This document shows positions 1 through 64,000 of a stretch of DNA of 64,000 nt, one piece after another. This DNA comes from Ostreococcus lucimarinus (Eukaryota). Where the stretch lies: the NCBI GenBank assembly GCA_000092065.1, contig CP000601.1, one strand, 5' to 3'. Under the pieces are notes generated by a model, which saw only the letters and a program-made list of their open reading frames with translations, did not search any database and had not been told where the DNA came from. Each line of letters begins with the position of its first letter. Within the stretch, counting starts at the first letter, position 1. A program made the translations under genes and the position numbers.

Positions 1-592
1 TTACGCGTCGCGCGCTCACGAGGACGGCTTGTTTCTGTGGGCCACTGGTATCGTGCTTCCGCCGAGCGCCACGCCTTGGCGAGGAGAAGATTGTGGTGAA
101 TTAATTGTAGACATAGAAGAGGGCGAGAAGTTTGCGCGCGTGCTCGCACGTTGCCAAGAACTCGCGTAGCGCATAGGCAATGTTTGTAGGAGAGCATCGG
201 AAGACGATGCAACGGTGTACGAACCATGTGACCTCATTTTGACGCACGCACGCTCGCTTCACGCTTCAAACCAAATCATGGCTTTTATCGTCAATCAACA
301 CAATCAACGCTTCGCTTACATCGCGCTGATCGTGTTATCTACCCTAGGGCAGTGCGCCGAGTGGTGTAAATACGTTCCCACCGGAGTTTGGGGCGAAGTC
401 GCGCGGTGTCGCGGCTGTTGAGTCCGGCAAGAATTCGTGAGCGCTCGCGCGCATCTCAAGACCATGAGTAGCTTCGAGACGATTCTTTGATGTTCTTTTA
501 ATGTTACTTTCGCACCAGTTGTACCTCGAATTACAAGAAAACAAGAAAGAATGAATATACAAGAAGTGTACAAGAGCGAGGCGGTTCGCGAA

Positions 593-2317
593 CTAATCTC
601 GCGTTCGGAAGCGACGCACAAAATTCGATCCCATCCTTCGAATTCTATGACTGAGACTGAAAGAGCGCGTGCTTAAAACGACTGCGGTAGAATCAGGCGC
701 GTTCACGTCCGTTGAAACCGCAAAGGCGGTGGCAGATCGGTTCACCGTCGTCTCGGCTCGTCCACTGCTGATGAGCTCAACGTTGTTCGCCGCATACTGC
801 CAATCTAATTCGTCCTTGATCGAATCGAGCGCTTCTCGCGAAATATTTGCCGCAGCAAATTTAGATGACAGGCTGTTTGGCGCGCGTTTTGTCGCCGGCG
901 CGGCTGACAGCGCTCTTTTCATGAAGTTAGCGTCGAAATCGAGAACGCTTCTCGGCGCGTTCGCGCGCGGTTCCCCAGACGAACCGAGCGAGACAATCCA
1001 AGGATGCTCTAACATTTCTTCCGGCTTCAATCTCGCGCTCGGGTCGAGAACGAGGCATTTGCGGATGAAATCGGCGCCGTGTTCGCTGACGAATGCAGGG
1101 ATCTTGAACGAACCTTGGAGAATCATATCGTACGCTTGCTGTCGACTCGTCGACTGAAACGGCGGAAACCCGACGACGAGCTCAAACGCCAAAGCGCCGA
1201 TGGCCCATAAATCCACAGCCTTGCCGTACCCAGCGCGATTCAATCGGAGGTATCGTTCTCGAAACTCTTTATCGCAGCGTACAACCTCCGGCGCCATGTA
1301 ATCCGTCGTTCCCAAACGCCCGAGCGGTTTGAACCACTCCAAATGTAACGCAAAGCCGAAATCCGTCAGCTTCGCTCTGCCGTCATCGGTGAGTACGACA
1401 TTTTCAGGCTTGATATCTCGGTGTATGACGTTCATCGCGTGCATGTGCGCGACGGCTTTGATGACCCATTTCATAACTCCCGTCACTGCTCGGCTTTCAC
1501 TAAACTTTCCTCCAACTCGCGCCAAAGCGTTGAAAACGTCGCCCCGGTTGTGAAGCTCGTGTATTAAATAATAGTTCCCAGTCGAAGTGTCGATGAACGA
1601 ACCAAAAAATCCCACGATGGCCGAGTGTTCCATGCTATGATGCACCGCAATTTCGTGCGCAATCTGTTCGTACACGTGCAGTTTCAACTTTGCCTTGATG
1701 TAGCACTTCAGCGCCACTTCAAAGTTCATCCTGCGATAAAACGCCTTGTATACCACGGAATATCGCCCGCGACCGATGACGTTGACGAGCTGAAAATCCT
1801 CCAGGCGAAATCTCCACCCGAACATCGACGCATTCAACACGTCCTCTGGTTTCGCCATTCCCAGCGGGTCGGGATCTGCGTCCCATTCCTCCGGGACCGC
1901 CCCCAACGCGCTCCTAAACGTCCCGCTCTGCGAGCTCGACGCGCTCGTCTCCGACAACCGTCCCGACCTCGTCGCATCGTCGTCCCGGTCGTCGTCCGCA
2001 TCGAGCGAACTCCCTATCCACGTTCCATCCTCTTTTCCATTCGCTCTCAGCTCACTCGGCGTCAACCTCCGACTCGCGCGCGCGTCGCCGATCAGCGTCG
2101 CCGTCCAGGCGAGCTTTGCGCCCTCCGACGCCTCCTGTCCCGCCTGCCCGAGACCCTCGCGAGAGCTCTGCGCTGACGATCGCGCGGATAGCGCGCTCAT
2201 CGGACTCGTCGCGCGGTCGTCCGCGCCCTTTCCCGCGTCCGTCGGCGTCGATTCCGTCGTCGTGTCGAAACTGCGGCGCGGCGTCCGAACGAGCGCGGCG
2301 TCGTCGTCGAGCGACAT
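593..2317 (-). CDS. Ser/Thr protein kinase (Aurora/CAMK-like catalytic domain, low-complexity N-terminus)
   Basis: The glycine loop reads GRGRYSVVYKA and is followed by VALK, HRDIKPENVVL, DFG, APE and DLWAIGALAFELVVGFPPF. The ATG at 2317 was confirmed in the sequence. Confidence 0.75.
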   Translation of the reverse strand: MSLDDDAALVRTPRRSFDTTTESTPTDAGKGADDRATSPMSALSARSSAQSSREGLGQAGQEASEGAKLAWTATLIGDARASRRLTPSELRANGKEDGTWIGSSLDADDDRDDDATRSGRLSETSASSSQSGTFRSALGAVPEEWDADPDPLGMAKPEDVLNASMFGWRFRLEDFQLVNVIGRGRYSVVYKAFYRRMNFEVALKCYIKAKLKLHVYEQIAHEIAVHHSMEHSAIVGFFGSFIDTSTGNYYLIHELHNRGDVFNALARVGGKFSESRAVTGVMKWVIKAVAHMHAMNVIHRDIKPENVVLTDDGRAKLTDFGFALHLEWFKPLGRLGTTDYMAPEVVRCDKEFRERYLRLNRAGYGKAVDLWAIGALAFELVVGFPPFQSTSRQQAYDMILQGSFKIPAFVSEHGADFIRKCLVLDPSARLKPEEMLEHPWIVSLGSSGEPRANAPRSVLDFDANFMKRALSAAPATKRAPNSLSSKFAAANISREALDSIKDELDWQYAANNVELISSGRAETTVNRSATAFAVSTDVNAPDSTAVVLSTRSFSLSHRIRRMGSNFVRRFRTRD

Positions 2318-2491
2318 CGCGCGCGACAGACGCGCGCGAGCGACGCGCGCGAGCGCGTCGCTTCGTCGCGCGCGAGGGGCGCGACGACGGACGCGCGTCT
2401 GCGACTGACGACGCCGGGCGCGCCGCGCCTGTGGAACTGCGCGAGGGACGGGACGGCGAGCGCGTCGCGGCGCGCGTCGTTATTACATCGA

Positions 2492-4603
2492 TCACATCCG
2501 TGATGCGGCGTCGAGAGCTCGAATGGCGTCTCGACTGGCGATGGCATCTTCGATTTCGACCTCGACGTCGACGATGCGGGCGTAGAAGTCGCGGAAGACG
2601 CGGGCGTTTCGCTCGGCTTCCGCCACCGGATCTTCGTTGAGAGGGAAGGTGTCAAAGTAGAGCACGCCGGCGTAGGATATGCGACGTAGCGCGCGGACTA
2701 ATTCCATGGCGGCGTGAGGATGGACGGAGGCGAACATCAAACCGTCTTCGGCGCCGAGACGGGTGTGACCGTCGCCGAGTTGGACGCCGAACAGAGCGTT
2801 TCTCGAAGCCGCCATCGCGATGGACTGGGCTGGATTCTCGCCCGCGGCGAGCGCGTGGCCGACGTCCAGTGTCAGGCCGAAGTTGGGCTCGCCCACGGCG
2901 TCGACGAGTAGGAGTGCGGCACCTGTGGTGGGGATGAAGCTGAAACGGCTCTTTTCGTCCGTCGGCTTGAATTCGACGCTCAACTTGAGCGAGCGACACT
3001 CTTCGCTCGAGGCCACTGCTTTGTAACCGACAATCATGTCCTCCCACGCCGTGGCGTAATCCGCTTGGAGATTGTAATCGTATCCATCGTAGCGAGGCCA
3101 TATGACGACTTCGTCTGCGTCGAGTGCGGTCGCAGTCGCGCACGCCTTGCGTGCCAAAGTCGCCGCGTGTTCGCGAATCACGCCATCGGGATTCGAGAAC
3201 GCGCCCAATCGAAACGGCTCCTCGGGAAATCGCACGCATACGGCGCCAGGGCGCAACTTCGCGGCAAGAATCTTGTCTCGCAATTCCACTGCCGCGAGCT
3301 CGTTGCCGTCTGGTCCGATGAAATGTTCGGGGTAGTTGAGAAACACCGAATGCACGCCCTGAACGCGTCCCATGCGCTTTATGAGGTTGAAGACTTCCGG
3401 AACGTCCGGTTCGGCATCCGTGAATAAGTCTGCGCGAGATTTCATGCTATTCAATCTACTGGCAAATCGAAGTGCCTCGATCGCCGCCTCACTGGACGAC
3501 GAAGACGACGAGATAGGGGACGTTCGGCACGGATCTGAAACGCCAAGAAATTCATCCACGTCGCTCCGAAATGGAAGGCTTGGCATCGCACCCAACTTCG
3601 TCACCGCCAAAGCCCCCGCGGCGCTGGCGAACTTCATGGCGTCGCGCTCGTTTTTATTTTCAGCCATCGCCACCGCGAACGCGGCGCGAAACGCATCACC
3701 AGCCGCGGTGGCGTCCACTTCTTTGGCGCCGGCCGGAAGTTCCATCGATTCGACTCTCGTGACGTCTTCGCCTCTCACGAGCAACGATCCTCGACTCCCC
3801 AGCGTGCACAGAACGGCGACGCGCGACGTTCCTGCGACGATTCTCGCCGCCTTAACGACCGCTTCGTCCCCAGAAGAAACCTCCTCCACGCGCATTCCCG
3901 CCATTCCCGCGAGTTCGCTCTCGTTCGGCGCGACGTAATCCACGAGCGCCAACAACGCCTCATCCGCCGCGTGAAACGAGCCTCCCGCGTCCAGCACGAT
4001 CGTTCGCACACCGATTTCCCTCGCAACCGTCGCCGCTATCACGTTCACGCGTTCCGGCACCTCCCGCTGCAGCATCACCGTCTTCGCGCCTCGCAGCGCC
4101 TCGCGAAACTCGCTCGCCAGCGCCTCGTCGTCCGCGTTCCATCCGAGCGCGTTCGCCCCCCCCACGACCACCGCGCTCGGCGATCCATCGTCCGTCAGCA
4201 TCACGAACCCCATTCCCGTCTCGATTCCGCTCCCTCGCGCCATCGTGACGCTCCCGGACACATCCGTCTCTCGCCGCAGCGCGCGTCGCAGCGTCGTCCC
4301 CGCCTCGTCCTCCCCGAATCGTCCCACGAACGCCGCCTTCCCGCCGCGCTCGCACGTCAATCGCGACGCCGCGACCGCTTGATTCGCTCCCTTCCCTCCG
4401 CACGCGCGCTCGACGCGCGCCGCCGTCGCCGCGCGCGTTTCTCCGCGGCGCGGGACCGATGTTCCGACGCGCGCGATGACGTCGGCGTTCACGCTCCCCA
4501 CGACGGCGATCGACGCGCGGTCGGCGCGCGCGAGCGCGACGCGCGCGAGCGCGGTCAGCGCGGCGCCGAGCGCGAGGCGCCGCGCGCGACGCGCGCGACG
4601 CAT
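2492..4603 (-). CDS. Bifunctional protein: N-terminal pfkB/ribokinase-family sugar kinase fused to a C-terminal xylose-isomerase-like TIM-barrel sugar isomerase
   Basis: The N-terminal half carries pfkB motifs (VGSVNADV, GGKGANQAVAASRL, DTTAAGDAFRAAF). The C-terminal half resembles xylose or L-rhamnose isomerase (SVEFKPTDE...DVGH...VQLGDGH...EDGLMF). It is a single continuous ORF with an ATG at 4603. Confidence 0.65.
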   Translation of the reverse strand: MRRARRARRLALGAALTALARVALARADRASIAVVGSVNADVIARVGTSVPRRGETRAATAARVERACGGKGANQAVAASRLTCERGGKAAFVGRFGEDEAGTTLRRALRRETDVSGSVTMARGSGIETGMGFVMLTDDGSPSAVVVGGANALGWNADDEALASEFREALRGAKTVMLQREVPERVNVIAATVAREIGVRTIVLDAGGSFHAADEALLALVDYVAPNESELAGMAGMRVEEVSSGDEAVVKAARIVAGTSRVAVLCTLGSRGSLLVRGEDVTRVESMELPAGAKEVDATAAGDAFRAAFAVAMAENKNERDAMKFASAAGALAVTKLGAMPSLPFRSDVDEFLGVSDPCRTSPISSSSSSSEAAIEALRFASRLNSMKSRADLFTDAEPDVPEVFNLIKRMGRVQGVHSVFLNYPEHFIGPDGNELAAVELRDKILAAKLRPGAVCVRFPEEPFRLGAFSNPDGVIREHAATLARKACATATALDADEVVIWPRYDGYDYNLQADYATAWEDMIVGYKAVASSEECRSLKLSVEFKPTDEKSRFSFIPTTGAALLLVDAVGEPNFGLTLDVGHALAAGENPAQSIAMAASRNALFGVQLGDGHTRLGAEDGLMFASVHPHAAMELVRALRRISYAGVLYFDTFPLNEDPVAEAERNARVFRDFYARIVDVEVEIEDAIASRDAIRALDAASRM

Positions 4604-4763
4604 CGCGACGACGAATGCGGCGAGCGGATTGGAATGGAATCGAATCGACGCCGCAGAGCGCGGCGTGCGGCGGCTTCGACGACGCTCGAGCGGCGACGAC
4701 GACGAACGCGACGCGACGCGCGGTCGGGCGAGCGACGGGGCGACGGCGAGGACGAGGCGCGCG

Positions 4764-5567
4764 ATGAAGGCGTCGCGAATCGCGGATTTGGAGGCGCGAA
4801 TGCGCGGGCGCGCTTCGCGCGAGACGGCGTCGAGCGCGGCGACGACGACGGCGCGGGACGCGGACGCGGATCCGACGACGTCGTATTACGCGCCGTCGAT
4901 CGGGGAGGACGAGGAGACGTTCGCGGGCGCGCGGGCGACGGCGCGCGAGGAGGCGGCGGCGCGGAGGGCGTACGCGGAGGCGTACGCGCGGCGAATGCTG
5001 GCGACGCGTCGACGAGGGACGAGCGCGGACGCGGAGGACGATTTGCGAGCGAAGCTGAGCGCGGATAAAGCGCTGGTGCTCGTGAATGATTGGGAGAGGG
5101 TGGTGGACGCGGGGGAGGCGCGAGCGCGGGAGCGGGAGAAGCGCTTCGCCGAGGCGCGCAGAGCGATGATGAGCAAAACGCGATTAAAGAGGGAAGGATT
5201 GTACGGATTGAGGCCGGAACAGTGTACGTGGAGCGCGTTTTCGAAATTGCGCGGGCTGTGGGAAAAGTACGCGCGGGCGCTGGTGAAGGACGCGAAGCGC
5301 GGCGAGGCTGAGGCGCGACTGACGCGCGGGCTCGACTTACACGGTTGCGTGCTCAAAGTCGTGCGTCACGCGCGCGCGCCCGATCTCGTCGGTCGCGAAG
5401 GTGTCGTTGCTTTTATCTCGTCGCGATGTCTCTGGCTCGTCGCGCGCAAGCGCGAGAAACCGATCAAAGTGCTCATCGACGGCGGCACGTTTGAGTTTGT
5501 TTTGGACGAGCGCGTCGTGCGTCTTTCGAGCGAGGACGTGTTGGCGTCCGCGCCGCGTCCGTCGTAG
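4764..5567 (+). CDS. POP4: RNase P/MRP protein subunit p29 (Rpp29/POP4)
   Basis: The C-terminal Rpp29 domain reads LDLHGCVLKVVRHARAPDLVGREGVVAFISSRCLWLV...KVLIDGGTFEFVLD. The track ORF begins at 4476, but that upstream part is Arg-rich and overlaps the neighbouring gene. The first internal ATG, at 4764, is the likely start. Confidence 0.5.
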   Translation: MKASRIADLEARMRGRASRETASSAATTTARDADADPTTSYYAPSIGEDEETFAGARATAREEAAARRAYAEAYARRMLATRRRGTSADAEDDLRAKLSADKALVLVNDWERVVDAGEARAREREKRFAEARRAMMSKTRLKREGLYGLRPEQCTWSAFSKLRGLWEKYARALVKDAKRGEAEARLTRGLDLHGCVLKVVRHARAPDLVGREGVVAFISSRCLWLVARKREKPIKVLIDGGTFEFVLDERVVRLSSEDVLASAPRPS

Positions 5568-5680
5568 CGGACAAAGTTTCATGTAAGACCCATTAGTGTT
5601 AGGCGATTCGCATCCCTGGATCACGAAATCCCCAAAGTCGTCCGCGCCGCGTGGCGCGCGCGGCGCCATAACTCGGCGCC

Positions 5681-7024
5681 ATGGCGTCGGCGGCGGATCG
5701 CATCGCCGCACTTCGCGCGAAAGTCGTGAGCGAGCGAGAAAAAGCGCGCGAGACCTCGCAAATCGCGTCCTCGTCCGCGCGGTCGTCCACAGAAGCGGAA
5801 ACGGTCGCGGATGCTTCCATAGATTTTGAACGAAAACTCGCCGAGTTTCGCGCCGACGCCGACGCGAAGCTGCGCGAGGCCGTCGCGCGAGCGGTCGAAA
5901 AAGAACAAGCGAAGACAGCGGCGATCGTGGAAGCGATGAACGAGGGAAGCGGGGCGACGGAAGGCGCGGATGGAGACGATGCGCGGGCACTGCGGCAAAG
6001 GGTGGCGGCGTTGACGGAGCGCGCGAGCGAGGCGGAACGAATGCGGGGGATGGATCTAGCGAGGAATGCGTCGAGGGAGGACGAACACAAGAAAGAGATC
6101 GCGACGTTGAGGAGTGAGCGCGACAAGATGGCGACGGAATTGAAGAAATTGAGGGCACATTTGTTGGCGCTGGAGGACGAAGAGGACGAGGTGGCGGAGG
6201 AACAGGAACGAGAAATAGACGAGGCGAGAGAGGAGGAAAGGCGAGAATACGAACGGCGTTTAAGCGACTTGAAGAAGAACATGAGTGGAAACGATGCCGA
6301 GGTCACGAGGTTGCGGGAGGTGATAAAGGCTCGAGACGAAGAGGTGGAAAATTTACAAAAGGCGCTCGGGGCATATTACGCTGAAATCGAGAGCGCGGAC
6401 GCGCAGCGCATTGAGTCGGCGAATCTACGACAAAAGCTAGCCGCACTCACCTCGCAGGCGACTGCTGATAGAGCAGCATGCATGGAAGCCAAAGAAAAGG
6501 CGAAGGAAGCGGAGGAAAGGTTGACTAAGTTTGAGGCTCACTTGAAAATCGCCAAGGAGGAATGCATCAAGGCCACGAGCGACGCGAGTAAGCTCAGGAA
6601 AGCGCTCCATCACGCCCTTCAAAAGAGCAGCGATATGATGGTAGAGAGTGAGAAATTGTTGGATAAGCGCATAGTGAGCGATTTATTCATCGCTTATCTC
6701 GAACGCGAACGAGCGGAGGACGTGCTCGATTTGCTCGCAAAAATGCTCGGCTTCACCGACAAACAAAAGGCACGGATGGAAGCTCTAAAGAGACGACAGA
6801 AAAAGCGAGGTGTGCTCGGAACGATCGCGCGCGCGCCCGTGAGCATTGCAGCTGGTGCGATAGGCGTCGCACTCGAAGTTACGGGCGCTACGGGCGAGAA
6901 CAAACCAGTACCAGTCGCAGACTTGTGGATTTCGTTTCTCGAGCAAAACGCAGCCAACGACGAAGAAGTAGAGAACAAAATTCCGTCGTCAAGCGAGCTC
7001 ATCTCAGCCGCGCGCGAATTGTAG
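5681..7024 (+). CDS. Long coiled-coil protein with a GRIP-like C-terminal segment (golgin-like)
   Basis: About 400 aa of heptad-rich E/K/R/A sequence. The C-terminus (IVSDLFIAYLERERAEDVLDLLAKMLGFTDKQK) resembles the GRIP domain, with the conserved Tyr present. Confidence 0.45.
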   Translation: MASAADRIAALRAKVVSEREKARETSQIASSSARSSTEAETVADASIDFERKLAEFRADADAKLREAVARAVEKEQAKTAAIVEAMNEGSGATEGADGDDARALRQRVAALTERASEAERMRGMDLARNASREDEHKKEIATLRSERDKMATELKKLRAHLLALEDEEDEVAEEQEREIDEAREEERREYERRLSDLKKNMSGNDAEVTRLREVIKARDEEVENLQKALGAYYAEIESADAQRIESANLRQKLAALTSQATADRAACMEAKEKAKEAEERLTKFEAHLKIAKEECIKATSDASKLRKALHHALQKSSDMMVESEKLLDKRIVSDLFIAYLERERAEDVLDLLAKMLGFTDKQKARMEALKRRQKKRGVLGTIARAPVSIAAGAIGVALEVTGATGENKPVPVADLWISFLEQNAANDEEVENKIPSSSELISAAREL

Positions 7025-7071
7025 AATAGCAATGTTAGGAATAGCAAAGATAGTAAATTACAAGCGCAGCG

Positions 7072-8277
7072 CTAGAGACGCGATTGCGCAACTTGCCACT
7101 GCTTCATCGCCTGTCTAACACCTAAATCGAGCATAATCTCCTCGCTCCCGCCCGGGATCGCATAAGCGCGAACATCGCGGTAGAGCCGCTCGATCTTTTC
7201 ACCTTGACCTCCCCGGACGTAAGAGGCCCCACCAAACACCTGAGCCGCTTCTCTGGCGCAAAATTCAAACACTTTGGTGCTCTGCACTTTGGCCAACGCG
7301 GTGATACCCGCAAGCGCTTTCGAAGATTCTTCCTTCGTCATGGTATTCATTTGATAGGTGATGGTCTCTAGCAAGTAATGCGTCGCCTCGACTTGTCGAA
7401 TCATCTCAGCGAGTTTGTGTCGAATCACTGGGTGCTCGATGAGTTTCTTACCAAACGTTCTTCGACGGTGCGCGTACTTGAACGATTCCTCATAGCACAC
7501 GCGTGCAAACCTATTCGCCTGAATCACAAACCCCCAACGTTCGTGATTGAAGTTGTGCATGATATACTTGAAGCCTTCGTTTTCTTTGCCGATCAAATTC
7601 TCGACTGGCACTTTCACGTCTTCAAAGGTGATGAACGTGGTGCCGCTCGCCCAAACGCCCATGCAGTCCATGCGGCGACAATCCACGCCAGGCATCGAAC
7701 GCTCGATGACTAGGAGCGAAATCCCACCCATGCCCGGCCCACCCGTGCGCACCGCGACGGTGAAATAATCTGCCCAAATCCCATTCGTGATCCATTTCTT
7801 CTCCCCCGTCACTCGATAAAACTTCCCGCTCGGATCCAACTTTGCCTCGCACCGAATGTTCGCCACGTCGCTGCCGGCGTACGGCTCCGTGATCGCCAGA
7901 CATATGATCCCTTCCCCTCGCAAGCACGGAGCTCCTACCCTTCGTCGCAAATCTTCGCTCCCAAAGTTCAAAACTGGTGGCAAACCGATGTGTATGCCCT
8001 CCAGTAGTCCCCAAAGTACGCCGCCGCTCCCGCACCGCGCGAATTCGTCAAAGACGATCAACTCATGAAAGTAATCAAAATGCTCCGGTTCCTCGCACTC
8101 GGGGACCAAATCCTTCGGCCACGGTTTTCCAACCACCGCGGGTAATATCCCAGCCGCGTACGTCGCTCTGTACACTTCTGGAGGTATGGTTTTCGTCTCG
8201 TCCCACTCGTGCACGTACGGCGCGATGTCCCGCTCCACGAACGCTCGCACCTTGTCTCGAAACTTCGCGTGCGACAT
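7072..8277 (-). CDS. Acyl-CoA dehydrogenase family protein
   Basis: ACAD fold motifs are present: GSDVANI, KKWITNG and the C-terminal FGGASYVRGGQGEKIERLYRDVRAYAIPGGSEEIM. The ATG at 8277 was confirmed. Confidence 0.8.
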   Translation of the reverse strand: MSHAKFRDKVRAFVERDIAPYVHEWDETKTIPPEVYRATYAAGILPAVVGKPWPKDLVPECEEPEHFDYFHELIVFDEFARCGSGGVLWGLLEGIHIGLPPVLNFGSEDLRRRVGAPCLRGEGIICLAITEPYAGSDVANIRCEAKLDPSGKFYRVTGEKKWITNGIWADYFTVAVRTGGPGMGGISLLVIERSMPGVDCRRMDCMGVWASGTTFITFEDVKVPVENLIGKENEGFKYIMHNFNHERWGFVIQANRFARVCYEESFKYAHRRRTFGKKLIEHPVIRHKLAEMIRQVEATHYLLETITYQMNTMTKEESSKALAGITALAKVQSTKVFEFCAREAAQVFGGASYVRGGQGEKIERLYRDVRAYAIPGGSEEIMLDLGVRQAMKQWQVAQSRL

Positions 8278-8654
8278 CGTGTAATACGGCGAATTAAACG
8301 TCGTGTACCACGACGGCTGTGATGACCATCGATTCGTACCGTCGTCAGTCCTCCGCGTCGCGTCGTCCGCGCGTCGCGTCGCGTCGATTCATTCGTTCCG
8401 TCGGGTTAGTAACCGTCCTCGGAATTCCATCGATTCGCGGCAGTCTCGTCGCGCGCGTCCGCGTCGTCCGCGCGCCCGATCGCGTCGCGTCGCGTCGCAT
8501 CGCACGCACGTCGCCGAAAGGCACGCCCTCGCCGAACGGCTCGCGCGTCGTCATGATTGAACGATTCGATCGATTGTGCCGTCGGCTTGAAGTGACGCGA
8601 CGCGACGACACACGCCGACGCCGACGCGGACGCGGACGCGAGGCGCGAGCACCG

Positions 8655-9731
8655 ATGGCGAGGCGCGCGCAGTGGCGGTCGTTCGCGCACGCGAAGTGCG
8701 ACGTCGACGACGCCCTCGCGACGACGTTCGCGCTCGCGAAATCGGTCGAGGTGGCGGTGCCGCGAGGACGGCGCGACGACGAGGACGCGATCGCGCGCGC
8801 GCTCGACGACGACGCGAATGCGATCGTCGGGACACATTTCGAGGCGGAGATGTCGATCGCGGACGCGCTGGACCCGCACTTCGTGCACGAACACGTGCGA
8901 CGGTGGACGGCGGCGAAGACGAAGACGCGCGACGCGGGCGCGACGTTTGGGCTGACGACGATCGACGCCGAGGTAGATTCGGACGATTGTTTTTGCGTGA
9001 CGCCGAAGGGACGATTCGTTGCGTCGCTCATGGCGGACGCAAAGGAAAGTTTGGGGATGCAAACGACGGAGGACGCGCGCGGGAAGGCGCTCGCGAGCGT
9101 GAATTTGACGCGAGAAGAGTTCAAGGTGGGGAATTGGTTTCACGATCGAATCGGGGCGTGTGCGCGGGCGTTTGAGCAGCGAACGGGAAAGTCAAAGGTA
9201 TTGTGCGCGTACATGGTGAGTGGTGCGCACGAGGAGGTCAAGTTTCCACGCACAGTGACGGCGGCGAGGCGCGCAGAGAGCGTCAAGACTTCGTCGCAAG
9301 TTCGCGTCAATTTGGTGAGTCAAAGTGCCGTGTTACTCGCGTCTGCGAGTCCACCGATGAGAGGCGAGGAAAAGGACATCGATGTTGATGATTTAGATCG
9401 GATTTTAGAATTTTGTGGGCGCATAAGTCTAGGAGACGCCTACATGGAGGGCGCCGAGGACGACCGAGGCGACATCGTCGAGACGCGTCGCTGGCGAGGT
9501 TTGATGTTGTATCCAGATACTCGACGCGTGATTGATATCGCGCGAAGGATCGTGAACGATGGGCTCGCACCGTGGGCCGTCGTCACTGTTTGGGCTTTCG
9601 CACACATGCCGAGCGAACTCACAGGTGAGCCGAGAAAGAAAATTGAGCGCGACTCATGCGCGCCAAAGATGGGCGCCGTGTTCACCATCGTCTTGTACCC
9701 CGACGACAAGTATTTGAAATTCGTAGCGTAG
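8655..9731 (+). CDS. Hypothetical protein with no recognisable domain
   Basis: The second half of ORF 8319..9731 is non-repetitive, while the first 112 codons are Arg-rich. The internal ATG at 8655 (MARRAQWRSFAHAKCD) is the likely start. Confidence 0.3.
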   Translation: MARRAQWRSFAHAKCDVDDALATTFALAKSVEVAVPRGRRDDEDAIARALDDDANAIVGTHFEAEMSIADALDPHFVHEHVRRWTAAKTKTRDAGATFGLTTIDAEVDSDDCFCVTPKGRFVASLMADAKESLGMQTTEDARGKALASVNLTREEFKVGNWFHDRIGACARAFEQRTGKSKVLCAYMVSGAHEEVKFPRTVTAARRAESVKTSSQVRVNLVSQSAVLLASASPPMRGEEKDIDVDDLDRILEFCGRISLGDAYMEGAEDDRGDIVETRRWRGLMLYPDTRRVIDIARRIVNDGLAPWAVVTVWAFAHMPSELTGEPRKKIERDSCAPKMGAVFTIVLYPDDKYLKFVA

Positions 9732-9878
9732 CGTAGGAAATAGTGTATAGCTTGTGTACTCGTACATATTATTAAAAAGTAGAATCTCGCCAATGTGAAA
9801 TTGTCCAGTGGAAGGTGGTGTGTGGTGTGTGGTACAATTAATCTGTTATCTTGAGACGTATTGAGAAAATTGTGTCCT

Positions 9879-11633
9879 TTACTTGGAGCCTTCGCCTTCG
9901 GCGCCGGAAGAACTTCGGGAGCCTTCTTTCGAACCTTCGTTCGAACCTTCGTTCGAGCCGTGACCGTACTCGTCCACTCCCTTGCCTTCGACTTCGCCGA
10001 CCTTGTTCGCCTCGCTCGCGTTGGTTTCGTTCGACTTTGGTTTGTTGTCCGATCCGTTTGAGACGTTTTCAGTCGTCGTCGTCGTCGTCGTCGTTTCATC
10101 GTTGTTTCGAGTGAACTGTCCGCGAACGCGAGGACGGGATTCCGAGAGCTTTTGTCGCGAAGGGTAAAGAACTTTCTTTTCGAAGTTCCTTTCCTTGCGC
10201 TTCTTCAAAAAGCGTCGAATCGCCGCGGCGCGATGCTCGGCGGCTTGGCTCGAGCTCGTCTGCTGGGTGTGATCGGCCGCAGTTTGTAAAACGTTGAAAA
10301 ACGGATTCGCCATATACGATTGATCCATCACTGAAGCGTCGACCGAAGACGCCGCCACCGCGGCGGCGGCGGCGGCGGCGGCGGAGAATTGGTTCATATC
10401 GGCGTACGGCGGCATCGGCGGCGGCACGGGCATTTCCATCTTCGGCATAATCGGTCCGTAAAATTTGGCGAAATCTGACGGTGGCATCATGGAAGACGCT
10501 TCATAAAACGAGTGATGCTGCTGCGTCAAGTCAACGCTCATCATTTGCACCGCGGTATCCTTGTTTTCGTTCTTAAGGTAGTTTTGAAACCCCTTGAACG
10601 CCGAACGCGAGTTTGATCGTCGAACGACGACGTGCTCAGACGCGTGCTCTGGTAAAGAGAGTTCGAGCATAGTCGTTGCCCCACCGTGCGCCTTGATGAG
10701 TTGCACGCTCAAGCCGCGGAACTTTTCGCCGTCGTTTGGATCACGCTGGCCCGACCCCGAGCCTTCGTGGGAGCCGCTACCGCTTCCCGTGCCTTGACCC
10801 GAGCCGCCCGAGCCGCAGTCTCCCGACCCACCCTCGCGACTGGCCCATCGATCGATCGCTTCGGCTTCGGCGCGTCTCGTGAGCGGTTTTTCGTTGTATT
10901 GATTATCGCTCCCCGAATCGTTTTGCCCACCGCCCGAGCCCCCCGCGACTTTTTCCCTGCTCGTGAGCTTGGTGAGCGACGACTTTGCGCTCCCGCCGAC
11001 GTTGTCGTTTGGATCCATGCAGTTCCCCGAACCCGAACCCTCACCTTCAACGCTACCACTTTCGTGGCTTTTTAACGCCCGCGTGTGCGCCAAGCTCTCC
11101 TTCAACTCGATGCGGTTCACCGGTTTCGTCAAGAAACCGGCGGCGCCCGAATTTTCAAATCGCGTCTTGCACGCCTTGCGCTCGTCCACGGTGGACATGA
11201 TGACGATCGGCACCCCGCGCAGGGTTTCGTTCGCCTTACACGCCTCCACCAGTTCGACTTCCCCGTCGAGTTCGGGCATCAACACGTCGAGCAAAATCAT
11301 ATCCACCGACGTGTCCTCCCTCGCGCTCTTCGGCGCCCCCCGCAAGACGTCCAAGACTTCGTTCCCATTCGTCGCCGCCACCACCTCCACCCCGAGCTCG
11401 CGCAGCATCGATTCCACCATCTTTCGCGTGTGCGCGTCGTCCGTCGCCAGCAGCACTCTCAAGTGCGCGCCCGCGTCGTTCAACCTCGGTCGCGCGCTCT
11501 TCCCATTCGTCTTCGCGCGCGCGCGTCCCGCGCGTCCCCCCCCCCCGCCCGCGTTTCTCGCGCTCGCGTCCTCGACCGCGTCCGCGAGCGCGTCCGCGAG
11601 TCGCGTCGCGCCCATCGCGTCGTCGTCCCGCAT
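9879..11633 (-). CDS. TOC1: TOC1-like pseudo-response regulator: N-terminal receiver domain plus C-terminal CCT motif
   Basis: The receiver reads LRVLLATDDAHTRKMVESMLRELGVEVVAATNGNEVL...DMILLDVLMPELDG...VPIVIMST...FLTKP. The C-terminal CCT motif reads RAAAIRRFLKKRKERNFEKKVLYPSRQKLSESRPRVRGQFTRN. The middle is low-complexity Gly/Ser with a poly-Thr run. The ATG at 11633 was confirmed. Confidence 0.75.
   Translation of the reverse strand: MRDDDAMGATRLADALADAVEDASARNAGGGGGRAGRARAKTNGKSARPRLNDAGAHLRVLLATDDAHTRKMVESMLRELGVEVVAATNGNEVLDVLRGAPKSAREDTSVDMILLDVLMPELDGEVELVEACKANETLRGVPIVIMSTVDERKACKTRFENSGAAGFLTKPVNRIELKESLAHTRALKSHESGSVEGEGSGSGNCMDPNDNVGGSAKSSLTKLTSREKVAGGSGGGQNDSGSDNQYNEKPLTRRAEAEAIDRWASREGGSGDCGSGGSGQGTGSGSGSHEGSGSGQRDPNDGEKFRGLSVQLIKAHGGATTMLELSLPEHASEHVVVRRSNSRSAFKGFQNYLKNENKDTAVQMMSVDLTQQHHSFYEASSMMPPSDFAKFYGPIMPKMEMPVPPPMPPYADMNQFSAAAAAAAAVAASSVDASVMDQSYMANPFFNVLQTAADHTQQTSSSQAAEHRAAAIRRFLKKRKERNFEKKVLYPSRQKLSESRPRVRGQFTRNNDETTTTTTTTENVSNGSDNKPKSNETNASEANKVGEVEGKGVDEYGHGSNEGSNEGSKEGSRSSSGAEGEGSK
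10072..10092. repeat. (GTC)7 coding microsatellite, encoding poly-Thr in the TOC1-like gene on the minus strand
   Basis: gtcgtcgtcgtcgtcgtcgtc read directly from the sequence. It translates as TTTTTTT within the ORF 9879..11633. Confidence 0.7.
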
Positions 11634-12057
11634 CGTCGCTCGCGCCCGTCGCCGCGCCTCCGTCGCGTCGTCGAGCGCGGTCCGGACGACGCGACGGACG
11701 CTGGTTTTCGCGCCGCGCCGCGCCGCGCCGCGCCGCGCGTCGATCGCGCCGCCGCGTCGATCGTCGCGCGCGTCGTGTGCCTGAGAATGCGGGGCGCGCG
11801 CGACGCGCGATCGACGAGTCGCGACCCGGCGCGGGGGGGCTCGAGCGAATCTTTTCGACGACGCTTTTTCGCCGCGAAAAAGCGAAACGCGGGATATTCG
11901 CAGACGTGTGATAAATGTACGTATTACACGCGTGTTGAAGGGTATGCAAAAGGGATCTCCCGCAATGATGCGTCCCGTTGAAAATATCTTCGAGCCGACG
12001 GCGGCGCGGTGGGCGGTCGGTCGCTCGGCGACGCCGGGCCGGGACGGGAAGGCGGAC

Positions 12058-13008
12058 TCACGCGCTCGAGGCGAGGGCGGCGGCGACGTCGGAGCCGAGG
12101 GCGGAGGCGAGATAATCGCCGATCGACGCGAACGGACGCGCGACGGCGAGGTCGAGGGCGAATAAGGCGAACCAAAACGCGCTGGGACGCGTCAAAAAGG
12201 CGCGGACGTAGTCGGCGTCCGACGAGACGACGTCGCGCGCGCGAAGTGAGGCGCCGAACGTGGACCAGTTCAGGAGCCAAATCAAACCAAACGTGCCGTG
12301 AGCCCATATCGTGGGGAGACCGGGTCTCGCGGCTTCGAGCGCGGCGACGGAGGCGACGTCGAGGACGCGCTGCGCCGGGAAAATTTGAGCTCCGAAACCG
12401 AGCGTGCCGAGCCACACCGCGAGCGCGGCGCGCTTGTCGTCCTTCGTGAACAGGACGATGTATGCCGACGTCATCGTTTGCCACACGAATGGCAACCACG
12501 CCAACCAAAGGGTGTCCAATCCGGGGACTCTGAGCGCGGGATCGACGACGCCCGCGAAGCGAACGCACTCCCACGTCAACACGAACTGAAACGCGATCGA
12601 TCGCGCGCTGAGCTCGGTTTTCCGCCAACCGCGGCTCTTTGAAAGTGGTAGTCCACTCAACGCGCACACCGTCGCCAGCGTGAGCGCGACGCCGGTCAAC
12701 GCGGGGTCCAGCCCCGGAGTCGCGCCGCCACCGCTCGTCAGCGCCGTCGCGTCGTCCAGCGCCCACTGGCCCATCATTCCCGCCCCTAGCGCGGTATATA
12801 ACGTTCCCGACACCGCGTGCGTGTGATACTTGTCCGCCTTGGTCCACATCCTGCGAAACGCGCGCTCGGGAGTCATTTCGTCGTCCTTTGAGCTCGTCGA
12901 CGCCTTCGCGCTCGTCGACGCCCGCGCGCGCGCGCTCGTCGACGCGCGCGCGCGTGGAGACGCGCATGACGACACTGTGTGCTTCGGCCACGCGTGGACG
13001 CGAGACAT
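12058..13008 (-). CDS. Hypothetical polytopic membrane protein
   Basis: 316 aa with several hydrophobic segments (LTGVALTLATVCALSGLPL, TLWLAWLPFVWQTMTSAYIVLF, GTFGLIWLLNW). I recognise no family. An Arg-rich ORF in another frame (11924..13057) was rejected. Confidence 0.35.
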   Translation of the reverse strand: MSRVHAWPKHTVSSCASPRARASTSARARASTSAKASTSSKDDEMTPERAFRRMWTKADKYHTHAVSGTLYTALGAGMMGQWALDDATALTSGGGATPGLDPALTGVALTLATVCALSGLPLSKSRGWRKTELSARSIAFQFVLTWECVRFAGVVDPALRVPGLDTLWLAWLPFVWQTMTSAYIVLFTKDDKRAALAVWLGTLGFGAQIFPAQRVLDVASVAALEAARPGLPTIWAHGTFGLIWLLNWSTFGASLRARDVVSSDADYVRAFLTRPSAFWFALFALDLAVARPFASIGDYLASALGSDVAAALASSA

Positions 13009-13130
13009 CGTCCGCGATGACGGTGCGCGCGCGCGTGTGCGGGGCGGCGCTATTCACACGTCGAGTATACAGAGCTACTTATTACGACACCCACACATCG
13101 GAGGCGCTACTAGGCGTGACTGCGCTGTGA

Positions 13131-15347
13131 TCACGACGTGTCCATCTTCACCGCCGCGTTGACTTTGATTTTATCGATGAAGTGAATTGTTTCGGCTTTG
13201 GAGACCAACAAGTTGCATGACGTGCGACCGCGCCAGCACGCGATGGCGAGGTCCGCCTTGCTGACGTTGATGGCGGCCAGATCTTCATCGCGAGGAACGA
13301 GAATGCAGCATCCCAAAGTGAGATCGAGCAAGGCTTTTTTGGTTTCGGCGCAAGAGATGACGGCGCGTTGCGGCGCCTCTGCGCTGTACTCAAACGCCAA
13401 CGTGCGACGTTCAAGGATGGCTTTAAAGTCGTCAAAAGTCGGGCGAATGATGCGCTTTCTCACGAACGGGAACATCATCGGTATTCCGTCTTGCGTGAGA
13501 CGGAAATCACACATCGCACCAGAAGTTTCTTCTTGTTCTTTGACTTCATCCTTGATTTCCTGGCGCTCGAACGCCTTGAGCCCGCACGACGTCACGCGAA
13601 GACTTTCGTTGACGTCGCACGCTAAGTACTGGCGCAAGGAGTCGGTGATGGTGTACACACGCTTCGGTCGTGAAGTGTCCGCAGTGCGTGTGACACAATT
13701 TTTGTGTAACGCAATGTCATCGCTTTCGATACCGTAGACACTGTAGATGCTATTGATCACCTTCGGATCGTTCACCGGAAGCACAGGATCGATGCCGAGC
13801 CATCGACTGCCCCCGTTCGGACCCGTCGCGCCTCTGTGTGGGAGCAAATACTCGCCTTTGTCGTCGACTTCCGGAGGTATAGACGCAGTCTGACCCTTGC
13901 GGGCCAACGTGATCACCTCATGTGACATCTCGATCTCGTTCTTCGCGTTCACGTTGAGCGAAAGGCGAACACGCTCCTTCACAGTTTGCTTCTTTGCGTT
14001 CACGTCTTCTTTGATCTCCATGGGCTTAACTTTCTGGAATACGGCGACAAAGAATCCACCAGTGTCTTGATGATGAGGCAAAAGTCGCAGACATCGCTCC
14101 AACGGCAGTTTCTTCGTCTCTTCGTCGGAGAACATCGTCTCGCAGAGCTTGAACATTTGCTCCTCGCCTCGAAAGCTTGGGTGATAGCCAAACTTATCCC
14201 ACACTTGCCAATCGCGCAATCCAGGGCTACGCTTCAAGTCTGGCAATTCGTCACTCACATCGAGAAGCTCCAAAGCACCATCGCATTCCTTCAACAACGC
14301 CGCCACGACAGCTTCGTTTTCAATCGGATTCAGCGAGCACGTGCTGTACACGAGACGACCGCCCACCTTGAGGAGCTGAGCACCGCGAGCAGCGATTCTA
14401 AGCTGTAAGGTATGCAAACCGTTACCATTACCAGGAGTCCATCTGTTCCAGATATCCGGTGCCTTGCGCATCGTCGCGTCGCCCGAGCACGGTACGTCGC
14501 ACAGGATGGCGTCAAAGTCGAAGAGTTCACCCTTTGGGCCTTTGATGATGGGATAGTTTTGCGCTTCATGATTGGTCACGAGTAACGTCGGTGAGTTCGC
14601 TCGCTTCGTTTGATGCGTCAGTAAGTTGCAACGCTTCAAATCGACGTCATTGGCGACGACGATTCCGGTGGGAAGCTTGGTGTTGCCGTCAAAATCACCG
14701 TGCATGCGTTCCAAAATCTGAAACGTCTTGCTTCCCGGCGACGCGCACATGTCCAAAATTCGATGATGCGGTTGCGCATCCAAGAAAAACGGAGGAATCA
14801 TCGATACTGCCTCTTGCCTAGAGATCGACCCGAGCTCGTTAGCGTTCTTGATGAAGTCGAAAATTCCTTGCAGCGCCGGCAACCGTCGCAACTGCGCTCG
14901 CGTATAACTACACTGCCACGCCAATCGCTCGGGATACCACGCCAACGGCTTCGGCGGCGGTAATTCATTTTGTTCCTCATCTTTCAATTCCTCTTTGAGC
15001 AATTCCGCGAACAGTGTCCCCTCCAATTGGTCTCGCATATCCGTCGCGAACTTTCCACTTCCATTGATTCTAAACGTCATCGGCAACGGCGACCGCATGC
15101 AGTCCAAAAACGTCTCCCACTCGCTCTCCGGGACGATATTCTGGGCTTTGTAGTACGTCTCAAACGCTTTGTTCGTCTTCTGGATGTCGTGATAGCCGTC
15201 GTGCGCGTTCCCTCGTTCACCTCGCGCATCCATGCCGCCGCCGCCGTCGCGTTTTTGTCGCTTGAAGTCGCGCGCGAAGGCGCCGCTTTGAGGACCGTTC
15301 CCGCGACCACCGCCTCCTCGACGCTTGTTAAATCGACCCCGACCCAT
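13131..15347 (-). CDS. NOL1/NOP2/Sun-family RNA (cytosine-5)-methyltransferase, NSUN2-like
   Basis: The SAM-binding motif (ILDMCASPGSKT) and both catalytic Cys motifs (DAILCDVPCSGDATMRK and LVYSTCSLNPIENE) are present. The ATG at 15347 was confirmed. Confidence 0.85.
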   Translation of the reverse strand: MGRGRFNKRRGGGGRGNGPQSGAFARDFKRQKRDGGGGMDARGERGNAHDGYHDIQKTNKAFETYYKAQNIVPESEWETFLDCMRSPLPMTFRINGSGKFATDMRDQLEGTLFAELLKEELKDEEQNELPPPKPLAWYPERLAWQCSYTRAQLRRLPALQGIFDFIKNANELGSISRQEAVSMIPPFFLDAQPHHRILDMCASPGSKTFQILERMHGDFDGNTKLPTGIVVANDVDLKRCNLLTHQTKRANSPTLLVTNHEAQNYPIIKGPKGELFDFDAILCDVPCSGDATMRKAPDIWNRWTPGNGNGLHTLQLRIAARGAQLLKVGGRLVYSTCSLNPIENEAVVAALLKECDGALELLDVSDELPDLKRSPGLRDWQVWDKFGYHPSFRGEEQMFKLCETMFSDEETKKLPLERCLRLLPHHQDTGGFFVAVFQKVKPMEIKEDVNAKKQTVKERVRLSLNVNAKNEIEMSHEVITLARKGQTASIPPEVDDKGEYLLPHRGATGPNGGSRWLGIDPVLPVNDPKVINSIYSVYGIESDDIALHKNCVTRTADTSRPKRVYTITDSLRQYLACDVNESLRVTSCGLKAFERQEIKDEVKEQEETSGAMCDFRLTQDGIPMMFPFVRKRIIRPTFDDFKAILERRTLAFEYSAEAPQRAVISCAETKKALLDLTLGCCILVPRDEDLAAINVSKADLAIACWRGRTSCNLLVSKAETIHFIDKIKVNAAVKMDTS

Positions 15348-15479
15348 TTCGAGGGAAGTTCCGTCGCGCGCGCGCGAGTGCGGCGGCGACTCGATCGCGA
15401 TTGCTTTGGCGGCCGTGAGGTCAAAAAGTCTCTGACAATCATCGCGAATACAATTTATTACAATTTGGCCGCAACCGCG

Positions 15480-17030
15480 CTAAGATAATATGAATACAAT
15501 GAACAGAGACAATGCAGTGCCGAGGAATATACCGGCGACGAGGGCAAAGCTGAGGACGACGCCCTCGGCTTGACGTTTTGAGAGCGGCGCGCGGCTGGCG
15601 CCGTGCATCATGGCGACGCTCGCGAGCCAACCATTCGTCACCGCGAGGGCGGATATGAAGAGGAAGGGGAAGAAGTCGGACGCAAACACGGTGGGCACGC
15701 GCCAGTTCGGCGTGGTGACGTTGCAGGCGGCGAGAAACGGGATGAAGGCGAATCGAAGCGTCGCCGCGCGCCGCAACGACGCGCCTCTCGGCGGCGTCTT
15801 GGGATACATTCCAGCCAGATGTCGGCCGAGAAAATCGCCCAAGTTGAAGAGTAAGAATAATACCGGCGACCAAAACGCTCCCATTGCGCCGTGCGAGCTC
15901 TCGATTGAGCTCGTGATTGCCGGAAACGCGCAGAGGCTGGCGATAAACGTCAACGCGACGGCGAGTCTATAATCGCGACTCTCGTCGCCGAAATCCTCCA
16001 CGCCTGTGGAAGCTCTCAACGGCGCGCCCTCGACGTCGCTGTCGTACTCATCGACGTCATCATCCCGTAGGAGCGCGTTCATCTCCGACCGGCGCCCATC
16101 TCGATGCCGCTCGACCCCAGTGAGCTCTTCGAATGCGGGCGTCTTGTCCAATCGCGCCGCCGTCGCCGCGCAACCCAGCACCACCGCCGCGGCGACGTAA
16201 AAATACGCCTGTGCGCCTTTCGCGGACGACGAGGACGAAACTGATCCCCCACCATACGCAGTCGTCGCCAGCGCCACCAAAGAAACCACCACCCCACTCA
16301 CCGCCTGCCCGCTCATCGCGCCCTGCGCGAACTCGGGCGGCAACCGACTCGCGAGCGCGAACCCCCCGGACTGCGCCACCGCCGTCGCCAATCCGACCAC
16401 CACGATCACCCCTAGCGTCTGCGCGAATACGACGTCCATTTTCACCCGTTCCACGCCCGCGACGACCCCACACGTCCATATCCCCACCGCCGCGATTCCC
16501 AGCGCGCTCGCCGTCGCTCGCGAACCCGTCGCCGCGCCGCGCGCGTCCCCATATTTCACCAACCCCGCGCATCCGATCAGATTGCTCAGCGCGTACGCGT
16601 TCGCGAACGTCCCTTCGAAATTCGCCGCGAAGAACGACCCATCGTTCGCGCCATCGTTCGCGAACCGTCGCGCGAAGTACGCGCGCTCGGTGATGAAGAC
16701 GTTCCACGGGAACAGCGTCCCCACGCCCACGGCGACGAAGCGCGCGTACAGCGCGCGCGCCGGCGTCATCGAGGCGCGCGTCGCTCGAGACGCGTTCGCG
16801 TCGTCGCCCGCGCGTCGGCGTCGCGCGTCGGCGTCGGCGTCGACATCGTTCGCGTCGTCGTCGTCGTTCGCGTCATCGACCGTCGGGACCGACGCGTCGG
16901 CGGCGGCGGCGGCGATCGCGTCGCGCGCGCCGCGCTCGGAGTCCCCGCTCGCGCGCGTCGCCGGCGTCGCGCGCATCGCGCCCGCGGCGAGGCGCGCTCT
17001 GCGGCGTCGCGCCATTCGTCGACGCATCAT
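15480..17030 (-). CDS. Equilibrative nucleoside transporter (ENT/SLC29 family)
   Basis: The ENT signature LFPWNVFITERAYF is present and there are about 11 hydrophobic segments. The ORF begins with ATGATG at 17030, but the real start may be one of several internal Met codons. Confidence 0.75.
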   Translation of the reverse strand: MMRRRMARRRRARLAAGAMRATPATRASGDSERGARDAIAAAAADASVPTVDDANDDDDANDVDADADARRRRAGDDANASRATRASMTPARALYARFVAVGVGTLFPWNVFITERAYFARRFANDGANDGSFFAANFEGTFANAYALSNLIGCAGLVKYGDARGAATGSRATASALGIAAVGIWTCGVVAGVERVKMDVVFAQTLGVIVVVGLATAVAQSGGFALASRLPPEFAQGAMSGQAVSGVVVSLVALATTAYGGGSVSSSSSAKGAQAYFYVAAAVVLGCAATAARLDKTPAFEELTGVERHRDGRRSEMNALLRDDDVDEYDSDVEGAPLRASTGVEDFGDESRDYRLAVALTFIASLCAFPAITSSIESSHGAMGAFWSPVLFLLFNLGDFLGRHLAGMYPKTPPRGASLRRAATLRFAFIPFLAACNVTTPNWRVPTVFASDFFPFLFISALAVTNGWLASVAMMHGASRAPLSKRQAEGVVLSFALVAGIFLGTALSLFIVFILS

Positions 17031-17041
17031 CGATCGAGACG

Positions 17042-17690
17042 ATGACGTTCGCGACGACGACGCGCGCGACGACGACGACGGCGCGATGCGCGACGACGCG
17101 ACGCGCGACGACGCGACGCGCGCGCGGCGTGTTCGCGGCCGCGCGGTCGAGCGCGACGCGCGCGCGCGCGACGACGAAGACGATGACGACGACGCGAAGG
17201 CTGGAATCGCCGCGCGTCGGGAAGACCACGCGCACGCGCGCGACGCCCGCGGACGATGAAGGCGACGTGCCGTTCGGGTACACGCGCGCGGACGTGATGC
17301 TGATCGGGACCGGGGTCACGGGCGCGGGATTCGCGGCGTACTACGGGTTGCAATCGTTCGCGGGGATGGATTCGACGAAGGCGGGCAACGCGGTGCAGTT
17401 GACGTTCGTGCTCGGATTGACGCTCGCGTGGGTGGGGTCGTACGTCATGCGAGTGTTCAATAAGGACATGACTTACGCGAAGCAGTTGAAGGATGTGCGT
17501 GCGAAGCGAACGAGGCGAGAGCGCGAGACGAAACGCGAAGGAGAAAGAAAACGCGAACCGAAGACTGACGCTCAGACGTTTCGTTTCGACGATGGTTAAA
17601 CAGTACGAAAACGCGGTGATGCAAAAGCGTTTGGAAGAAATGCCGGCGAGCGAGCTGGAGAAGATGATGGACGAATTGGACGAGAAGTGA
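17042..17690 (+). CDS. Small plastid-type membrane protein (DUF3007-like), two exons: join(17042..17494,17604..17690)
   Basis: Exon 1 carries a Thr/Arg/Ala-rich transit-like N-terminus, then GFAAYYGL...LGLTLAWVGSYVMRVFNKDMTYAKQLKD. The donor is GAT|GTGCGT, and the acceptor (aacag|TAC) joins in frame to YENAVMQKRLEEMPASELEKMMDELDEK. The spliced product matches my memory of the cyanobacterial/chloroplast DUF3007 pattern. Confidence 0.5.
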
Positions 17691-17731
17691 GTAGTGTTCT
17701 ATTGCAGTGTAAGTGCGGCGCTTTTATCAGT

Positions 17732-18742
17732 TTATCCTCTCGCCCTGGCGCGACGCGCCTCCTCTTCCCCGGCTAAACGATCGCTCACGCTCACCATCCC
17801 ACGACGGTCGAGGAACGGATACTCGCCCACCCAGACGTTAAGGAACGGAAAATACGCCTCGCGAACGGCTTGAAACGTGTAAAAGTACGGGTCGTCTGAT
17901 GTCACGATGAGCTCGACGTCGTCGCCTACGTTGATATCCGCGTACTCCGCTTTTAAAGGAACTTTCAGCGGTACTCGCGCCCCGGATCTATCTCCGACGA
18001 CTAGGTTAAACATCCAATCTACGCTCGACGTCCCGCGCGTCTCCACGGGCTCGACTGAGATGACTCTGGCGCGCCACAGGCCCGCGTATTTAGCGCTTCG
18101 CACCTTTGAGTTACGTCGCGCCGCTAACGCCACGGGTGCCCACAAAAAAAACGTGCTCGCGGGCACGGCGAGCGCCGGCGCCGCATTCGCGGTCAACACC
18201 GTCGTCAACAGCGACAACCCCACGCGTTGAAACGCGGTATCGTTATCCCCCCAAAAGTACCCGTATTGCTCCCCCGTCGCCGCGATGGGCAGCACGCGTT
18301 CGTAATCCCGCTGCGTCAGCACCAGCACGTTCGGTCGCGCTCCACCTCGATCCCGTCGCTCGTTTCGTCGCTCTCGCGGTTCCCTTCGCGCCGCTCGCCG
18401 TTGTCGCGTCGACGCCGACGCCGTCGCCCCTCGCGCGCGTCGCGCCTCGTCCTCGTCCAGCCACCGCGCGTCCTCGGCCGCGCGTCCCGACGCGCTCGCG
18501 CTCGCGTCGTCGTCGTCGTCGTCGTCCATCATAGCGTCGTCCGCGTCCGCACCGCGTCGAGCGACGCGAAGCGCGCGTCCGCGGCGCGTCGTCGAGCCGC
18601 CGCCGGAATTGAATGCCCGCGCGATTCCCTCGCGACTCCTTCGCCGCGCGCGCGCCGCGCCGTTCGTCGCCGCGCGCGTCGTCGCGCGCGATGTCCACCG
18701 CGTCGTCGGCGCGCGCGCGCGCGCGTCGACCGACGCGGACAT
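17732..18742 (-). CDS. Conserved-looking hypothetical protein, possibly organellar
   Basis: The C-terminal ~200 aa are non-repetitive (YGYFWGDNDTAFQRVGLSLLTTVLTANAA...YFPFLNVWVGEYPFLDRRGMVSVSDRL). The N-terminus is Arg-rich, and an internal Met (MMDDDD, ~18532) may be the true start. Confidence 0.4.
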   Translation of the reverse strand: MSASVDARARAPTTRWTSRATTRAATNGAARARRRSREGIARAFNSGGGSTTRRGRALRVARRGADADDAMMDDDDDDDASASASGRAAEDARWLDEDEARRARGATASASTRQRRAARREPRERRNERRDRGGARPNVLVLTQRDYERVLPIAATGEQYGYFWGDNDTAFQRVGLSLLTTVLTANAAPALAVPASTFFLWAPVALAARRNSKVRSAKYAGLWRARVISVEPVETRGTSSVDWMFNLVVGDRSGARVPLKVPLKAEYADINVGDDVELIVTSDDPYFYTFQAVREAYFPFLNVWVGEYPFLDRRGMVSVSDRLAGEEEARRARARG

Positions 18743-18795
18743 CGCGCGACGCCGCAGACGCCGGCGCGCGGCGCTGTGTCGCGCGACCGACGGTG

Positions 18796-19260
18796 ATGCG
18801 CGCGCGAATCGTCGCGCGCGCGCTCGCGCGGTCGTCCGCGGCGCGGCGCGGGATGTCCGCGACGTCGTCGACGCGCGCGGACGCGCTGCGCGAGCGCAGG
18901 ACGTTCACGGCGGACGATTGCGCGGCGTTCGCGCGGTTGACGGGCGATGAGAATCCGATTCACTTCGACGACGGCGCGGTGGGTGACGGCGAGAATCGAT
19001 TGCGAGGACGCGCGGTGCACGGAATGCTGGCGGCGAGCGCGTTCGGGGCGCTGCTGGCGCGCGCGAGGCCGGGGACGGTGTACGCGAGCCAAGAGTTGAA
19101 ATTCAGGGAACCGGTGCGCGTGGACGAGGAGCTGGAGATTGAGTTGAAATTGGTGAAACGATCGGGAACGAGGGCGCGGTACGAGACGGTGGTGCGGAAA
19201 GTGAAGTGTGGGACGGTGTGCGTCGATGGGCACGCGCTGGCGCTGTTGCCGGAGGAGTAG
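18796..19260 (+). CDS. MaoC-like (R)-hydratase / hot-dog fold dehydratase
   Basis: The hot-dog motif reads FTADDCAAFARLTGDENPIHFDDGAVGDGENRLRGRAVHGMLAASAF...ELEIELKLVKRSG. The track ORF starts at 18613, and I chose an internal Met because the upstream part overlaps the neighbouring gene and is Arg-rich. The exact start is uncertain. Confidence 0.55.
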   Translation: MRARIVARALARSSAARRGMSATSSTRADALRERRTFTADDCAAFARLTGDENPIHFDDGAVGDGENRLRGRAVHGMLAASAFGALLARARPGTVYASQELKFREPVRVDEELEIELKLVKRSGTRARYETVVRKVKCGTVCVDGHALALLPEE

Positions 19261-19318
19261 GCTGTCGTAGAGGGGTGTAATTTTATCTAGGCGCGCGAGC
19301 GATGTTGCAACAATATAT

Positions 19319-21406
19319 TCATTCATCCGAGAACGATTCACCGCCGCTGCTGCGGCGACCGAGGTTCGAGAACATGAAGTCGAGTTCGCTCACTTTGTCT
19401 CGACCAGTTCGCGAGAGCGGCGACCCGCGCGGTACGGCTCTTGCGGCGCTCGCTTGCGTGGCTTGGGCGAGACGGGCTTTTTGCGTCTCCCACCGTGCGC
19501 TCGCGGATTCCGGATCGGGATAGGTCGATAGCAGACCTCCTCGAGCGTCGTGCTCGACGTCGTTCCACTCGTTACTATTCGAAGCAATTGGCGGAAGCCT
19601 TTGCTCGCGAGGCGCAGTCTCAGAGACGAAAGATTCGTGCGAGCTTCCGATTTCGGCGCCGTCCATGACTTCGGCGCGTTCCCTGTCTACGATTGACTTT
19701 CCAGTTTCCGTGCTCTCATTCACGTCTTTGTCGCTATCGAATTTAAACCCCTCCACGTTGAGTACGCGTGCGATGCGGTCGAACCAGCCGAGGGCGATGG
19801 CGACGCAGTACAAGCCCAAAAACGTGGGCACGATGATGTTCAGCTCACCCGCGAGCTCTGGGACGTTGTTGGCCATCTTCCGTGAGAAGGTTGTCATCTT
19901 GCCACTCGCGCGAATAATGGGCAAAAGCATGAGAAAGTTGAAACTCAGCGGCGCTGAGTAACGGCATACCAGACTCGCGTTCACCAAGAGCGAAAACGCA
20001 TCCGTGTGTCGAGGCACGAGCGTGTAAAACGAAAACATGCCCAGCTTGTGGAGGGAATGAAACGTGCAAAGGCACATGTAAGCGAGCGGAAACGCCACGA
20101 CGACGTGCATGGAGGTCAAACCCGATGTCGAATCTTCAGCGTTTTCCAGCATCACGCTCAAAAGAGATATCTGATCCGCCTCTTCCCACAGTTTCCCGAT
20201 CCAAATACTGCTCTCTGCGATGATGATGGATACCGAAAAAAAGGCCAAACCAGTGGCGATGACTCTCAAGAGGACGGGCACGATGACGATCGACCACGTG
20301 TACTGCACATCATCCATACACTTTCCGAGCGAGCCGCTACGAGATACCGAGTTTGGCGGGCGATGCAATCGTCGAGTTGACGATGCCCGCGATTGCTCGG
20401 CGGCTTCCGCTTCAAACGCATCCTTCACCGCTATCACGTACTGCGCCTTAGTGCGATCGTACTGCCTCAGCGAACGGCGAACCGCGCGACGCAGCGCAAC
20501 TAAATCGTTCAACTCATCGTAATCGTAATCCAGCACGTCTTCCTCTGTCGCGTCCAACGCTTCATCTAAGCTTCCTCGGTGCATTTCTGAGAACTCTGGC
20601 GTCTCGTTTTCGATGACGCTCATCGCCCAACGCAAACTATGTCGCCGTGGCATCACTCGACTCGTCGTCGTTACCGCCACAACTTGCCGTGCCAAGCGCG
20701 CGTGAGCGTTACCGAGCGCCCGCGACACTCCGGCGACGCGCTTGTACGACCGCGTGAGACGATTATTAAACGCCGCTCGCCGCCAAATCGCCCGCGGCAC
20801 GTCCACCAAACCAAACCCCATGAGTAAAACCCCGGTCGAAATACCCCACACGTTCGCCACCACGATCCCATACGCGCGCATCGCGTCCAAAGACAGCGAC
20901 TCGGTCGCCAACAGCGCCGCCGCGCCCACGAACATCGCCGTCGCCGCGATTCCCAAAAACATCGCGTTCTCCCGCGCCGCTCTCTTCAATCGTCCCACGG
21001 ACGAAAAATCCGCCGCGTCCACGTAACACTGGTGCAGCGGCAGCACGATCCACGTCAGCGCGTACGTACTCCAGTACGCGACGTCCCACGTCGCGTCCAA
21101 CCCGCGCGGCGCCTCTCCCGCGCGCAGCGTCGCCGTCACATCCGTCGGCACGATCCCCACCATGATCAGCGCCAGCGTCCACGCGACGAAACAGTGCGCG
21201 CGCACGGCCGCGCCGACCCGACGATCGGCGAATCGCGCCACGGCGAGCGCCGCGACGCACGCCGCGACGACGAACACGGGCGTCGACCACGACGCGAAGA
21301 ATCCATCGTCCGCACCGCTCCCGGACGATGTTTCCGCCGCCGAGCGCGTCCAGCGCGCGCGCGTCGCGCGCGGGTCCGCGGCGACGTCGCGCGTCGTCCA
21401 CTCCAT
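19319..21406 (-). CDS. LMBR1-domain integral membrane protein (LMBR1/lipocalin-receptor-like)
   Basis: About 9 TM segments in an LMBR1-like arrangement (WDVAYWSTYALTWIVLPLHQCYVDA...). The track ORF starts at a GTG at 21490, and the first ATG (MEWTT) is at about 21406. Confidence 0.7.
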   Translation of the reverse strand: MEWTTRDVAADPRATRARWTRSAAETSSGSGADDGFFASWSTPVFVVAACVAALAVARFADRRVGAAVRAHCFVAWTLALIMVGIVPTDVTATLRAGEAPRGLDATWDVAYWSTYALTWIVLPLHQCYVDAADFSSVGRLKRAARENAMFLGIAATAMFVGAAALLATESLSLDAMRAYGIVVANVWGISTGVLLMGFGLVDVPRAIWRRAAFNNRLTRSYKRVAGVSRALGNAHARLARQVVAVTTTSRVMPRRHSLRWAMSVIENETPEFSEMHRGSLDEALDATEEDVLDYDYDELNDLVALRRAVRRSLRQYDRTKAQYVIAVKDAFEAEAAEQSRASSTRRLHRPPNSVSRSGSLGKCMDDVQYTWSIVIVPVLLRVIATGLAFFSVSIIIAESSIWIGKLWEEADQISLLSVMLENAEDSTSGLTSMHVVVAFPLAYMCLCTFHSLHKLGMFSFYTLVPRHTDAFSLLVNASLVCRYSAPLSFNFLMLLPIIRASGKMTTFSRKMANNVPELAGELNIIVPTFLGLYCVAIALGWFDRIARVLNVEGFKFDSDKDVNESTETGKSIVDRERAEVMDGAEIGSSHESFVSETAPREQRLPPIASNSNEWNDVEHDARGGLLSTYPDPESASARWETQKARLAQATQASAARAVPRGSPLSRTGRDKVSELDFMFSNLGRRSSGGESFSDE

Positions 21407-21536
21407 CGCTCGAGCGCGCGACGTGCGCTCGCGGACGCGCGCGCGCGTGTGCGGACGGCGTCGCGACGGCGCCGGGACGGCTCGGGACACCTCGACGCGC
21501 CCGCTCGACGACGACGCGCGCGAGCGACGACGCGCG

Positions 21537-22256
21537 ATGGCGAGCTCGACGACGACGTCCGCGACGACGCTGCGACGCGCGACGCGCGACGCGACGACGA
21601 CGCGACGCGCGACGCCGCGACGCGCCGCCGCGGTGCGAACGCCCTCGGGACGAAGACGCGTCGAGACGCGCGCTGGTGAGGACGAGTGGGGCGCGAAGCC
21701 GTGGGACGACGCGCGCGATGGGGCGGACCCGCTGTCGAACGAGGTGCTGCTGTCGATCGTGCGCTCGGAGCTCGCGGATGAGGAGGTGAACCGGCTGGTG
21801 TGGAACGCGCTGGGCTATCGCTCGCGCGTGGAGCTGGACGCGGAGACGCTCACGGCGAACGAGGTGTGGACGCCGGATGAGGTGTTTCCGAATTGGGCGA
21901 AAAGTTATCCCGAACCACCGGACGTGATCGGGGTGACGAGGAAGTACGATCCGAAGATTGACGCGCCGGTGAAGGTGGCGTGCGCGGCGTTGACGCGGTC
22001 GGTGCCGGAGGAACACAAGCAAGGGATTAAGACGACGCTCACGCCGTTGGGATGGAAAGGGTTTAAGATGGAAGGGTTGACGCCGAACATGACGCGTCGA
22101 GCGCAGGTGGCGAATTGGTTGTTGTTTTACAGGCGCGAGCTTCGAGGGGTGAGCATCGAAGAGTTGCGAGCGCGGCGCGACGCGCGCAAGGCAAAGGAAA
22201 TCGCCGAGGGCAAGCAGGATCGCCCGACGGGGACGACGAAACAAGGGGTGGTTTAG
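21537..22256 (+). CDS. Hypothetical protein with a Ser/Thr/Arg-rich organellar presequence
   Basis: The non-repetitive C-terminal ~180 aa read WGAKPWDDARDGADPLSNEVLLSIVRSELADEEVNRLVWNALGYR...LTPLGWKGFKMEGL. The internal ATG (MASSTTTSATT) lies just beyond the LMBR1 start, making a divergent pair. Confidence 0.4.
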   Translation: MASSTTTSATTLRRATRDATTTRRATPRRAAAVRTPSGRRRVETRAGEDEWGAKPWDDARDGADPLSNEVLLSIVRSELADEEVNRLVWNALGYRSRVELDAETLTANEVWTPDEVFPNWAKSYPEPPDVIGVTRKYDPKIDAPVKVACAALTRSVPEEHKQGIKTTLTPLGWKGFKMEGLTPNMTRRAQVANWLLFYRRELRGVSIEELRARRDARKAKEIAEGKQDRPTGTTKQGVV

Positions 22257-22278
22257 ATTTTTGATTTTATATTACGTA

Positions 22279-23556
22279 TTAATACGTAAACTCACCGTAT
22301 TCACTCTTCACCACGACTTCAGACTTGCCATCCTTGGCTTCGACTCTGCCGACGACGCGGGCGTCGATGTTAAAGCTCTGGCTAATATCGATAATCTTTT
22401 GCGCGTGTTCGGGGGAGCAGTAAAACTCGAGACGATGTCCGCAGTTGAACACTTTGTACATCTCGCTCCATTCGGTGTTGGAGCACTCCTGGATCAAGCG
22501 GAAGAGCGGGGGAATGGGGAACATGTTATCCTTGACGACGCGCAAGCCGTCGAGGAGAAAGTGTCCAACCTTGGACTGCGCGCCGCCGCTGCAGTGCACC
22601 ATGCCGTGAATATCCCTCACGTCCATGGCATCGAGCACGGCTTTCACCACGGGGGCGTACGTTCGCGTCGGACTGAGCACCAACTTGCCAACCGTCACGC
22701 CGGTTTCCGGCTCGACGTCGGTGAGCTGATACTTGCCGCTGTACACCAACGATTCGGGTACGTTCGGATCGAACGTTTCCGGATATTTTTCCGCCAAATT
22801 CTTCGCAAACACGTCGTGTCGAGCAGACGTCAATCCGTTGCTTCCCATTCCGCCGTTGTACTCGCTCTCGTACGTCGCTTGACCGAACGACGCCAAACCG
22901 ACGACGACGTCTCCGGCGCGAATGTTGTCGTTACTCACCACCGCGTCTCTTCGCATGCGCGCCGTGACCGTGGTGTCCACCACCACCGTGCGCACTAAAT
23001 CACCCAAATCCGCGGTTTCACCTCCCGTGGACTTCACCCCGACCCCACACTCGCGCAAAGTCTCCAAAACCTCCTCCGTCCCGTTGATGAGCGCGCTCAG
23101 CACCTCCCCCGGAATCAAAGCCTTATTCCTCCCGATCGTGCTCGAGACGAATATGTTATCCACGCACCCGACGCACAACAAATCATCCGTGTTCATCACG
23201 ATCGAATCCTGCGCGATTCCTCGCCACACTCCCAAATCTCCCGTCTCTCTCCAGTACGCGTACGCCAGGCTCGTCTTCGTCCCCGCGCCGTCCGCGTGCA
23301 TGCACGTGCAGTACGCCTCGTCCCCAGCGATGTCCTCCACGATCTTACAGAACGCCTTCGGGAACAATCCCTTGTCCACCTTCTTTATCGCCGCGTGCAC
23401 GTCCTCCTTGGACGCGCTCACGCCGCGCATCGCGTACCGCTCGTCCGCCGCCGCGCTCGCCCTCGCGTTCGCCCTCGCGTTCGTTCGCGTCGTCGCGCGC
23501 GCGCGCCATCGCGACGGCATCGCGCGCGCCGTCGTCGTCGTCGTCGCCGTCGCCAT
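22279..23556 (-). CDS. purM: PurM-like protein (AIR synthetase / phosphoribosylformylglycinamidine cyclo-ligase family)
   Basis: The PurM superfamily architecture is present: HADGAGTK, GGETADLGD, and a C-terminal MYKVFNCGHRLEFYCSPE that parallels E. coli PurM MYRTFNCGVGM. An N-terminal Arg/Ala-rich presequence precedes it. Confidence 0.65.
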   Translation of the reverse strand: MATATTTTTARAMPSRWRARATTRTNARANARASAAADERYAMRGVSASKEDVHAAIKKVDKGLFPKAFCKIVEDIAGDEAYCTCMHADGAGTKTSLAYAYWRETGDLGVWRGIAQDSIVMNTDDLLCVGCVDNIFVSSTIGRNKALIPGEVLSALINGTEEVLETLRECGVGVKSTGGETADLGDLVRTVVVDTTVTARMRRDAVVSNDNIRAGDVVVGLASFGQATYESEYNGGMGSNGLTSARHDVFAKNLAEKYPETFDPNVPESLVYSGKYQLTDVEPETGVTVGKLVLSPTRTYAPVVKAVLDAMDVRDIHGMVHCSGGAQSKVGHFLLDGLRVVKDNMFPIPPLFRLIQECSNTEWSEMYKVFNCGHRLEFYCSPEHAQKIIDISQSFNIDARVVGRVEAKDGKSEVVVKSEYGEFTY

Positions 23557-23777
23557 CGCGCGCGTCGGTGTCGCGCGCCGCGCGTCGGTCGGCGCCGGCG
23601 ACGCGCGAGGTCGATTTCGAAATCGAATTCGAAATCACACCCGCGCGCGGTGCCAATACACGACCGACCGCGACGTCGGACTGTTTACCCACACGACATC
23701 GACGCCTCGGAGGCGCGCGCGATCCGGTCGCCCCGCACACGCGCGCGCGCGACGACGCGACGCGACGCGATCGCGGC

Positions 23778-25457
23778 ATGACGAGGCCGATCACGACGAG
23801 TGCGTGAAGAACGACGCGAGCGACGCGACGCGACGCGACGCGAGACGACGCGACGCGCGAGACGACGCGACGAGGGCGATCGCGACGGTCGTCGGAAAGA
23901 TGTCCGGAAACCATCCGCGAGACGCGGCGACGACCGGAGACGCGACGACGGCGACGGGAGAGCGTTGGGACGGGCGCGAAAGATGGGAGAGCGCGCGACG
24001 GTGCGAATGGAGGCGCGCGAGGACGAAGGACTGACGACGCGCGCGGTTTCGGGGACGACGCAGTATGTTGCATCGGCGCGGGATACGTGGGCGGGCCGAC
24101 GATGGCGATGATCGCGAAGAAGTGCCCGCAGATCTCGGTCACGGTGGTGGACATCTCGCAGCCGAGGATCGACGCGTGGAACTCGAGCGAGCTGCCGATT
24201 TATGAGCCCGGGTTGGATGAGATCGTGTTCGAGTGCAGAGGGAAGAACTTGTTCTTTTCGACGGATGTCGAAGGGGCTATTCGAGACTGCGAGATGATTT
24301 TCGTCTCCGTGAACACGCCGACGAAGAAGACTGGTTTAGGAAAAGGTAAGGCGGCGGATTTGACGTACTGGGAGTTGGCGGCGCGCACCATCGCGGCGTG
24401 CTCCGAGAGTGATAAGATCATCGTTGAGAAGTCTACGGTGCCCGTGCGAACGGCGGAGGCCATTGAAAAGGTGCTCCAGCGCAACTGCCCGCACGACGGC
24501 GTGCGATTCGACATCTTGTCCAACCCAGAATTCTTGGCCGAAGGTACGGCCATTGTAGACTTGGATGCGCCCGATCGCGTGTTGATCGGGGGTAAGATTG
24601 AAAACGCCAAAGGTCAAGCGGCGGTGGACGCGCTCGTAGGCGTGTACTCCAACTGGGTACCGAAAGAGAACATTCTGACCGCTAACTTGTGGTCTGCCGA
24701 GCTCTCAAAGCTCGCTGCGAACGCATTCTTGGCGCAGCGCATTTCTTCCATCAACGCCATGAGCGCGCTTTGTGAAGCGACCGGCGCGGATGTCCAGCAA
24801 GTTTCGCACGCCATCGGCACCGACACGCGTATCGGCTCCAAATTTTTGAACGCCTCGGTCGGTTTCGGTGGCTCGTGCTTCCAAAAGGATATCTTAAACT
24901 TGGCATACATTTGTGAGTGCCACGGCTTGCCGGAAGTGGCGGAGTACTGGCACAGCGTTGTCGGCATGAACGACTACCAAAAGAGCCGCTTCGTCAAGCG
25001 CATGATTTCCGCCATGTTCAACACGATCAGCGGCAAGAAGATTTCAATGCTCGGTTACGCTTTTAAGAAAGATACGGGTGATACTCGTGAGTCTCCGGCT
25101 ATCGACGTCGGTCACGGCCTCATCGAAGACGGTGCGAAGCTCAATATTTATGACCCGAAGGTTGCTGCGGCGCAAATCGCGTTGGACATGGGCGAGGAAG
25201 CGATGAAATCCATCACGTGCTGCAAGACTCACACTGAGTCTTTGACTGGTGCGCACGCCGTGTGCATTATGACGGAATGGGACGAGTTCAAGACGTACGA
25301 CTGGGAAGCGATCTATGGCGTCATGCAAAAGCCGGCCTTTGTGTTCGACGGCCGCCTCATCTTGGACCACCAGAAGTTGAAGGACATTGGTTTCATTGTG
25401 TATGCGCTTGGGAAGCCTTTAGATCCTTTCCTTTGCTCCGCCGAAGGCGCACCGTAA
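23778..25457 (+). CDS. UGD: UDP-glucose 6-dehydrogenase, two exons: join(23778..23799,24064..25457)
   Basis: Exon 2 is essentially full-length UGDH ([14 protein letters not shown]...[12 protein letters not shown]...). There is no in-frame ATG: the track ORF starts at GTG 24087, and the frame is open back to 24064, which follows a cag acceptor. The upstream ATG at 23778 (MTRPITT) ends in A|GTGCGT. Splicing the two gives [18 protein letters not shown], restoring the conserved ICCIGAG N-terminus. Confidence 0.75.
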
Positions 25458-25542
25458 GTATGTACGTCGTGTGTCAGTAGTACGTCGCTAGTGATTGTAA
25501 CGTTTCTACCTAAAATCTCTAAGAATAACAAAGATTGCTGTC

Positions 25543-27159
25543 CTATTTGCGACCTATTCCGCTTATCTCAGCGTCGACCGCCGCTACGTAATCTTGGATT
25601 TGAAACTTTCTCTTGCAACCGGCGTAATTCATATACCGCACTTTACCGAACACCGCGCGCTCTTTCCATCCTTGATCGTGCACACCGGCAATGCTCCACA
25701 TACAACCAACGTAGCCGTTGGGATCGAGACCGTCTAACGCGTAAGCGTCGTTGAGTTGAATCGCCGTCTGCAGGGCCACCTCCGGCGACGGCGTCCACTC
25801 AAGAATCTTCTTCGCCCAGTACATTCTCATGAACCCATGCATTCGTCCGAGATGGTATAATTCTTTCTGAGCCGCGTTCCAAAGCTCGTCGTGCGTGTTG
25901 CCACGCTCGAGTGTTTTGTAATCGTACACGTACTCGCGAACGTCGCGGGCGTGCAAACTCAGTGAATCTTGCGCCCATTGACTCGCTCCTTGCAACGAGT
26001 CGTAATACGGATTGAAGAGACAATAGTTGTCTGATAATTCCCTTCGAACGATGAGCTCTTCCAAGTAGCTATCGATCGCCTCGTCGTCTACGATTCCCCG
26101 AAGTTGCGCAGCTTCCCACGCGGCGCGACGTGGCGACAGCTGGCCGTGATTCAAGTACGGCGAGAGGCGAGACACGGCGCGCGGCGACGTCGGCTTGTTT
26201 CGCTCCCCGTAGAGTGTCAATCGCTGTGGGAGGAAAGAGTCGACATTCGGATCGAGCAGCGCGGCTAAGGCGGCACGTTCACCCGGTTTGATCCAGTCAA
26301 CCTCTGGGACGTGCGCGCCCTTGACGCGCGCGGTGTCAATCAATGCGTCCCAATCCGTCTCACTTGGCGTCAACGCGTCCGGCGCGGCGATGAGATCATC
26401 TAACGCTTGCGGTGCGGTGAGAAAATCCCCGAGATTTCGATGAATCTTCGGCCGAATCGTTCTCGCCGCGTACTCTTGCTTATCGCTCGTCACCCACGCC
26501 GGCACGACGTTGTGCGCGTCCACTTCAATCACCGGAACCTCCACCACACGCGCCACCGCTTCCCTCGCCGCACGCCCCTCTCGCAACGGCGAAAAGTCAC
26601 ACACGACCGCACTCGCATTCAGCGTCTCGCACGTCTCCACGATTCCTCCCGCGACGTCGCTTCCCGTCGTCGTTCGCGTCGACACTCCTCGCGCTCGCAA
26701 ATCCTCATCCAATTCCTTCAACCCCTTCAGCGCGAACACCGCCCTGCGCGCGCCTCCGATGCCGCTCCCGCTCAAATCTGTCCCCACGTGCATCGCCACG
26801 ACGAGCGGGACGCGCCTTTCGTTCGCCAATTCCATCGCTCGTCCCAGCGCGTCGTTATTCGCGCACCGCCTGTCCCGGTCGCACCAGTACACCACCGGCC
26901 CCGCGCTCGCGCTCGCGCTCGCGCTCGCGCGCGCGCGCGCCGACGCATCCAACGCCGCCTTCGCCGCGTCGTTCATCCCTCGGCACCGTCGCGCGTCCAC
27001 GCCATCGCGCGCACCGCGCGTCGTCGTCGCCGTCGCTGTCGTCGTCGTCGCACCGCGCGCGCCCGTCGTCGCGCCCGCGCGCCGTCGCGCGAGCGCGCGC
27101 GCGAGTCGCGCGCGCGCGCCGTGCGCGCGCACGGCGTCTCGAATCGCGAGAGACGCCAT
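25543..27159 (-). CDS. PHR: Deoxyribodipyrimidine photolyase, class II (CPD photolyase)
   Basis: The class II C-terminal FAD-binding region is present (LGRMHGFMRMYWAKKILEWT...YVGCMWSIAGVHDQGWKERAVFGKVRYMNYAGCKRKF). The ATG at 27159 was confirmed. Confidence 0.8.
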   Translation of the reverse strand: MASLAIRDAVRAHGARARLARALARRRAGATTGARGATTTTATATTTRGARDGVDARRCRGMNDAAKAALDASARARASASASASAGPVVYWCDRDRRCANNDALGRAMELANERRVPLVVAMHVGTDLSGSGIGGARRAVFALKGLKELDEDLRARGVSTRTTTGSDVAGGIVETCETLNASAVVCDFSPLREGRAAREAVARVVEVPVIEVDAHNVVPAWVTSDKQEYAARTIRPKIHRNLGDFLTAPQALDDLIAAPDALTPSETDWDALIDTARVKGAHVPEVDWIKPGERAALAALLDPNVDSFLPQRLTLYGERNKPTSPRAVSRLSPYLNHGQLSPRRAAWEAAQLRGIVDDEAIDSYLEELIVRRELSDNYCLFNPYYDSLQGASQWAQDSLSLHARDVREYVYDYKTLERGNTHDELWNAAQKELYHLGRMHGFMRMYWAKKILEWTPSPEVALQTAIQLNDAYALDGLDPNGYVGCMWSIAGVHDQGWKERAVFGKVRYMNYAGCKRKFQIQDYVAAVDAEISGIGRK

Positions 27160-27253
27160 CGCGCGTCGTCTCGCGCGCGGCGCCGTCGCGCTGTGACGAA
27201 AGGTCGCGGAGCAGCGAAGGCGTCACATCGACGCGTCGTTCGCGCGCCAACGA

Positions 27254-30200
27254 ATGGCGCCGCGCGATGGAAACCTGCGCGTGAGCGTGCCCGCGCACGT
27301 GCACGACGCGCGACCGCGAACGCGGCGGTACCGCGTCGCGAACGCGGTCGGATTGATTCATCTGCCGTTCTTCGTGCTCTACGCGATCTCGCTGAAAAAG
27401 TGCTACGAAACGTCTGGAAACCCGTACAGGGCGGCGCTGGCGCATCACATCGACGCTGGATACGATCCCGCGGTGTTCGATGCGGTCGGGGTGGAGAAGA
27501 CGCGGGTTGGCGAAGGGCGAGTGCGAGACGAGTGGACGAGCGGGGACGGCGGGGACGACGCGAGCGGGGCGTGGGACGCGGGGGAGCCGGAAGCGAGCGA
27601 GGACGACGCTGGGGCCACGGTGGATGAAGAGGTCAAGTATGAAGTACCGCCGACGCTGCCCGCGCGATGGTTGCCGGACTTTCCCACGGTTTTGGCGTTC
27701 GCGTCCATCGCGACGGCGCACGCGTTGTTGCTCTTCGCGCAACATTGGAGCGTTCGTATTCGGTGCTTCGTGCAGTACAAACCCATCAACCGCGTGACCG
27801 AGGGGTCTTACTTTATCATTACTCCGCACGCGCATCAAGGGAAACCGGAAATCGTGCCGGTGTCGCGCTTACGAGTGTTTGACGCGGATGGTAGTTTACG
27901 AACAATGCTTTGGTGCGTGTTTCAGCGCCAGCGGTACGAGTACGTGGAGATTGAGTGGGACGAAGCTCGCGGCAAAGGTCAAGGCGAACTTCGCGAAATC
28001 GAGACGCCAAAAGATTTACCGCTTTCGCATTACGTCAAGTCGAGAGGTCTTTCCGGAGAAGAGGTACACCACAGTCATGAACGATACGGCGACAACGCGC
28101 TCCAAGTCAACATTCCCACGTTTTGGAACTTGTACAAAGAGCAACTCACGGGTCCGGTGACTGTTTTCCAAATCTTTACCGTACTCCTTTGGCTCATGGA
28201 TGAGTACTGGAAGTACGCCCTGTTCAGCGCGTTGAGCTTGTTGATCTTTGAAGGCACTACGGCGTTTTCGCGGCAGAGAAACATCGCCACTTTGCGGGGT
28301 ATGGGTCAAAAAGCTGGGCGCATCCTTGTGCGACGTGGTGGTGTATGGGAAGATCACTCAACTGAAGAGCTGTACCCTGGCGATATCATTTCCATTAAGC
28401 GTAACGGAGGCGAAGAAGTCCCGGTTCCTTGCGACTGCGTGCTCCTTGCCGGATCAGCTGTCGTCAACGAAGCGAGCTTGACCGGCGAAAGTGTCCCGCA
28501 AATGAAAGAGCACATCAACCCGGAGGTGTCGAAGGATGAAAGACTTGATATGAATGGCTTGCACAAAGTACACATTCTCTACAGCGGCACGACGTTGATG
28601 CAACACACCTCAAAGACAGAAAGCGAATCGTCGGCGCTCCAAGTGACCACGCCGGATGGCGGATGCTTGTGCTACGTCCTTCAAACGGGTTTCGCGTCTA
28701 CGCAAGGTAAATTGATGCGTATGATGGAATTTAGCAGTGAGCAAGTCACTGGAGACACAAAGGAAACGCTCGTTTTACTCTTCATTCTCCTCATCTTTGC
28801 TTTAGCGGCGAGTTACAACGTTTACGTCAAAGGCATTGCAGATGGGAAACGGAGTCAGTATGAACTCATCCTGCGATGCATTATGATCGTCACAAGTGTT
28901 GTGCCTCCGGATCTTCCGATGCAAACAGCGATGGCGGTAAACACGGCTCTCATTGCTTTGGTGAAAGCTTCCGTTTACTGCACAGAGCCGTTCCGCGTTC
29001 CCGTCGCCGGTAAGGTGGACTGCTGCTTATTCGACAAGACTGGCACCATCACGAGCGACCGTCTCGTTGCCGAGGGAGTCCTAAGTGATTTGACCAAGGG
29101 CGCTCCGCTTAAACAACCCGTAGAAGCGGACAAGAACGTATCCATTGTCATCGGTGGTTGTCACGCACTGCTTGAAATCGACGGAAAAACGTTTGGCGAC
29201 CCTCTCGAAAAGGCTGCTCTTTTGGGAATCAAATGGAAGTACGATCCCGCCACTCACTTAGGAACGCCAAAACTTGATGATAAGATTACTCGATCGTGGA
29301 CTGGCGCTGAGAACACTTCTGTGAAGATTTTGGTGCGCAATCACTTTGCGTCAGCATTGCAGCGAATGAGCGTCATTGCAGACGTCTCGAGTAATTCAAC
29401 CGTTAGTCGATGGTCTTTGGTGAAGGGTTCTCCAGAGATGATCAAATCACTGTTGAAGAACGTTCCGCAAGGTTATGATGCCGCGTACCGCGGCTTGGCC
29501 GAGCAAGGTATGAGAGTGATTGCTCTGGCGCACAAGGAATTGAGCGCCGAAGAGAGCGCTCGAGTTGGCTCCCAGTCCACACCTTTGACTCGGGATGAAG
29601 CGGAATCAGATCTCGTGTTTGATGGATTTTTTGCGTTCGCTTGCAAGGTCCGCGCTGACTCTGCTGAGATCATTCACGCACTACAGGCGAGTTCTAATAA
29701 TGTGATGATGGCGACAGGCGACGCAACGCTCACGGCGTTACACGTCGGTAACGAAGTTGGGATCGCTCGAGGTGGTCTCGATGGAGCGTTGATATTAGCA
29801 CGTGACCAGTTGGATAAATTGGAGTGGCAGAGCGCTCGAGTTGATGAGCACATGAAGCCTATGAAAGTTTTCCCATACGAAGAAACATCCATTCGCGAAC
29901 TTGCGAAAGAGTACAGTTTGTGCGTCACCGGTAAAAGCCTGAACGTCGCTCTCACGGCTTCCGGTACACTTTGGGATAACCTGGATCAAATTAGCATTTA
30001 CGCTCGTATGTCTCCTGACGACAAGGAGAGAGTTCTAAAACGTTTGAAGACGCAAGGAAAACATACCCTGATGTGCGGCGATGGCGCAAACGATGTCGGC
30101 GCACTCAAGCAAGCGCACGTCGGCGTCGCCTTGTTGAGCGGATTTGGTAGTGCAAACACGAAGAAGCAGGAAGGTGCCGCTACAATTGCCACAAAGACGG

Positions 30201-31519
30201 AAACTTTCGCCGAAAAGATGGCCCGCGTCAAGGAGCAAGCCGAAAAGATAAAGGCGGACAAGGAAAAGGAAAAGCTCGCGCAGGCGGCAGACCGTGCAGA
30301 ATTACAAGTACTTCAAACTCAATGGTACGAAGAGGAGTTGAAGGTTCGCTTAGAAGCTGGAGAAAAGTGGGCTCAATTGAACGCCATGAAAGTGGCGACG
30401 CAACGACTAGTACAAGAGGCAAAGCGTAGACAAGCTGCCAGATCAAAGGTTGCTGGGACTGGGCAGTCGCTGCAGCAAGTGTTTGCAGAGTTGGAAGAGA
30501 CGGACGGGGAAGTGCCGAAAGTTAAGCTTGGTGACGCCTCCATGGCTGCACCTTTCACGAGCAGAGCCCCGAGCATTAAAGCCACGGCTGATATCATCCG
30601 TCAAGGTCGATGCACGCTCGTCTCTGCCATTCAAATGCAGCAAGTGTTGATGTTGAGTTGCCTGATTTCCGCGTACTCTCTATCCGTGTTGTACTTGGAC
30701 GGTGTTCGCAACAGCGAAAGTCAAATGATGGCGGCTGGAACCGCGCTCACGGTAGCCGGGCTTGCGTTTTCGTACGCAACACCGGTCCACACGTTGAGCG
30801 AGGTTCGTCCTCTCCGCTCGATTTTCCACCCGGCAAACTTTTTGTCCCTCTTTGGCCAACTCGTCATCCACCTCGCCGCCATGGTTTACGCTGTACATCT
30901 TGTTAAGTCCGTGACTGGGGAAGAGCTTGCTTTCCCTACTGCTGAAAAGGTGGCTGTGGTGAGTCAGGAGGTTAAAAAAGCAGCGAACGAAACGCAGCGA
31001 AGCTTCTGGGAACAGGGACCGCCTTTTGAACCGTGCTTGCTGAACACCGTCGTGTTCCTCGTTGACACCGTGCAGCGAGTATGTGTCATGCTCGTCAACT
31101 ACAAAGGACGTCCGTTCATGCTCGGTGCGATGGAGAACAAATCTCTCATGGGATCGATGGCGTCTATGGTCATCGGCGCCTTCGTGTGCGCGTTCGAAGT
31201 CATCCCATGGTTGAACAAGAAGCTCCAACTCGTATCGATGCCGGACGACGCTTTTAGATACAAGGTGCTCGGTATTCTCGCGGGATCCGTCATCGGTACC
31301 GTGGGTTGGGATCAACTCATGCTGTTCATTTTCGCTAGGGACATTTTGTTCGCGTCTTATCGCGACACCATCACCGCCATGCCGACGATGCAAGACGCGC
31401 TTCCTTTCATACGCCGAGCCATCATATGGTCCATCATCGCCATCTGGTACGTTTGGAGTGAAGGTAGCGTGTTCATCATGGTTGGCGCGATTCAGGCGTA
31501 TCGACGAGGATACATTTAG
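27254..31519 (+). CDS. P5A-type P-type ATPase (Spf1/ATP13A1-like ER ATPase)
   Basis: DKTGTIT is present along with a PPDLP-containing M4, GDGANDVGALKQAHVGVALL, a long cytosolic loop with a coiled-coil insertion, and an N-terminal membrane domain typical of P5A. The ATG at 27254 was confirmed. Confidence 0.85.
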   Translation: MAPRDGNLRVSVPAHVHDARPRTRRYRVANAVGLIHLPFFVLYAISLKKCYETSGNPYRAALAHHIDAGYDPAVFDAVGVEKTRVGEGRVRDEWTSGDGGDDASGAWDAGEPEASEDDAGATVDEEVKYEVPPTLPARWLPDFPTVLAFASIATAHALLLFAQHWSVRIRCFVQYKPINRVTEGSYFIITPHAHQGKPEIVPVSRLRVFDADGSLRTMLWCVFQRQRYEYVEIEWDEARGKGQGELREIETPKDLPLSHYVKSRGLSGEEVHHSHERYGDNALQVNIPTFWNLYKEQLTGPVTVFQIFTVLLWLMDEYWKYALFSALSLLIFEGTTAFSRQRNIATLRGMGQKAGRILVRRGGVWEDHSTEELYPGDIISIKRNGGEEVPVPCDCVLLAGSAVVNEASLTGESVPQMKEHINPEVSKDERLDMNGLHKVHILYSGTTLMQHTSKTESESSALQVTTPDGGCLCYVLQTGFASTQGKLMRMMEFSSEQVTGDTKETLVLLFILLIFALAASYNVYVKGIADGKRSQYELILRCIMIVTSVVPPDLPMQTAMAVNTALIALVKASVYCTEPFRVPVAGKVDCCLFDKTGTITSDRLVAEGVLSDLTKGAPLKQPVEADKNVSIVIGGCHALLEIDGKTFGDPLEKAALLGIKWKYDPATHLGTPKLDDKITRSWTGAENTSVKILVRNHFASALQRMSVIADVSSNSTVSRWSLVKGSPEMIKSLLKNVPQGYDAAYRGLAEQGMRVIALAHKELSAEESARVGSQSTPLTRDEAESDLVFDGFFAFACKVRADSAEIIHALQASSNNVMMATGDATLTALHVGNEVGIARGGLDGALILARDQLDKLEWQSARVDEHMKPMKVFPYEETSIRELAKEYSLCVTGKSLNVALTASGTLWDNLDQISIYARMSPDDKERVLKRLKTQGKHTLMCGDGANDVGALKQAHVGVALLSGFGSANTKKQEGAATIATKTETFAEKMARVKEQAEKIKADKEKEKLAQAADRAELQVLQTQWYEEELKVRLEAGEKWAQLNAMKVATQRLVQEAKRRQAARSKVAGTGQSLQQVFAELEETDGEVPKVKLGDASMAAPFTSRAPSIKATADIIRQGRCTLVSAIQMQQVLMLSCLISAYSLSVLYLDGVRNSESQMMAAGTALTVAGLAFSYATPVHTLSEVRPLRSIFHPANFLSLFGQLVIHLAAMVYAVHLVKSVTGEELAFPTAEKVAVVSQEVKKAANETQRSFWEQGPPFEPCLLNTVVFLVDTVQRVCVMLVNYKGRPFMLGAMENKSLMGSMASMVIGAFVCAFEVIPWLNKKLQLVSMPDDAFRYKVLGILAGSVIGTVGWDQLMLFIFARDILFASYRDTITAMPTMQDALPFIRRAIIWSIIAIWYVWSEGSVFIMVGAIQAYRRGYI

Positions 31520-31569
31520 ATATATGCTACGTTTAATATAACAACTTCCTTCCCGAGTCGCGTTGCGCG

Positions 31570-31992
31570 TTACGCCGCCGCCGTTTTTTTTCTTCGCTTT
31601 TTCGACGAACTCTTCCGCTTCTTCGTCGACTTCATCTCGCTCGAAAGTTTCTTCAACGGTTTCCTCCCCAGCGGCGCCCCACCGAGAAGAGTTCCCACGG
31701 ACACTCTCCCGCTCATCACCGCCGCGCCCAGGCAACAGACGCCGGCGAGGAACAGCTTTACCAGATTATTCGACAGCGCCCCTCCCCCTCGTCTCTGCGG
31801 CATGTTCCCTCCTCGTTTCCACGCCTCCGGCATCGGGCGATCGCCAAACGGTCGTTTCGTTCGCGTTTCGATGAGCTGTGCCGCGATCTCGGGTCGCATC
31901 ACGTCGACTTCGGCGTCGAGATAATCCAAATCATCAACCAAAATCGCGCGCATGGCGTTCGTGATCATGAACTGCACCTTGGCGGACGACAT
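31570..31992 (-). CDS. Small hypothetical protein with one hydrophobic segment and a Lys-rich tail
   Basis: 140 aa with a single hydrophobic stretch (LVKLFLAGVCCLGAAVMSG). No family recognised. Confidence 0.3.
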   Translation of the reverse strand: MSSAKVQFMITNAMRAILVDDLDYLDAEVDVMRPEIAAQLIETRTKRPFGDRPMPEAWKRGGNMPQRRGGGALSNNLVKLFLAGVCCLGAAVMSGRVSVGTLLGGAPLGRKPLKKLSSEMKSTKKRKSSSKKRRKKTAAA

Positions 31993-32269
31993 CGCGCGCG
32001 TCGGCGTGTGGTGTTCGTCGATGTGTTACGCGTCGTCGTTCGTGAACGTGATGGTGCTCGGGGCGATGAGACGGCGATGTTGAGCGCGCGTCAATGAAAC
32101 GAACGCGAAATGCGGAATGCGAAATGCGAAATGCAGCGCGCCGGCGCGGTTGGCGCGGCTGGCGGCTGGCGGTGGGCGAATAATTAATGTAATGTACAGT
32201 ACATGATGAATACAAACAACAATGAGCGAGGCGACGTGCAGGAATGGTAATGAACGATCATCTCGTGCT

Positions 32270-34546
32270 TCACTTTTTCTTCGCCGATGGCTTCTTCGCG
32301 AGACCGCTCGGACGCGCGGACGACGGCGCGTGCGTCGAGACGCTCGAGCCGCGACGCTTGGCGGTTGATTTCGTCGACATCGGAGCGCTCGAGGGTAAGC
32401 CTGCGGGACGCGCGCGTCTCGTGCGAGGAGACTTTGTCGGAGAAGCGTCATTTTCGACGTCAGACGTCGCTTTTGAGTTCGGAGGCGGCTGCGAACCATC
32501 AGAAACTTTGAAGAGATTTTCCAACGCTTCGTAGTTGATTTTCGAGCTGCCCTTCTTTTTAGCTAAGACTTGACGCGCAGCTTCCGCGGGAGTCTCCGCG
32601 GGCAGCGTGTCGGGGGCTTTTCTATGCTTCTTTTTCGTCGGCGCGCTCGTGCGGCTGGCGGCTTGCTCTTTCAAGGCTTGGAATTCCAAGTACTCCTTGT
32701 TCATCTCAGACCAAACCAAACGACGAAGGTTGACTTCGTTTTCGTTGTGAATGTACGAATCGATTTCATCGTCGTCAACGTCCGAGAGCGTATCGATGAC
32801 TTCGTTATCCTCCTTGGCGACGAGACCGTCGCTTTCAACGACCGCAAGCGCGGCCTTCGATGACGTTTGCGATGGATCGAACGGCGTCGTTTGGAAAGCC
32901 TCGACGTCGTGCGGCGAATGCTTTGCCAACTGCGCCAGAGCTGAATCGTCGAAACACTTCGCGGCTATTAAAAAGTGTAAGACCAGCGCGTCCACTTGCG
33001 CGATGCGTTCACCTTCGTTGTTCACAAAGGTTTCGTAGTTTGGATGGAGCTCACACATATGCATCTTCGACAGTCGCGCCTTGGAGAGATCGCTTGTAAA
33101 CGGTAAGCAAACGAGTTCGGCCCATCGAGATCCGACGAGCAGGCGCAGGGCGTCCTCGGCGCGTCTCAAGAAATCAGCGTCGACCGGCTCGCGGCGACTA
33201 GTTTGAACGTGATGTTGCTGTTGCTGCTTTTGCCCCTTTTTCGTCATATTCCTCGCCGAAGTCGCGCGTTTCGACGAGCAAGGTAAGGCCAAGGGCTGAA
33301 CTGAATTCAACGGCGTAGGCGACGCGAGCAGCGCGCTCAAGTCTTGCTCGAGCGCCGAGTTAAATTCTTGCGTCAACGCGTCTTCGTCTCCCAATTCGCC
33401 CGACGACAGCGCGGGCAACAAAAGCTTTTGTTTTGCATCGATTTTCCGCTTCGCTTCTGCGCGCATGAACGCGGGCGGATCGGCGCCTCCCACCGAACCC
33501 CCCGAAATTCTAACGTAATCCACGTAACACGCGCGACACATTCCGTGCGCAAAGTGCGGAATGTTTTCGTTGTCTTTGTGCACACAGCTCAGCACCGACA
33601 TTGGGCTCGACGCTAGCGATTTTGTGTTTTTATTCGCTTCTTCTTCAGCCTCAAACGTGCGAGCTTGCGTGTCAAACTCCTCGATCGACAGCGCCGCGCT
33701 CGGCGTGTTTTCGAATTCGCTCAGACGCTTCTTCAGCGTCGATTCGCCGACGTGCACCACAGCCACGACATCGCGCTTGCTCGGACTGAATCCATGAATT
33801 TGAGCGGCGACCCACAACGCGGCACCACAAATTCCATTCGGACGACGACCAGTCTGCATCCAATCCCGCTTCATGGACGCCACGAGCCGCAGCGCCGTGT
33901 TCGCCACGGTGTGCATCCGTCGTCCCAAGTTCAACTTGTCCGCGAATCGATGAATGAACAGACTCGGATCGATCGGCTTTTGCATGAGCGGATGCTGCTC
34001 CAGTCGCAACAACCGACACAACTGTAAGAACACGCCCCCCAAAACGTACACGTTCGTCTGTAAAATATCCGCGAAATCAATCAACATGTACGGTCTCGAT
34101 TCCTGTCGACAGATGATGTACATGCACGCCCCCGCCACTTGCGAAATCCTTCGCCCTCGCGTAAAATTTCTCTGCACCGCGAGCTTATACAGCCGATGCG
34201 CCGCGTCCACGACGTCCTCCCTCGGTCGTATCCCCAACCGATCCGCCAACTGTTTAATCTCCAGCTTCCCTCGATACAGCGTGCGCTCGTGCGAGTCCAA
34301 CTGCACGCCGTACAGTCTTCCGCCTCGCGTCGCCCGTATCACCCCGTGCGCCACCCCGCTCTCCGGCACGTAGTGTCCATCCGGCACGGACGCTCCCTGC
34401 GCGTTCTTCACGAACGTCGCGTCCGCGCTGAACGCCGCGCGCTCGTCTAAAATCTTCCCGCACGTCGTGCAGCACGTGAACCCGTTCGCCTCGTTCGTCT
34501 CCGCCGCGACCCGTTTCCCGCACGTCTCGCACCACCGGTGCACCAT
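32270..34546 (-). CDS. BRF1: Transcription factor IIIB subunit Brf1 (TFIIB-related, RNA polymerase III)
   Basis: The N-terminal Zn-ribbon reads MVHRWCETCGKRV...FTCCTTCGKIL, followed by two cyclin-like repeats and an acidic/Lys-rich C-terminus. The track ORF runs back to 35611, but its first 355 codons are Arg/Ala/Ser low-complexity and include translated DNA tandem repeats. The ATG at ~34546 was confirmed. Confidence 0.75.
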   Translation of the reverse strand: MVHRWCETCGKRVAAETNEANGFTCCTTCGKILDERAAFSADATFVKNAQGASVPDGHYVPESGVAHGVIRATRGGRLYGVQLDSHERTLYRGKLEIKQLADRLGIRPREDVVDAAHRLYKLAVQRNFTRGRRISQVAGACMYIICRQESRPYMLIDFADILQTNVYVLGGVFLQLCRLLRLEQHPLMQKPIDPSLFIHRFADKLNLGRRMHTVANTALRLVASMKRDWMQTGRRPNGICGAALWVAAQIHGFSPSKRDVVAVVHVGESTLKKRLSEFENTPSAALSIEEFDTQARTFEAEEEANKNTKSLASSPMSVLSCVHKDNENIPHFAHGMCRACYVDYVRISGGSVGGADPPAFMRAEAKRKIDAKQKLLLPALSSGELGDEDALTQEFNSALEQDLSALLASPTPLNSVQPLALPCSSKRATSARNMTKKGQKQQQQHHVQTSRREPVDADFLRRAEDALRLLVGSRWAELVCLPFTSDLSKARLSKMHMCELHPNYETFVNNEGERIAQVDALVLHFLIAAKCFDDSALAQLAKHSPHDVEAFQTTPFDPSQTSSKAALAVVESDGLVAKEDNEVIDTLSDVDDDEIDSYIHNENEVNLRRLVWSEMNKEYLEFQALKEQAASRTSAPTKKKHRKAPDTLPAETPAEAARQVLAKKKGSSKINYEALENLFKVSDGSQPPPNSKATSDVENDASPTKSPRTRRARPAGLPSSAPMSTKSTAKRRGSSVSTHAPSSARPSGLAKKPSAKKK

Positions 34547-34671
34547 CGCGCGCCGCACCGCGCACCTCGCGCACCTCGCGCACCTCGCGTCCCGCGCGCA
34601 CCGCGCCGTCCTCTCCCGTCGTCGCGCGTCGCGAGCCCAATCCTCGTCGCCCAATCGTCCCGCGCCGACTC

Positions 34672-34791
34672 GACGAAAAACAACCCTCGTATGGCGATCC
34701 CGGACGGACGAAAAACACCCTCGTGTGGCGATCCCGGACGAAAAATACCCTCGTATGGCGATCCCGGACGAAAAACACCCTCGTGTGGCGA
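34672..34791. repeat. Tandem array of four ~30-bp units (GACGAAAAAYACCCTCGTRTGGCGATCCCG) between the divergent Brf1 and DCAF8-like genes
   Basis: Read directly from the sequence. There are four head-to-tail copies with 1-2 substitutions each, about 125-245 bp upstream of the Brf1 ATG. Coordinates are approximate. Confidence 0.8.
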
Positions 34792-34988
34792 CGTCCAGCG
34801 CGGTCGCCGGCCGACGGGCCGCGTCAGCGCGCGCGACGCGGACGCGGACGCGCGCGACGCGCGGCAGTCGGCGGCGCGCGTCGGCCGGGCGATCGCGACG
34901 CGCGCGCTGACGCGGACCGTCGGCCGCGACGCGAGGCGCGACGCGAGGCGACCGACGAAGGACCGACGGGGCGACGGACGCGGTGGTT

Positions 34989-35020
34989 GACGGACGGACG
35001 GACGGACGGACGGACGGACG
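34989..35020. repeat. (GACG)8 tetranucleotide microsatellite
   Basis: gacggacggacggacggacggacggacggacg read directly from the sequence. Confidence 0.8.
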
Positions 35021-35081
35021 CGCGACGACGCGCGACGACGGGACGACGGGACGACGGGACGAGGCGACGAGGCGAACGTCG

Positions 35082-36860
35082 ATGGACGACGGCGCGAGAA
35101 GCGCGCGCGCCAGAGCGCGGACGAAGACGGCGCGGGACGAGGACGAAGACGGCGCGGGACGAGGCGCGGAGGCGGCGCGCGACGACGGGGCGGCGACGAC
35201 GACGCGAACGACGCGGATGGACGAGGACGGCGCGGGAGGATTCGCGCGACGGAGTCGAAATATATTCGCCGACGCGCAGCGACGGCAGTGGTGCAGAGAG
35301 CGGCAGATCGGGGAGCGACGGGGAGGCGCGGCGAGCGCGAAGACGGGGGCGACGGCGCTGCGGTGCTCGAATAAGCGCTTCGTGGAGGAATTGAGGCTGA
35401 GGGAGACGCTGGAGAAGCACGGTGGGTGCGTGAATTGCGTGAGTTGGAACGACGATGCGTCGCTGTTGATCTCTGGGAGCGATGATATGACGGTGTGCGT
35501 GTGGGGGTGCGGGGCGAAGATGCCGCTGAAGGGGTCGGCGTTCACGGGGCACACGCACAACGTCTTCGCGAGCGAATTCGTGCCGCAATCGAACAGCGCG
35601 TACTGCGTCACGACGTCCGCGGATGGAGACGTGCGGTTGGTGGATTTAGAGCGTGGGTTTCGAGGGCCCGCGCCCGCGCATTACGGTTATCGCCTGCGCG
35701 GGGCGAATCAACCGAATTCCGAGTGCAGTCGCTCGCTCTGGCACGGTCGAGGCGCGGGGATGGGGTTCGGCATGACGTTCGTGCCGAACGAACCGAATAC
35801 GTTTTTGTCGTGCCATCAAGACGGTCGCGTTCGTTTGTTCGACTTGAGGCAAAGTCACGGTGGTTTCGAAGGAAACTCACACGAAATCGTCGTCGATTTG
35901 AGCGCGTGCGGGCCGACGTCGGAAATCGTGTTCGACCCGACGGCGCCTACGACGTTCGCCGCGTGCTCGGACGATCCTCACGTGCGCGTGTTTGATCTCA
36001 GACACGTCAAGAGTAACCGGCGAGAAGCGGCGCGCGAATGTCCAGCGGCACCGAGTCCGAGCACGTCGCCCACGGGTCAACCGATGTTTCTGAGATCGCC
36101 TCGGCCTTCGATGAATCACGACATTCCGTGCGTCATGATGCTCAGTCCGCTCGAGCTCGGTCGAGGCGTGCGAAGCCCGGGCTTTGAGGGTATATCTGGC
36201 CTGGCTTACTCGTCCAAGGGCGAACTCGCGATTAACTGCAAAGGCGACGACGTGTACCTGTTGGACACTCGCCGAGCGGCGGCGAATATCAATTCTGAGG
36301 AACGTATTTTTAAGTCGTTCTCCGTGCCGTGGGAAATGCCGATCACGCATCAGGCGGCGAAGAGGTACGTCGGACGCAGAAATGTGAAAACCTTCTTAAA
36401 GGGTGTCGCTTTTATGTGCGACGATGAGTACGTCACGACGGGTGGTGACGATGGCAACGTATACGTCTGGCACAAAGATACGTGCGAGCTCGTGTGCAAA
36501 ATGCAAGCAGACAGTCAGGTGGTGAACACCGTTTTGCCGCACCCGCACTTGCCGACCATCGTGTGCTGCGGTATAGACAATCACGTGCGCGTCTTCGAAG
36601 CTGGTGATGGTGGAGTGCATCTCGGCACCCCTCCCATGCGCGATGAACACGACGCTTGGGGATTTGACGAAGAAGATGACGAGGAAGAAGAAGATACGGA
36701 TGAAGACGATGAAGACGAAGCGAGCACCGATAGCGACGACGACCACCGCGGCGAAAATCTCGCGAGATGGTCTCGAGCGCTCGTCGATGCTGCGGATGCG
36801 CCAGAAGAGGATGACGACGATGATGCCGACTTTGAACCTGATTCGATGCGCGAAAACTAA
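35082..36860 (+). CDS. WD40-repeat protein, DCAF8/WDR22-like (DDB1-CUL4 associated factor family)
   Basis: RFVEELRLRETLEKHGGCVNCVSWNDDASLLISGSDDMTVCVWG is followed by several WD repeats and an acidic DE-rich C-terminal tail. The start is uncertain: ATGs at ~35082 and ~35217 are both possible, and the track ORF begins at 34983. Confidence 0.6.
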   Translation: MDDGARSARARARTKTARDEDEDGAGRGAEAARDDGAATTTRTTRMDEDGAGGFARRSRNIFADAQRRQWCRERQIGERRGGAASAKTGATALRCSNKRFVEELRLRETLEKHGGCVNCVSWNDDASLLISGSDDMTVCVWGCGAKMPLKGSAFTGHTHNVFASEFVPQSNSAYCVTTSADGDVRLVDLERGFRGPAPAHYGYRLRGANQPNSECSRSLWHGRGAGMGFGMTFVPNEPNTFLSCHQDGRVRLFDLRQSHGGFEGNSHEIVVDLSACGPTSEIVFDPTAPTTFAACSDDPHVRVFDLRHVKSNRREAARECPAAPSPSTSPTGQPMFLRSPRPSMNHDIPCVMMLSPLELGRGVRSPGFEGISGLAYSSKGELAINCKGDDVYLLDTRRAAANINSEERIFKSFSVPWEMPITHQAAKRYVGRRNVKTFLKGVAFMCDDEYVTTGGDDGNVYVWHKDTCELVCKMQADSQVVNTVLPHPHLPTIVCCGIDNHVRVFEAGDGGVHLGTPPMRDEHDAWGFDEEDDEEEEDTDEDDEDEASTDSDDDHRGENLARWSRALVDAADAPEEDDDDDADFEPDSMREN

Positions 36861-37090
36861 ACGAATGTTCTAGCATACTGTACTGTACAACGATGGAGCT
36901 CGGAAAAACGACGCTGGCGACGACGAAGGATGACAACCGCGGTCTGGGATGATTGCGAGATGACGACGACGACGACGACGACGCTACCGAGCGAAAGAAT
37001 ATCCAATTTTTAATTTCAGCAATTAAACTGATGACGATGAAGTAGACGCGCGATGTTTAAGATGCGAAACTTCTTTTATTTAGATACGCG

Positions 37091-37762
37091 CTACTTCACG
37101 AACCTCGTAATGATGACCACAACTACGCCGACGACGACCAAAAAGAGCAAGAGCATGATGCACTTATCCGTCGCTAACCCACGGGTGATGTCCTTCAGCA
37201 CGCCAAACGACTTTTTCAACGAAAAGTGGATTTCATCGAGATCATCTACGATTTTCTCCAGTTGTTTTGTCTGCCCGCGCAACGCCTCGGCGGTTTGCGT
37301 CCCTATTTGAATCGTCTCCTCAACCACCGCTTCGCTTCGCATGATGCTCTTATCCGTTTGGTCCATGACGTTCCTACCGTGATCAATCAAATCCCCAGCC
37401 TCCATGAGTTGCAACTGCTCATCCTCTACAATCTCCCCCTTTGGCTTTGGCCGGAACGCCGGCAACGTAAACGCCGTCGACGTAGCCGTCGTCGACGTCG
37501 TCACCCCTCCCGACGTGCTCGCTTCCCCGCCCTGACTACCAACCTCGCTCTTCCTCTCTTCTTGTTTCTCCGCGATCGCAATCTGCGCCTCCTTCTTCAT
37601 CTGCACAAACTTGTTCAACCTCGACACGTATTCCTTCTTCGCCGCCGCCAACGCGTTCGCGTCCATGGCCCCTTCGCTCAGCGCCCGTCTCTCAAACTCC
37701 TTGATCAGCTTTTTACTCTCCGCCATTTTATTGGTCAACTTTTTCAAGTGTCCGCTCGACAC
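37091..37762 (-). CDS. VTI1: Vti1-family Qb-SNARE with C-terminal transmembrane anchor
   Basis: The SNARE motif IDHGRNVMDQTDKSIMRSEAVVEETIQIGTQTAEALRGQTKQLEKI matches the Vti1 pattern. The C-terminal TM reads IMLLLFLVVVGVVVVIITRF. Confidence 0.7.
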   Translation of the reverse strand: MSSGHLKKLTNKMAESKKLIKEFERRALSEGAMDANALAAAKKEYVSRLNKFVQMKKEAQIAIAEKQEERKSEVGSQGGEASTSGGVTTSTTATSTAFTLPAFRPKPKGEIVEDEQLQLMEAGDLIDHGRNVMDQTDKSIMRSEAVVEETIQIGTQTAEALRGQTKQLEKIVDDLDEIHFSLKKSFGVLKDITRGLATDKCIMLLLFLVVVGVVVVIITRFVK

Positions 37763-38247
37763 CGACGTCTCGCGGCTCTCGAGAACGTCCTTACGCTTGA
37801 ATCCGTCCCTGCGCCGACGCGTCGCGAGCTCGCTCCGTCAGTCCCGTCCCTCGCGCGTATTCCGTCTCGTCGCGTCGCTCGCGTCGCTCGAATCCCATCC
37901 CATCGCATCGCGCGACGCACTCTAACTCCGCGAACGCCGTCCGCAGCTGATCTCGCGTCGCCTGCGCGCTCATCGCGTCGTCGTCGACCGTCGATCGCGC
38001 CACGTGTTGTCGGTCGTCGTCGCCCCGCGCGCCCGTCGCGACGACTCACGCCCGATCGCGCGTCGGCGATCGCGCCGTCGTCGCGTTCTCGCCGTCGACC
38101 GATCGCGATCGCGCGATCGCGTCGAGACGTCGCGTCGAGACGTCGTCGAATTGTGGCGTCGACGCGCGCGCGCATTCGCGTCGTCGCGTCGACTCGCGAG
38201 CGATTAGAATGACTCGTTCGTTACAAACTCGCGCCCGTCGTCGTCGC

Positions 38248-38676
38248 TCAAAACAATCCGAACAGTTTCTTCTTCGGCGCCTCCTCCTTCCCGCCCTTCC
38301 CGCCCTTCCCGCTCGTCGTCTTCGTCTTGCTCGACGTCGTCCCCGCGGCGACGCCGCCCCCCGGCATCGTCCGTCCCGCGCGCGACGGTCTCGCGCTCGA
38401 GATCGTCCTCTGAAACTCCCTTCGCGCCCCGAACGCGGTCGACGCCTCCTTCGCGCCCCGCGCCTTGCGCTTGTTCTCGTCGATCTTTCGCTGCTTCTCC
38501 GCCATGCGTCGTTGAATCTCCTTCGCGTCGATGTTCGGCCCGAACCCACCGAGGCTTTCGATCTTCGGGCGCGTCGCGCGCGCGCGTCGCGTCGTCGCCG
38601 TCCCTCTTCGCGTCGTCACGCGCGTCGCGACGAGCGCGCGCGAGCGCGTCATCGTCATCGCGCGCGGCGTCGCCAT
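38248..38676 (-). CDS. Hypothetical small basic protein (transit-peptide-like N-terminus)
   Basis: 142 aa, with KIESLGGFGPNIDAKEIQRRMAEKQRKIDENKRKARGAKEA and a Gly/Lys tail. It may be genuine or a GC-driven ORF. Confidence 0.25.
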   Translation of the reverse strand: MATPRAMTMTRSRALVATRVTTRRGTATTRRARATRPKIESLGGFGPNIDAKEIQRRMAEKQRKIDENKRKARGAKEASTAFGARREFQRTISSARPSRAGRTMPGGGVAAGTTSSKTKTTSGKGGKGGKEEAPKKKLFGLF

Positions 38677-38960
38677 CGCGTCGTGCTTCGCGTCGTCGCG
38701 TTGTGTCGCGACGCGTCGCGTCCGCGCGCGTTCGGGGTCCGCGCGGCGCGGCGCGCGCGCGGAGGGCGCGCGCGCGAGGGCGCGCGCGCGAGGACGGTCT
38801 CAATCGGACGGTCTCGTCGAACGGAAGGCGCGAGCGCGGGCGGCGCGGGCGCGCGGGCGGTCGGACGGACGACGAACGACGCCATCGAGCGACGCGCGGC
38901 GGCGATGCGGTGACGACGCGCGCGAATCGGGCGAGGAAACGACGCGCGCGCGCGTCCGGG

Positions 38961-41900
38961 ATGCGCGCGCGCGGACGCGGGCGCGAGCGCGCGACGGGGG
39001 CGCGCGAGGAGGCGACGCGACGACGCGCGGGATGTCGTTGGGGACACTCGACGCGCGCGCTGACGGCGCTCGCGCCGGCGCTGTGCGTCACGCTCGGCAG
39101 CGGGGGGGAGACGATGGTGACCGTGGTCGCGATCGGGGCGAGCGCGGCGCGCGGGATGGACGCGATGGGGAACGGAGAGGGGGCGCTGGGCGCGATTTGG
39201 ACGACGGCGACGGCGGCGCTCGGGACGCTGCTGACGAGAGGGAGCTGGCGGACGAGCGCGACGGTCGGGACGTCGTGCGCGCTGCTCGCGGTGAATGGGG
39301 TGAATTTGTTTTTATTTTGCTCGTGGTGCACGCTGCAATTTCGGTGGATACACGAGTCGCACGCGGGCGCGGCGGCGACGTGCGAGCGTTTGATTTTCGC
39401 GCTGTGTCCGCCGACGACGACGACGATTCTGACGTGGGCGTTCGCGAGCGCGAGCGCGGGAGCTGAGAGAGCGGCGTTTTACGGCTCGGTCGTGTCGTTG
39501 ATCACGCATCGGATGTTTTTGTTTCCGTGCGCGAGCGCGTGCGCGGCGGTGACGAAGACGAACGGGCCTCCGTCGGACAAGCGCTCGGCGTTGACCGAGA
39601 GCGACGCCGAGTACGCCACCGTGGCCACGCTCGGCTTACCCGTCGCGTTGTATTTATGGACGAACCTCGACACACTGTTCAAGTCCCTCGATCACGTCTT
39701 CGCGTGTGGGGCGTTGGTGACGGTCCCGGTGTTGTATTTAATAGCCGCCGGCACGGAGAAGTCGTTGTGGTGGCGCGCGCGCGGCGTCGACGTGGCGTCG
39801 AAAAGGATGGAAACCGCCGTGCTCCTCTTCGCACTCACTGGATTTGCGGTGAGCGTTGAAGGTGGAATAATATTTAGTGAATTTGCCGAGTACATCGAAA
39901 TCATGGCTCCTTTGAATTACATCATGGTGACGGTTTCCGTCCACAGCGCGCTGGCAGTTTTCGCCGCGTGCTACGCAAACGCCGTCGGCGACGGCGTCCC
40001 GACGGGTGCGGTGAAGGCGACGTTGGCTCTGTCTACGTCGACCGCAATTTGTGCTTTGGGTGCACCTCTGTGGATGATTCCGATCCCCATCGCCGGATCA
40101 TCGTCATTCGTCAAATATTATTACGAGGACCGAGAGCCGAAGGATTACGGCGTGTTTGCCGCGAGTTGCGTCGGATGCTTTTCGTGGTTTCTTTCGAAGA
40201 ATTTCTGGTCACTCGATGTGCGCGTGGGAGCTTTCGACGTCAAACAATTGTGTGTCGCCATATTACTCCTCGCCGTGGCGGCTTTGGCTTTGCCAGCGGT
40301 GTTGAATACGAAAAGCGCGCGCGCGCCGACGGTTGGCGTCCTCGTCGTCTGTTACGTCTCGGCGCTCGCAACGATTGAACAAATCCTGAGTCAAGCGACG
40401 CATGACGACGATTCTTTGATTTATCCACCATATTTGGTCATCGTCACTTCCATCAGCGGCTTCTTGGCGAGTCGAGGCCTCGTCATCAGCGGGAGAATCA
40501 GTCGCGAATTTGGCTGGGTGATGCAGAGCGTGTGCGGCGCAAAGCTCTCCATGCTCTTTGTTCGCGGTTTGAAGGAAATGTTCAGCGTCTTGGTGGTCGT
40601 GCTCGCCATCACCGCTCCGCACGCGATGTCACGGCGAATGACTCAATTATCTCCGGGCGCGAGCGTTGGTTATTGCGTCGCTTTGGTGTTCTCTTTGGTA
40701 TTCGCTCGGTTTGCGATGTTTGACGTTATATTTGAACTCTCGGGTCACCGACCGACGGACGCGACGCTCTTCGGTGGACTCCTCCTGATCACGGGGGCGA
40801 GCTTGGCGTCCGTGGTAACGCGACAAAGTTACGGTGATGACATGTTTAGCAAACGATTGATGATGCTCTTGAGTTTCTGTGGCGTCTTTCTCATCACCTT
40901 CCGACCGCCGATGCCTTGGAAGGGCGAGGTGGGCATGTGGTATGACGCCGAACACGTTCCCGACTCTGAAGAAGACGAAGCGAGAATGTACGGCGTGCGC
41001 GAGAACGCGCATCATGGATGGCCGAGCTGGTTGCTGATGTTAGCCGCGCTCACCGCGATATTCGCCGTCTCGTCTCCACGACAACAGACAAAATCAACGT
41101 CAACGATTCGAATCGCCTTAAGCGCCGTGTGCGGTGGGAGCGTTGGTTTATATATGGCGCTGGAATTCTTCGTCCAGCAAGTGGCGCTGACGGCACTACT
41201 ATTTGTCGCGTGTGCGCTGGTGGGAGTGTTCTTGTCTTTCACGTACAGCCCTTCGCCGAAGTCTTCGCGCTGGTTGCCTTACGTGTATTTATCGTTCGTC
41301 TCCGTTCTCGGCTTGGCGTACGTCACACAAATGGGTGGCTCAGACGAGACTGTGGACGACCATCAGGCGAGAATGGAAGGAAAATTCGGTGTCGTCGGCG
41401 TTTTCGCCGGGACTTCGCTGCAAATCGCGTTTGCTCTGAAGTTGAGAATCAAAACGAGCCTGGAGAGCGTGCAACATCGACGACGTCAAGGCGGTACTTC
41501 ACCGTTCCTTCCCGCCACTGGTCGCAGTCGTCCGGAATATTTCCGCGGTGTCGCGAGCAGAAACGAGCACAGAGAACTCAAGGCAAAGGCGATCGCTTGG
41601 ATGCCAATCATCGGGAACATCGCCACGCTCACGTCCTTTCTCGCGTGCGTGGTGCTGAGCGATGAGTTGGCCGATGGCTCCGCGTTTTCGGTCTTCGTCC
41701 TCGCGCCCATTCTGCTTCTTCTTCACCAAGACTCGGTGATATTTCCTATACTGGAAGACAGCCAACGATACGCTCCACCGCTCGCGATGATCGTGGGTAA
41801 GATGTGCTGGGACGCCGTCGCCGCCATCCTCGCCGGCCCGAACCGAGTTCACGTTCTCGCCGCGACCGCCTCCAAGTTGCCGTGGATGACGCTCAACGCG

Positions 41901-42131
41901 TTGAGTCTGCTCCTCGCTTCGGTGAATAGCATCAATTTGGTGCACTACCTCGCCACGAGCGTTCGCACGGACGGGATGACGCTCATCTTGACCGCCCCGC
42001 TCGCCGTCGTGGCGCCGTTTCTTTCAAAAATTCCCTCCGTGCGCGCGCTCGCCTTCACCAGTCTCATCGCCGTCGTCACCCAGCACACCCTCCAGCGTCG
42101 AGCGAAGATCGTCGGGCTGAAGTATTTATAG
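38961..42131 (+). CDS. Large polytopic membrane protein (about 20 predicted TM helices)
   Basis: About 1050 aa of alternating hydrophobic segments after an Arg-rich leader. The track ORF starts at 38703, and internal ATGs at ~38961 and ~39114 are the plausible starts. Confidence 0.5.
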   Translation: MRARGRGRERATGAREEATRRRAGCRWGHSTRALTALAPALCVTLGSGGETMVTVVAIGASAARGMDAMGNGEGALGAIWTTATAALGTLLTRGSWRTSATVGTSCALLAVNGVNLFLFCSWCTLQFRWIHESHAGAAATCERLIFALCPPTTTTILTWAFASASAGAERAAFYGSVVSLITHRMFLFPCASACAAVTKTNGPPSDKRSALTESDAEYATVATLGLPVALYLWTNLDTLFKSLDHVFACGALVTVPVLYLIAAGTEKSLWWRARGVDVASKRMETAVLLFALTGFAVSVEGGIIFSEFAEYIEIMAPLNYIMVTVSVHSALAVFAACYANAVGDGVPTGAVKATLALSTSTAICALGAPLWMIPIPIAGSSSFVKYYYEDREPKDYGVFAASCVGCFSWFLSKNFWSLDVRVGAFDVKQLCVAILLLAVAALALPAVLNTKSARAPTVGVLVVCYVSALATIEQILSQATHDDDSLIYPPYLVIVTSISGFLASRGLVISGRISREFGWVMQSVCGAKLSMLFVRGLKEMFSVLVVVLAITAPHAMSRRMTQLSPGASVGYCVALVFSLVFARFAMFDVIFELSGHRPTDATLFGGLLLITGASLASVVTRQSYGDDMFSKRLMMLLSFCGVFLITFRPPMPWKGEVGMWYDAEHVPDSEEDEARMYGVRENAHHGWPSWLLMLAALTAIFAVSSPRQQTKSTSTIRIALSAVCGGSVGLYMALEFFVQQVALTALLFVACALVGVFLSFTYSPSPKSSRWLPYVYLSFVSVLGLAYVTQMGGSDETVDDHQARMEGKFGVVGVFAGTSLQIAFALKLRIKTSLESVQHRRRQGGTSPFLPATGRSRPEYFRGVASRNEHRELKAKAIAWMPIIGNIATLTSFLACVVLSDELADGSAFSVFVLAPILLLLHQDSVIFPILEDSQRYAPPLAMIVGKMCWDAVAAILAGPNRVHVLAATASKLPWMTLNALSLLLASVNSINLVHYLATSVRTDGMTLILTAPLAVVAPFLSKIPSVRALAFTSLIAVVTQHTLQRRAKIVGLKYL

Positions 42132-42570
42132 TTCATAGCGTCGTCGCCGATTGTAGAGCGCCCGAGCGACCGACTTCCTCTCGACGCGCGCGCGCGCGCC
42201 GATCGAGTCCCCACTCCTTGAGTCACGAACGCTCGCATCAACCCTGGCCCACGGGGTCGGGTTCGATTTCGCCGCGCGTTCGCTCGAACGACGTCGAGCT
42301 CGGCCCGCGCCCATCCGTCTCTTTTCGACGCCCCGCCGTCGACGACCCGGACTCGGCCGATCTTTGCGCGCGCTCCACGCACGTAAACGTCACGCACGCG
42401 CGTTCGATCGATTCACCGCACGCCTCGCGCGCACGGACGCGCGCGACGGACGCGCGAAGAAAGTTCTAGGGTCTTCAGTTTGAACGACGCCGAAATCGCA
42501 TTCATCCGCGACTCGTCCTCGATCGAGGGACTGCGTAAAGTTTTAGACACGCGAGCGTCGTAAACGCACG

Positions 42571-42999
42571 ATGCCGAAGAGTAACTCCAAGGGAAAGGGA
42601 GGGAAGAACCGTCGTCGCGGGAAAGGGGGCGGCGAAGACGAGAAGCGCGAACTCATCTTCAAAGAGGACGGTCAAGAGTACGCGCAAGTGTTGCGCATGC
42701 TCGGGAACGGGCGCTTAGAGGCGCAGTGCATCGATGGGGTGAAGCGTTTGTGTCACATTCGCGGTAAAATGCGGAAAAAGGTTTGGGTGAACACCGGGGA
42801 CATCATCCTGTTGGGCTTGCGGGACTTTCAAGACGAAAAGGCGGACGTCATCTTGAAGTACTTGGCCGACGAGGCGCGCTCGTTGAAGGCGTACGGGGAA
42901 CTCCCGGACACTTTCCGCGTGAACGATACGGATACGTTCGAAGAAGAGCGCGACGAGAACGATGACTTCTTCGATTTCGACGACATTAATGACATTTAA
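42571..42999 (+). CDS. EIF1A: Eukaryotic translation initiation factor 1A (eIF1A)
   Basis: The sequence runs [19 protein letters not shown]...[57 protein letters not shown]... with an acidic C-terminal DFDDI. The ATG at 42571 was confirmed. Confidence 0.9.
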
Positions 43000-43070
43000 G
43001 CGCGCGCGCTTGAAAATTGTGTAGCATCATCAATCACCCGTGGCTAATTTGTGAGTTGTTCAATAAAAAT

Positions 43071-44291
43071 CTACGTCAATCTAGCCTCGAACATGTTTGC
43101 ATAAAATCTCATCTGCGCAGGTCCGTCGTCTCGACACAAAACGCCTCGGCTTTCTGCCATGTAGAGGTACTCGAGCGCTATTTCGGGCGTCGTCGCTAAT
43201 ATTTGCGCCGCCTCGTACGAATCGATTGAATGCTCGTAAGACGGCAATCGCGCGAGCAATCGCGCGCACGCTTCCTCGTCTGTGCGTTCTACGGTATGAA
43301 TCACCATCACTCCGCTTTCAAATTTACGCAAGTGCAAATCGACCCCGAGCGACTCCCACGATTCGCTCGCGCGAAGCATGTCTTGCGGGGAAACTAACTC
43401 CGTGCCTCGCGCGCGATTGAACAAACAGAACGCATCGGTGACGGTAATGATGCCGTTCGATTTTTGCACCACGGGCGTTATCCAATCCGCTAATTGTTTA
43501 CCTAATTCTCGATGAAACTCTGCCCCCGCGTTCGCGCGCGTCACCGGACTCGTAATCCCGAGACTGAGCACGAGACGCTGAAGCTCTGAACTTTCCCCTT
43601 TCCCGTCCATCGACTCCGCGAGCCGCTCGGCGAGCGTCACCATCTCTCCAGCCTTCGCCATGAGCGCTCTGAGATCGGTAAACGCCTCGTCCATCGTCTT
43701 ATTCGTCGCCTCCGCGCGTTCGAGCTGTCGATTCACCGCGCCGCCGACGCCCGCCGTCGCCGCCGACGCGCCGCTCGCCCGCCGCCTCGCATCCTCCCGC
43801 GTCGTCTCCACCGCCGCCGTCGCTTTCTGTCTCTTATACTTTACGATCGCGTTCTCGATTTTCCCGCACACCTCCTCCGCGCTCGCCCCTCGCGCGCCGA
43901 TCGTCACCCGTCTCCCGCTCGTCAAAACCAGCGCCACCCCGCGCTCGCGCCTCCTGAACAACCCACCCAGCGTCGACCGCGACTCCTGCGCTCGTTCGCA
44001 CGCCGCCACGTCGTCGTACTCGATCACCGTCCCACCCTCGGCCGCGCTCCCCGCCGCCGCCGCCGTCGCCGTCGTCTCGAACGTCAAAATCAACCGTCGC
44101 GTCGTCGCCCGCGCGACCGCGTCTCGCCGCGCGCGCGCGCCGTCGTCCGCCACGACCACGCGCGCGCGCTCGACGAGCGCGATCTCGTCCCGCATGCGCG
44201 TCACGCCCCCGACGCCGTCTCCCGTCCCGTCGCGCGCGTCGACCGCGACGCCCGACGGACGACGCGCGTCGAGCGAAAAAGTCGTCCACAC
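43071..44291 (-). CDS. VPS36: ESCRT-II subunit Vps36 (EAP45)
   Basis: The C-terminal winged-helix region reads ...ILATTPEIALEYLYMAESRGVLCRDDGPAQMRFYANMF. The N-terminal VWTTFSLD parallels the human Vps36 N-terminus FVWTSGLLE. The track start is a GTG and I found no in-frame ATG, so a tiny 5' exon or a non-AUG start is possible. Confidence 0.65.
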   Translation of the reverse strand: MWTTFSLDARRPSGVAVDARDGTGDGVGGVTRMRDEIALVERARVVVADDGARARRDAVARATTRRLILTFETTATAAAAGSAAEGGTVIEYDDVAACERAQESRSTLGGLFRRRERGVALVLTSGRRVTIGARGASAEEVCGKIENAIVKYKRQKATAAVETTREDARRRASGASAATAGVGGAVNRQLERAEATNKTMDEAFTDLRALMAKAGEMVTLAERLAESMDGKGESSELQRLVLSLGITSPVTRANAGAEFHRELGKQLADWITPVVQKSNGIITVTDAFCLFNRARGTELVSPQDMLRASESWESLGVDLHLRKFESGVMVIHTVERTDEEACARLLARLPSYEHSIDSYEAAQILATTPEIALEYLYMAESRGVLCRDDGPAQMRFYANMFEARLT

Positions 44292-44429
44292 GAGAAAAAA
44301 ACGATCAACTCAATGGTTCGCAAGTGGCCGTCGAACGCGATTTTATGGTCTCGGCGACCGACCGCGCCTTTGCCGACGACGAATTACGGGCGCGCGACGT
44401 CACTGGACGTCCCCGCGGGCGACGGCGCG

Positions 44430-46190
44430 ATGATGTCGCGCGCGTCCGTGGACGCGGTGCGCGGCGCGCGACTCGGCGCGCGACTCGGTGCGCTCGCGAT
44501 GCGGGCGAGAGCGACGCCGGGAGCGATCAAACACGCGCGGAGCGCGCGCGCGGTGGCGACGCGGGCGACGTACGGACGACCCGAGCGCATCGCGCGCGTG
44601 AAGGGAAACGACGGGGGGGCGTCGCGCGTGGGCGAGGCGTTGGAACTGCGAGGGTGGGCGCGATCGGTGCGGACGCAGAAGGGAATGGCGTTCATCGACC
44701 TGAACGATGGGAGCGCGATCTCGGGGATGCAAGCGGTGGTGAACGAGGGAAGCGCGGCGTGGGACGCGCTCGACGCGGGCGGCGTCTCCACGGGGGCGGC
44801 GCTCAGGGTGAAGGGGAAACTCGTGGCGAGTCCGGGAGGGAAGCAAGCGGCGGAATTGGCGGTGGAGGAGATTGATGTCATCGGAACGGCGGATCCGGAG
44901 ACGTATCCGCTGCAAAAGAAGCGACACACGCTGGAATATCTTCGAAGCATCGCGCACTTGCGACCTCGCACAAACACCATCGGCGCCGTGGCTCGCGTGC
45001 GCAATCAGTTGGCGTACGCGACGCACACGTTCTTTCAAGAGCATGGGTTTTTATACGCCAACACGCCGATCATCACCGCGTCGGATTGCGAAGGCGCTGG
45101 GGAACAGTTTCAAGTGACGACGCTGTTGAACGGCTTCGGCGCCGGCGAGTGGACGACGCCGGCCTCGGTCGTGGACGAGCAAGAAGCCATGGTGAAGGCA
45201 CAGGGTGACGCGGTGAAGGCCCTGAAGGAGGCGAAGAAAGCGGGAGACGCGACGAAAGAGCAAGTTGATGAGGCCGTGGCGAAGCTTTTAGATCTCAAGG
45301 CGAGCGTCGAGGCGCTGAAGAACAATCGCCCGTCGTCCGACTTGCCGAAGAATAAGGATGGTTCCATCGACTATTCTCAAGACTTCTTCGGCAAACCGTC
45401 TTATTTGACCGTGTCTGGGCAATTGAACGGTGAAATCATGGCTTGCGCGGTCAACGACATCTACACCTTCGGTCCGACGTTCCGCGCGGAGAATAGCAAC
45501 ACGTCGCGCCACCTGGCTGAGTTTTGGATGGTAGAGCCCGAACTCGCGTTCGCGGATTTGAACGACGACATGGATTGCGCAGAAGCGTACTTGAAGTATT
45601 GCCTGAACCACGTCCTCGAGCACTGCGACGAAGATCTTGAATTCTTCGAGAAGAACATCTCCAAAGACAACCTGAGAGAGCGACTTCGAAACGTCGCGTC
45701 GCAAGAGTTTGCGCGCATCACGTACACCGAAGCCGTCGAGCACGTGTTGAACGCGAAGAAGAAGTTTGAGTTCCCAATCGAATGGGGATCGGATCTTCAG
45801 AGCGAGCACGAGCGGTACATCTCAGAAGAAGTCTTCAAAGATCGCCCCGTGATCGTGCGCGATTATCCGAAAGATATCAAGGCGTTCTACATGCGTCTCA
45901 ACGACGACAACAAAACCGTCGCCGCAATGGACGTCTTGGTGCCCCGCGTTGGTGAGTTGATGGGTGGTAGCCAAAGAGAAGAACGCCTTGATGTCTTGGA
46001 GCGCCGAATCGAAGAGGTTGGTTTGGAAAAGGAGTCGTACTGGTGGTACTTAGATTTGAGACGATACGGTTCGCAGCCGCACGCCGGTTTCGGCCTCGGT
46101 TTTGAACGCCTCGTTCAGTACGTCACAGGTGTGGAGAACATTCGTGACGCCATTCCTTTCCCCCGTTACCCGGGTAGCGCTGAGTTCTAG
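44430..46190 (+). CDS. Asparaginyl-tRNA synthetase (class IIb) with an inserted WHEP-TRS-like helical domain and an organellar-type presequence
   Basis: An anticodon-binding OB fold is followed by the class II motifs FRAENS, GGSQREERLDVL and GFGLGFERL. The insert AVKALKEAKKAGDATKEQVDEAVAKLLDLKASVEALK looks like WHEP. The first ATG (MMSRASVDAV) is at 44430, and the track ORF begins at 44313. Confidence 0.85.
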   Translation: MMSRASVDAVRGARLGARLGALAMRARATPGAIKHARSARAVATRATYGRPERIARVKGNDGGASRVGEALELRGWARSVRTQKGMAFIDLNDGSAISGMQAVVNEGSAAWDALDAGGVSTGAALRVKGKLVASPGGKQAAELAVEEIDVIGTADPETYPLQKKRHTLEYLRSIAHLRPRTNTIGAVARVRNQLAYATHTFFQEHGFLYANTPIITASDCEGAGEQFQVTTLLNGFGAGEWTTPASVVDEQEAMVKAQGDAVKALKEAKKAGDATKEQVDEAVAKLLDLKASVEALKNNRPSSDLPKNKDGSIDYSQDFFGKPSYLTVSGQLNGEIMACAVNDIYTFGPTFRAENSNTSRHLAEFWMVEPELAFADLNDDMDCAEAYLKYCLNHVLEHCDEDLEFFEKNISKDNLRERLRNVASQEFARITYTEAVEHVLNAKKKFEFPIEWGSDLQSEHERYISEEVFKDRPVIVRDYPKDIKAFYMRLNDDNKTVAAMDVLVPRVGELMGGSQREERLDVLERRIEEVGLEKESYWWYLDLRRYGSQPHAGFGLGFERLVQYVTGVENIRDAIPFPRYPGSAEF

Positions 46191-46253
46191 ATTTAGTCTA
46201 ACGCGGCTGTAACTAAACTACTTAATCTACGCTAGTCTACGTCTACGGTGTCT

Positions 46254-47735
46254 CTACAGTAACGCCTTGCTAAGCGCTTTGAACGTGTAAAGTGATCCCG
46301 TCACGACCACGACAATCTCGTCGTCGCCGCGCGAGAGCGCTCCTTTCAAGGCCTTCTCGAAATCATCTTCTGAGGTGGGAGTCGGACCATGCGCTGGGCC
46401 GATATAAGCCTTCGCGAGCGTCTTCGCGGGCGTCGTTCGAGACGATGCGCCGGCGACTTGCATTTGAGTGCACACCACACCGACGGGATCCGCCCTGTAC
46501 AGCTCTTCAATAAATCCTCCGTGATCCTTGTCGTCCGCCATCGCTACGACGAACAAAAGTTTTCGGTCGGGATAAACCTCACGAATCGTGTTCACGAGAA
46601 CTCGAGCGGAACCTTTGGTGTGCGCGCCATCAGCAATCATCGTGGGCCCTCCACTCGTCTCAAATACTTCAAAGTTCCCCGGACTGCGCGTCGTTTCCAA
46701 GCCTCTTCGAATATCTTCCAGAGATGCGTCGATTTTGTTTTGAGCGCGAAGCCACCACAGAACACGAAGCGCAAGACTTATGTTCTCGCGCTGGTGCGGC
46801 CCAGCGAGAGGAATTCGAACGTTCGAAAGGGTGGACGCTATTTTACCATCCACTTTGATGTCGATGTCGACGTCCTGCGAAGCGATCGAGTCTTCCACGT
46901 GATACCGCACGAGACGCGTGTCTACGCATACGTTATCGATAACGTTCGCCCCACGCGCGCGGAGCGCAGTTTTCAACATTGTTGTTATTCGTTCGTCCAC
47001 GTTTGGGGCACAAAACACCGGACGACCTTTATGCGCGATGCCAGCTTTTGCGTCTACGATTGTCTCAATCGAACCGCCGAGCGCTTCGAGGTGTTCCTCA
47101 CCTATGTGTGTGATCACCGCTGCTTCTAGATTTTCTGCCGCGAGTACGTTTGTGGCGTCTCGACTTCCCCCGAGACCGACTTCCACGAGCGCTAAATCGA
47201 CGTTTGCCTTTTTAAAGTATGCAAAGGCGAGCGCCGTGAGGACTTCAAAGTACGACAACTGACCGCCCTCACGCTGTTGTGCAGACTTTATCTCTCGCTC
47301 TAAATCGCGCAGTACGTCGAGAACTTGTGCAGACGCATCACTTTCGCTACTCCGAATCCTTTCCGCCACGGTATACACGTGAGGGCTCTTATACGTGCCG
47401 ATTCGTAATCCAGCGGCGCGCAGGACGCTCGCGAGCACGGAAACCGTCGTTCCTTTCCCCTTCGTTCCCGACACGTGTATCGTGTTATACGCCCTGTGTG
47501 GATCGTCAAAGTCTCGCAACAATCTATGCATGCGTCCGAGATCGAATCCGTCCGTCGTATCCGTCCCAGCGTTTCGCGGGACGCCGCTCTTTTCGTGATT
47601 GACGAAGTCCCGCAACGCTTCGTCCACCGTCGCGAATGCGGTCGATGTGCGGGCTCGTGCGCGCGCTCTGTGCGCGAACGAGAACAAATTCTCACAGAGC
47701 TCGCGGTGTTGGCGCGAACACGCCGAGCGTCGCAT
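46254..47735 (-). CDS. FPGS: Folylpolyglutamate synthase / dihydrofolate synthase family
   Basis: The P-loop HVSGTKGKGTT is followed by VEVGLGG, DGAHT and a C-terminal Mur-ligase-like domain. Confidence 0.8.
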   Translation of the reverse strand: MRRSACSRQHRELCENLFSFAHRARARARTSTAFATVDEALRDFVNHEKSGVPRNAGTDTTDGFDLGRMHRLLRDFDDPHRAYNTIHVSGTKGKGTTVSVLASVLRAAGLRIGTYKSPHVYTVAERIRSSESDASAQVLDVLRDLEREIKSAQQREGGQLSYFEVLTALAFAYFKKANVDLALVEVGLGGSRDATNVLAAENLEAAVITHIGEEHLEALGGSIETIVDAKAGIAHKGRPVFCAPNVDERITTMLKTALRARGANVIDNVCVDTRLVRYHVEDSIASQDVDIDIKVDGKIASTLSNVRIPLAGPHQRENISLALRVLWWLRAQNKIDASLEDIRRGLETTRSPGNFEVFETSGGPTMIADGAHTKGSARVLVNTIREVYPDRKLLFVVAMADDKDHGGFIEELYRADPVGVVCTQMQVAGASSRTTPAKTLAKAYIGPAHGPTPTSEDDFEKALKGALSRGDDEIVVVVTGSLYTFKALSKALL

Positions 47736-47961
47736 GGTAGCGACGCACCGAGACGCGCGTGCGAAGCGCGGTCTGCGGTCACTCGTCGGGCGAGCAGAAG
47801 AGCGGCTGCGAAGTCGGCGAGCTCTCGTTGGCTCCTCGCACCGCTCGAATCGTGCGAAGAATGATGAGTACTAATGAGAAAGGTGGTAATAAAAAGTCCT
47901 AAACTCGACCGCGTCGCTCGCCCGCCGGCACGACGACGACGTGGTCTTCAAAACGCATTCG

Positions 47962-48576
47962 CTAGCGAGGAGGCGCTGGGGAGTTTTCCAAAATCACTCC
48001 GCCGACCTCGACGCGAGAACCACGCCCTGTGATTATCGTGTTTCTAACATTGTCTGCTATTCTGGGATCCAGTCCTGCACCATCCGCGCACGTCACTCGA
48101 CTCGATCGCGTCTCTTCCGATCCAGCCGTTCTGAAATCTCCCCAATACTCCTTGTCCCCCGGTCCGTCCGCGGAGCCAAAGTTGACGTACACCGGACTGT
48201 CAAACAACTCTGGATACGTCGCCAGTAGCTCTCTCTCGGCGTAACGCAACGTATCTAACACCAACGGTAATTTTTGACGAAACACGACCGAACGAAGGGG
48301 CGCCGCCCATCGTATCCACCAAGCCTCCTTCGCGCTCACCTGACAAAACACGTGCAAGCCGTCCTCGCGCCACTCCGCGAGCACCTCGTCTCTGAGCAAT
48401 CTCGTGTACCATATCGACGTTTGATCGTCGTTGAACGCGTCGCCTACCGTGAGCGTCAAATTCCTCGTCACATCGTTGTGCGTCAGCGTGTAACGCCGCT
48501 GCAATAAAGACTCCGGTTCCACCCGCGTCGAGCTCGCGTCGAACGCCACCGACACTCTGTCCGGGTCAAACTTCAA
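47962..48576 (-). CDS. SGR: Stay-Green (SGR) family protein, putative Mg-dechelatase
   Basis: RRYTLTHNDVTRNLTLTVGDAF corresponds to plant SGR RTYTLTHSDITAKLTLAIS. LAEWREDGLHVFCQVS corresponds to VAEWKK..SLHVHCHIS, and YPELF to YPELQ. The track start is TTG and there is no in-frame ATG, so an upstream transit-peptide exon is likely. The land-plant Cys-rich C-terminal motif is absent. Confidence 0.65.
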   Translation of the reverse strand: MKFDPDRVSVAFDASSTRVEPESLLQRRYTLTHNDVTRNLTLTVGDAFNDDQTSIWYTRLLRDEVLAEWREDGLHVFCQVSAKEAWWIRWAAPLRSVVFRQKLPLVLDTLRYAERELLATYPELFDSPVYVNFGSADGPGDKEYWGDFRTAGSEETRSSRVTCADGAGLDPRIADNVRNTIITGRGSRVEVGGVILENSPAPPR

Positions 48577-49171
48577 GGCGTCGAAAACCGCGTTCGTCGT
48601 CGTCTGCGCGCGCGCGATCGCCGTCGGTCAGTGTCACGATTCCATCGAGTCGCACTCGCGCCTTTCTCGCGCGTCGCTCGCGGTTTTAGACGTCGCCGTC
48701 CCCCCCCATCGCGCGAAAACCGCGCCTCGGACGTCCCGTCCCGTCCCGATCGACGCGCGTCGCGCGCGCGTCGCGTCGCGTCGGTCGCCGCGCACCTTCC
48801 CCCGTCCGCGCCCCTTCGCCGGCCGTCCTCGCGCGCCGGGTCCCGGTCGCCGTCCGCTCGCGTCGCGCGTCGACGTCGACGTCGACGCCCCGCTCGCGCG
48901 CGCGCGCGTCGCGAGCGCCCTATCCAGCGCCATGGCGTCGACGGCGCGCGCGTCGCGTTCGCGCGTCGACGACGCGCGCGCGTCGACGACGCTCGCGACT
49001 CGTCGACGACGACGTCGACGACGACGACGCGCGTCGCTGTGCCGGGCGTCGTCGCGTCGTCGGATCGTCGTCTCGTCGTCGTCCCGCGGCGTCCCGCGCG
49101 TCCGCCTCGAGCGCGAGCGCGAGCGGTCGCGAGCGGTCGCGATCGGACGATGCGACCGATGGTGCGATTGA

Positions 49172-51037
49172 ATGGATACACACGGACCACACCGATCCCA
49201 TCGACGAGTCTCGACTCGAGAACGAGTCCCTCGACGCCCGACGCGCCCCGACCGACGTCACGCGATCCGATCCGCGCGCGGCGTCGTCGCGTCGGCGTCG
49301 TCGCGTCGGCTCGTCACAGCGCGCGTCCGGGACAGCGAGCGCTCGAACGCCCGAACGCGCGAAGCGCCCGAGACGGATCCGAACGCCACGAATCCGCGCC
49401 GAGCGATCGAGCCCGCCATGCGCACCGTCGCGCGCGCGTTCGCGACGACGACGACGTCGAGCGCGAGGTGTGATTATCGCCGTCGAGCGACGACGACGCG
49501 CGCGACGACGAGCGCGGTGCGCGCGGACGCGCGGCGCGCGCGATCGGGGAGGTATGCGATCGTTCCGCGATCGATCGAGGGCGAAGGGAACGCCGCGGTC
49601 GTCGAAAGAAGCGTCGAGGGCGAGGAGGGGGAGAAGATGATGTCCCTGGAGGCGAGACGCGAGGCGCTGAGGTTGCCGCGCCCGGACGTCGCGGCGCCGG
49701 GGATGGAGGATCCGTGGAACGATGAGAAGTGGCAAAAGGTGAAGTGGACGGTGTTTCGAGACGTGGCGTACGACCTCGGACCGTTCTTTGAGAAGCATCC
49801 GGGCGGGAACTGGTTGTTGAACCTCGCCATCGGTCGCGACTGCACGGCGCTCATGGAATCCTATCACTTGCGACCAGAGGTGGCGACGGCGCGCTTCAGG
49901 ATGTTACCCAAGCTCGAGGGGTTCCCGGTCGACGCCGTGGCGAAGTCACCGAGACCGAACGATTCGCCGCTGTACAACAACATCCGCAATCGCGTTCGCG
50001 AGGAACTTTTCCCGGAAGAAGGGAAGAACAAACACAGAATGGGTGGCGACCACGCGACGATAACGATTTTGTCTTTCGCCGCGTTTGCGTACGGTGTGTA
50101 CGCCACCATCCCGGGCTTTCTCTCGGGTTGCCTCCTTGGCTTAGCTGGTGCGTGGATCGGGCTCACGATTCAGCATTGCGCCAATCACGGGGCGATGTCA
50201 CCGTCGCCCGCCGTCAACGGCGTCCTCGGTTTGACGAACGATCTCATCGGCGGCTCGTCTTTGATGTGGCGATACCACCACCAGGTGAGCCACCACATTC
50301 ACTGCAACGACAATGCTATGGATCAAGACGTGTACACCGCCATGCCTCTCTTGCGTTTCGACGCTCGTCGTCCCAAGGCGTGGTACCACCGCTTCCAGCA
50401 CTGGTACATGTTCTTGGCCTTTCCGTTGTTGCAGGTGGCGTTCCAAGTCGGCGACATCGTCGGTTTGTTCACTCGCGATACCGAAGGCGCAAAGCTCCAC
50501 GGGGCGACCACTTGGGAACTTGCCACCGTAGTTATCGGCAAGTTTGTGCACTTCGGTTTGTTGGCTGCACCTTTGATGAGCCACGCGGCTTCCGCCGTCG
50601 TCGCCGGCATCGTCGGTTTCATGGCGTGCCAAGGAGTCGTCCTCGCGTGTACGTTCGCGGTGAGTCACAACGTGCCCGAGGCCAAACTCCCTGAAGATAC
50701 CGGTGGAGAGGCGTGGGAAAGAGATTGGGGCGTGCAGCAGTTGGTGACTAGCGCTGACTGGGGTGGAAAGATTGGAAACTTTTTCACCGGCGGTCTGAAC
50801 TTGCAAGTCGAGCATCACCTGTTCCCGGCGATTTGCTTTGTGCACTACCCCGCGATCGCGAAAATTGTCGCGGAAGAAGCGGCGAAGATGGGCATTCCTT
50901 ACTCGTCATACAGAACACTTCCCGGCATTTTCGTCGCGTTCTGGAAATTCGTCAGAGACATGGGCACGGCGGAGCAAATCGACGACGTTTTACTTCCGAA
51001 GTTCGCGAACCCGCAACTTTCGCCAGCCATCAATTAG
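49172..51037 (+). CDS. Front-end fatty-acid desaturase with N-terminal cytochrome b5 domain (delta4-desaturase-like) and an Arg/Thr-rich presequence
   Basis: The cyt b5 heme motif reads EKHPGGNWLLNLAIGRDCTALMESYH. Three His boxes are present (HCANHG, HHQVSHHIHCN, QVEHHLFP). The first ~150 aa look like a transit peptide. Confidence 0.8.
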   Translation: MDTHGPHRSHRRVSTRERVPRRPTRPDRRHAIRSARGVVASASSRRLVTARVRDSERSNARTREAPETDPNATNPRRAIEPAMRTVARAFATTTTSSARCDYRRRATTTRATTSAVRADARRARSGRYAIVPRSIEGEGNAAVVERSVEGEEGEKMMSLEARREALRLPRPDVAAPGMEDPWNDEKWQKVKWTVFRDVAYDLGPFFEKHPGGNWLLNLAIGRDCTALMESYHLRPEVATARFRMLPKLEGFPVDAVAKSPRPNDSPLYNNIRNRVREELFPEEGKNKHRMGGDHATITILSFAAFAYGVYATIPGFLSGCLLGLAGAWIGLTIQHCANHGAMSPSPAVNGVLGLTNDLIGGSSLMWRYHHQVSHHIHCNDNAMDQDVYTAMPLLRFDARRPKAWYHRFQHWYMFLAFPLLQVAFQVGDIVGLFTRDTEGAKLHGATTWELATVVIGKFVHFGLLAAPLMSHAASAVVAGIVGFMACQGVVLACTFAVSHNVPEAKLPEDTGGEAWERDWGVQQLVTSADWGGKIGNFFTGGLNLQVEHHLFPAICFVHYPAIAKIVAEEAAKMGIPYSSYRTLPGIFVAFWKFVRDMGTAEQIDDVLLPKFANPQLSPAIN

Positions 51038-51156
51038 AATTATAACTTACCTTACGCGCTTGTTGACTTCAAACGAGCAAACGACAGAAATACGATTATT
51101 GTGATATACTTACACCTCCGCCTCATCATTGTTTTGATCTAATTCTAACTTACAAA

Positions 51157-52191
51157 CTACACACGAATTCTCAAGTTGAGCAACTCTCGCTCGGCGCTCG
51201 TTCGATTAAACGTCACACTTTGTCCGATACTCACCGGCTCCGGGGGTGCACCACCCTCTTCGTATGCCTCGTAACTTCTTAAAGTCCCATCAGGACCGGC
51301 ATACGCGCCGTCGACGTAAGAATGGCAGTTGTGCAAACCGGCGTCTGAAAGCAGCTGCTTCGCCCACGCCGCGGAACTACTGCTTCGGCTATGCAACAAG
51401 ATGAGATTATCCGACGTCGGCTTGTGAAATCGGAACATCCGCACCCACTCTTCATCGTTCATATGCACTGCTTTGGGCAGATGATCCACCGGGACGTGCG
51501 TTGACCCCTCGAGTGTTCCGTAAAGCGCGCGCTCGTCAAACCTTCGAATGTCCAAAATCACTAGTCCCAGCGCATTGCCGTCGTCTCTCACCGTTTCCAG
51601 GAGAAGTAACACCGCGTCGAAGCTCAGAGCTCGATCTTTCCCTGATGAAAACACAGCGGGTTCGTCGAAGTGTGCTAGAGGTACCGCCGCGGCGAGTCCG
51701 CCGTCCACGATGGAGCACCGCGTGAATCCCAGGCTCGTCGCGAGCGCCGCGGCGTGCGACGAGCTATGCCCGTGCGTGCTCACAAAAATCATCGTCGTCC
51801 TTAAACTCGGCACGGGAATGTTTGGAAATCTCTTCTTCCACAGTGTGTTACGATTGCGCAACAAGTTCGCCAACTCTTCCGGTAAGATGTGCGTCACGGC
51901 GAGTCTGTCGCTCAGCTTCGTCACCGCCGTCGCCCCCCCGTCCTCGCTCTTCGGTCTGACGTCTAATAGCAAGTATTTCACCGGTTTCGTTTGAACCAAC
52001 ATCCAAAACGCTTTCGCACTCAGCACCCCGTACGTCTGTTTGTTCAATTTCACCGTCGGTTGCGAGCTCGACGTCGTTCGCTGTCTCGCTCGATCTCTGT
52101 GCTTGGCGCTTCGCAAGACGCGCACGGACCAGGCGATGAGAGACAGACACACGGCGGTGGTTAACGAACCGCCGACGTTGGTGACGTGCAT
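51157..52191 (-). CDS. Membrane-anchored protein with two rhodanese-like domains lacking the catalytic Cys
   Basis: An N-terminal TM (LTTAVCLSLIAWSV) is followed by rhodanese-like modules (LLDVRPKSE...THGHSSSHAA and ILDIRRFDERALYGTLEGSTHVP...LLHSRSSSSAAWAKQL). The active-site Cys is replaced by Ser/His in both. The ATG lies 15 nt inside the GTG track start. Confidence 0.6.
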   Translation of the reverse strand: MHVTNVGGSLTTAVCLSLIAWSVRVLRSAKHRDRARQRTTSSSQPTVKLNKQTYGVLSAKAFWMLVQTKPVKYLLLDVRPKSEDGGATAVTKLSDRLAVTHILPEELANLLRNRNTLWKKRFPNIPVPSLRTTMIFVSTHGHSSSHAAALATSLGFTRCSIVDGGLAAAVPLAHFDEPAVFSSGKDRALSFDAVLLLLETVRDDGNALGLVILDIRRFDERALYGTLEGSTHVPVDHLPKAVHMNDEEWVRMFRFHKPTSDNLILLHSRSSSSAAWAKQLLSDAGLHNCHSYVDGAYAGPDGTLRSYEAYEEGGAPPEPVSIGQSVTFNRTSAERELLNLRIRV

Positions 52192-53021
52192 GATATTCGT
52201 CCGCACGCGCGCCGCGCGCGTCCGTCTGCGGGCGCACCGCCGATCACGCGCGCGGTCGACGTGGACGCGCGTCGAGTCGATTTCGAACGAACGAACGCCA
52301 AAACGAACGCGCGTCGAGCGATTTCGTGGGCGTCTCGAGGGCGCGCAACCCTACGAAATCGTCGTCGAAAAATCACGCACTCAAAGACAATTTAGAACTA
52401 TCTGCAAACACGGTACGCGCGCGATAAACGCCGCGTCGGCCCCCGCGCGCCGCGCGCGCGAACGAAGCGACGTTCGTGGCGACCGTTGAAGCGCCGAACC
52501 AGAGCGCGAGACCGCGCGCGCGTCACAGCGCGCGGCGAAATTTGCGAAAGCGTCCACACGAACATGCTCTCGGTTTCGACGTCGTCGCGATCGCTCGCGA
52601 GCGCACCGACGGCGCGCCGAGGATGGCGTGGGCGTCGCGGCGGGAGCAGGTTAGAAACGGTTCGACGGGCGCAAATCGGCGTCGATCTCGTCGACGCGGC
52701 GAGAAACGGGTTGGAGACGTTCGTTCAAAGGGTACGTTATCGACAAGCGCGAGATTCGGACCTAAAATCGATCGGTGCGCGCCGACAGAGCGATGTCAAG
52801 AGTGGTTTTGTTGCCTCTCGCCGCACGCTCTCGGTGAAGCAAACGAGCGCAAACGCGACGAAGATTGAGGCTGACCGATTTATTTTCATTCGTAGGCATC
52901 GAAGGCGTTACCAATACTGCTTGGACACGACGATACTGTCGAAATCGAGCGGGAAAACGAGTCGTTAGACGCCGCGAAGACAAACTCGAGAACGCGAGCC
53001 GCAGAGCTCACCCAGGCGCGC

Positions 53022-54396
53022 GTGGAGAGTTTGCTTAAGCCCGACGCGGGAAGAGATGATATATTCCACGCCGCGGGTCAAGGGTTAGCTGGTGTCGGAG
53101 GCGACGTCGTAGCGATTGGTTGGTGGGACTCACGCGGGGTAGAAGGCACGTCCCCGCAACTTGAATTGCAGGCGCTCAACGACGGCGCCAGGGCACAACT
53201 CATAGGGGTGGTGCTCTTGGCGCTTAAAGAAGGGCTCGAGAACATAGAAGAGAGCAACGGAAGCTTGCGTGAACTCATTCAAACAGTGGCTAGGGTCTCC
53301 GCGAATGATTGGATGAATTCGATGGCGCTTGACATCGGCGCCAAGGAGCGGTGCGCTCGGGTGGTTCGCGTGGCCGGAGACGTGGCCGATGAAAAAATTT
53401 GGCAGAACGGTACGTATGATCTCGCTTTCGTCTTCGACCGAGCTGATCGCGTTTTTCACAGGAGAAATACTTGAAGGAAGTAAGATGGCTTTGTATGCCG
53501 GAGTGATGATGTATTTGGCCAAGGTACGTCTAACTTTCGCTGAGCTTCACAAATATTTATTTAATTATTCTGAATTATTTCAATCATCGCAGAACTCCAA
53601 TCGAACGGACAATATTTCCGAAAGCGTTCAAGTCGTTGAGAAATCGACGAAAATTAACACTCAAGACGTCGAACCGGTGCTGGAATTCTTCAATTCTCCT
53701 ATGGCTTCGGTGTGCGTTTCGGTTTTGCAGGACGTGGTATTAAATATTGCCGACTCCGTGGCGTGTGCTTACGTGACGTGTGCGCGTGAAAGCGGGCTAC
53801 AAGCGCCTGTAAATGGTGGAGTCGCACGTACGGAGGACACAGGAGCGGTCGTGCGCATTCCACCGTTCAGAGACGCGTTGAGCGTTCGCTTGAAGAGCAC
53901 ACGTTCGTTGGAAAAATTTCGAAATGAAACATCATTGCGCACGTGGCTTGCACGCAATTATTACGACGTGGTCGCGATGTACGAAGATTGGCATAAATTG
54001 TGGGGCATGAATGCAAACGGCGAGGTACGTATCTCCGCGCGACGGCGCGTTTGAATTAATTTTTTAATTTGTCGCTGAAATTAATTATTTTTCACACAGC
54101 TCGTGACGAGGAAAATTCACGTTTGTCGCCAGCCAGAGCTCGCAAAGGTGAAGGGATTTCGTTTAGCTGTTTCTATGATAATAGAACTCGCTGATGTGAG
54201 CCTTCCCTTGTTCAGAAGCGCACTGAACAACTGCAGCCGGGTGGCTTCTTGGTTACTGGTGACATTAATTGGTGCGTTTGAAATTAATTATTTTGTGCAT
54301 CGACTTACTCTCTCTAACGCAGGCCGTTCGCTTGGATTGGTGTATCGTGGAATCAAAGAAAGCATGGACCCTCAAAACAGAGTGAAATTCACGTAG
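53022..54396 (+). CDS. Multi-exon gene (at least 4-5 exons) encoding a hypothetical protein, in a local low-GC patch
   Basis: Candidate introns with GTACGT/GTGCGT donors and YAG acceptors lie at about 53409..53463, 53526..53590, 54028..54107 and 54272..54321. Each joins the flanking ORFs in frame. The exons translate to ...IWQN|GEILEGSKMALYAGVMMYLAK|NSNRTDNISES...WGMNANGE|LVTRKIHVCRQPELAKVKGF...LLVTLIG|AGRSLGLVYRGIKESMDPQNRVKFT. The track start is a GTG, so the 5' end is uncertain. No family recognised. Confidence 0.45.
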
Positions 54397-54514
54397 TAGA
54401 CGACAGGCAGCACGGGGCGATCGCTTCTACGCTGGGGAAAAAATTAATAATAAATGACTCCCGTCATATGTCACTACAGCACTGTAAAATCTAATGAGGA
54501 GAAAACGTCTCATG

Positions 54515-56161
54515 CTAATCGTCTTCCTCGCTATCCTCTTCCTCGTCGTCTTCCTCGTCCTCGTCTTCGTCGTTATCGTCGGTTTCGTAATCTACTTCAT
54601 CGTCCTCCTCGTCTTCCTCCTCGTCTGCGCTGGCTGACTTTTTCGGCGCAGGTTCGGAGTCTTCATCCTCACCTGGGTTCACGAAGCCGTCTTCCAACAC
54701 CCAGCCGTGCTGTAGGAGTAACTCATACACACGAATAGCCTTGAGTGGGTCTACTTTGAACATATTCCGAACGTGATTTCTGTTGAGCGGCTTTTCGGAC
54801 TTGAGACCCTCTCGCATCAACTCCACCTTCATCGAGAGATACTGCACAGGCAATAAGCGACAGCTCCTGCACAACTCCTTTTCGTCGTCGTTCAAAAGGT
54901 CTACGCCTGGAAGATCGGCGAGATCAAGTGACAAGTACATTCGACGGCGAGGACCTAAGCTCGACGTACGAGGCGTCGGGATCACGGATACCGTCTTGTC
55001 TTCGTCGTTCATGCGAGTCAACTGCTCATTGATTTGTGTGGCATCTCGCACGATGAACTTGTTCGCTCTGGCTATGTTCTTGCTAGTTGGATGCTCGATC
55101 GCGTGTAGACGAGCGAACTCCGTCTCACGACGACGCTTCTCCAAATCGTAATCCTCGCCCTCTGCGATGGTATGAATACCATTGCGTCTGTACTCTTTCA
55201 GTTCGGTGATGCGGGTTCGGATTCGGTGCTCCGCGGCGAGACCCTCGAGCAAGACGTCGTACTCGGTACTCGTGAGAAAGCGTGCAAATATACGCATGGT
55301 GCCGTGTAAGTCGCGCTCGTATTGTGAACGCTTCTTTTCCACGTTTTGTTGCTTTTTCACGTTCAGCAGATTGCGTTCGAGAATGAATTGTTTTCTTCTC
55401 GCTCGTTCTTGAAGCCGGCTGTTGTAGATTTCAATCATTCGCAGCTTCATCTGGACGTCTTCTTCGGTGTCGTTTTCGCGAAATTCCATCTCCGCCAGGG
55501 GAAGTTCGGCATCCATGTCGTATTCGGGATCGAACTCATTGCGCTTGATGTTGTAACCTGTGAGTTCCTGCACGTTGCCCTCCGTCTTCACTGCGTTCGG
55601 GTTAGCAAGCGATTCGAGAAGCTTCTCCTCCTCCTCCACATCCTTATTTTCGTTCGCCTTTTGCTCCGCCTCCGCTTTGAGCTCGTCTGATGTCATACGC
55701 GCGACGCCTTTTCCTAAAATCTTCGACATATCCGGTAACGGCGCGCAAGGAGACTTGACGTAGACTTCAAAATAGTGCGCGTGACACTGCGCGCGCGTCT
55801 TCGTCCCGACGTGTTCGCTCACCTCGGTCCAGTTCCCCAACCCGAACATCTCCACTGCCTCCAGCAATAACAACTCTTCGTCAGCCCCCCAATCTCGCGT
55901 GAACAGCGGAAACGACATGTTGTCGATGACGTGATACTGATGATACGCCTTGTGCGGGTGCGGCTCCACGCCGACCGCGAAGCACTCCGTGCACAGATCC
56001 ACGTTTGCGCACTCCGCGCACCGTACGCGCACCACGTTCGAGATGTCCTTTTGGCAATAGTTACAGTTAAACAGTGCGCACGACTCCCCGTTCCCACTCA
56101 GCTTCGTCATCGCGTTTTCCGTCGCCACCCGTCGCCGTTTCGGCACGAGCGCGCTCGCCAT
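54515..56161 (-). CDS. ADA2: Transcriptional adaptor ADA2 (ZZ zinc finger + SANT + SWIRM)
   Basis: The ZZ finger reads CNYCQKDISNVVRVRCAECANVDLCTECF. The SANT domain reads WGADEELLLLEAVEMFGLGNWTEVSEHVGTKTRAQCHAHY. A C-terminal SWIRM domain and a poly-acidic tail follow. Confidence 0.85.
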   Translation of the reverse strand: MASALVPKRRRVATENAMTKLSGNGESCALFNCNYCQKDISNVVRVRCAECANVDLCTECFAVGVEPHPHKAYHQYHVIDNMSFPLFTRDWGADEELLLLEAVEMFGLGNWTEVSEHVGTKTRAQCHAHYFEVYVKSPCAPLPDMSKILGKGVARMTSDELKAEAEQKANENKDVEEEEKLLESLANPNAVKTEGNVQELTGYNIKRNEFDPEYDMDAELPLAEMEFRENDTEEDVQMKLRMIEIYNSRLQERARRKQFILERNLLNVKKQQNVEKKRSQYERDLHGTMRIFARFLTSTEYDVLLEGLAAEHRIRTRITELKEYRRNGIHTIAEGEDYDLEKRRRETEFARLHAIEHPTSKNIARANKFIVRDATQINEQLTRMNDEDKTVSVIPTPRTSSLGPRRRMYLSLDLADLPGVDLLNDDEKELCRSCRLLPVQYLSMKVELMREGLKSEKPLNRNHVRNMFKVDPLKAIRVYELLLQHGWVLEDGFVNPGEDEDSEPAPKKSASADEEEDEEDDEVDYETDDNDEDEDEEDDEEEDSEEDD

Positions 56162-56288
56162 GGCGCCGAATGCGATGCCGAACGCCGATGCCGATGCGTC
56201 GCGTTACCTCCGCGTCCGCGTTCCCGTCGCGCGCGTCCTCGACGGTCGTGCGCGCGCTCACTCGCGTGCGTTCACGCGCGACTCGCGC

Positions 56289-56290
<2 letters not shown>

Positions 56291-56332
<42 letters not shown>
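56291..56332. repeat. (GTC)14 trinucleotide microsatellite in the ADA2/RACK1 divergent intergenic region
   Basis: A perfect gtc x14 repeat read directly from the sequence, between the ADA2 start (56161) and the RACK1 ATG (56480). Confidence 0.8.
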
Positions 56333-56338
<6 letters not shown>

Positions 56339-56479
56339 TGAAACGACCGCGCGCGTCGGGACGTCGTGAGACCGCCCGCGGTGTCAAACACACGGACCAT
56401 CACAATCACCCGCGCGCGCGACCGGGTGGATGGCGCGCGCGACGACGTCCGCCTCTACGCGACGCGTTCGACGCGCGAC

Positions 56480-57753
56480 ATGGCGACTCAAATGCAGCTC
56501 AGAGGCGTGCTCAAGGGGTGCGTCGCGCGAATCGATGATCCGAGCGCGCGTCGCGTCGCGTCGACGGCGAACGCGCGGCGAACCGATCGTTCGTGGAATA
56601 GGGTCTGCGCCATCGAACGAGGCGGACGTTGACGCTCGCGGCGGCGGCGCGCGGCGATGGGACGCGCGACGACGGCGACGCGTTCGTGCGATGATTATTT
56701 CACGCGTCGAACGCGCGTCGTCTCGAGCGCGTGACCGTTCACGCGAAACGGACTCGAGCTCGACGAGCTCGATCACGACGTCGAACGACGACACTAACCC
56801 ACACGTTTTTTTCATTTCCGCGCAGGCACGAAAACTGGGTCACGTCCATCGCGACTCCGTTGGATAACTCTGACATTCTCTTGTCGTCCTCGCGAGACAA
56901 GACGGTGATCCTTTGGAACCTGACGCGCGAGGAAGAGAACTACGGTTACCCGCGCCGATCGCTTCACGGACACTCGCACTTCGTGCAAGACGTCGTCATC
57001 TCCTCGGACGGGCAATTCGCGCTCTCGGGGTCTTGGGACGGCACCCTTCGATTGTGGGACCTTAACACCGGTACCACCACCCGACGCTTTGTCGGACACA
57101 CCAAGGATGTCCTTTCGGTGGCTTTCTCCGTGGACAACCGCCAAATCGTCTCCGGCTCCCGGGATAAGACGATCAAGTTGTGGAACACGCTCGGCGAGTG
57201 CAAGTACACGATTCAAGACGCCGACGCGCACTCCGAGTGGGTGTCGTGCGTGCGCTTCTCCCCGGTCACCTCCAACCCGATCATCGTGTCTGGGGGCTGG
57301 GATAAGCTCGTCAAGGTCTGGAACCTCACCAACTGCAAGATTCGCACCAACCTTGTTGGTCACACCGGCTACATCAACGCCGTCACCGTCTCTCCGGACG
57401 GTTCCTTGTGCGCCTCCGGCGGCAAGGATGGCGTCGCCATGCTTTGGGATCTCGGCGAGGGCAAGCGATTGTACTCCCTCGATGCGGGTGACATCATTTA
57501 CGGCTTGTGCTTCTCCCCCAACCGCTACTGGTTGTGCGCGGCGACCGAGTCCTGCGTCAAGATTTGGGACCTCGAATCCAAGTCCATCGTCGACGAGCTC
57601 CGCCCGGAGTTCCCGCCGGTTGGCAAGAAGTCCCAACAACCGTACTGCACCTCCCTCCAATGGTCGGCGGACGGTTCCACCCTCTACACGGGCTACACCG
57701 ATAACGTCATTCGCGTTTGGTCGGTCGGTTCCGTGGGCACCGGCATGATGTAA
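56480..57753 (+). CDS. RACK1: RACK1 (guanine nucleotide-binding protein subunit beta-like, receptor for activated C kinase), two exons: join(56480..56517,56826..57753)
   Basis: Exon 2 holds the seven WD repeats ([29 protein letters not shown]...). The conserved N-terminus [13 protein letters not shown] is encoded 300 nt upstream and ends at GG|GTGCGT. The acceptor (cgcag|G) joins in phase to [12 protein letters not shown], which parallels RGTLKGHNGWVTQIAT. Confidence 0.85.
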
Positions 57754-57901
57754 GCGGCTCACGCTTACTGGCTTTCGTTCACGTTCTTAGCAAATAGCGA
57801 GACTGTGTAATTGAACGAAGCAACGCCTGCTCAAACCAAATTCCTAAACGCGCATTCAACTAAAATTACACATCATCGCGCCGCATCTAATCGTGACGTA
57901 G

Positions 57902-58678
57902 CTATCGTCTTCGTTTCACGCCCGTGCTCGGACCGTCCTCGTCCATGTCCTCGTCCTCGTCGACGCGCTCGGCGACGTCCGGCTCGGCGGCTTTGAGTTG
58001 TTTCTTCGTCTCCTCTATCGCGGCGTTGAGCTCGTCCTCGCGCGCCAGTGATTCCGCTTTTTCACTCGACACGTACGCAATTTGCTCATTCAAACTCGCC
58101 AACATCGTTTCCGTTATCGCGTGCCACCGCGAGACGTCCGCGATGACGCCGTCGAGCGCGCTCGCTCGCGCGTCTCTCGCCTTCGCGCGTCGAACCCGTA
58201 AAACTTTATTTTTCGGATCGAGCCTTCCCCACACGATTTCTCCCAGGCACTCGTCGACGATGAACTTTTCCATCGCGCGTTCGCTCGTGAACTCCAGCTC
58301 TCGCATCAATCGTACGTACGCGATCGTCCCTCCCTCCGCGCACAGCGCGCACGTCGACAGTCGCTTCAGTTTCGCCTCCTCGCGCGTCGTCAGCGTCGGC
58401 AACTTTTCGTTTGCCGCTCGCGCGCGATATTCGCGCAGCGTGCCGTGCGCGAATATTTCCACCATCGCGCGCACCTCCGCCGCGCACTCGAACCCCTCCG
58501 TGCGCTCCATGGCGTGCAGTATCTTCGTCACGCGCATCGCGTCGCGCGCCTCGAGCGCCTCGCCGAGCGCGTCGCGATCGAGCGTCTTCGTCGTCGCGAT
58601 CGACGTCGCGCACCGCGTCACCGCGCCGTCGTCGGGCGTCATCGACGCCATCGCATCGTCCTCGTCGTCGGCGCGCAT
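57902..58678 (-). CDS. CSN7: COP9 signalosome subunit 7 (CSN7, PCI domain)
   Basis: FAHGTLREYRA...LPTLTTREEAKLKRLSTCALCAEGGTIAYVRLMRELEFTSERAMEKFIVDECLGEIVWGRLDPKNKVLRV follows the CSN7 PCI pattern. A coiled-coil acidic C-terminus follows. Confidence 0.6.
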   Translation of the reverse strand: MRADDEDDAMASMTPDDGAVTRCATSIATTKTLDRDALGEALEARDAMRVTKILHAMERTEGFECAAEVRAMVEIFAHGTLREYRARAANEKLPTLTTREEAKLKRLSTCALCAEGGTIAYVRLMRELEFTSERAMEKFIVDECLGEIVWGRLDPKNKVLRVRRAKARDARASALDGVIADVSRWHAITETMLASLNEQIAYVSSEKAESLAREDELNAAIEETKKQLKAAEPDVAERVDEDEDMDEDGPSTGVKRRR

Positions 58679-58810
58679 CGCGAGCGAACGACGCGCGCGA
58701 GTGTCGATCGATCGGCCCCGAATCCCAATCGCGCCATCTGTTCATCCATCCATCCACGCATCCATTCTTCTCTCCGCGGTCACATCGCGACGTCGGCGCG
58801 GTCGAGGGCG

Positions 58811-61414
58811 ATGCGAGGCGGACGACGCGACGCGATGCGCGCGCTCGCGCGACGATGCGCGGGCGCGACGACGGGCGCGACGACGGGCGCGACGACGACG
58901 ACGACGACGACGACGACGGCGCGGCGGTTACCGCGCGCGCGCGAGCGACGGGTCGAGCGGGACGCGGGACGCCGCGCGCTGGCGACGCGGGCGGCGCGGG
59001 ACGTCGAACTGACGTGCGCCGCGTTCGCGGTGTGGGGGGCGAACACCGCGGTCGGGAAGACGCTGGTGTCGGGAGGACTGGCGCGCGCGGCGCGGAGCGC
59101 GGAGGCGGGGACGCTCTTCGTGAAACCCGTGCAGACGGGATTCCCAGAAGATTCAGACGCCGCGTTCGTGGCGCGCGTGAGCGGTGGCGTGGAGAGCATG
59201 GGCGAACACGCGGCGGTGGCGGCGGGAGAAACGGCGAGGAAAGGATTAGAGGGCGATCGAGGGGCGTGGGCGCACACCGAGTTTGCGTGGCGACGCCCCG
59301 CGGGGCCGCACGTGAGCGCGGCGGAGGAGGGGAGAGGCGTTTTAGACGATGACATCGTGCGAGCGACGTCGAGATATTTGAGAGAATTCGCGGAAAAAAT
59401 GCGAGCGAACGAATCGGGGCAGCAGCGAGCGTTGGCGCTCGTCGAAACCGCGGGAGGGGTGGCGAGTCCGGGGCCGTCGGGAACGCTGCAATGCGAGCTT
59501 TTGCGCGGGCTACGATTGCCAGCCATACTCGTGGGTGACGGGCGTTTGGGCGGGATATCTGCCACCACGGCCGCGTACGAATCACTGCACGCGAGAGGGT
59601 ACGACATCGTCGCCATCGTCATGGCGGACGATGATGGTTTGGCCAATCACAAAGCCATGGCAAAGATTTTGCCGAGCGAAACCCGCGTCTGGGCGCTTCC
59701 GCCTCTGCCCCCAGAAGGACAAGCGGACGCTTGGCTCGAAGACTCAAAGCACACGTTCGACGATTTACTGAAATACATCACAAAATGGCACGACGATCGC
59801 ATCAAAACTCTGCAAAGTCTTCCAGACGAGGCTCTGACGAAGATTTGGTGGCCGTTTACGCAGCACGCGATGGTGGAGCGCGACGCCGTCACGGTGATCG
59901 ATGGGAGATATGGTGAAGATTTCGCAATCTACGCCCAAAACACGCACTCATCGAAAGATGGCTCCATAGTACTTCGCTTTGATGGTTCAGCGAGTTGGTG
60001 GACGCAAGGTTTGAGTCCAGAATTGCAGCAAGAGTTGGTTCGCACCGCGACGCATGCGGCGGGACGATTCGGGCACGCGATGTTTCCAGAAAACGTGCAC
60101 CAGCCCGCCGTGGACGCGACGACGGCATTATTAGAAGGACCTGGGAAAGGTTGGGCAGCTAGAGCATTTTATTCCGACAACGGATCGACTGCGACAGAGG
60201 TTGGGTTGAAAATGGCTTTTCGCAAGTTTTACGTCGACGCAGGCTTTGTGTCTAAAGACGGCAATCAGAGAGCGAAAGATCTCGTCAACAAAGGAGCCGA
60301 TGACTTACCTCCGCTGCGAATAATAGCATTGGATGGTTCGTATCACGGTGATACTCTCGGTGCGATGGATATGCAATCACCGAGCGTTTTTACGGGTCCA
60401 ATGCAAACGCCCTGGTACCAACCTCGCGGACTGTTCCTTCAGCCTCCGAGTTTAGCGATCAGAGAAGGACGTTGGAACGTGGCGTTGCCGCGTGATGGAT
60501 TATTGAACGACGGCGATCGACTCTTCCGCGAAGGCAAAGATGTGGATGAGAACACCAGTTGGACTAGCAAGGAGGCGGCTTTCAACATCGCTGCGCGTCT
60601 CGACAGCCCGCTCGCAAAAGAATACAAAATTGCGATCGACAAAGTCTTAGAACGCGCCGCGAAAGACGCCAAGGATAATAACATGGGTCACGTCGGGGCT
60701 TTAATCATGGAACCCGTGCTTCACGGTGCAGGTGGGATGGTTTTGATTGATCCGTTGTTTCAAAACATTCTCATGAAGTCGTGCCGCGAGCGAAAGATTC
60801 CAGTCGTCTTGGACGAGGTATTTGCTGGCATTTGGCGATTAGGCACGGAAGGTGCGTGGGAAATCATAGGCGAAAAACCCGATATTTCGTGCTACGCAAA
60901 ACTTCTCACTGGTGGGCTCATTCCCATGTCAGCCACGCTCGCGACGGCGGATGTCTTCGACGCTTTTTACGGCCCTGGAAAAGCCCAGGGCTTGTTACAC
61001 GGGCACTCGTACACGGCATACCCCATGGGATGCGCCGTGGCGGCGAAAGCGCTTTCTATGTACAAAGACCCCGCGAAAAATCGCAACGTGATCGTCTCAA
61101 AGTCTTCGAGTACGGGCGAGCCTACGTCGGTGCTTCGCGAGCTCTGGGACGAGGACGCGTTGAAGAAAATTTCCACTTTGAGCAACGTTCGCCGAGTCAT
61201 CGGTCAGGGTTGTGTCCTCGCCGTCGAGCTCGAGGTCGAAGGTGAAGGTGGTTATAGCTCCAACGCCGCTCGAGACGTCGTCATGCGTCTTCTTCCCCAC
61301 TCCATCCAAGCGCGTCCTCTGGGTAACGTCGTCTACCTCATGTGCGCGCCGACGACGTCCAAAGACGCGTGCGACGTCCTCTTGAGCGCGCTCGCGACAG
61401 AGCTCGCGGCGTGA
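58811..61414 (+). CDS. BIO3-BIO1: Bifunctional dethiobiotin synthetase / 7,8-diaminopelargonate aminotransferase (BIO3-BIO1 fusion) with mitochondrial-type presequence
   Basis: The N-terminal BioD domain has the P-loop VWGANTAVGKT and VKPVQTG. The C-terminal class III aminotransferase has DEVFAGIWRLGTEGAWE and the PLP Lys in CYAKLLTGG. The track ORF starts at 58445, antisense to CSN7. The internal ATG at 58811 (MRGGRRDAMRALARR) was confirmed. Confidence 0.85.
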   Translation: MRGGRRDAMRALARRCAGATTGATTGATTTTTTTTTARRLPRARERRVERDAGRRALATRAARDVELTCAAFAVWGANTAVGKTLVSGGLARAARSAEAGTLFVKPVQTGFPEDSDAAFVARVSGGVESMGEHAAVAAGETARKGLEGDRGAWAHTEFAWRRPAGPHVSAAEEGRGVLDDDIVRATSRYLREFAEKMRANESGQQRALALVETAGGVASPGPSGTLQCELLRGLRLPAILVGDGRLGGISATTAAYESLHARGYDIVAIVMADDDGLANHKAMAKILPSETRVWALPPLPPEGQADAWLEDSKHTFDDLLKYITKWHDDRIKTLQSLPDEALTKIWWPFTQHAMVERDAVTVIDGRYGEDFAIYAQNTHSSKDGSIVLRFDGSASWWTQGLSPELQQELVRTATHAAGRFGHAMFPENVHQPAVDATTALLEGPGKGWAARAFYSDNGSTATEVGLKMAFRKFYVDAGFVSKDGNQRAKDLVNKGADDLPPLRIIALDGSYHGDTLGAMDMQSPSVFTGPMQTPWYQPRGLFLQPPSLAIREGRWNVALPRDGLLNDGDRLFREGKDVDENTSWTSKEAAFNIAARLDSPLAKEYKIAIDKVLERAAKDAKDNNMGHVGALIMEPVLHGAGGMVLIDPLFQNILMKSCRERKIPVVLDEVFAGIWRLGTEGAWEIIGEKPDISCYAKLLTGGLIPMSATLATADVFDAFYGPGKAQGLLHGHSYTAYPMGCAVAAKALSMYKDPAKNRNVIVSKSSSTGEPTSVLRELWDEDALKKISTLSNVRRVIGQGCVLAVELEVEGEGGYSSNAARDVVMRLLPHSIQARPLGNVVYLMCAPTTSKDACDVLLSALATELAA
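58861..58917. repeat. Three copies of a 12-mer (GGGCGCGACGAC) followed by a (GAC)n run, inside the BIO3-BIO1 presequence coding region
   Basis: Read directly from the sequence. It encodes the GATTGATTGATTTTTTTTT stretch. Confidence 0.7.
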
Positions 61415-61656
61415 TGTAACATTATACTATTTTTGTGTTGTCATCGCGTCGTTTTCGCTCCACTCTCTCCCCCCTCGACGACTTCATCGCGTCGTTTGTC
61501 GAGCACAGTCTCTAAAATCTCGTCCCGGTGCCGAGCGCGGTTCGCGAACCTCGACCGACGTCCCATCGCGAGGTCGTTAAAAATAATCGCGATCGGATTG
61601 CGGCGCGTGTTCGTCGTCATAACGCGTCGTCGTGCGTCGTCAGACTCGCCGTCGAC

Positions 61657-63420
61657 ATGGCTGATCAAGTCATCGTCATCGGCGGTGGTCTCGCGGGCCT
61701 GTCCGCGGCGCACACCGTCATCGAACACGGCGCGCGCGTCGTGTTGCTCGACAAATGTTCCTTCCTGGGCGGGAACAGCACGAAGGCGACGAGTGGGATT
61801 AACGGAGCGTTGACGAAGACGCAGGCGCGGTTGAACATTCCCGACAGCGCTGATAAGTTTGAAGATGATATCATCAAGGGCGCGGCGGGCGTCGGGCACA
61901 CCGAAGCGCCGGCACACACGGTGCCGCTCGCAAAGGTGCTGGCGCAAGGAAGCGGTTCGAGCGTGGATTGGTTGATGGAAAAGTTTAACCTTGACTTGTC
62001 CCTCGTCGCGCAGCTCGGTGGGCACTCGTTCCCGCGAACGCATCGAGGCAAAGAGCGGTTCCCAGGGTTCACGATCACGTACGCCCTGATGGAGGGGTTG
62101 GAGAAGATTATGGAGGAGACGAATGGGGAAATTGCGCGAATCGTGACCAAAGCCGAGGCAAAGCGGTTGCTAAAGGACGGAAGTGGTACCGTGATCGGGG
62201 TGGAATACGAGAAGGGTGGCGCTTTACATCAAGAGTACGGTCCAGTCGTCATCGCTACCGGTGGTTTCGGTGCGGATTACCAGTCAGACTCGTTGTTGAA
62301 AAAGTACCGACCCGACTTGCAGGCGCTGCCGACGACGAACGGTGACCACTGCACGGGGGATGGAATCAAGATGGCCTTGGCCGTCGGAGCGGATACGATC
62401 GATATGGAGTCTGTGCAAGTGCATCCTACCGGATTAGTCAACCCTTCAGAGCCAGATTCCAAGGTGAAGTTCTTAGCCGCCGAGGCGCTTCGAGGCGTCG
62501 GAGGCATCCTCCTGGACGCAGACGGGAACAGATTCGCCGATGAGCTCGGTCGACGAGACTACGTCAGTGGTGAAATGAACAGAAACAAAGGGCCTTTCCG
62601 TTTGATTCTGAACGGCAAGGCTTCAAAGGAGATCGAATGGCACTGCAAGCATTACGTCGGGCGAGGCATCATGAAGCGTCACGATACGGGTGCCGAAGTT
62701 GCAAAAGAAATGGGCATCAGTCCACAAAAGCTCGCCGACACCTTTGCCAAGTACAACGAAGCCGCTCGAACGAAGAAGTGTCCGTTCGGTAAAAAGTTTT
62801 TCACCAACGCTCCGTTCGAAATGAATGATTTCTTTCACTCCGCCATCGTGTGCACCGTCGTGCACTACACCATGGGTGGACTCGCCATCAACACTGATTC
62901 GCAAATCGTCGGGTCGTCAGGACCGATTCCTGGTTTATACGGTGCGGGCGAGGTCGTTGGGGGTATTCACGGCCGTAACCGACTCGGTGGTAACTCTCTG
63001 TTGGATTGCGTCGTCTTTGGTCGCGTCGCGGGTGCCTCAGTTTCTCGACACCTCATGGCGACGGCTATCAAGGCGCTTAGATCTGGTCAATCCGTCGCTC
63101 TTAATCGCGTCGCTAACTTGAACGACAAGATCAACCCATCCATGAGCACGGCGTCCGCCGCGCCAGTGTCTAGCGGTGGCGGTGCTCGCGCTATCACCAT
63201 GGATGAAATCGCGAAGCACAACTCCGAGGGCGACCTCTGGGTCATCATCGAGGGCGCCGTTTACGATCTCACGACTTTCTTGCCCGATCATCCAGGTGGA
63301 AAGAAAGCGATCATGCTCTTCGCCGGAAAGGATGCCACTGAAGAGTTCAACATGCTCCACCCTCCGAACGTCTTGAAGAAATATCTCTCTCCAGACGCGA
63401 AGATTGGAACCGTCGCGTGA
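61657..63420 (+). CDS. Soluble FAD-dependent fumarate reductase (flavocytochrome, Osm1/Frd-like) fused to a C-terminal cytochrome b5 domain
   Basis: The FAD-binding motif reads QVIVIGGGLAGLSAAHTVIEHGARVVLLDK. A succinate-DH/fumarate-reductase flavoprotein fold follows (HYTMGGL, GLYGAGEVVGGIHGRNRLGGNSL). The C-terminal cyt b5 heme motif reads DLWVIIEGAVYDLTTFLPDHPGGKKAIMLFAGKDATEEF. The track start is GTG 61528, and the ATG at 61657 was confirmed. Confidence 0.8.
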   Translation: MADQVIVIGGGLAGLSAAHTVIEHGARVVLLDKCSFLGGNSTKATSGINGALTKTQARLNIPDSADKFEDDIIKGAAGVGHTEAPAHTVPLAKVLAQGSGSSVDWLMEKFNLDLSLVAQLGGHSFPRTHRGKERFPGFTITYALMEGLEKIMEETNGEIARIVTKAEAKRLLKDGSGTVIGVEYEKGGALHQEYGPVVIATGGFGADYQSDSLLKKYRPDLQALPTTNGDHCTGDGIKMALAVGADTIDMESVQVHPTGLVNPSEPDSKVKFLAAEALRGVGGILLDADGNRFADELGRRDYVSGEMNRNKGPFRLILNGKASKEIEWHCKHYVGRGIMKRHDTGAEVAKEMGISPQKLADTFAKYNEAARTKKCPFGKKFFTNAPFEMNDFFHSAIVCTVVHYTMGGLAINTDSQIVGSSGPIPGLYGAGEVVGGIHGRNRLGGNSLLDCVVFGRVAGASVSRHLMATAIKALRSGQSVALNRVANLNDKINPSMSTASAAPVSSGGGARAITMDEIAKHNSEGDLWVIIEGAVYDLTTFLPDHPGGKKAIMLFAGKDATEEFNMLHPPNVLKKYLSPDAKIGTVA

Positions 63421-63632
63421 TTTGACACGTAACTCGGTCGCCTTAAAACTCGCATCTTGCGCTTATAACAACACTCCATTTACTGTACGTACATCACGGT
63501 TCGATAGCGGTTTTGTCAAATAAAATTCGGACTCACTTTCACGTTATCATTAGCGTGCGTTAAGTTTACAATAACTACTAATTGAAGCGCGTTGCAGATG
63601 TATACTTGATGGGTGCCCGCGCGCGCGGGCAT

Positions 63633-64000
63633 CTACACTTGAGGTCGCGTTTGAACGATGTAGAGCTGCCCATCTTCAGATATCGCGCCCTCAATGTCTT
63701 GAGGAGACCCACAAAGTGTCTCAATCTCTAGTGCAACCTTGGAGATGGTCGCTAAAAGCTTTTGTCGCTTGGTTTCGTCCGTAATGAGGCTGTCGGTGGA
63801 GTAGTCGACGTTTTTCAACGTTGCCTCCTCCATGGTGATGCTATCGTACAAGCCCGCACCGGCGAACCCTTCCAGGTCTTCGCCGTTACTATCGGATCGG
63901 AAAATAAGTGAATCTTGCTCCATGAAAAGTCCTTTTGACTTCGAAGGGAACCCGACGACGGTCGGATTATCCAAATTGCTCTTGGATGTCTTGAATGACA
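63633..64000 (-). CDS. C-terminal end of an alpha-glucan/phosphoglucan water dikinase (GWD/PWD-like, PEP-utilising enzyme family); the gene continues beyond the window
   Basis: The terminal ...GSPQDIEGAISEDGQLYIVQTRPQV* matches the conserved GWD C-terminus (QDIEGV..DGK.YVVQTRPQM). The ORF is open to the window edge. Confidence 0.55.
   Translation of the reverse strand, partial: SFKTSKSNLDNPTVVGFPSKSKGLFMEQDSLIFRSDSNGEDLEGFAGAGLYDSITMEEATLKNVDYSTDSLITDETKRQKLLATISKVALEIETLCGSPQDIEGAISEDGQLYIVQTRPQV

What the first reader, a model, noticed from the sequence alone, without database searches (positions are those of the whole stretch)
52990..54450. Intron-dense, AT-richer gene sitting in an otherwise 65-70% GC, intron-poor region
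From about 53000 to 54450 the composition drops to roughly 50% GC. Intron-like segments reach ~30% GC (e.g. gtacgtctaactttcgctgagcttcacaaatatttatttaattattctgaattatttcaatcatcgcag). The gene has at least four short introns within 1.4 kb, whereas neighbouring genes have zero or one. The encoded protein has no domain I recognise. Outlier low-GC, intron-rich regions are known in Mamiellales genomes and have been linked to sex or mating-related chromosome regions. A small islet like this could be a fragment of such a region, a recently transferred gene, or a gene under different mutational constraint.
Basis: seen in the sequence. Interest (0 to 1): 0.6.

Follow-up and report, generated by a model that had tools for sequence, protein, structure and literature searches.

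The report
Intron-rich AT-shifted Ycf55-like gene, Ostreococcus
This is a real, transcribed and spliced nuclear gene of the tiny green alga Ostreococcus lucimarinus, encoding a Ycf55-like (DUF3685) protein; it carries five introns, four of them short and AT-rich, in a genome where most genes have none, and this layout is conserved across the genus, so it is neither a transferred gene nor a piece of the mating-type chromosome.

Summary
Region 52990-54450 has 49.9% GC, among the lowest 2% of equal-sized windows. The background, however, is 59.5% GC, not 65-70%.

The gene is 52564-54396 on the + strand. It has six exons, encodes 473 aa, and has five introns of 164, 52, 69, 75 and 51 nt. An intron-less transcript contig matches the window in six blocks that break exactly at these introns, so splicing is confirmed.

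The protein has a C-terminal DUF3685 domain, the domain of Ycf55 and cyanobacterial CheY-like regulators. The window is O. lucimarinus.

About half of the GC dip comes from a general 5'-to-3' GC decline seen in every gene of the window. The rest comes from AT-rich introns and mildly AT-shifted 3' exons.

All seven Ostreococcus lineages examined have the same five introns at the same positions. Micromonas-like orthologues, in the same gene order, are intronless and GC-rich. More distant green-lineage orthologues have introns elsewhere. Introns 4-5, and probably 2-5, therefore look like Ostreococcus-lineage gains.

Introns 2-5 match the published weak-signal "chromosome-2 type", yet the locus is colinear and not on an outlier chromosome. 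Introns 3-5 carry a gene-specific, genus-conserved (AATT)n motif whose role is unknown. Overall interest is modest.

The parts
52248..52563 (+). 5' UTR (minimum extent)
   Evidence: The transcript-like contig L001 starts aligning at 52248; the called CDS starts at the ATG at 52564.
52564..52731 (+). Exon 1 (56 codons). It has a Ser/Thr/Arg/Ala-rich, acid-free N-terminus that looks like a plastid transit peptide (inferred). GC 0.66.
52732..52895 (+). Intron 1: 164 nt, GC 0.53, GTACGT...GGCTGACC...TAG. This is a near-standard Ostreococcus intron; the orthologous intron has a GACTGAC branch motif in lineages L018, L022, L028 and L037.
   Evidence: Absent from contig L001; orthologues.
52896..53409 (+). 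Exon 2 (514 nt, GC 0.58)
53410..53461 (+). Intron 2: 52 nt, GC 0.50, GTACGT...GCTGATC...CAG, phase 1.
   Evidence: Absent from L001; same position in 7 Ostreococcus lineages.
53462..53523 (+). Exon 3 (62 nt, GC 0.42)
53524..53592 (+). It shares a 29-nt exact block, TATTTATTTAATTATTCTGAATTATTTCA, with lineage L005.
53593..54024 (+). Exon 4 (432 nt, GC 0.50); includes the start of the DUF3685 domain.
54025..54099 (+). Intron 4: 75 nt, GC 0.37, with two AATTAATT copies (54054, 54079).
54100..54271 (+). Exon 5 (172 nt, GC 0.48). It ends in ACATTAATTG, a string kept in 6 of 7 lineages despite saturated synonymous sites.
54272..54322 (+). Intron 5: 51 nt, GC 0.37, GTGCGT, phase 1. It is in frame and stop-free in this species only. 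It splits the invariant LIG|RSLGL motif.
54323..54396 (+). Exon 6 with the TAG stop codon
54076..54091 (+). Motif TGAAATTAATTATTTT in intron 4. An exact second copy lies at 54279-54294 (intron 5), and 75% copies at 53556-53571 (intron 3) and 54051-54066 (intron 4).
   Evidence: AATTAATT occurs 4 times in 64 kb, 3 of them in these introns, against 0.33 expected.
54397..54514 (.). 118-nt AT-rich spacer between the convergent stop codons. The transcripts of the two genes are joined in one contig.
54515..56161 (-). Convergent neighbour: ADA2-like transcriptional adaptor (ZZ, Myb, SWIRM domains), intronless, CDS GC 0.536.
51157..52206 (-). Divergent neighbour: rhodanese-domain protein, a single ORF.

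Best explanation
The feature is one ordinary, vertically inherited nuclear gene of O. lucimarinus. It encodes a 473-aa Ycf55-like protein: a DUF3685 domain at the C-terminus, no receiver domain, and a probable plastid transit peptide. The gene lies on a standard, colinear chromosome.

The low GC has three additive causes. (1) Every gene in this window shows a steep 5'-to-3' GC decline, and the 3' half of this gene abuts the 3' end of a convergent neighbour. (2) Three introns have 30-37% GC. (3) The 3' exons are about 7 points lower in GC than equivalent parts of neighbouring genes.

The high intron density arises because the gene carries one near-standard 5' intron plus four short introns of the weak-signal, AT-rich class. 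That class otherwise typifies the intron-dense half of chromosome 2 (BOC1). These four introns sit at positions not used by Micromonas-like, other chlorophyte or streptophyte orthologues. They were therefore most likely gained in the Ostreococcus lineage and then kept in every species.

Inferred, not shown: because these introns lack the strong GTGCGTG/GACTGACG signals of normal Ostreococcus introns, the spliceosome recognises them through AU/U-rich intronic elements, as in plant introns. That would explain the selective maintenance of their AT-richness and of the (AATT)n / GAATTAATTATTT blocks.
For: Identity. The protein is 100% identical to O. lucimarinus 'predicted protein' P0004 and to Logan protein P0001.

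Splicing. Contig L001 aligns in six blocks whose gaps are the five introns. The 473-aa MMETSP transcript P0002 matches genomic lineage L018 with the same interruptions.

Domain. Pfam DUF3685 scores 68.9 bits against a cut-off of 25. The link between DUF3685 and Ycf55 is from PMC4226036.

Composition. GC3 falls from 0.79 to 0.65 between the first and last 150 codons across 28 genes; the target has the lowest GC3, 0.59. GC against distance from a start codon gives Spearman -0.57. Exons 3-6 have GC 0.486, compared with 0.557 +/- 0.029 for equivalent coding sequence in 20 other genes.

Conservation. The same five intron positions, with similar lengths (164-168, 52-55, 57-88, 75-89 and 51-53 nt), occur in 7 Ostreococcus lineages. 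Four-fold synonymous sites are only 38-46% identical between these lineages.

Absence elsewhere. L003 and L040-L066 are uninterrupted, and their GC is at or above the locus mean. Synteny is conserved.

Other intron positions. Closterium, Adiantum, L078 and the plant-like last exons have introns near KFRN^E and elsewhere. They are contiguous across the sites of Ostreococcus introns 4 and 5.

Intron class. None of the five introns contains ACTGAC, and four of five begin GTACGT. In the literature, 87% of non-chromosome-2 introns have ACTGAC and the GTGCGTG consensus, while chromosome-2 introns have GTRNGT and weak branch points (PMC2483917).

Motif. There are 22 AATTAATT in 9.1 kb of this gene across 6 lineages, against 1 in 60.9 kb of flanking sequence.
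Against: - The library type of SRR28369099 was not verified; cDNA origin is inferred from the precise loss of GT..AG segments.
- No Bathycoccus orthologue was recovered, so the timing of the intron gains is bounded only loosely.
- The sites of introns 2 and 3 lie in a region that aligns poorly with distant outgroups. 'Gain' is well supported only for introns 4 and 5, and only relative to the intronless Micromonas-like genes.
- The splicing-enhancer role of the AT-rich motif is untested. The motif sits at different places in different introns: near the 3' splice site in intron 4, about 9 nt after the 5' splice site in intron 5, and mid-intron in intron 3. That fits a specific protein-binding element at least as well.
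- No actual BOC1 intron was compared here; the class assignment rests on published descriptors.
- The chromosome assignment is indirect, based on record length and colinearity.
Confidence: 0.75

Rival explanations
1. The gene is a relic of the low-GC BOC1 / mating-type region. It acquired its introns and composition there and was later translocated to a standard chromosome.
For: The intron class matches the published chromosome-2 type. Gene traffic between the mating-type locus and the autosomes has been reported (PMC8557840).
Against: The rhodanese-DUF3685-ADA2 neighbourhood is the same in Ostreococcus and in a Micromonas-like contig where the gene is intronless and GC-rich. The gene would have had to leave and return to the same slot. 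Only this single gene is affected. Flanking genes are compositionally ordinary.
Confidence: 0.06
2. The four short introns are ancient and merely retained in Ostreococcus. Micromonas and the other lineages lost them.
For: Mamiellales genomes are streamlined and have lost many introns. The positions of introns 2 and 3 cannot be scored in distant outgroups because the region aligns poorly.
Against: Closterium, Adiantum, the plant-like loci, L078, L079 and L076 are all uninterrupted at the sites of introns 4 and 5. They instead share other positions, such as KFRN^E, which Ostreococcus lacks. Retention would require several independent losses.
Confidence: 0.12
3. Introns 3-5 derive from insertions of one AT-rich mobile or duplicated element, in an introner-like or intron-transposition event. 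That would explain their shared GAATTAATTATTT core.
For: An exact 16-nt repeat is shared by introns 4 and 5, and a 22-nt repeat at 77% identity spans GCGTTTGAA(A)TTAATT. The motif is essentially confined to this gene. The introns are lineage-specific.
Against: No other copies exist in the 64-kb window or in about 60 kb of orthologous flanks. The shared part is a short low-complexity (AATT)n run that can arise by slippage. The motif lies at a different place in each intron. Common descent alone cannot explain its persistence while synonymous sites saturated.
Confidence: 0.12
4. The (AATT)n blocks are a gene-specific cis-regulatory element, either a protein-binding site on DNA or on pre-mRNA. 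They control expression or regulated intron retention of this plastid-related gene, rather than acting as generic splicing enhancers.
For: The motif is about 150-fold enriched in this gene relative to its flanks in six lineages. Its position is conserved within each intron. Synonymous sites in the exon-5 end ACATTAATTG are conserved.
Against: There is no expression or intron-retention data. No conserved RNA structure was found (z-scores about 0). There is no Rfam match. AT-rich low-complexity sequence is what weak plant-type introns are expected to contain.
Confidence: 0.25
5. The gene was recently acquired by horizontal transfer, for example from a virus or another alga.
For: Only its deviant composition.
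Against: Orthologues with conserved synteny occur across Mamiellales, and homologues occur in streptophytes. The introns are spliceosomal and conserved.
Confidence: 0.01

Closest known systems
Short AT-rich 'chromosome-2 / BOC1-type' introns of Mamiellales (Derelle 2006 and Palenik 2007 as cited in PMC3491373 and PMC2367439; signal analysis in PMC2483917)
   Same: They are short (51-75 nt here, against the published 40-65 bp) and AT-rich relative to their exons. The 5' splice sites are of the GTRNGT type. There is no ACTGAC/GACTGACG branch motif. Several occur in one gene.
   Different: The gene is on a colinear standard chromosome, not in the contiguous low-GC block. The introns still have recognisable CTRAY-like branch candidates and YAG ends. 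Three of them share a conserved (AATT)n motif, whereas BOC1 introns are reported to have no conserved motifs.
Standard Ostreococcus introns (GTGCGTG ... GACTGACG ... CGCAG; usually one, near the 5' end of the gene)
   Same: Intron 1 is the first intron, 164 nt long with 53% GC. It has a CTGAC branch about 20 nt from the 3' end, and a full GACTGAC in four sister lineages.
   Different: Introns 2-5 lack these signals, are much shorter and AT-richer, and lie in the middle and 3' part of the gene.
Ycf55 / cyanobacterial CheY-like response regulators with a C-terminal DUF3685 domain (PF12452)
   Same: The C-terminal DUF3685 domain is present, including the invariant STRxLEKFRNE and LIGRSLGL(V/I)YRGI motifs.
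   Different: No receiver domain is detectable. The gene is nuclear, has spliceosomal introns and has a transit-peptide-like N-terminus. Function is unknown for every member of the family.
Introner elements of Micromonas pusilla
   Same: Both are lineage-specific intron gains in a Mamiellales genome, with sequence shared between introns.
   Different: Introners are multi-copy families of longer elements spread over many genes. Here the shared sequence is a 13-22-nt AT-rich core found only in this gene in the sequence examined.

Membership tests
BOC1 low-GC outlier region (big outlier chromosome) | One contiguous low-GC block of hundreds of kb | tested here: not met
   The dip spans about 1-2.5 kb. 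GC returns to 0.6-0.8 within 2 kb on both sides.
BOC1 low-GC outlier region (big outlier chromosome) | Loss of gene colinearity between species and genera | tested here: not met
   The same gene order is found in O. tauri, three further Ostreococcus contigs and a Micromonas-like contig.
BOC1 low-GC outlier region (big outlier chromosome) | Located on chromosome 2 of O. lucimarinus | tested here: not met
   This test is indirect. The public record holding the gene is 321,799 bp. Chromosome 2 carries 489 predicted genes (PMC2367439) and chromosome 18 is 149 kb (PMC3491373). The exact chromosome number was not determined.
Chromosome-2-type (weak-signal) introns | Short (40-65 bp) and AT-rich relative to the exons | tested here: met
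   Introns 2-5 are 52, 69, 75 and 51 nt long with GC 0.50, 0.30, 0.37 and 0.37; the exons have GC 0.42-0.66. Two of the four slightly exceed 65 nt.
Chromosome-2-type (weak-signal) introns | No ACTGAC branch motif; GTRNGT 5' site rather than GTGCGTG | tested here: met
   None of the five introns contains ACTGAC. The 5' sites are GTACGT four times and GTGCGTT once. In sister lineages they vary as GTGAGT, GTAAGT, GTATGT and similar.
Chromosome-2-type (weak-signal) introns | No conserved internal sequence motifs (as reported for BOC1 introns) | tested here: not met
   The (AATT)n / GAATTAATTATTT motif is conserved in introns 3-5 of all lineages. Real BOC1 introns were not examined here.
Standard Ostreococcus introns | ACTGAC or GACTGACG branch motif 20-35 nt from the 3' splice site, and a GTGCGTG 5' site | tested here: not met
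   Not met for introns 2-5. Intron 1 has GGCTGACC in O. lucimarinus and GACTGAC in L018, L022, L028 and L037, so intron 1 alone is near-standard.
Ycf55 / DUF3685 family | PF12452 domain above the gathering threshold | tested here: met
   The score is 68.9 bits against a cut-off of 25, with E=6.3e-19 over aa 345-461.
Ycf55 / DUF3685 family | N-terminal CheY-like receiver domain (cyanobacterial form) | tested here: not met
   There is no other Pfam hit at E<=1. None of 10 longer family members showed a receiver domain at E<=0.001.
Ycf55 / DUF3685 family | Plastid localisation or plastid function | not testable with these tools
   Only the transit-peptide-like composition of residues 1-40 suggests this; it is an inference.
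Introner elements / transposon-derived introns | Many near-identical copies in unrelated genes | tested here: not met
   The motif is absent from the rest of the 64-kb window and from 60.9 kb of orthologous flanks. Whole genomes were not searched.
Horizontally transferred gene | No orthologues in close relatives, or a foreign phylogenetic affinity | tested here: not met
   Orthologues in conserved synteny occur across Mamiellales, and homologues occur in streptophytes.

The most novel reading that the evidence does not exclude
A standard-chromosome gene underwent an Ostreococcus-specific burst of intron gain from a common AT-rich source. The resulting introns carry a gene-specific (AATT)n element that has been held under selection throughout the genus. 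This element would regulate splicing or expression of a plastid-signalling (Ycf55-like) protein. If so, the locus offers a tractable, single-gene model of how the enigmatic BOC1-type introns arise and are recognised by a spliceosome otherwise tuned to very strong signals.
Probability: 0.15. Interest if true: 0.6.

Novelty: new member of a known kind. Interest (0 to 1): 0.33.

Why it matters
Ostreococcus has two intron populations. One has strong signals and is sparse across most of the genome. The other has weak signals and is dense in half of chromosome 2. How a single spliceosome handles both is an open question raised by Irimia & Roy (2008).

This gene sits on an ordinary, colinear chromosome yet carries four weak-signal AT-rich introns. 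Those introns are conserved in position across the genus and absent from Micromonas. It therefore separates intron type from chromosomal context, which shows that the weak class does not depend on the outlier-chromosome environment. O. tauri can be transformed, so the gene offers a compact test bed for asking what makes such introns recognisable.

There is also a practical point. The public gene models for this gene are wrong in both reference species: truncated in one and read through an intron in the other. The finding does not reveal a new kind of element or a mating-type fragment.

Tried and rejected
- Exact-sequence look-up of the neighbouring ORF and of P0004 found nothing on record.
- A loose GT..branch..AG scan for introns was too noisy to count introns. 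It was replaced by the strict ACTGAC-based scan and by AT-island mapping.
- The AlphaFold model built from a 20-sequence alignment was poor (mean pLDDT 45, pTM 0.37), so no fold search was run.
- A profile search of PDB sequences gave no hit. NCBIfam gave no hit.
- I tested whether the palindromic AAUUAAUU blocks form conserved hairpins that present splice sites or pair between introns. MFE z-scores were about 0 in seven lineages and -1.85 for the intron 4-exon 5-intron 5 segment, with no inter-intron pairing. This idea was rejected.
- An Rfam scan of 52200-54600 found no match, so there is no known intron-hosted RNA.
- The AT-rich loci L080-L085 (28-32% GC) were first suspected to be plastid ycf55. 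Their sequence is instead a short terminal exon nearly identical to the fern's last exon, so they are plant-like nuclear DNA.
- L076 was first treated as an outgroup. It is in fact a Micromonas-like orthologue with three long introns.
- No Bathycoccus orthologue was identified among the hits.
- PNAS genome papers: Derelle 2006 (PMC1544224) was requested and is not held; Palenik 2007 was not requested.
Full report
**1. What the window is**

The spliced product of the gene is 100% identical to a Logan-derived 473-aa protein (P0001). Over its 275 aa it is also 100% identical to 'predicted protein [Ostreococcus lucimarinus CCE9901]' (P0004). The O. tauri orthologue is 68% identical. Metagenome contigs L006-L017 encode 98-100% identical exons.

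**2. The composition claim**

Region 52990-54450 has GC 0.499. The whole window has 0.595. Among all 1460-nt windows the mean is 0.597 with sd 0.056, and only 1.9% are as low as the target. In 200-nt steps the minima are 0.385-0.41 at 53400-53700 and 0.43-0.46 from 53900 to 54600. The dip is real.

The stated background of 65-70% is not. GC in this window follows gene position:
- Spikes of 70-80% GC sit at divergent 5' gene ends, for example 48700-49600 and 58500-59100.
- Dips to 40-45% GC sit at convergent 3' ends, at about 9700, 37000, 42900 and 51000.
- Across 28 long-ORF genes, GC3 falls from 0.79 in the first 150 codons to 0.65 in the last 150.
- The GC of 100-nt bins falls from 0.69 within 200 nt of a start codon to about 0.54 beyond 1 kb (Spearman -0.57, p=3e-53).

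At comparable distances the target gene lies 4-10 points below this trend. Its exons 3-6 alone have GC 0.486, compared with 0.557 +/- 0.029 (minimum 0.505) for the equivalent coding stretch of 20 other genes. Its whole-CDS GC3 of 0.59 is the lowest in the window, where the mean is 0.707 and the sd 0.057. Roughly half of the apparent islet is thus a positional effect shared by all genes. The rest comes from three very AT-rich introns, an AT-rich 118-nt spacer to the convergent neighbour, and mildly AT-shifted exons.

**3. The gene model and the splicing claim**

Reading the three frames gives six exons:
- 52564-52731
- 52896-53409
- 53462-53523
- 53593-54024
- 54100-54271
- 54323-54396

The five introns are 164, 52, 69, 75 and 51 nt long, with GC of 0.53, 0.50, 0.30, 0.37 and 0.37.

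Logan contig L001 (SRR28369099, 3653 nt) carries the CDS as one uninterrupted 1422-nt ORF. It aligns to the window at 99.8-100% identity in six blocks, and the gaps between blocks coincide with the five introns. I could not check the library type. Even so, the precise removal of five GT..AG segments is explained only by spliced RNA.

The same contig runs without interruption through the convergent ADA2-like gene (54515-56161, minus strand), so that gene is intronless. A second species gives independent support. MMETSP transcript P0002 (473 aa, complete) matches genomic contigs L018, L020 and L026 with the same interruptions.

The public gene models are faulty:
- The O. lucimarinus model is truncated to 275 aa.
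- The O. tauri RCC1115 model (581 aa) keeps intron 5 and then reads into a Ser-rich tail. That tail is the antisense of ADA2's acidic tail.

**4. How unusual the intron density is**

In the 64 kb there are about 29 genes, and almost all are single long ORFs. A strict scan for the strong Ostreococcus signals finds about five credible standard introns. Each is in a different gene, 109-264 nt long, with GC 0.52-0.71.

The only intragenic 50-mers with 30% GC or less are introns 3-5 of the target. Every other AT-rich patch is at a gene end or between genes.

Published EST data put these numbers in context. Only 16% of O. lucimarinus transcripts have introns. The 44 clusters on chromosome 2 account for 181 of 457 introns, which leaves about 1.25 introns per intron-containing gene elsewhere (PMC2367439). 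A five-intron gene off chromosome 2 is therefore a genuine outlier.

**5. What kind of introns they are**

Irimia & Roy (PMC2483917) describe two classes among confirmed introns:
- Outside chromosome 2, 87% contain ACTGAC and 66.5% contain GACTGACG. The 5' consensus is GTGCGTG, the 3' end is CGCAG, and the branch point lies 20-35 nt from the AG.
- On chromosome 2, branch signals are weak and 5' sites are GTRNGT.

BOC1 introns are further described as 40-65 bp and AT-rich (PMC3491373).

In the target gene, none of the five introns contains ACTGAC, and four begin GTACGT. Intron 1 is near-standard: 164 nt, 53% GC, with GGCTGACC about 20 nt from the 3' end. Its orthologues in four sister lineages carry GACTGAC. 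Introns 2-5 fit the chromosome-2 class in size, composition and signals.

**6. It is not a fragment of the outlier region and not a transfer**

O. tauri has the gene between the same neighbours: Cyt-b5 fatty-acid desaturase, rhodanese, DUF3685, ADA2. So do a second O. lucimarinus-like contig and a third Ostreococcus lineage. A 1.4-Mb Micromonas-like contig of about 68% GC (L003) has the same order. BOC1, in contrast, is defined by loss of colinearity (PMC3491373).

The O. lucimarinus record holding the gene is 321,799 bp. That fits neither chromosome 2 (489 genes) nor chromosome 18 (149 kb).

Homologues occur throughout Mamiellales and in streptophytes such as Closterium, Spirogloea-like entries and Adiantum. 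Horizontal transfer is excluded.

**7. Comparative anatomy**

I obtained seven distinct Ostreococcus lineages:
- the window itself
- L024, about 95% identical
- O. tauri
- L005
- L018/L026, which is the MMETSP P0002 lineage
- L022
- L028/L037

All have five introns at identical codon positions. Their lengths are similar, and GC is similarly low in introns 3-5:
- intron 1: 164-168 nt (measured in three lineages)
- intron 2: 52-55 nt (measured in three lineages)
- intron 3: 57-88 nt
- intron 4: 75-89 nt
- intron 5: 51-53 nt

The O. tauri locus shows the same GC trough, 0.41-0.48 over the 3' half of the gene. Between these lineages, four-fold synonymous sites are only 38-46% identical, which is near saturation.

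The Micromonas-like orthologues differ sharply. L003 and L040-L066, which fall into several GC classes from 0.56 to 0.71, are single uninterrupted matches. Their GC equals or exceeds that of their surroundings.

More distant orthologues have introns at other places:
- Closterium and Adiantum break near KFRN^EV. Adiantum also breaks before RYYFSL.
- L078 breaks at FRNQV^ and at RRAQ^EVERLKG.
- The plant-like loci L080-L085 begin their last exon before RRYYFSL.

All of these are continuous across the sites of Ostreococcus intron 4 (NGE^LV) and intron 5 (LIG^RSLGL). Ostreococcus in turn lacks the KFRN^E intron. The most parsimonious reading is that the old introns were lost in Mamiellales and that introns 4 and 5 were newly gained in the Ostreococcus lineage. 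Introns 2 and 3 were probably gained too, although they lie in poorly alignable sequence.

No Bathycoccus orthologue was recovered, so the gain may predate the Ostreococcus-Bathycoccus split.

**8. A conserved, gene-specific intronic motif**

Introns 4 and 5 share an exact 16-mer, TGAAATTAATTATTTT. Weaker copies lie in introns 3 and 4.

AATTAATT occurs four times in the 64-kb window, three of them in these introns, against 0.33 expected. In the 22-kb O. tauri locus all three occurrences are in the orthologous introns. Across six lineages there are 22 occurrences in 9.1 kb of this gene and one in 60.9 kb of flanks. That one lies 11 nt past the gene part I scanned, which ends about 60 nt after the RSLGLVY codons.

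The motif keeps its place within each intron: about 10-14 nt upstream of the 3' splice site in intron 4, about 9 nt downstream of the 5' splice site in intron 5, and mid-intron in intron 3. Intron 3 shares a 29-nt exact block between O. lucimarinus and L005. The exon-5 end, ACATTAATTG, is kept in six of seven lineages.

Whole-intron identities of 60-79% exceed composition-matched shuffles by z of about 1-4.4, and are highest for introns 3-5. Some purifying selection on these AT-rich blocks is therefore likely.

I tested whether the palindromic blocks form conserved hairpins or inter-intron duplexes, and they do not. Rfam finds nothing.

My preferred reading is an inference. These are AU/U-rich intronic elements that let short, weak-signal introns be recognised in a GC-rich transcriptome, as is known for plant introns. 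TTAAT also fits the loose yUnAy branch consensus in intron 4. A specific regulatory protein-binding site is a live alternative.

**9. The protein**

Pfam assigns DUF3685 (PF12452) to aa 345-461. This is the C-terminal domain of plastid-encoded Ycf55 and of cyanobacterial CheY-like response regulators (PMC4226036).

Alignment shows invariant STRxLEKFRNE and LIGRSLGL(V/I)YRGI motifs from Mamiellales to ferns. No receiver domain is detectable here or in ten longer relatives. The family is small, with 491 clusters at 50% identity among 1.84 billion.

The structure model was too poor to use, and no solved relative exists. The N-terminus is Ser/Thr/Arg/Ala-rich and acid-free for 30 residues, consistent with a plastid transit peptide; this is an inference. 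The function of the family is unknown. The best guess is a plastid-located regulatory or signalling component that descends from a cyanobacterial response regulator and has lost its receiver domain.

**10. Verdict**

The feature is a vertically inherited, expressed Ycf55-like gene that carries chromosome-2-type introns on a standard chromosome. Those introns were probably gained in the Ostreococcus lineage and have been conserved since, along with a gene-specific (AATT)n motif.

It is a new, well-documented member of a known class of Mamiellales introns, not a new kind of element. Its value is as a compact test case for how weak AT-rich introns are recognised, and as a correction to two public gene models.

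Noticed in passing
whole window (e.g. GC spikes 48700-49600 and 58500-59100; dips near 9700, 37000, 42900, 51000): Every one of 28 long-ORF genes shows a 5'-to-3' GC3 decline, from a mean of 0.79 to 0.65. GC of 100-nt bins falls from 0.69 next to start codons to about 0.54 beyond 1 kb. Divergent promoters are 70-80% GC and convergent 3' ends are 40-45% GC. This could reflect promoter-centred GC-biased gene conversion or a coding or regulatory constraint; it was not investigated further.
   Followed up: partly
window 52564-54396; O. tauri L002 10003-11860: The public gene models of this gene are wrong. The O. lucimarinus 'predicted protein' is truncated to 275 aa. The O. tauri RCC1115 model (581 aa) retains intron 5 and reads into a Ser-rich tail that is the antisense of the neighbouring ADA2 acidic tail. 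Transcript assemblies support 473 aa.
   Followed up: yes
L076 228-1524 and L077 1431-2727: A Micromonas-like orthologue carries three long introns (about 250-340 nt) in the DUF3685 region, after FRNEV, QVK and NFNK. These positions differ from those in Ostreococcus, while most Micromonas-like contigs are intronless. They may be Micromonas introner elements.
   Followed up: no
window 54397-54514: The stop codons of the convergent DUF3685 and ADA2-like genes are only 118 nt apart, and one transcript contig spans both genes. Their 3' UTRs therefore probably overlap as antisense.
   Followed up: no
whole window, both strands: The standard branch-point hexamer ACTGAC is under-represented: 13 sites against 23.6 +/- 5 in dinucleotide shuffles. 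About six of the 13 sit in credible GACTGACG intron contexts. This is consistent with avoidance of cryptic branch sites.
   Followed up: partly
L080-L085 (match near 4001-4160): Metagenome contigs of 28-32% GC carry only a short terminal exon (…RRYYFSLFLELSDITMPI…LIGRSLGLIYTGIRQSLKWK) that is almost identical to the fern's last exon. This is plant-like nuclear DNA present in environmental assemblies, not plastid ycf55.
   Followed up: partly
window 54272-54322: In O. lucimarinus only, intron 5 is 51 nt, in frame and stop-free. If retained it would insert 17 aa inside the invariant LIG|RSLGL motif. In the other lineages the intron is 52-53 nt, so retention would shift the frame.
   Followed up: no

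Follow-up and report, generated by a model that had tools for sequence, protein, structure and literature searches.

In the window analyzed, a stretch of 64,000 nucleotides from contig CP000601.1 of Ostreococcus lucimarinus, positions 61657..63420 of the plus strand form an unbroken open reading frame (ORF) of 587 amino acids (aa) plus a TGA stop codon. The listed ORF, 61528..63420 (+), opens at a GTG, and the earliest ATG inside it lies at 61657. Translated from that ATG, the protein is identical to GenBank entry XP_001421094.1/ABO99387.1 from O. lucimarinus CCE9901, which bears out an earlier note on this DNA in calling the source a photosynthetic alga. The same note had placed a fumarate reductase (FRD) flavoprotein fused to cytochrome b5 at 61657-63420, and the coordinates and both domains match what we find; we refer to the protein as FRD-b5. 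In databases, it is named "predicted protein" (GenBank) and "Cytochrome b5 heme-binding domain-containing protein" (UniProt). Upstream lies a biotin-synthesis gene (AAA_26 plus Aminotran_3) whose stop codon ends at 61414. In the leader between the two genes, ATG is absent from every frame, and an in-frame stop lies at 61513. No Pfam family matched the antisense ORFs across the locus. The features are as follows, with residue roles assigned by alignment.

61415..61656 (+): 5' intergenic/leader region, from the stop of the upstream gene to the FRD-b5 start codon
61657..63420 (+): complete single-exon coding sequence of the FRD-cytochrome b5 flavocytochrome (ORF translation; XP_001421094.1)
61669..63000 (+): FAD-binding fumarate reductase domain, residues 5-448, with flavin and clamp subdomains (Pfam PF00890)
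61681-61698 (+): Rossmann GxGxxG motif, residues 9-14 (GGGLAG)
62422..62424 (+): His256, equivalent to Osm1 H281 and Fcc3 H365, substrate binding
62482..62493 (+): Glu276 to Arg279, equivalent to Osm1 E301/R304 and Fcc3 E378/R381, proton delivery path
62554..62556 (+): Arg300, equivalent to Osm1 R326 and Fcc3 R402, catalytic proton donor
62863..62865 (+): His403, equivalent to Osm1 H435 and Fcc3 H504, substrate binding
62980..62982 (+): Arg442, equivalent to Osm1 R477 and Fcc3 R545, substrate binding
63115..63180 (+): Ala/Ser/Gly-rich hinge, residues 487-508, predicted to be disordered (AlphaFold2 pLDDT <50)
63196..63414 (+): cytochrome b5 heme-binding domain, residues 514-586 (Pfam PF00173)
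63289-63291 (+): axial heme ligand His545, within HPGG
63358-63360 (+): axial heme ligand His568

The gene is real and intact. A merger of neighboring FRD and small b5 genes through a missed stop, an intron, or an assembly error would fit the low complexity and poor conservation of the linker sequence, but there is next to no chance that it explains the fusion. The frame is continuous and stop-free through 61657..63420, and public assemblies contain an ORF of identical sequence with both domains in 503 blocks; on these grounds, we rejected a misfused gene model. Fused transcripts of relatives are also present in MMETSP/EukProt, and conservation of the fusion extends from fungi to alveolates. 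Because the gene is already public and its two-domain design is known and common among eukaryotes, we regard it as ordinary.

The FRD domain begins at about residue 4-5. FAD_binding_2 (PF00890) matched residues 5-448 with an E value of 1.4e-70, far over the curated Pfam cutoff, and the NCBIfam model TIGR01813 (flavocytochrome c) scored 376.9 bits, above its cutoff of 285.45. The top sequence match was Osm1 (5glg; E 7.4e-89, 42% identity), and Fcc3 matched with an E value of 3e-66 and 39% identity across the FRD part. An AlphaFold2 model (pLDDT 87.1) compared by Foldseek likewise returned Osm1 5glg first (TMt 0.91, rmsd 2.0 Å) and Fcc3 entries next, and the two-subdomain fold, flavin plus clamp, is as modeled of the Osm1/Fcc3 type. 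The earlier note had named beforehand a lack of the catalytic His/Arg residues as evidence for a different flavoprotein. These residues are not lacking: the protein retains the full set of six mechanistic residues known from Fcc3/Osm1 (H256, E276, R279, R300, H403, and R442). The Osm1 R326A mutant chain 6ku6 aligns at Arg300, and the six residues are invariant in an alignment of 109 stand-alone FRD-b5 homologues.

There is no His at the flavin-linking position of SdhA/FrdA, within residues 31-55 (LDKCSFLGGNSTKATSGINGALTKT), and for this reason we infer that FAD is bound noncovalently; it is also noncovalently bound in yeast Osm1. The NCBIfam models for complex II flavoproteins scored far below their cutoffs (TIGR01812, 153 bits versus 567.3; TIGR01816, 108 versus 727). 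With these sub-cutoff scores and no flavinylation His, the protein falls outside the complex II flavoproteins (SdhA/FrdA).

At the C-terminal end, the b5 heme domain with its HPGG motif is as the earlier note described it: Cyt-b5 (PF00173) matched with an E value of 6.6e-25 (87.4 bits against a cutoff of 23.7), and HPGG occupies residues 545-548. The axial His pair, H545/H568, is spaced by ~23 residues; among aligned homologues, the first ligand is kept in 110 of 113 and the second in 108 of 112. Against the PDB, the domain matched the b5 of the prasinovirus OtV-2 (4B8N, E 2e-35), the heme domain of flavocytochrome b2 (E 1.4e-23), and microsomal b5 (~1e-14). The OtV-2 protein has been crystallized (PDB 4B8N), has b5-type spectra, and replaced yeast cytochrome b5; likeness to it suggests that the algal domain binds heme b. 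Two long helices (446-475 and 478-492) precede the hinge, and the pTM of the AlphaFold2 model, 0.85, says nothing decisive on domain docking. A candidate docking signature for b5, WHCKHY (residues 328-333), was dropped as not diagnostic, being present in 87 of 109 stand-alone FRD-b5 sequences, also in some FRD-only sequences, and in none of the ERO1-fused ones described below.

The leader at 61415..61656 offers no upstream ATG for an N-terminal signal or transit peptide, and the protein has no targeting sequence; the targeting signal that the earlier note suggested looking for is thus absent. There is no transmembrane-like segment across the protein and no CxxCH motif anywhere in it. A C-terminal hydrophobic tail anchor is also absent, as the chain stops one residue beyond the b5 domain (...KIGTVA), in contrast to the tail-anchored microsomal and outer-mitochondrial-membrane cytochromes b5. 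By these features, the protein is probably soluble and cytosolic. A Pfam scan found no NAD(P)H-oxidizing module, with no match to cytochrome b5 reductase, ApbE, FMN_bind, FAD_binding_6, or NAD_binding_1. A b5 domain can only relay electrons, and with this predicted domain content the enzyme depends on an outside donor. It is therefore not "self-contained," as the earlier note had proposed.

The protein compares with known systems as follows. Yeast Osm1/Frd1 (PDB 5GLG) has the same flavin-plus-clamp architecture, likewise lacks the flavin-linking His, and shares 6/6 catalytic residues. However, it is heme free and is fed by free reduced flavins or by Ero1/Erv1 at a second flavin pocket, which is only partly conserved in the FRD-b5 protein, and it goes to the endoplasmic reticulum (ER) and mitochondria, whereas the algal protein carries no targeting sequence. 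Shewanella Fcc3 (PDB 1QJD and 1D4C) is also a soluble single chain that combines a heme domain with noncovalent FAD, for which we propose the same heme-to-FAD direction here, and its H365/E378/R381/R402/H504/R545 are all matched. Fcc3 is bacterial and periplasmic, with an N-terminal tetraheme c-type domain, while FRD-b5 has a C-terminal single b-type heme and no CxxCH. The kinetoplastid NADH-dependent fumarate reductase (Trypanosoma brucei FRDg/FRDm1) is, like FRD-b5, a eukaryotic soluble FRD of the flavocytochrome c family with a C-terminal extension drawn from the b5/b5-reductase electron transfer system. Its N-terminal ApbE and C-terminal NADH:cytochrome b5 reductase domains make it truly self-contained; FRD-b5 has neither and bears b5 instead. 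The parallels that the earlier note drew with yeasts and trypanosomatids therefore fail at the added domain, since the yeast enzymes have no heme domain at all and the trypanosomatid enzyme has b5 reductase and not b5. Finally, yeast flavocytochrome b2 (PDB 1FCB, L-lactate:cytochrome c oxidoreductase) also hinges a b5-fold heme to a flavin dehydrogenase. There, an N-terminal b5 is joined to an FMN TIM barrel as the flavin domain, and electrons pass from substrate to cytochrome c; homology is confined to b5 (residues 512-585), with no FMN_dh match in the FRD-b5 protein (Pfam).

We think it fairly likely that the gene product is a flavocytochrome b5 fumarate reductase, soluble and most probably located in the cytosol, that is fed through its b5 heme. 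The heme would swing on the hinge and collect single electrons from a separate reductase, for which NADH-cytochrome b5 reductase is the likeliest candidate and other flavoproteins are possible. It would then hand the electrons to FAD, which would reduce fumarate to succinate, so that the b5 heme would play the role of the tetraheme domain in Shewanella Fcc3. Because b5-type hemes usually lie at ~0 mV and the FAD of Fcc3 at roughly -150 mV, transfer from heme to FAD would run uphill, with fumarate reduction as its only pull. Such an enzyme would let the cell dispose of reducing equivalents without oxygen and without making peroxide. The succinate produced could be reoxidized by mitochondrial complex II, and both dark or hypoxic periods and over-reduction in the light are possible occasions for its use. 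Full-text literature searches returned no enzymology, spectra, localization, or expression data for stand-alone FRD-b5 proteins, that of O. lucimarinus included, and FRD-cytochrome b5 enzymes or an Ostreococcus fumarate reductase appear there only as automated table annotations (Fusarium g7601).

Other readings have to be weighed against this one. It is possible, although we consider it unlikely, that the FRD part works as in Osm1, reoxidizing free FADH2/FMNH2 or docking flavoenzymes via a second flavin pocket, with b5 not the obligatory path but an accessory, serving for regulation, for docking of partners, or as a second entry in parallel. Among solved proteins, Osm1 is, after all, the nearest to this one (E 7e-89, 42% identity) and works heme free with its second FAD pocket, of which F297, L298, and Y363 are kept as F272, L273, and Y333; in all, three of seven second-pocket residues are identical. 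However, W295 and F362 of that pocket are replaced by V270 and H332, replacements that are near-invariant in the FRD-b5 family. The match at P162 is ambiguous, as this residue falls in an alignment gap beside a Pro. Retention of b5 and both its ligands in more than 100 homologues also argues that the domain is functionally required, and some relatives string two or three b5 domains together, resembling an electron wire.

We give little credence to electron flow in the opposite direction, as in flavocytochrome b2, in which the flavin would oxidize succinate or another acid and b5 would pass electrons on, for example to cytochrome c. Flavocytochrome b2 does export electrons with the same hinge-plus-b5 design, and among solved cellular proteins its heme domain is the nearest to this b5 (E 1.4e-23). 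Yet the His for covalent FAD is absent, and enzymes of the Fcc3 type, in which FAD is noncovalent and of low potential, work essentially in one direction, as fumarate reductases. The whole proton path for fumarate reduction, E276/R279/R300, is retained, and there is no presequence to bring the protein to cytochrome c in the mitochondrial intermembrane space. Use of the same fold on another α,β-unsaturated acid, of the urocanate, acrylate, or methacrylate type, instead of fumarate also seems improbable. TIGR01813 is a subfamily model that takes in nonfumarate enoate reductases as well, and homology to urocanate reductase is clear (E 3.6e-48). Osm1 (E 7e-89) and Fcc3 (E 3e-66) are nonetheless far closer, and the two His and two Arg residues that grip fumarate by its two carboxylates are all retained and invariant in the family.

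The b5-fed reductase that we favor has relatives in which the same unit is joined to further domains. ERO1-FRD-b5 fusions include O. lucimarinus XP_001420806.1 (partial), a Guillardia theta protein, and a Diplonema papillatum protein named "Fumarate reductase," and N-terminal fusions of ERO1 fall into at least 278 clusters, whose sources are green algae, cryptophytes, diatoms, labyrinthulids, and diplonemids. They share the C-terminal b5 and ~43% identity over the FRD-b5 unit with the protein studied here, and the six catalytic residues are invariant in 136 ERO1-FRD-b5 sequences. They differ in having an N-terminal signal-like peptide, an ERO1 thiol-oxidase domain, and HPAG as the b5 motif; XP_001421094.1 is the free-standing paralogue without ERO1. 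In alveolate relatives of ~1,000 aa, FRD-b5-b5 is joined C-terminally to a diheme membrane anchor. We call this membrane domain "b558-like" and not a family member, since it reached TIGR02046 only below threshold and had no sequence match in the PDB. The fusions with ERO1 or the diheme anchor suggest that b5 is the point of electron entry. A Rosetta-stone pattern in support of b5 entry can also be seen across ERO1-FRD-b5, FRD-b5-b5 plus diheme anchor, and the kinetoplastid FRD plus b5 reductase domain.

The prasinovirus b5 is another relative. The OtV-2 protein (PDB 4B8N) is ~74% identical to the b5 domain of FRD-b5, or 74 to 80% identical with Mamiellales orthologues included. The two have the HPGG...LHPP ligands in common and both lack a membrane anchor, but the viral b5 is a stand-alone protein of 91 to 92 aa with no reductase domain, as already noted in the literature. 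The label of 4B8N, "cytochrome b5-host origin," could be taken to mean a host protein; we rejected that reading, because alignment to O. tauri P0004 and to a viral ORF of 92 aa, which lies on a contig of 196 kb and is 93.5% identical, identifies it as viral. From these sequences, it looks as though the prasinovirus b5 was captured from the b5 domain of the host FRD-b5 gene, and an origin in the C-terminal domain of that gene makes this a viral link of interest.

A protein search returned 7,674 homologues at E <= 1e-10, and PF00890 and PF00173 occur together in nearly all of the best 120 of these, transcriptome-derived entries (MMETSP and EukProt) included. FRD+b5 proteins are found in fungi, alveolates, and many further eukaryotes, marine protists among them, and some relatives come from culture transcriptomes. 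The earlier note had taken the gene as a hint of anoxic or dark metabolism. This hint is weak, because FRD-b5 is widespread in aerobic eukaryotes (fungi and marine protists) and diatoms and cryptophytes have the form fused to ERO1; presence by itself says little on the matter and should not count as evidence for anoxic metabolism.

For the gene itself, the FRD-b5 call is a correct functional annotation for O. lucimarinus and otherwise matters little. More broadly, a soluble fumarate reductase of the heme-b5 type has apparently never been characterized despite thousands of homologues. A route from Ero1 to fumarate reductase has so far been shown in yeast only (PMC6242907); plants have also been searched for it (PMC9516139). 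The ERO1-FRD-b5 fusions, one of them in the same genome, offer independent comparative support for that route, and the ERO1 fusion is described nowhere in the full-text literature searched. We raise, tentatively, the possibility that FRD-b5 is a general eukaryotic module by which flavoprotein oxidases dump electrons on fumarate and not on O2. If this were true, no oxygen would be needed and no H2O2 would be made. The ERO1 fusion would then carry out fumarate-linked disulfide formation in the ER, and the alveolate fusion with the diheme anchor would be a one-polypeptide, Fe-S-free quinol:fumarate reductase. The prasinovirus b5 could plug into or divert the route during infection. XP_001421094.1 would be the free cytosolic copy of the module, and an obligately aerobic picoalga with a tiny genome would be keeping two.

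The gene at 61657..63420 (+) encodes a soluble flavoprotein of the fumarate reductase (FRD) type with a C-terminal cytochrome b5 domain. Translation from 61657, the first ATG within a GTG-opened ORF of 630 codons at 61528..63420 (+) in the six-frame ORF listing, yields 587 residues and then a TGA at 63418-63420, exactly the coordinates at which the earlier note had placed an FRD-b5 ORF in a photosynthetic alga; the organism, a picoalga, is photosynthetic as that note says. No ATG was found in any frame between the upstream stop at 61414 and 61657, and an in-frame TAA lies on the 5' side at 61513, so the protein begins MADQVIVIGGGLAG; its Rossmann strand starts at residue 4 of an AlphaFold2 model. 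Antisense ORFs across the locus matched no Pfam families. The gene and its neighbors are as follows.

Stop at 61414, + strand: upstream neighbor with AAA_26 and Aminotran_3, dethiobiotin synthetase/DAPA aminotransferase-type
61657..63420, + strand: FRD-b5 gene
Downstream, - strand: neighbor with PPDK_N, alpha-glucan water dikinase-type

The biotin-synthesis gene is given 862 to 867 aa by gene callers, versus an ORF of 989 aa. Upstream of its conserved part, at 58445-59000 and in overlapping frames, long ORFs rich in Arg, Ser, and Asp overlap in several frames, with runs of R, D, S, and T, a pattern typical for GC-rich low-complexity sequence.

Over all 587 aa, the protein is the GenBank entry XP_001421094.1/ABO99387.1, "predicted protein [Ostreococcus lucimarinus CCE9901]"; its UniRef name is "Cytochrome b5 heme-binding domain-containing protein," and the identical sequence occurs in 503 blocks of public assemblies, marine metagenomes for the most part. 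It also stands under a second O. lucimarinus GenBank/RefSeq pair, ABP01219.1/XP_001422860.1, which suggests that the genome has a duplicated segment or was assembled redundantly. In the gene model of the O. tauri ortholog (P0004, 614 aa), the N terminus is extended by 24 residues rich in Arg (MPDARESSTNDRVVTRRRRSRSIA). A counterpart to this extension is absent from O. lucimarinus (61513-61656), where there is an in-frame stop and no ATG, and from the other compared orthologs, all of which begin M(A/S/T)(E/D)QVIV. The extension is probably an over-extended gene model; alternatively, it could be a species-specific presequence.

Residues 5-448 match Pfam FAD_binding_2 (E 1.4e-70). Among NCBIfam models, the protein falls in TIGR01813, "flavocytochrome c" (376.9 bits against a curated cutoff of 285.45), and far under the cutoffs for complex II flavoproteins and L-aspartate oxidase. 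The closest solved relative is the yeast soluble fumarate reductase Osm1 (5GLG, E 7.4e-89, 42% identity), followed by the Shewanella flavocytochrome c3 (Fcc3) fumarate reductases (E about 1e-66 to 1e-57, 39% identity); urocanate reductase matched more weakly (E 3.6e-48). The AlphaFold2 model, built on an alignment of 59 homologs, has a mean pLDDT of 87.1 and a pTM of 0.85, and its best Foldseek match is again Osm1 (TMt 0.91, rmsd 2.0 Å). By all testable criteria, the protein belongs to the Fcc3/Osm1 soluble fumarate reductase family and to the b5 superfamily.

Six residues that Osm1 has in common with Fcc3 are given in the Osm1 paper (Fcc3 numbers in parentheses): H281 (H365), E301 (E378), R304 (R381), R326 (R402), H435 (H504), and R477 (R544/545); alanine at each of them is reported there to cripple activity. 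Residue-by-residue mapping through HMMER alignments placed H256, E276, R279, R300, H403, and R442 at these positions, all of the same residue type. In an independent alignment to chain 1D4C they fall on 365, 378, 381, 402, 504, and 545, a numbering confirmed by the PDB titles of Fcc3 point mutants, and the Osm1 R326A mutant chain 6KU6 departs from the wild type precisely in the column of R300. Across 109 stand-alone FRD-b5 homologs with complete domains, the six show essentially no variation. The earlier note had allowed that, were the active-site His/Arg residues missing, this would be a different flavoprotein; all are present, that alternative is without support, and the fumarate site is intact.

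No His occurs in residues 31-55, the position of the flavin-linking His in SdhA/FrdA, so FAD should be noncovalent; Osm1 likewise binds FAD noncovalently (Osm1 paper). Osm1's second-flavin pocket survives in part (F272, L273, and Y333 retained; W295 and F362 of Osm1 replaced by V270 and H332), so a free-flavin route may be open to this protein as well. A WHCKHY motif at residues 328-333 (62638-62655), in the clamp subdomain, is shared by 87 of the 109 stand-alone proteins and overlaps the positions of the Osm1 pocket residues F362/Y363; forms fused to the thiol oxidase ERO1 have KHV(D/P)(H/L)Y there, and Osm1 lacks the motif.

The C-terminal b5 domain with HPGG, as described in the earlier note, spans residues 514-586 (Pfam Cyt-b5, E 6.6e-25). 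HPGG begins at residue 545 and the second heme ligand, His568, lies 23 residues on; among aligned homologs, H545 is kept in 110 of 113 and H568 in 108 of 112. Only one residue follows the domain. We found no tail anchor or other transmembrane (TM)-like segment, no CxxCH motif, no C-terminal PTS1- or KDEL-like signal, and, on checking the N terminus, no targeting signal. Two long helices (residues 446-492) and a stretch of pLDDT under 50 (residues 487-508, NPSMSTASAAPVSSGGGA...) precede the b5 domain in the model, and the tether plus b5 resembles the mobile-cytochrome design of flavocytochromes (PMC6472588).

The FRD-b5 observation and the active site in the earlier note therefore stand, but not its "self-contained" enzyme, because the Pfam scan found no NAD(P)H-binding module; electrons would come from a separate reductase. 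In the mechanism that we propose, the b5 heme would pick up single electrons from that reductase and hand them to FAD, which would reduce fumarate, with b5 in the role of the Fcc3 tetraheme domain. The b5 heme potential is probably well above the flavin potential.

Support for b5 as the likely point of electron entry comes from naturally fused genes of three kinds. At the C-terminal position equivalent to b5, kinetoplastid FRD carries an NADH:cytochrome b5 reductase domain. Membrane-anchored relatives of about 1000 aa from Amoebophrya sp. A25 (P0069) and marine protists (P0051, P0053, P0067, and P0095; further entries with such an anchor are P0132 and P0238) are 54 to 58% identical and combine FRD with two b5 domains and, at the C terminus, a hydrophobic domain. 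A simple hydropathy scan shows three to five TM-like segments in the latter, which also contains five invariant His; its sole family match, below cutoff, is TIGR02046 (E 2.2e-7), the b558-type cytochrome b of succinate dehydrogenase/fumarate reductase. In these relatives, the b5 hemes would occupy the place of the complex II Fe-S subunit, and the chains look like single-polypeptide, Fe-S-free quinol:fumarate reductases. Two other representatives carry five to six b5 domains on the same b558-like anchor and no FRD.

The third kind joins ERO1, FRD, and b5 in one chain, found in 26 of the 150 best 50%-identity cluster representatives. A directed search returned at least 278 clusters at E <= 1e-50, and PF04137, PF00890, and PF00173 occurred together in 120/120 top clusters. 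The sources include green algae, a cryptophyte, diatoms, labyrinthulids, and diplonemids (among them Guillardia theta, Prasinococcus, Mesostigma, Hondaea, Mucochytrium, several diatoms, and Diplonema papillatum), and the six catalytic residues are invariant in 136 fusions. One cluster includes O. lucimarinus XP_001420806.1/ABO99099.1, a partial model of the FRD-b5 part only; full-length Ostreococcus-type fusions (P0156/P0284, 1153 to 1156 aa) retain the CxxCxxC motif of Ero1 and have a signal-like peptide at the N terminus. Ostreococcus has a second FRD-b5 paralog with an N-terminal ERO1 domain, and the gene studied here is the free-standing paralog, about 43% identical to it. In yeast under anaerobiosis, Ero1 electrons pass to Osm1 and on to fumarate (PMC6242907); the fusions provide comparative evidence for Ero1/FRD pairing outside yeast. 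We found no description of the triple fusion in the searchable literature. The Phaeodactylum tricornutum "fumarate reductase flavoprotein" B7FVF5 carries N-glycans at four sites, and the FRD of the chlorarachniophyte Bigelowiella natans has a signal peptide only, which fits secretory-pathway (ER) fumarate reductases in algae.

The nearest solved b5 domain is PDB 4B8N (E 2e-35), "cytochrome b5-host origin," a protein of the prasinovirus OtV-2. Next is the heme domain of yeast flavocytochrome b2 (E 1.4e-23); microsomal and outer-mitochondrial-membrane b5 are less similar (about 1e-14). Stand-alone b5 genes lie on 36 prasinovirus-type contigs and are 74 to 82% identical to our C-terminal domain; on one 196-kb IMG/VR contig (L009:2962-3240), a 92-aa ORF, 93.5% identical to 4B8N, adjoins two tandem paralogous ORFs. 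Viral b5 is 72 to 80% identical to that of Mamiellales stand-alone FRD-b5 proteins and only 46% identical to that of the ERO1-fused paralog, so the viral gene was most likely captured from the lineage of our gene, and the virus appears to have taken just the b5 domain.

A review of the OtV-2 work describes the viral b5 as lacking a reductase domain, which implies that the host version has one. GenBank, UniProt, and IMG already contain this protein with its domains (database name "flavocytochrome c"), so the finding is known as far as sequence and architecture go; we found no characterized stand-alone FRD-b5 enzyme in the searchable literature. Kinetoplastid NADH-FRD differs in its ApbE and b5 reductase domains, both absent here, Fcc3 proper in its c-hemes, and flavocytochrome b2 in its FMN barrel; complex II flavoproteins are set apart by the subcutoff scores and the absent flavinylation His. 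The gene is an ordinary, already catalogued one whose function is predicted with fair confidence.

The step from an FRD-b5 gene to the "anoxic or dark metabolism" of the earlier note finds no support in our analysis. Nearly all of the top 120 homologs share this architecture, among them those of Rhizoctonia solani ("fumarate reductase (NADH)") and Amoebophrya and many from MMETSP/EukProt transcriptomes of protists grown aerobically; Fusarium oxysporum has it too. Fungal soluble FRD genes respond to oxygen limitation, which makes a low-oxygen role plausible: one is up-regulated in anaerobic Mucor, and in Fusarium graminearum an FRD is among the hub genes of a coexpression module with sterol desaturase, sphingolipid desaturase, and coproporphyrinogen oxidase. 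An oxygen-independent, peroxide-free electron sink would be equally useful in an over-reduced, illuminated cell. We found no papers on expression of the gene in Ostreococcus. It is possible, if rather doubtful, that FRD-b5 is an electron-sink module of general use, fumarate-linked and O2-independent, and that the fusions to ERO1 and to a membrane anchor reveal its partners; this reading draws mostly on sequences beyond the window.
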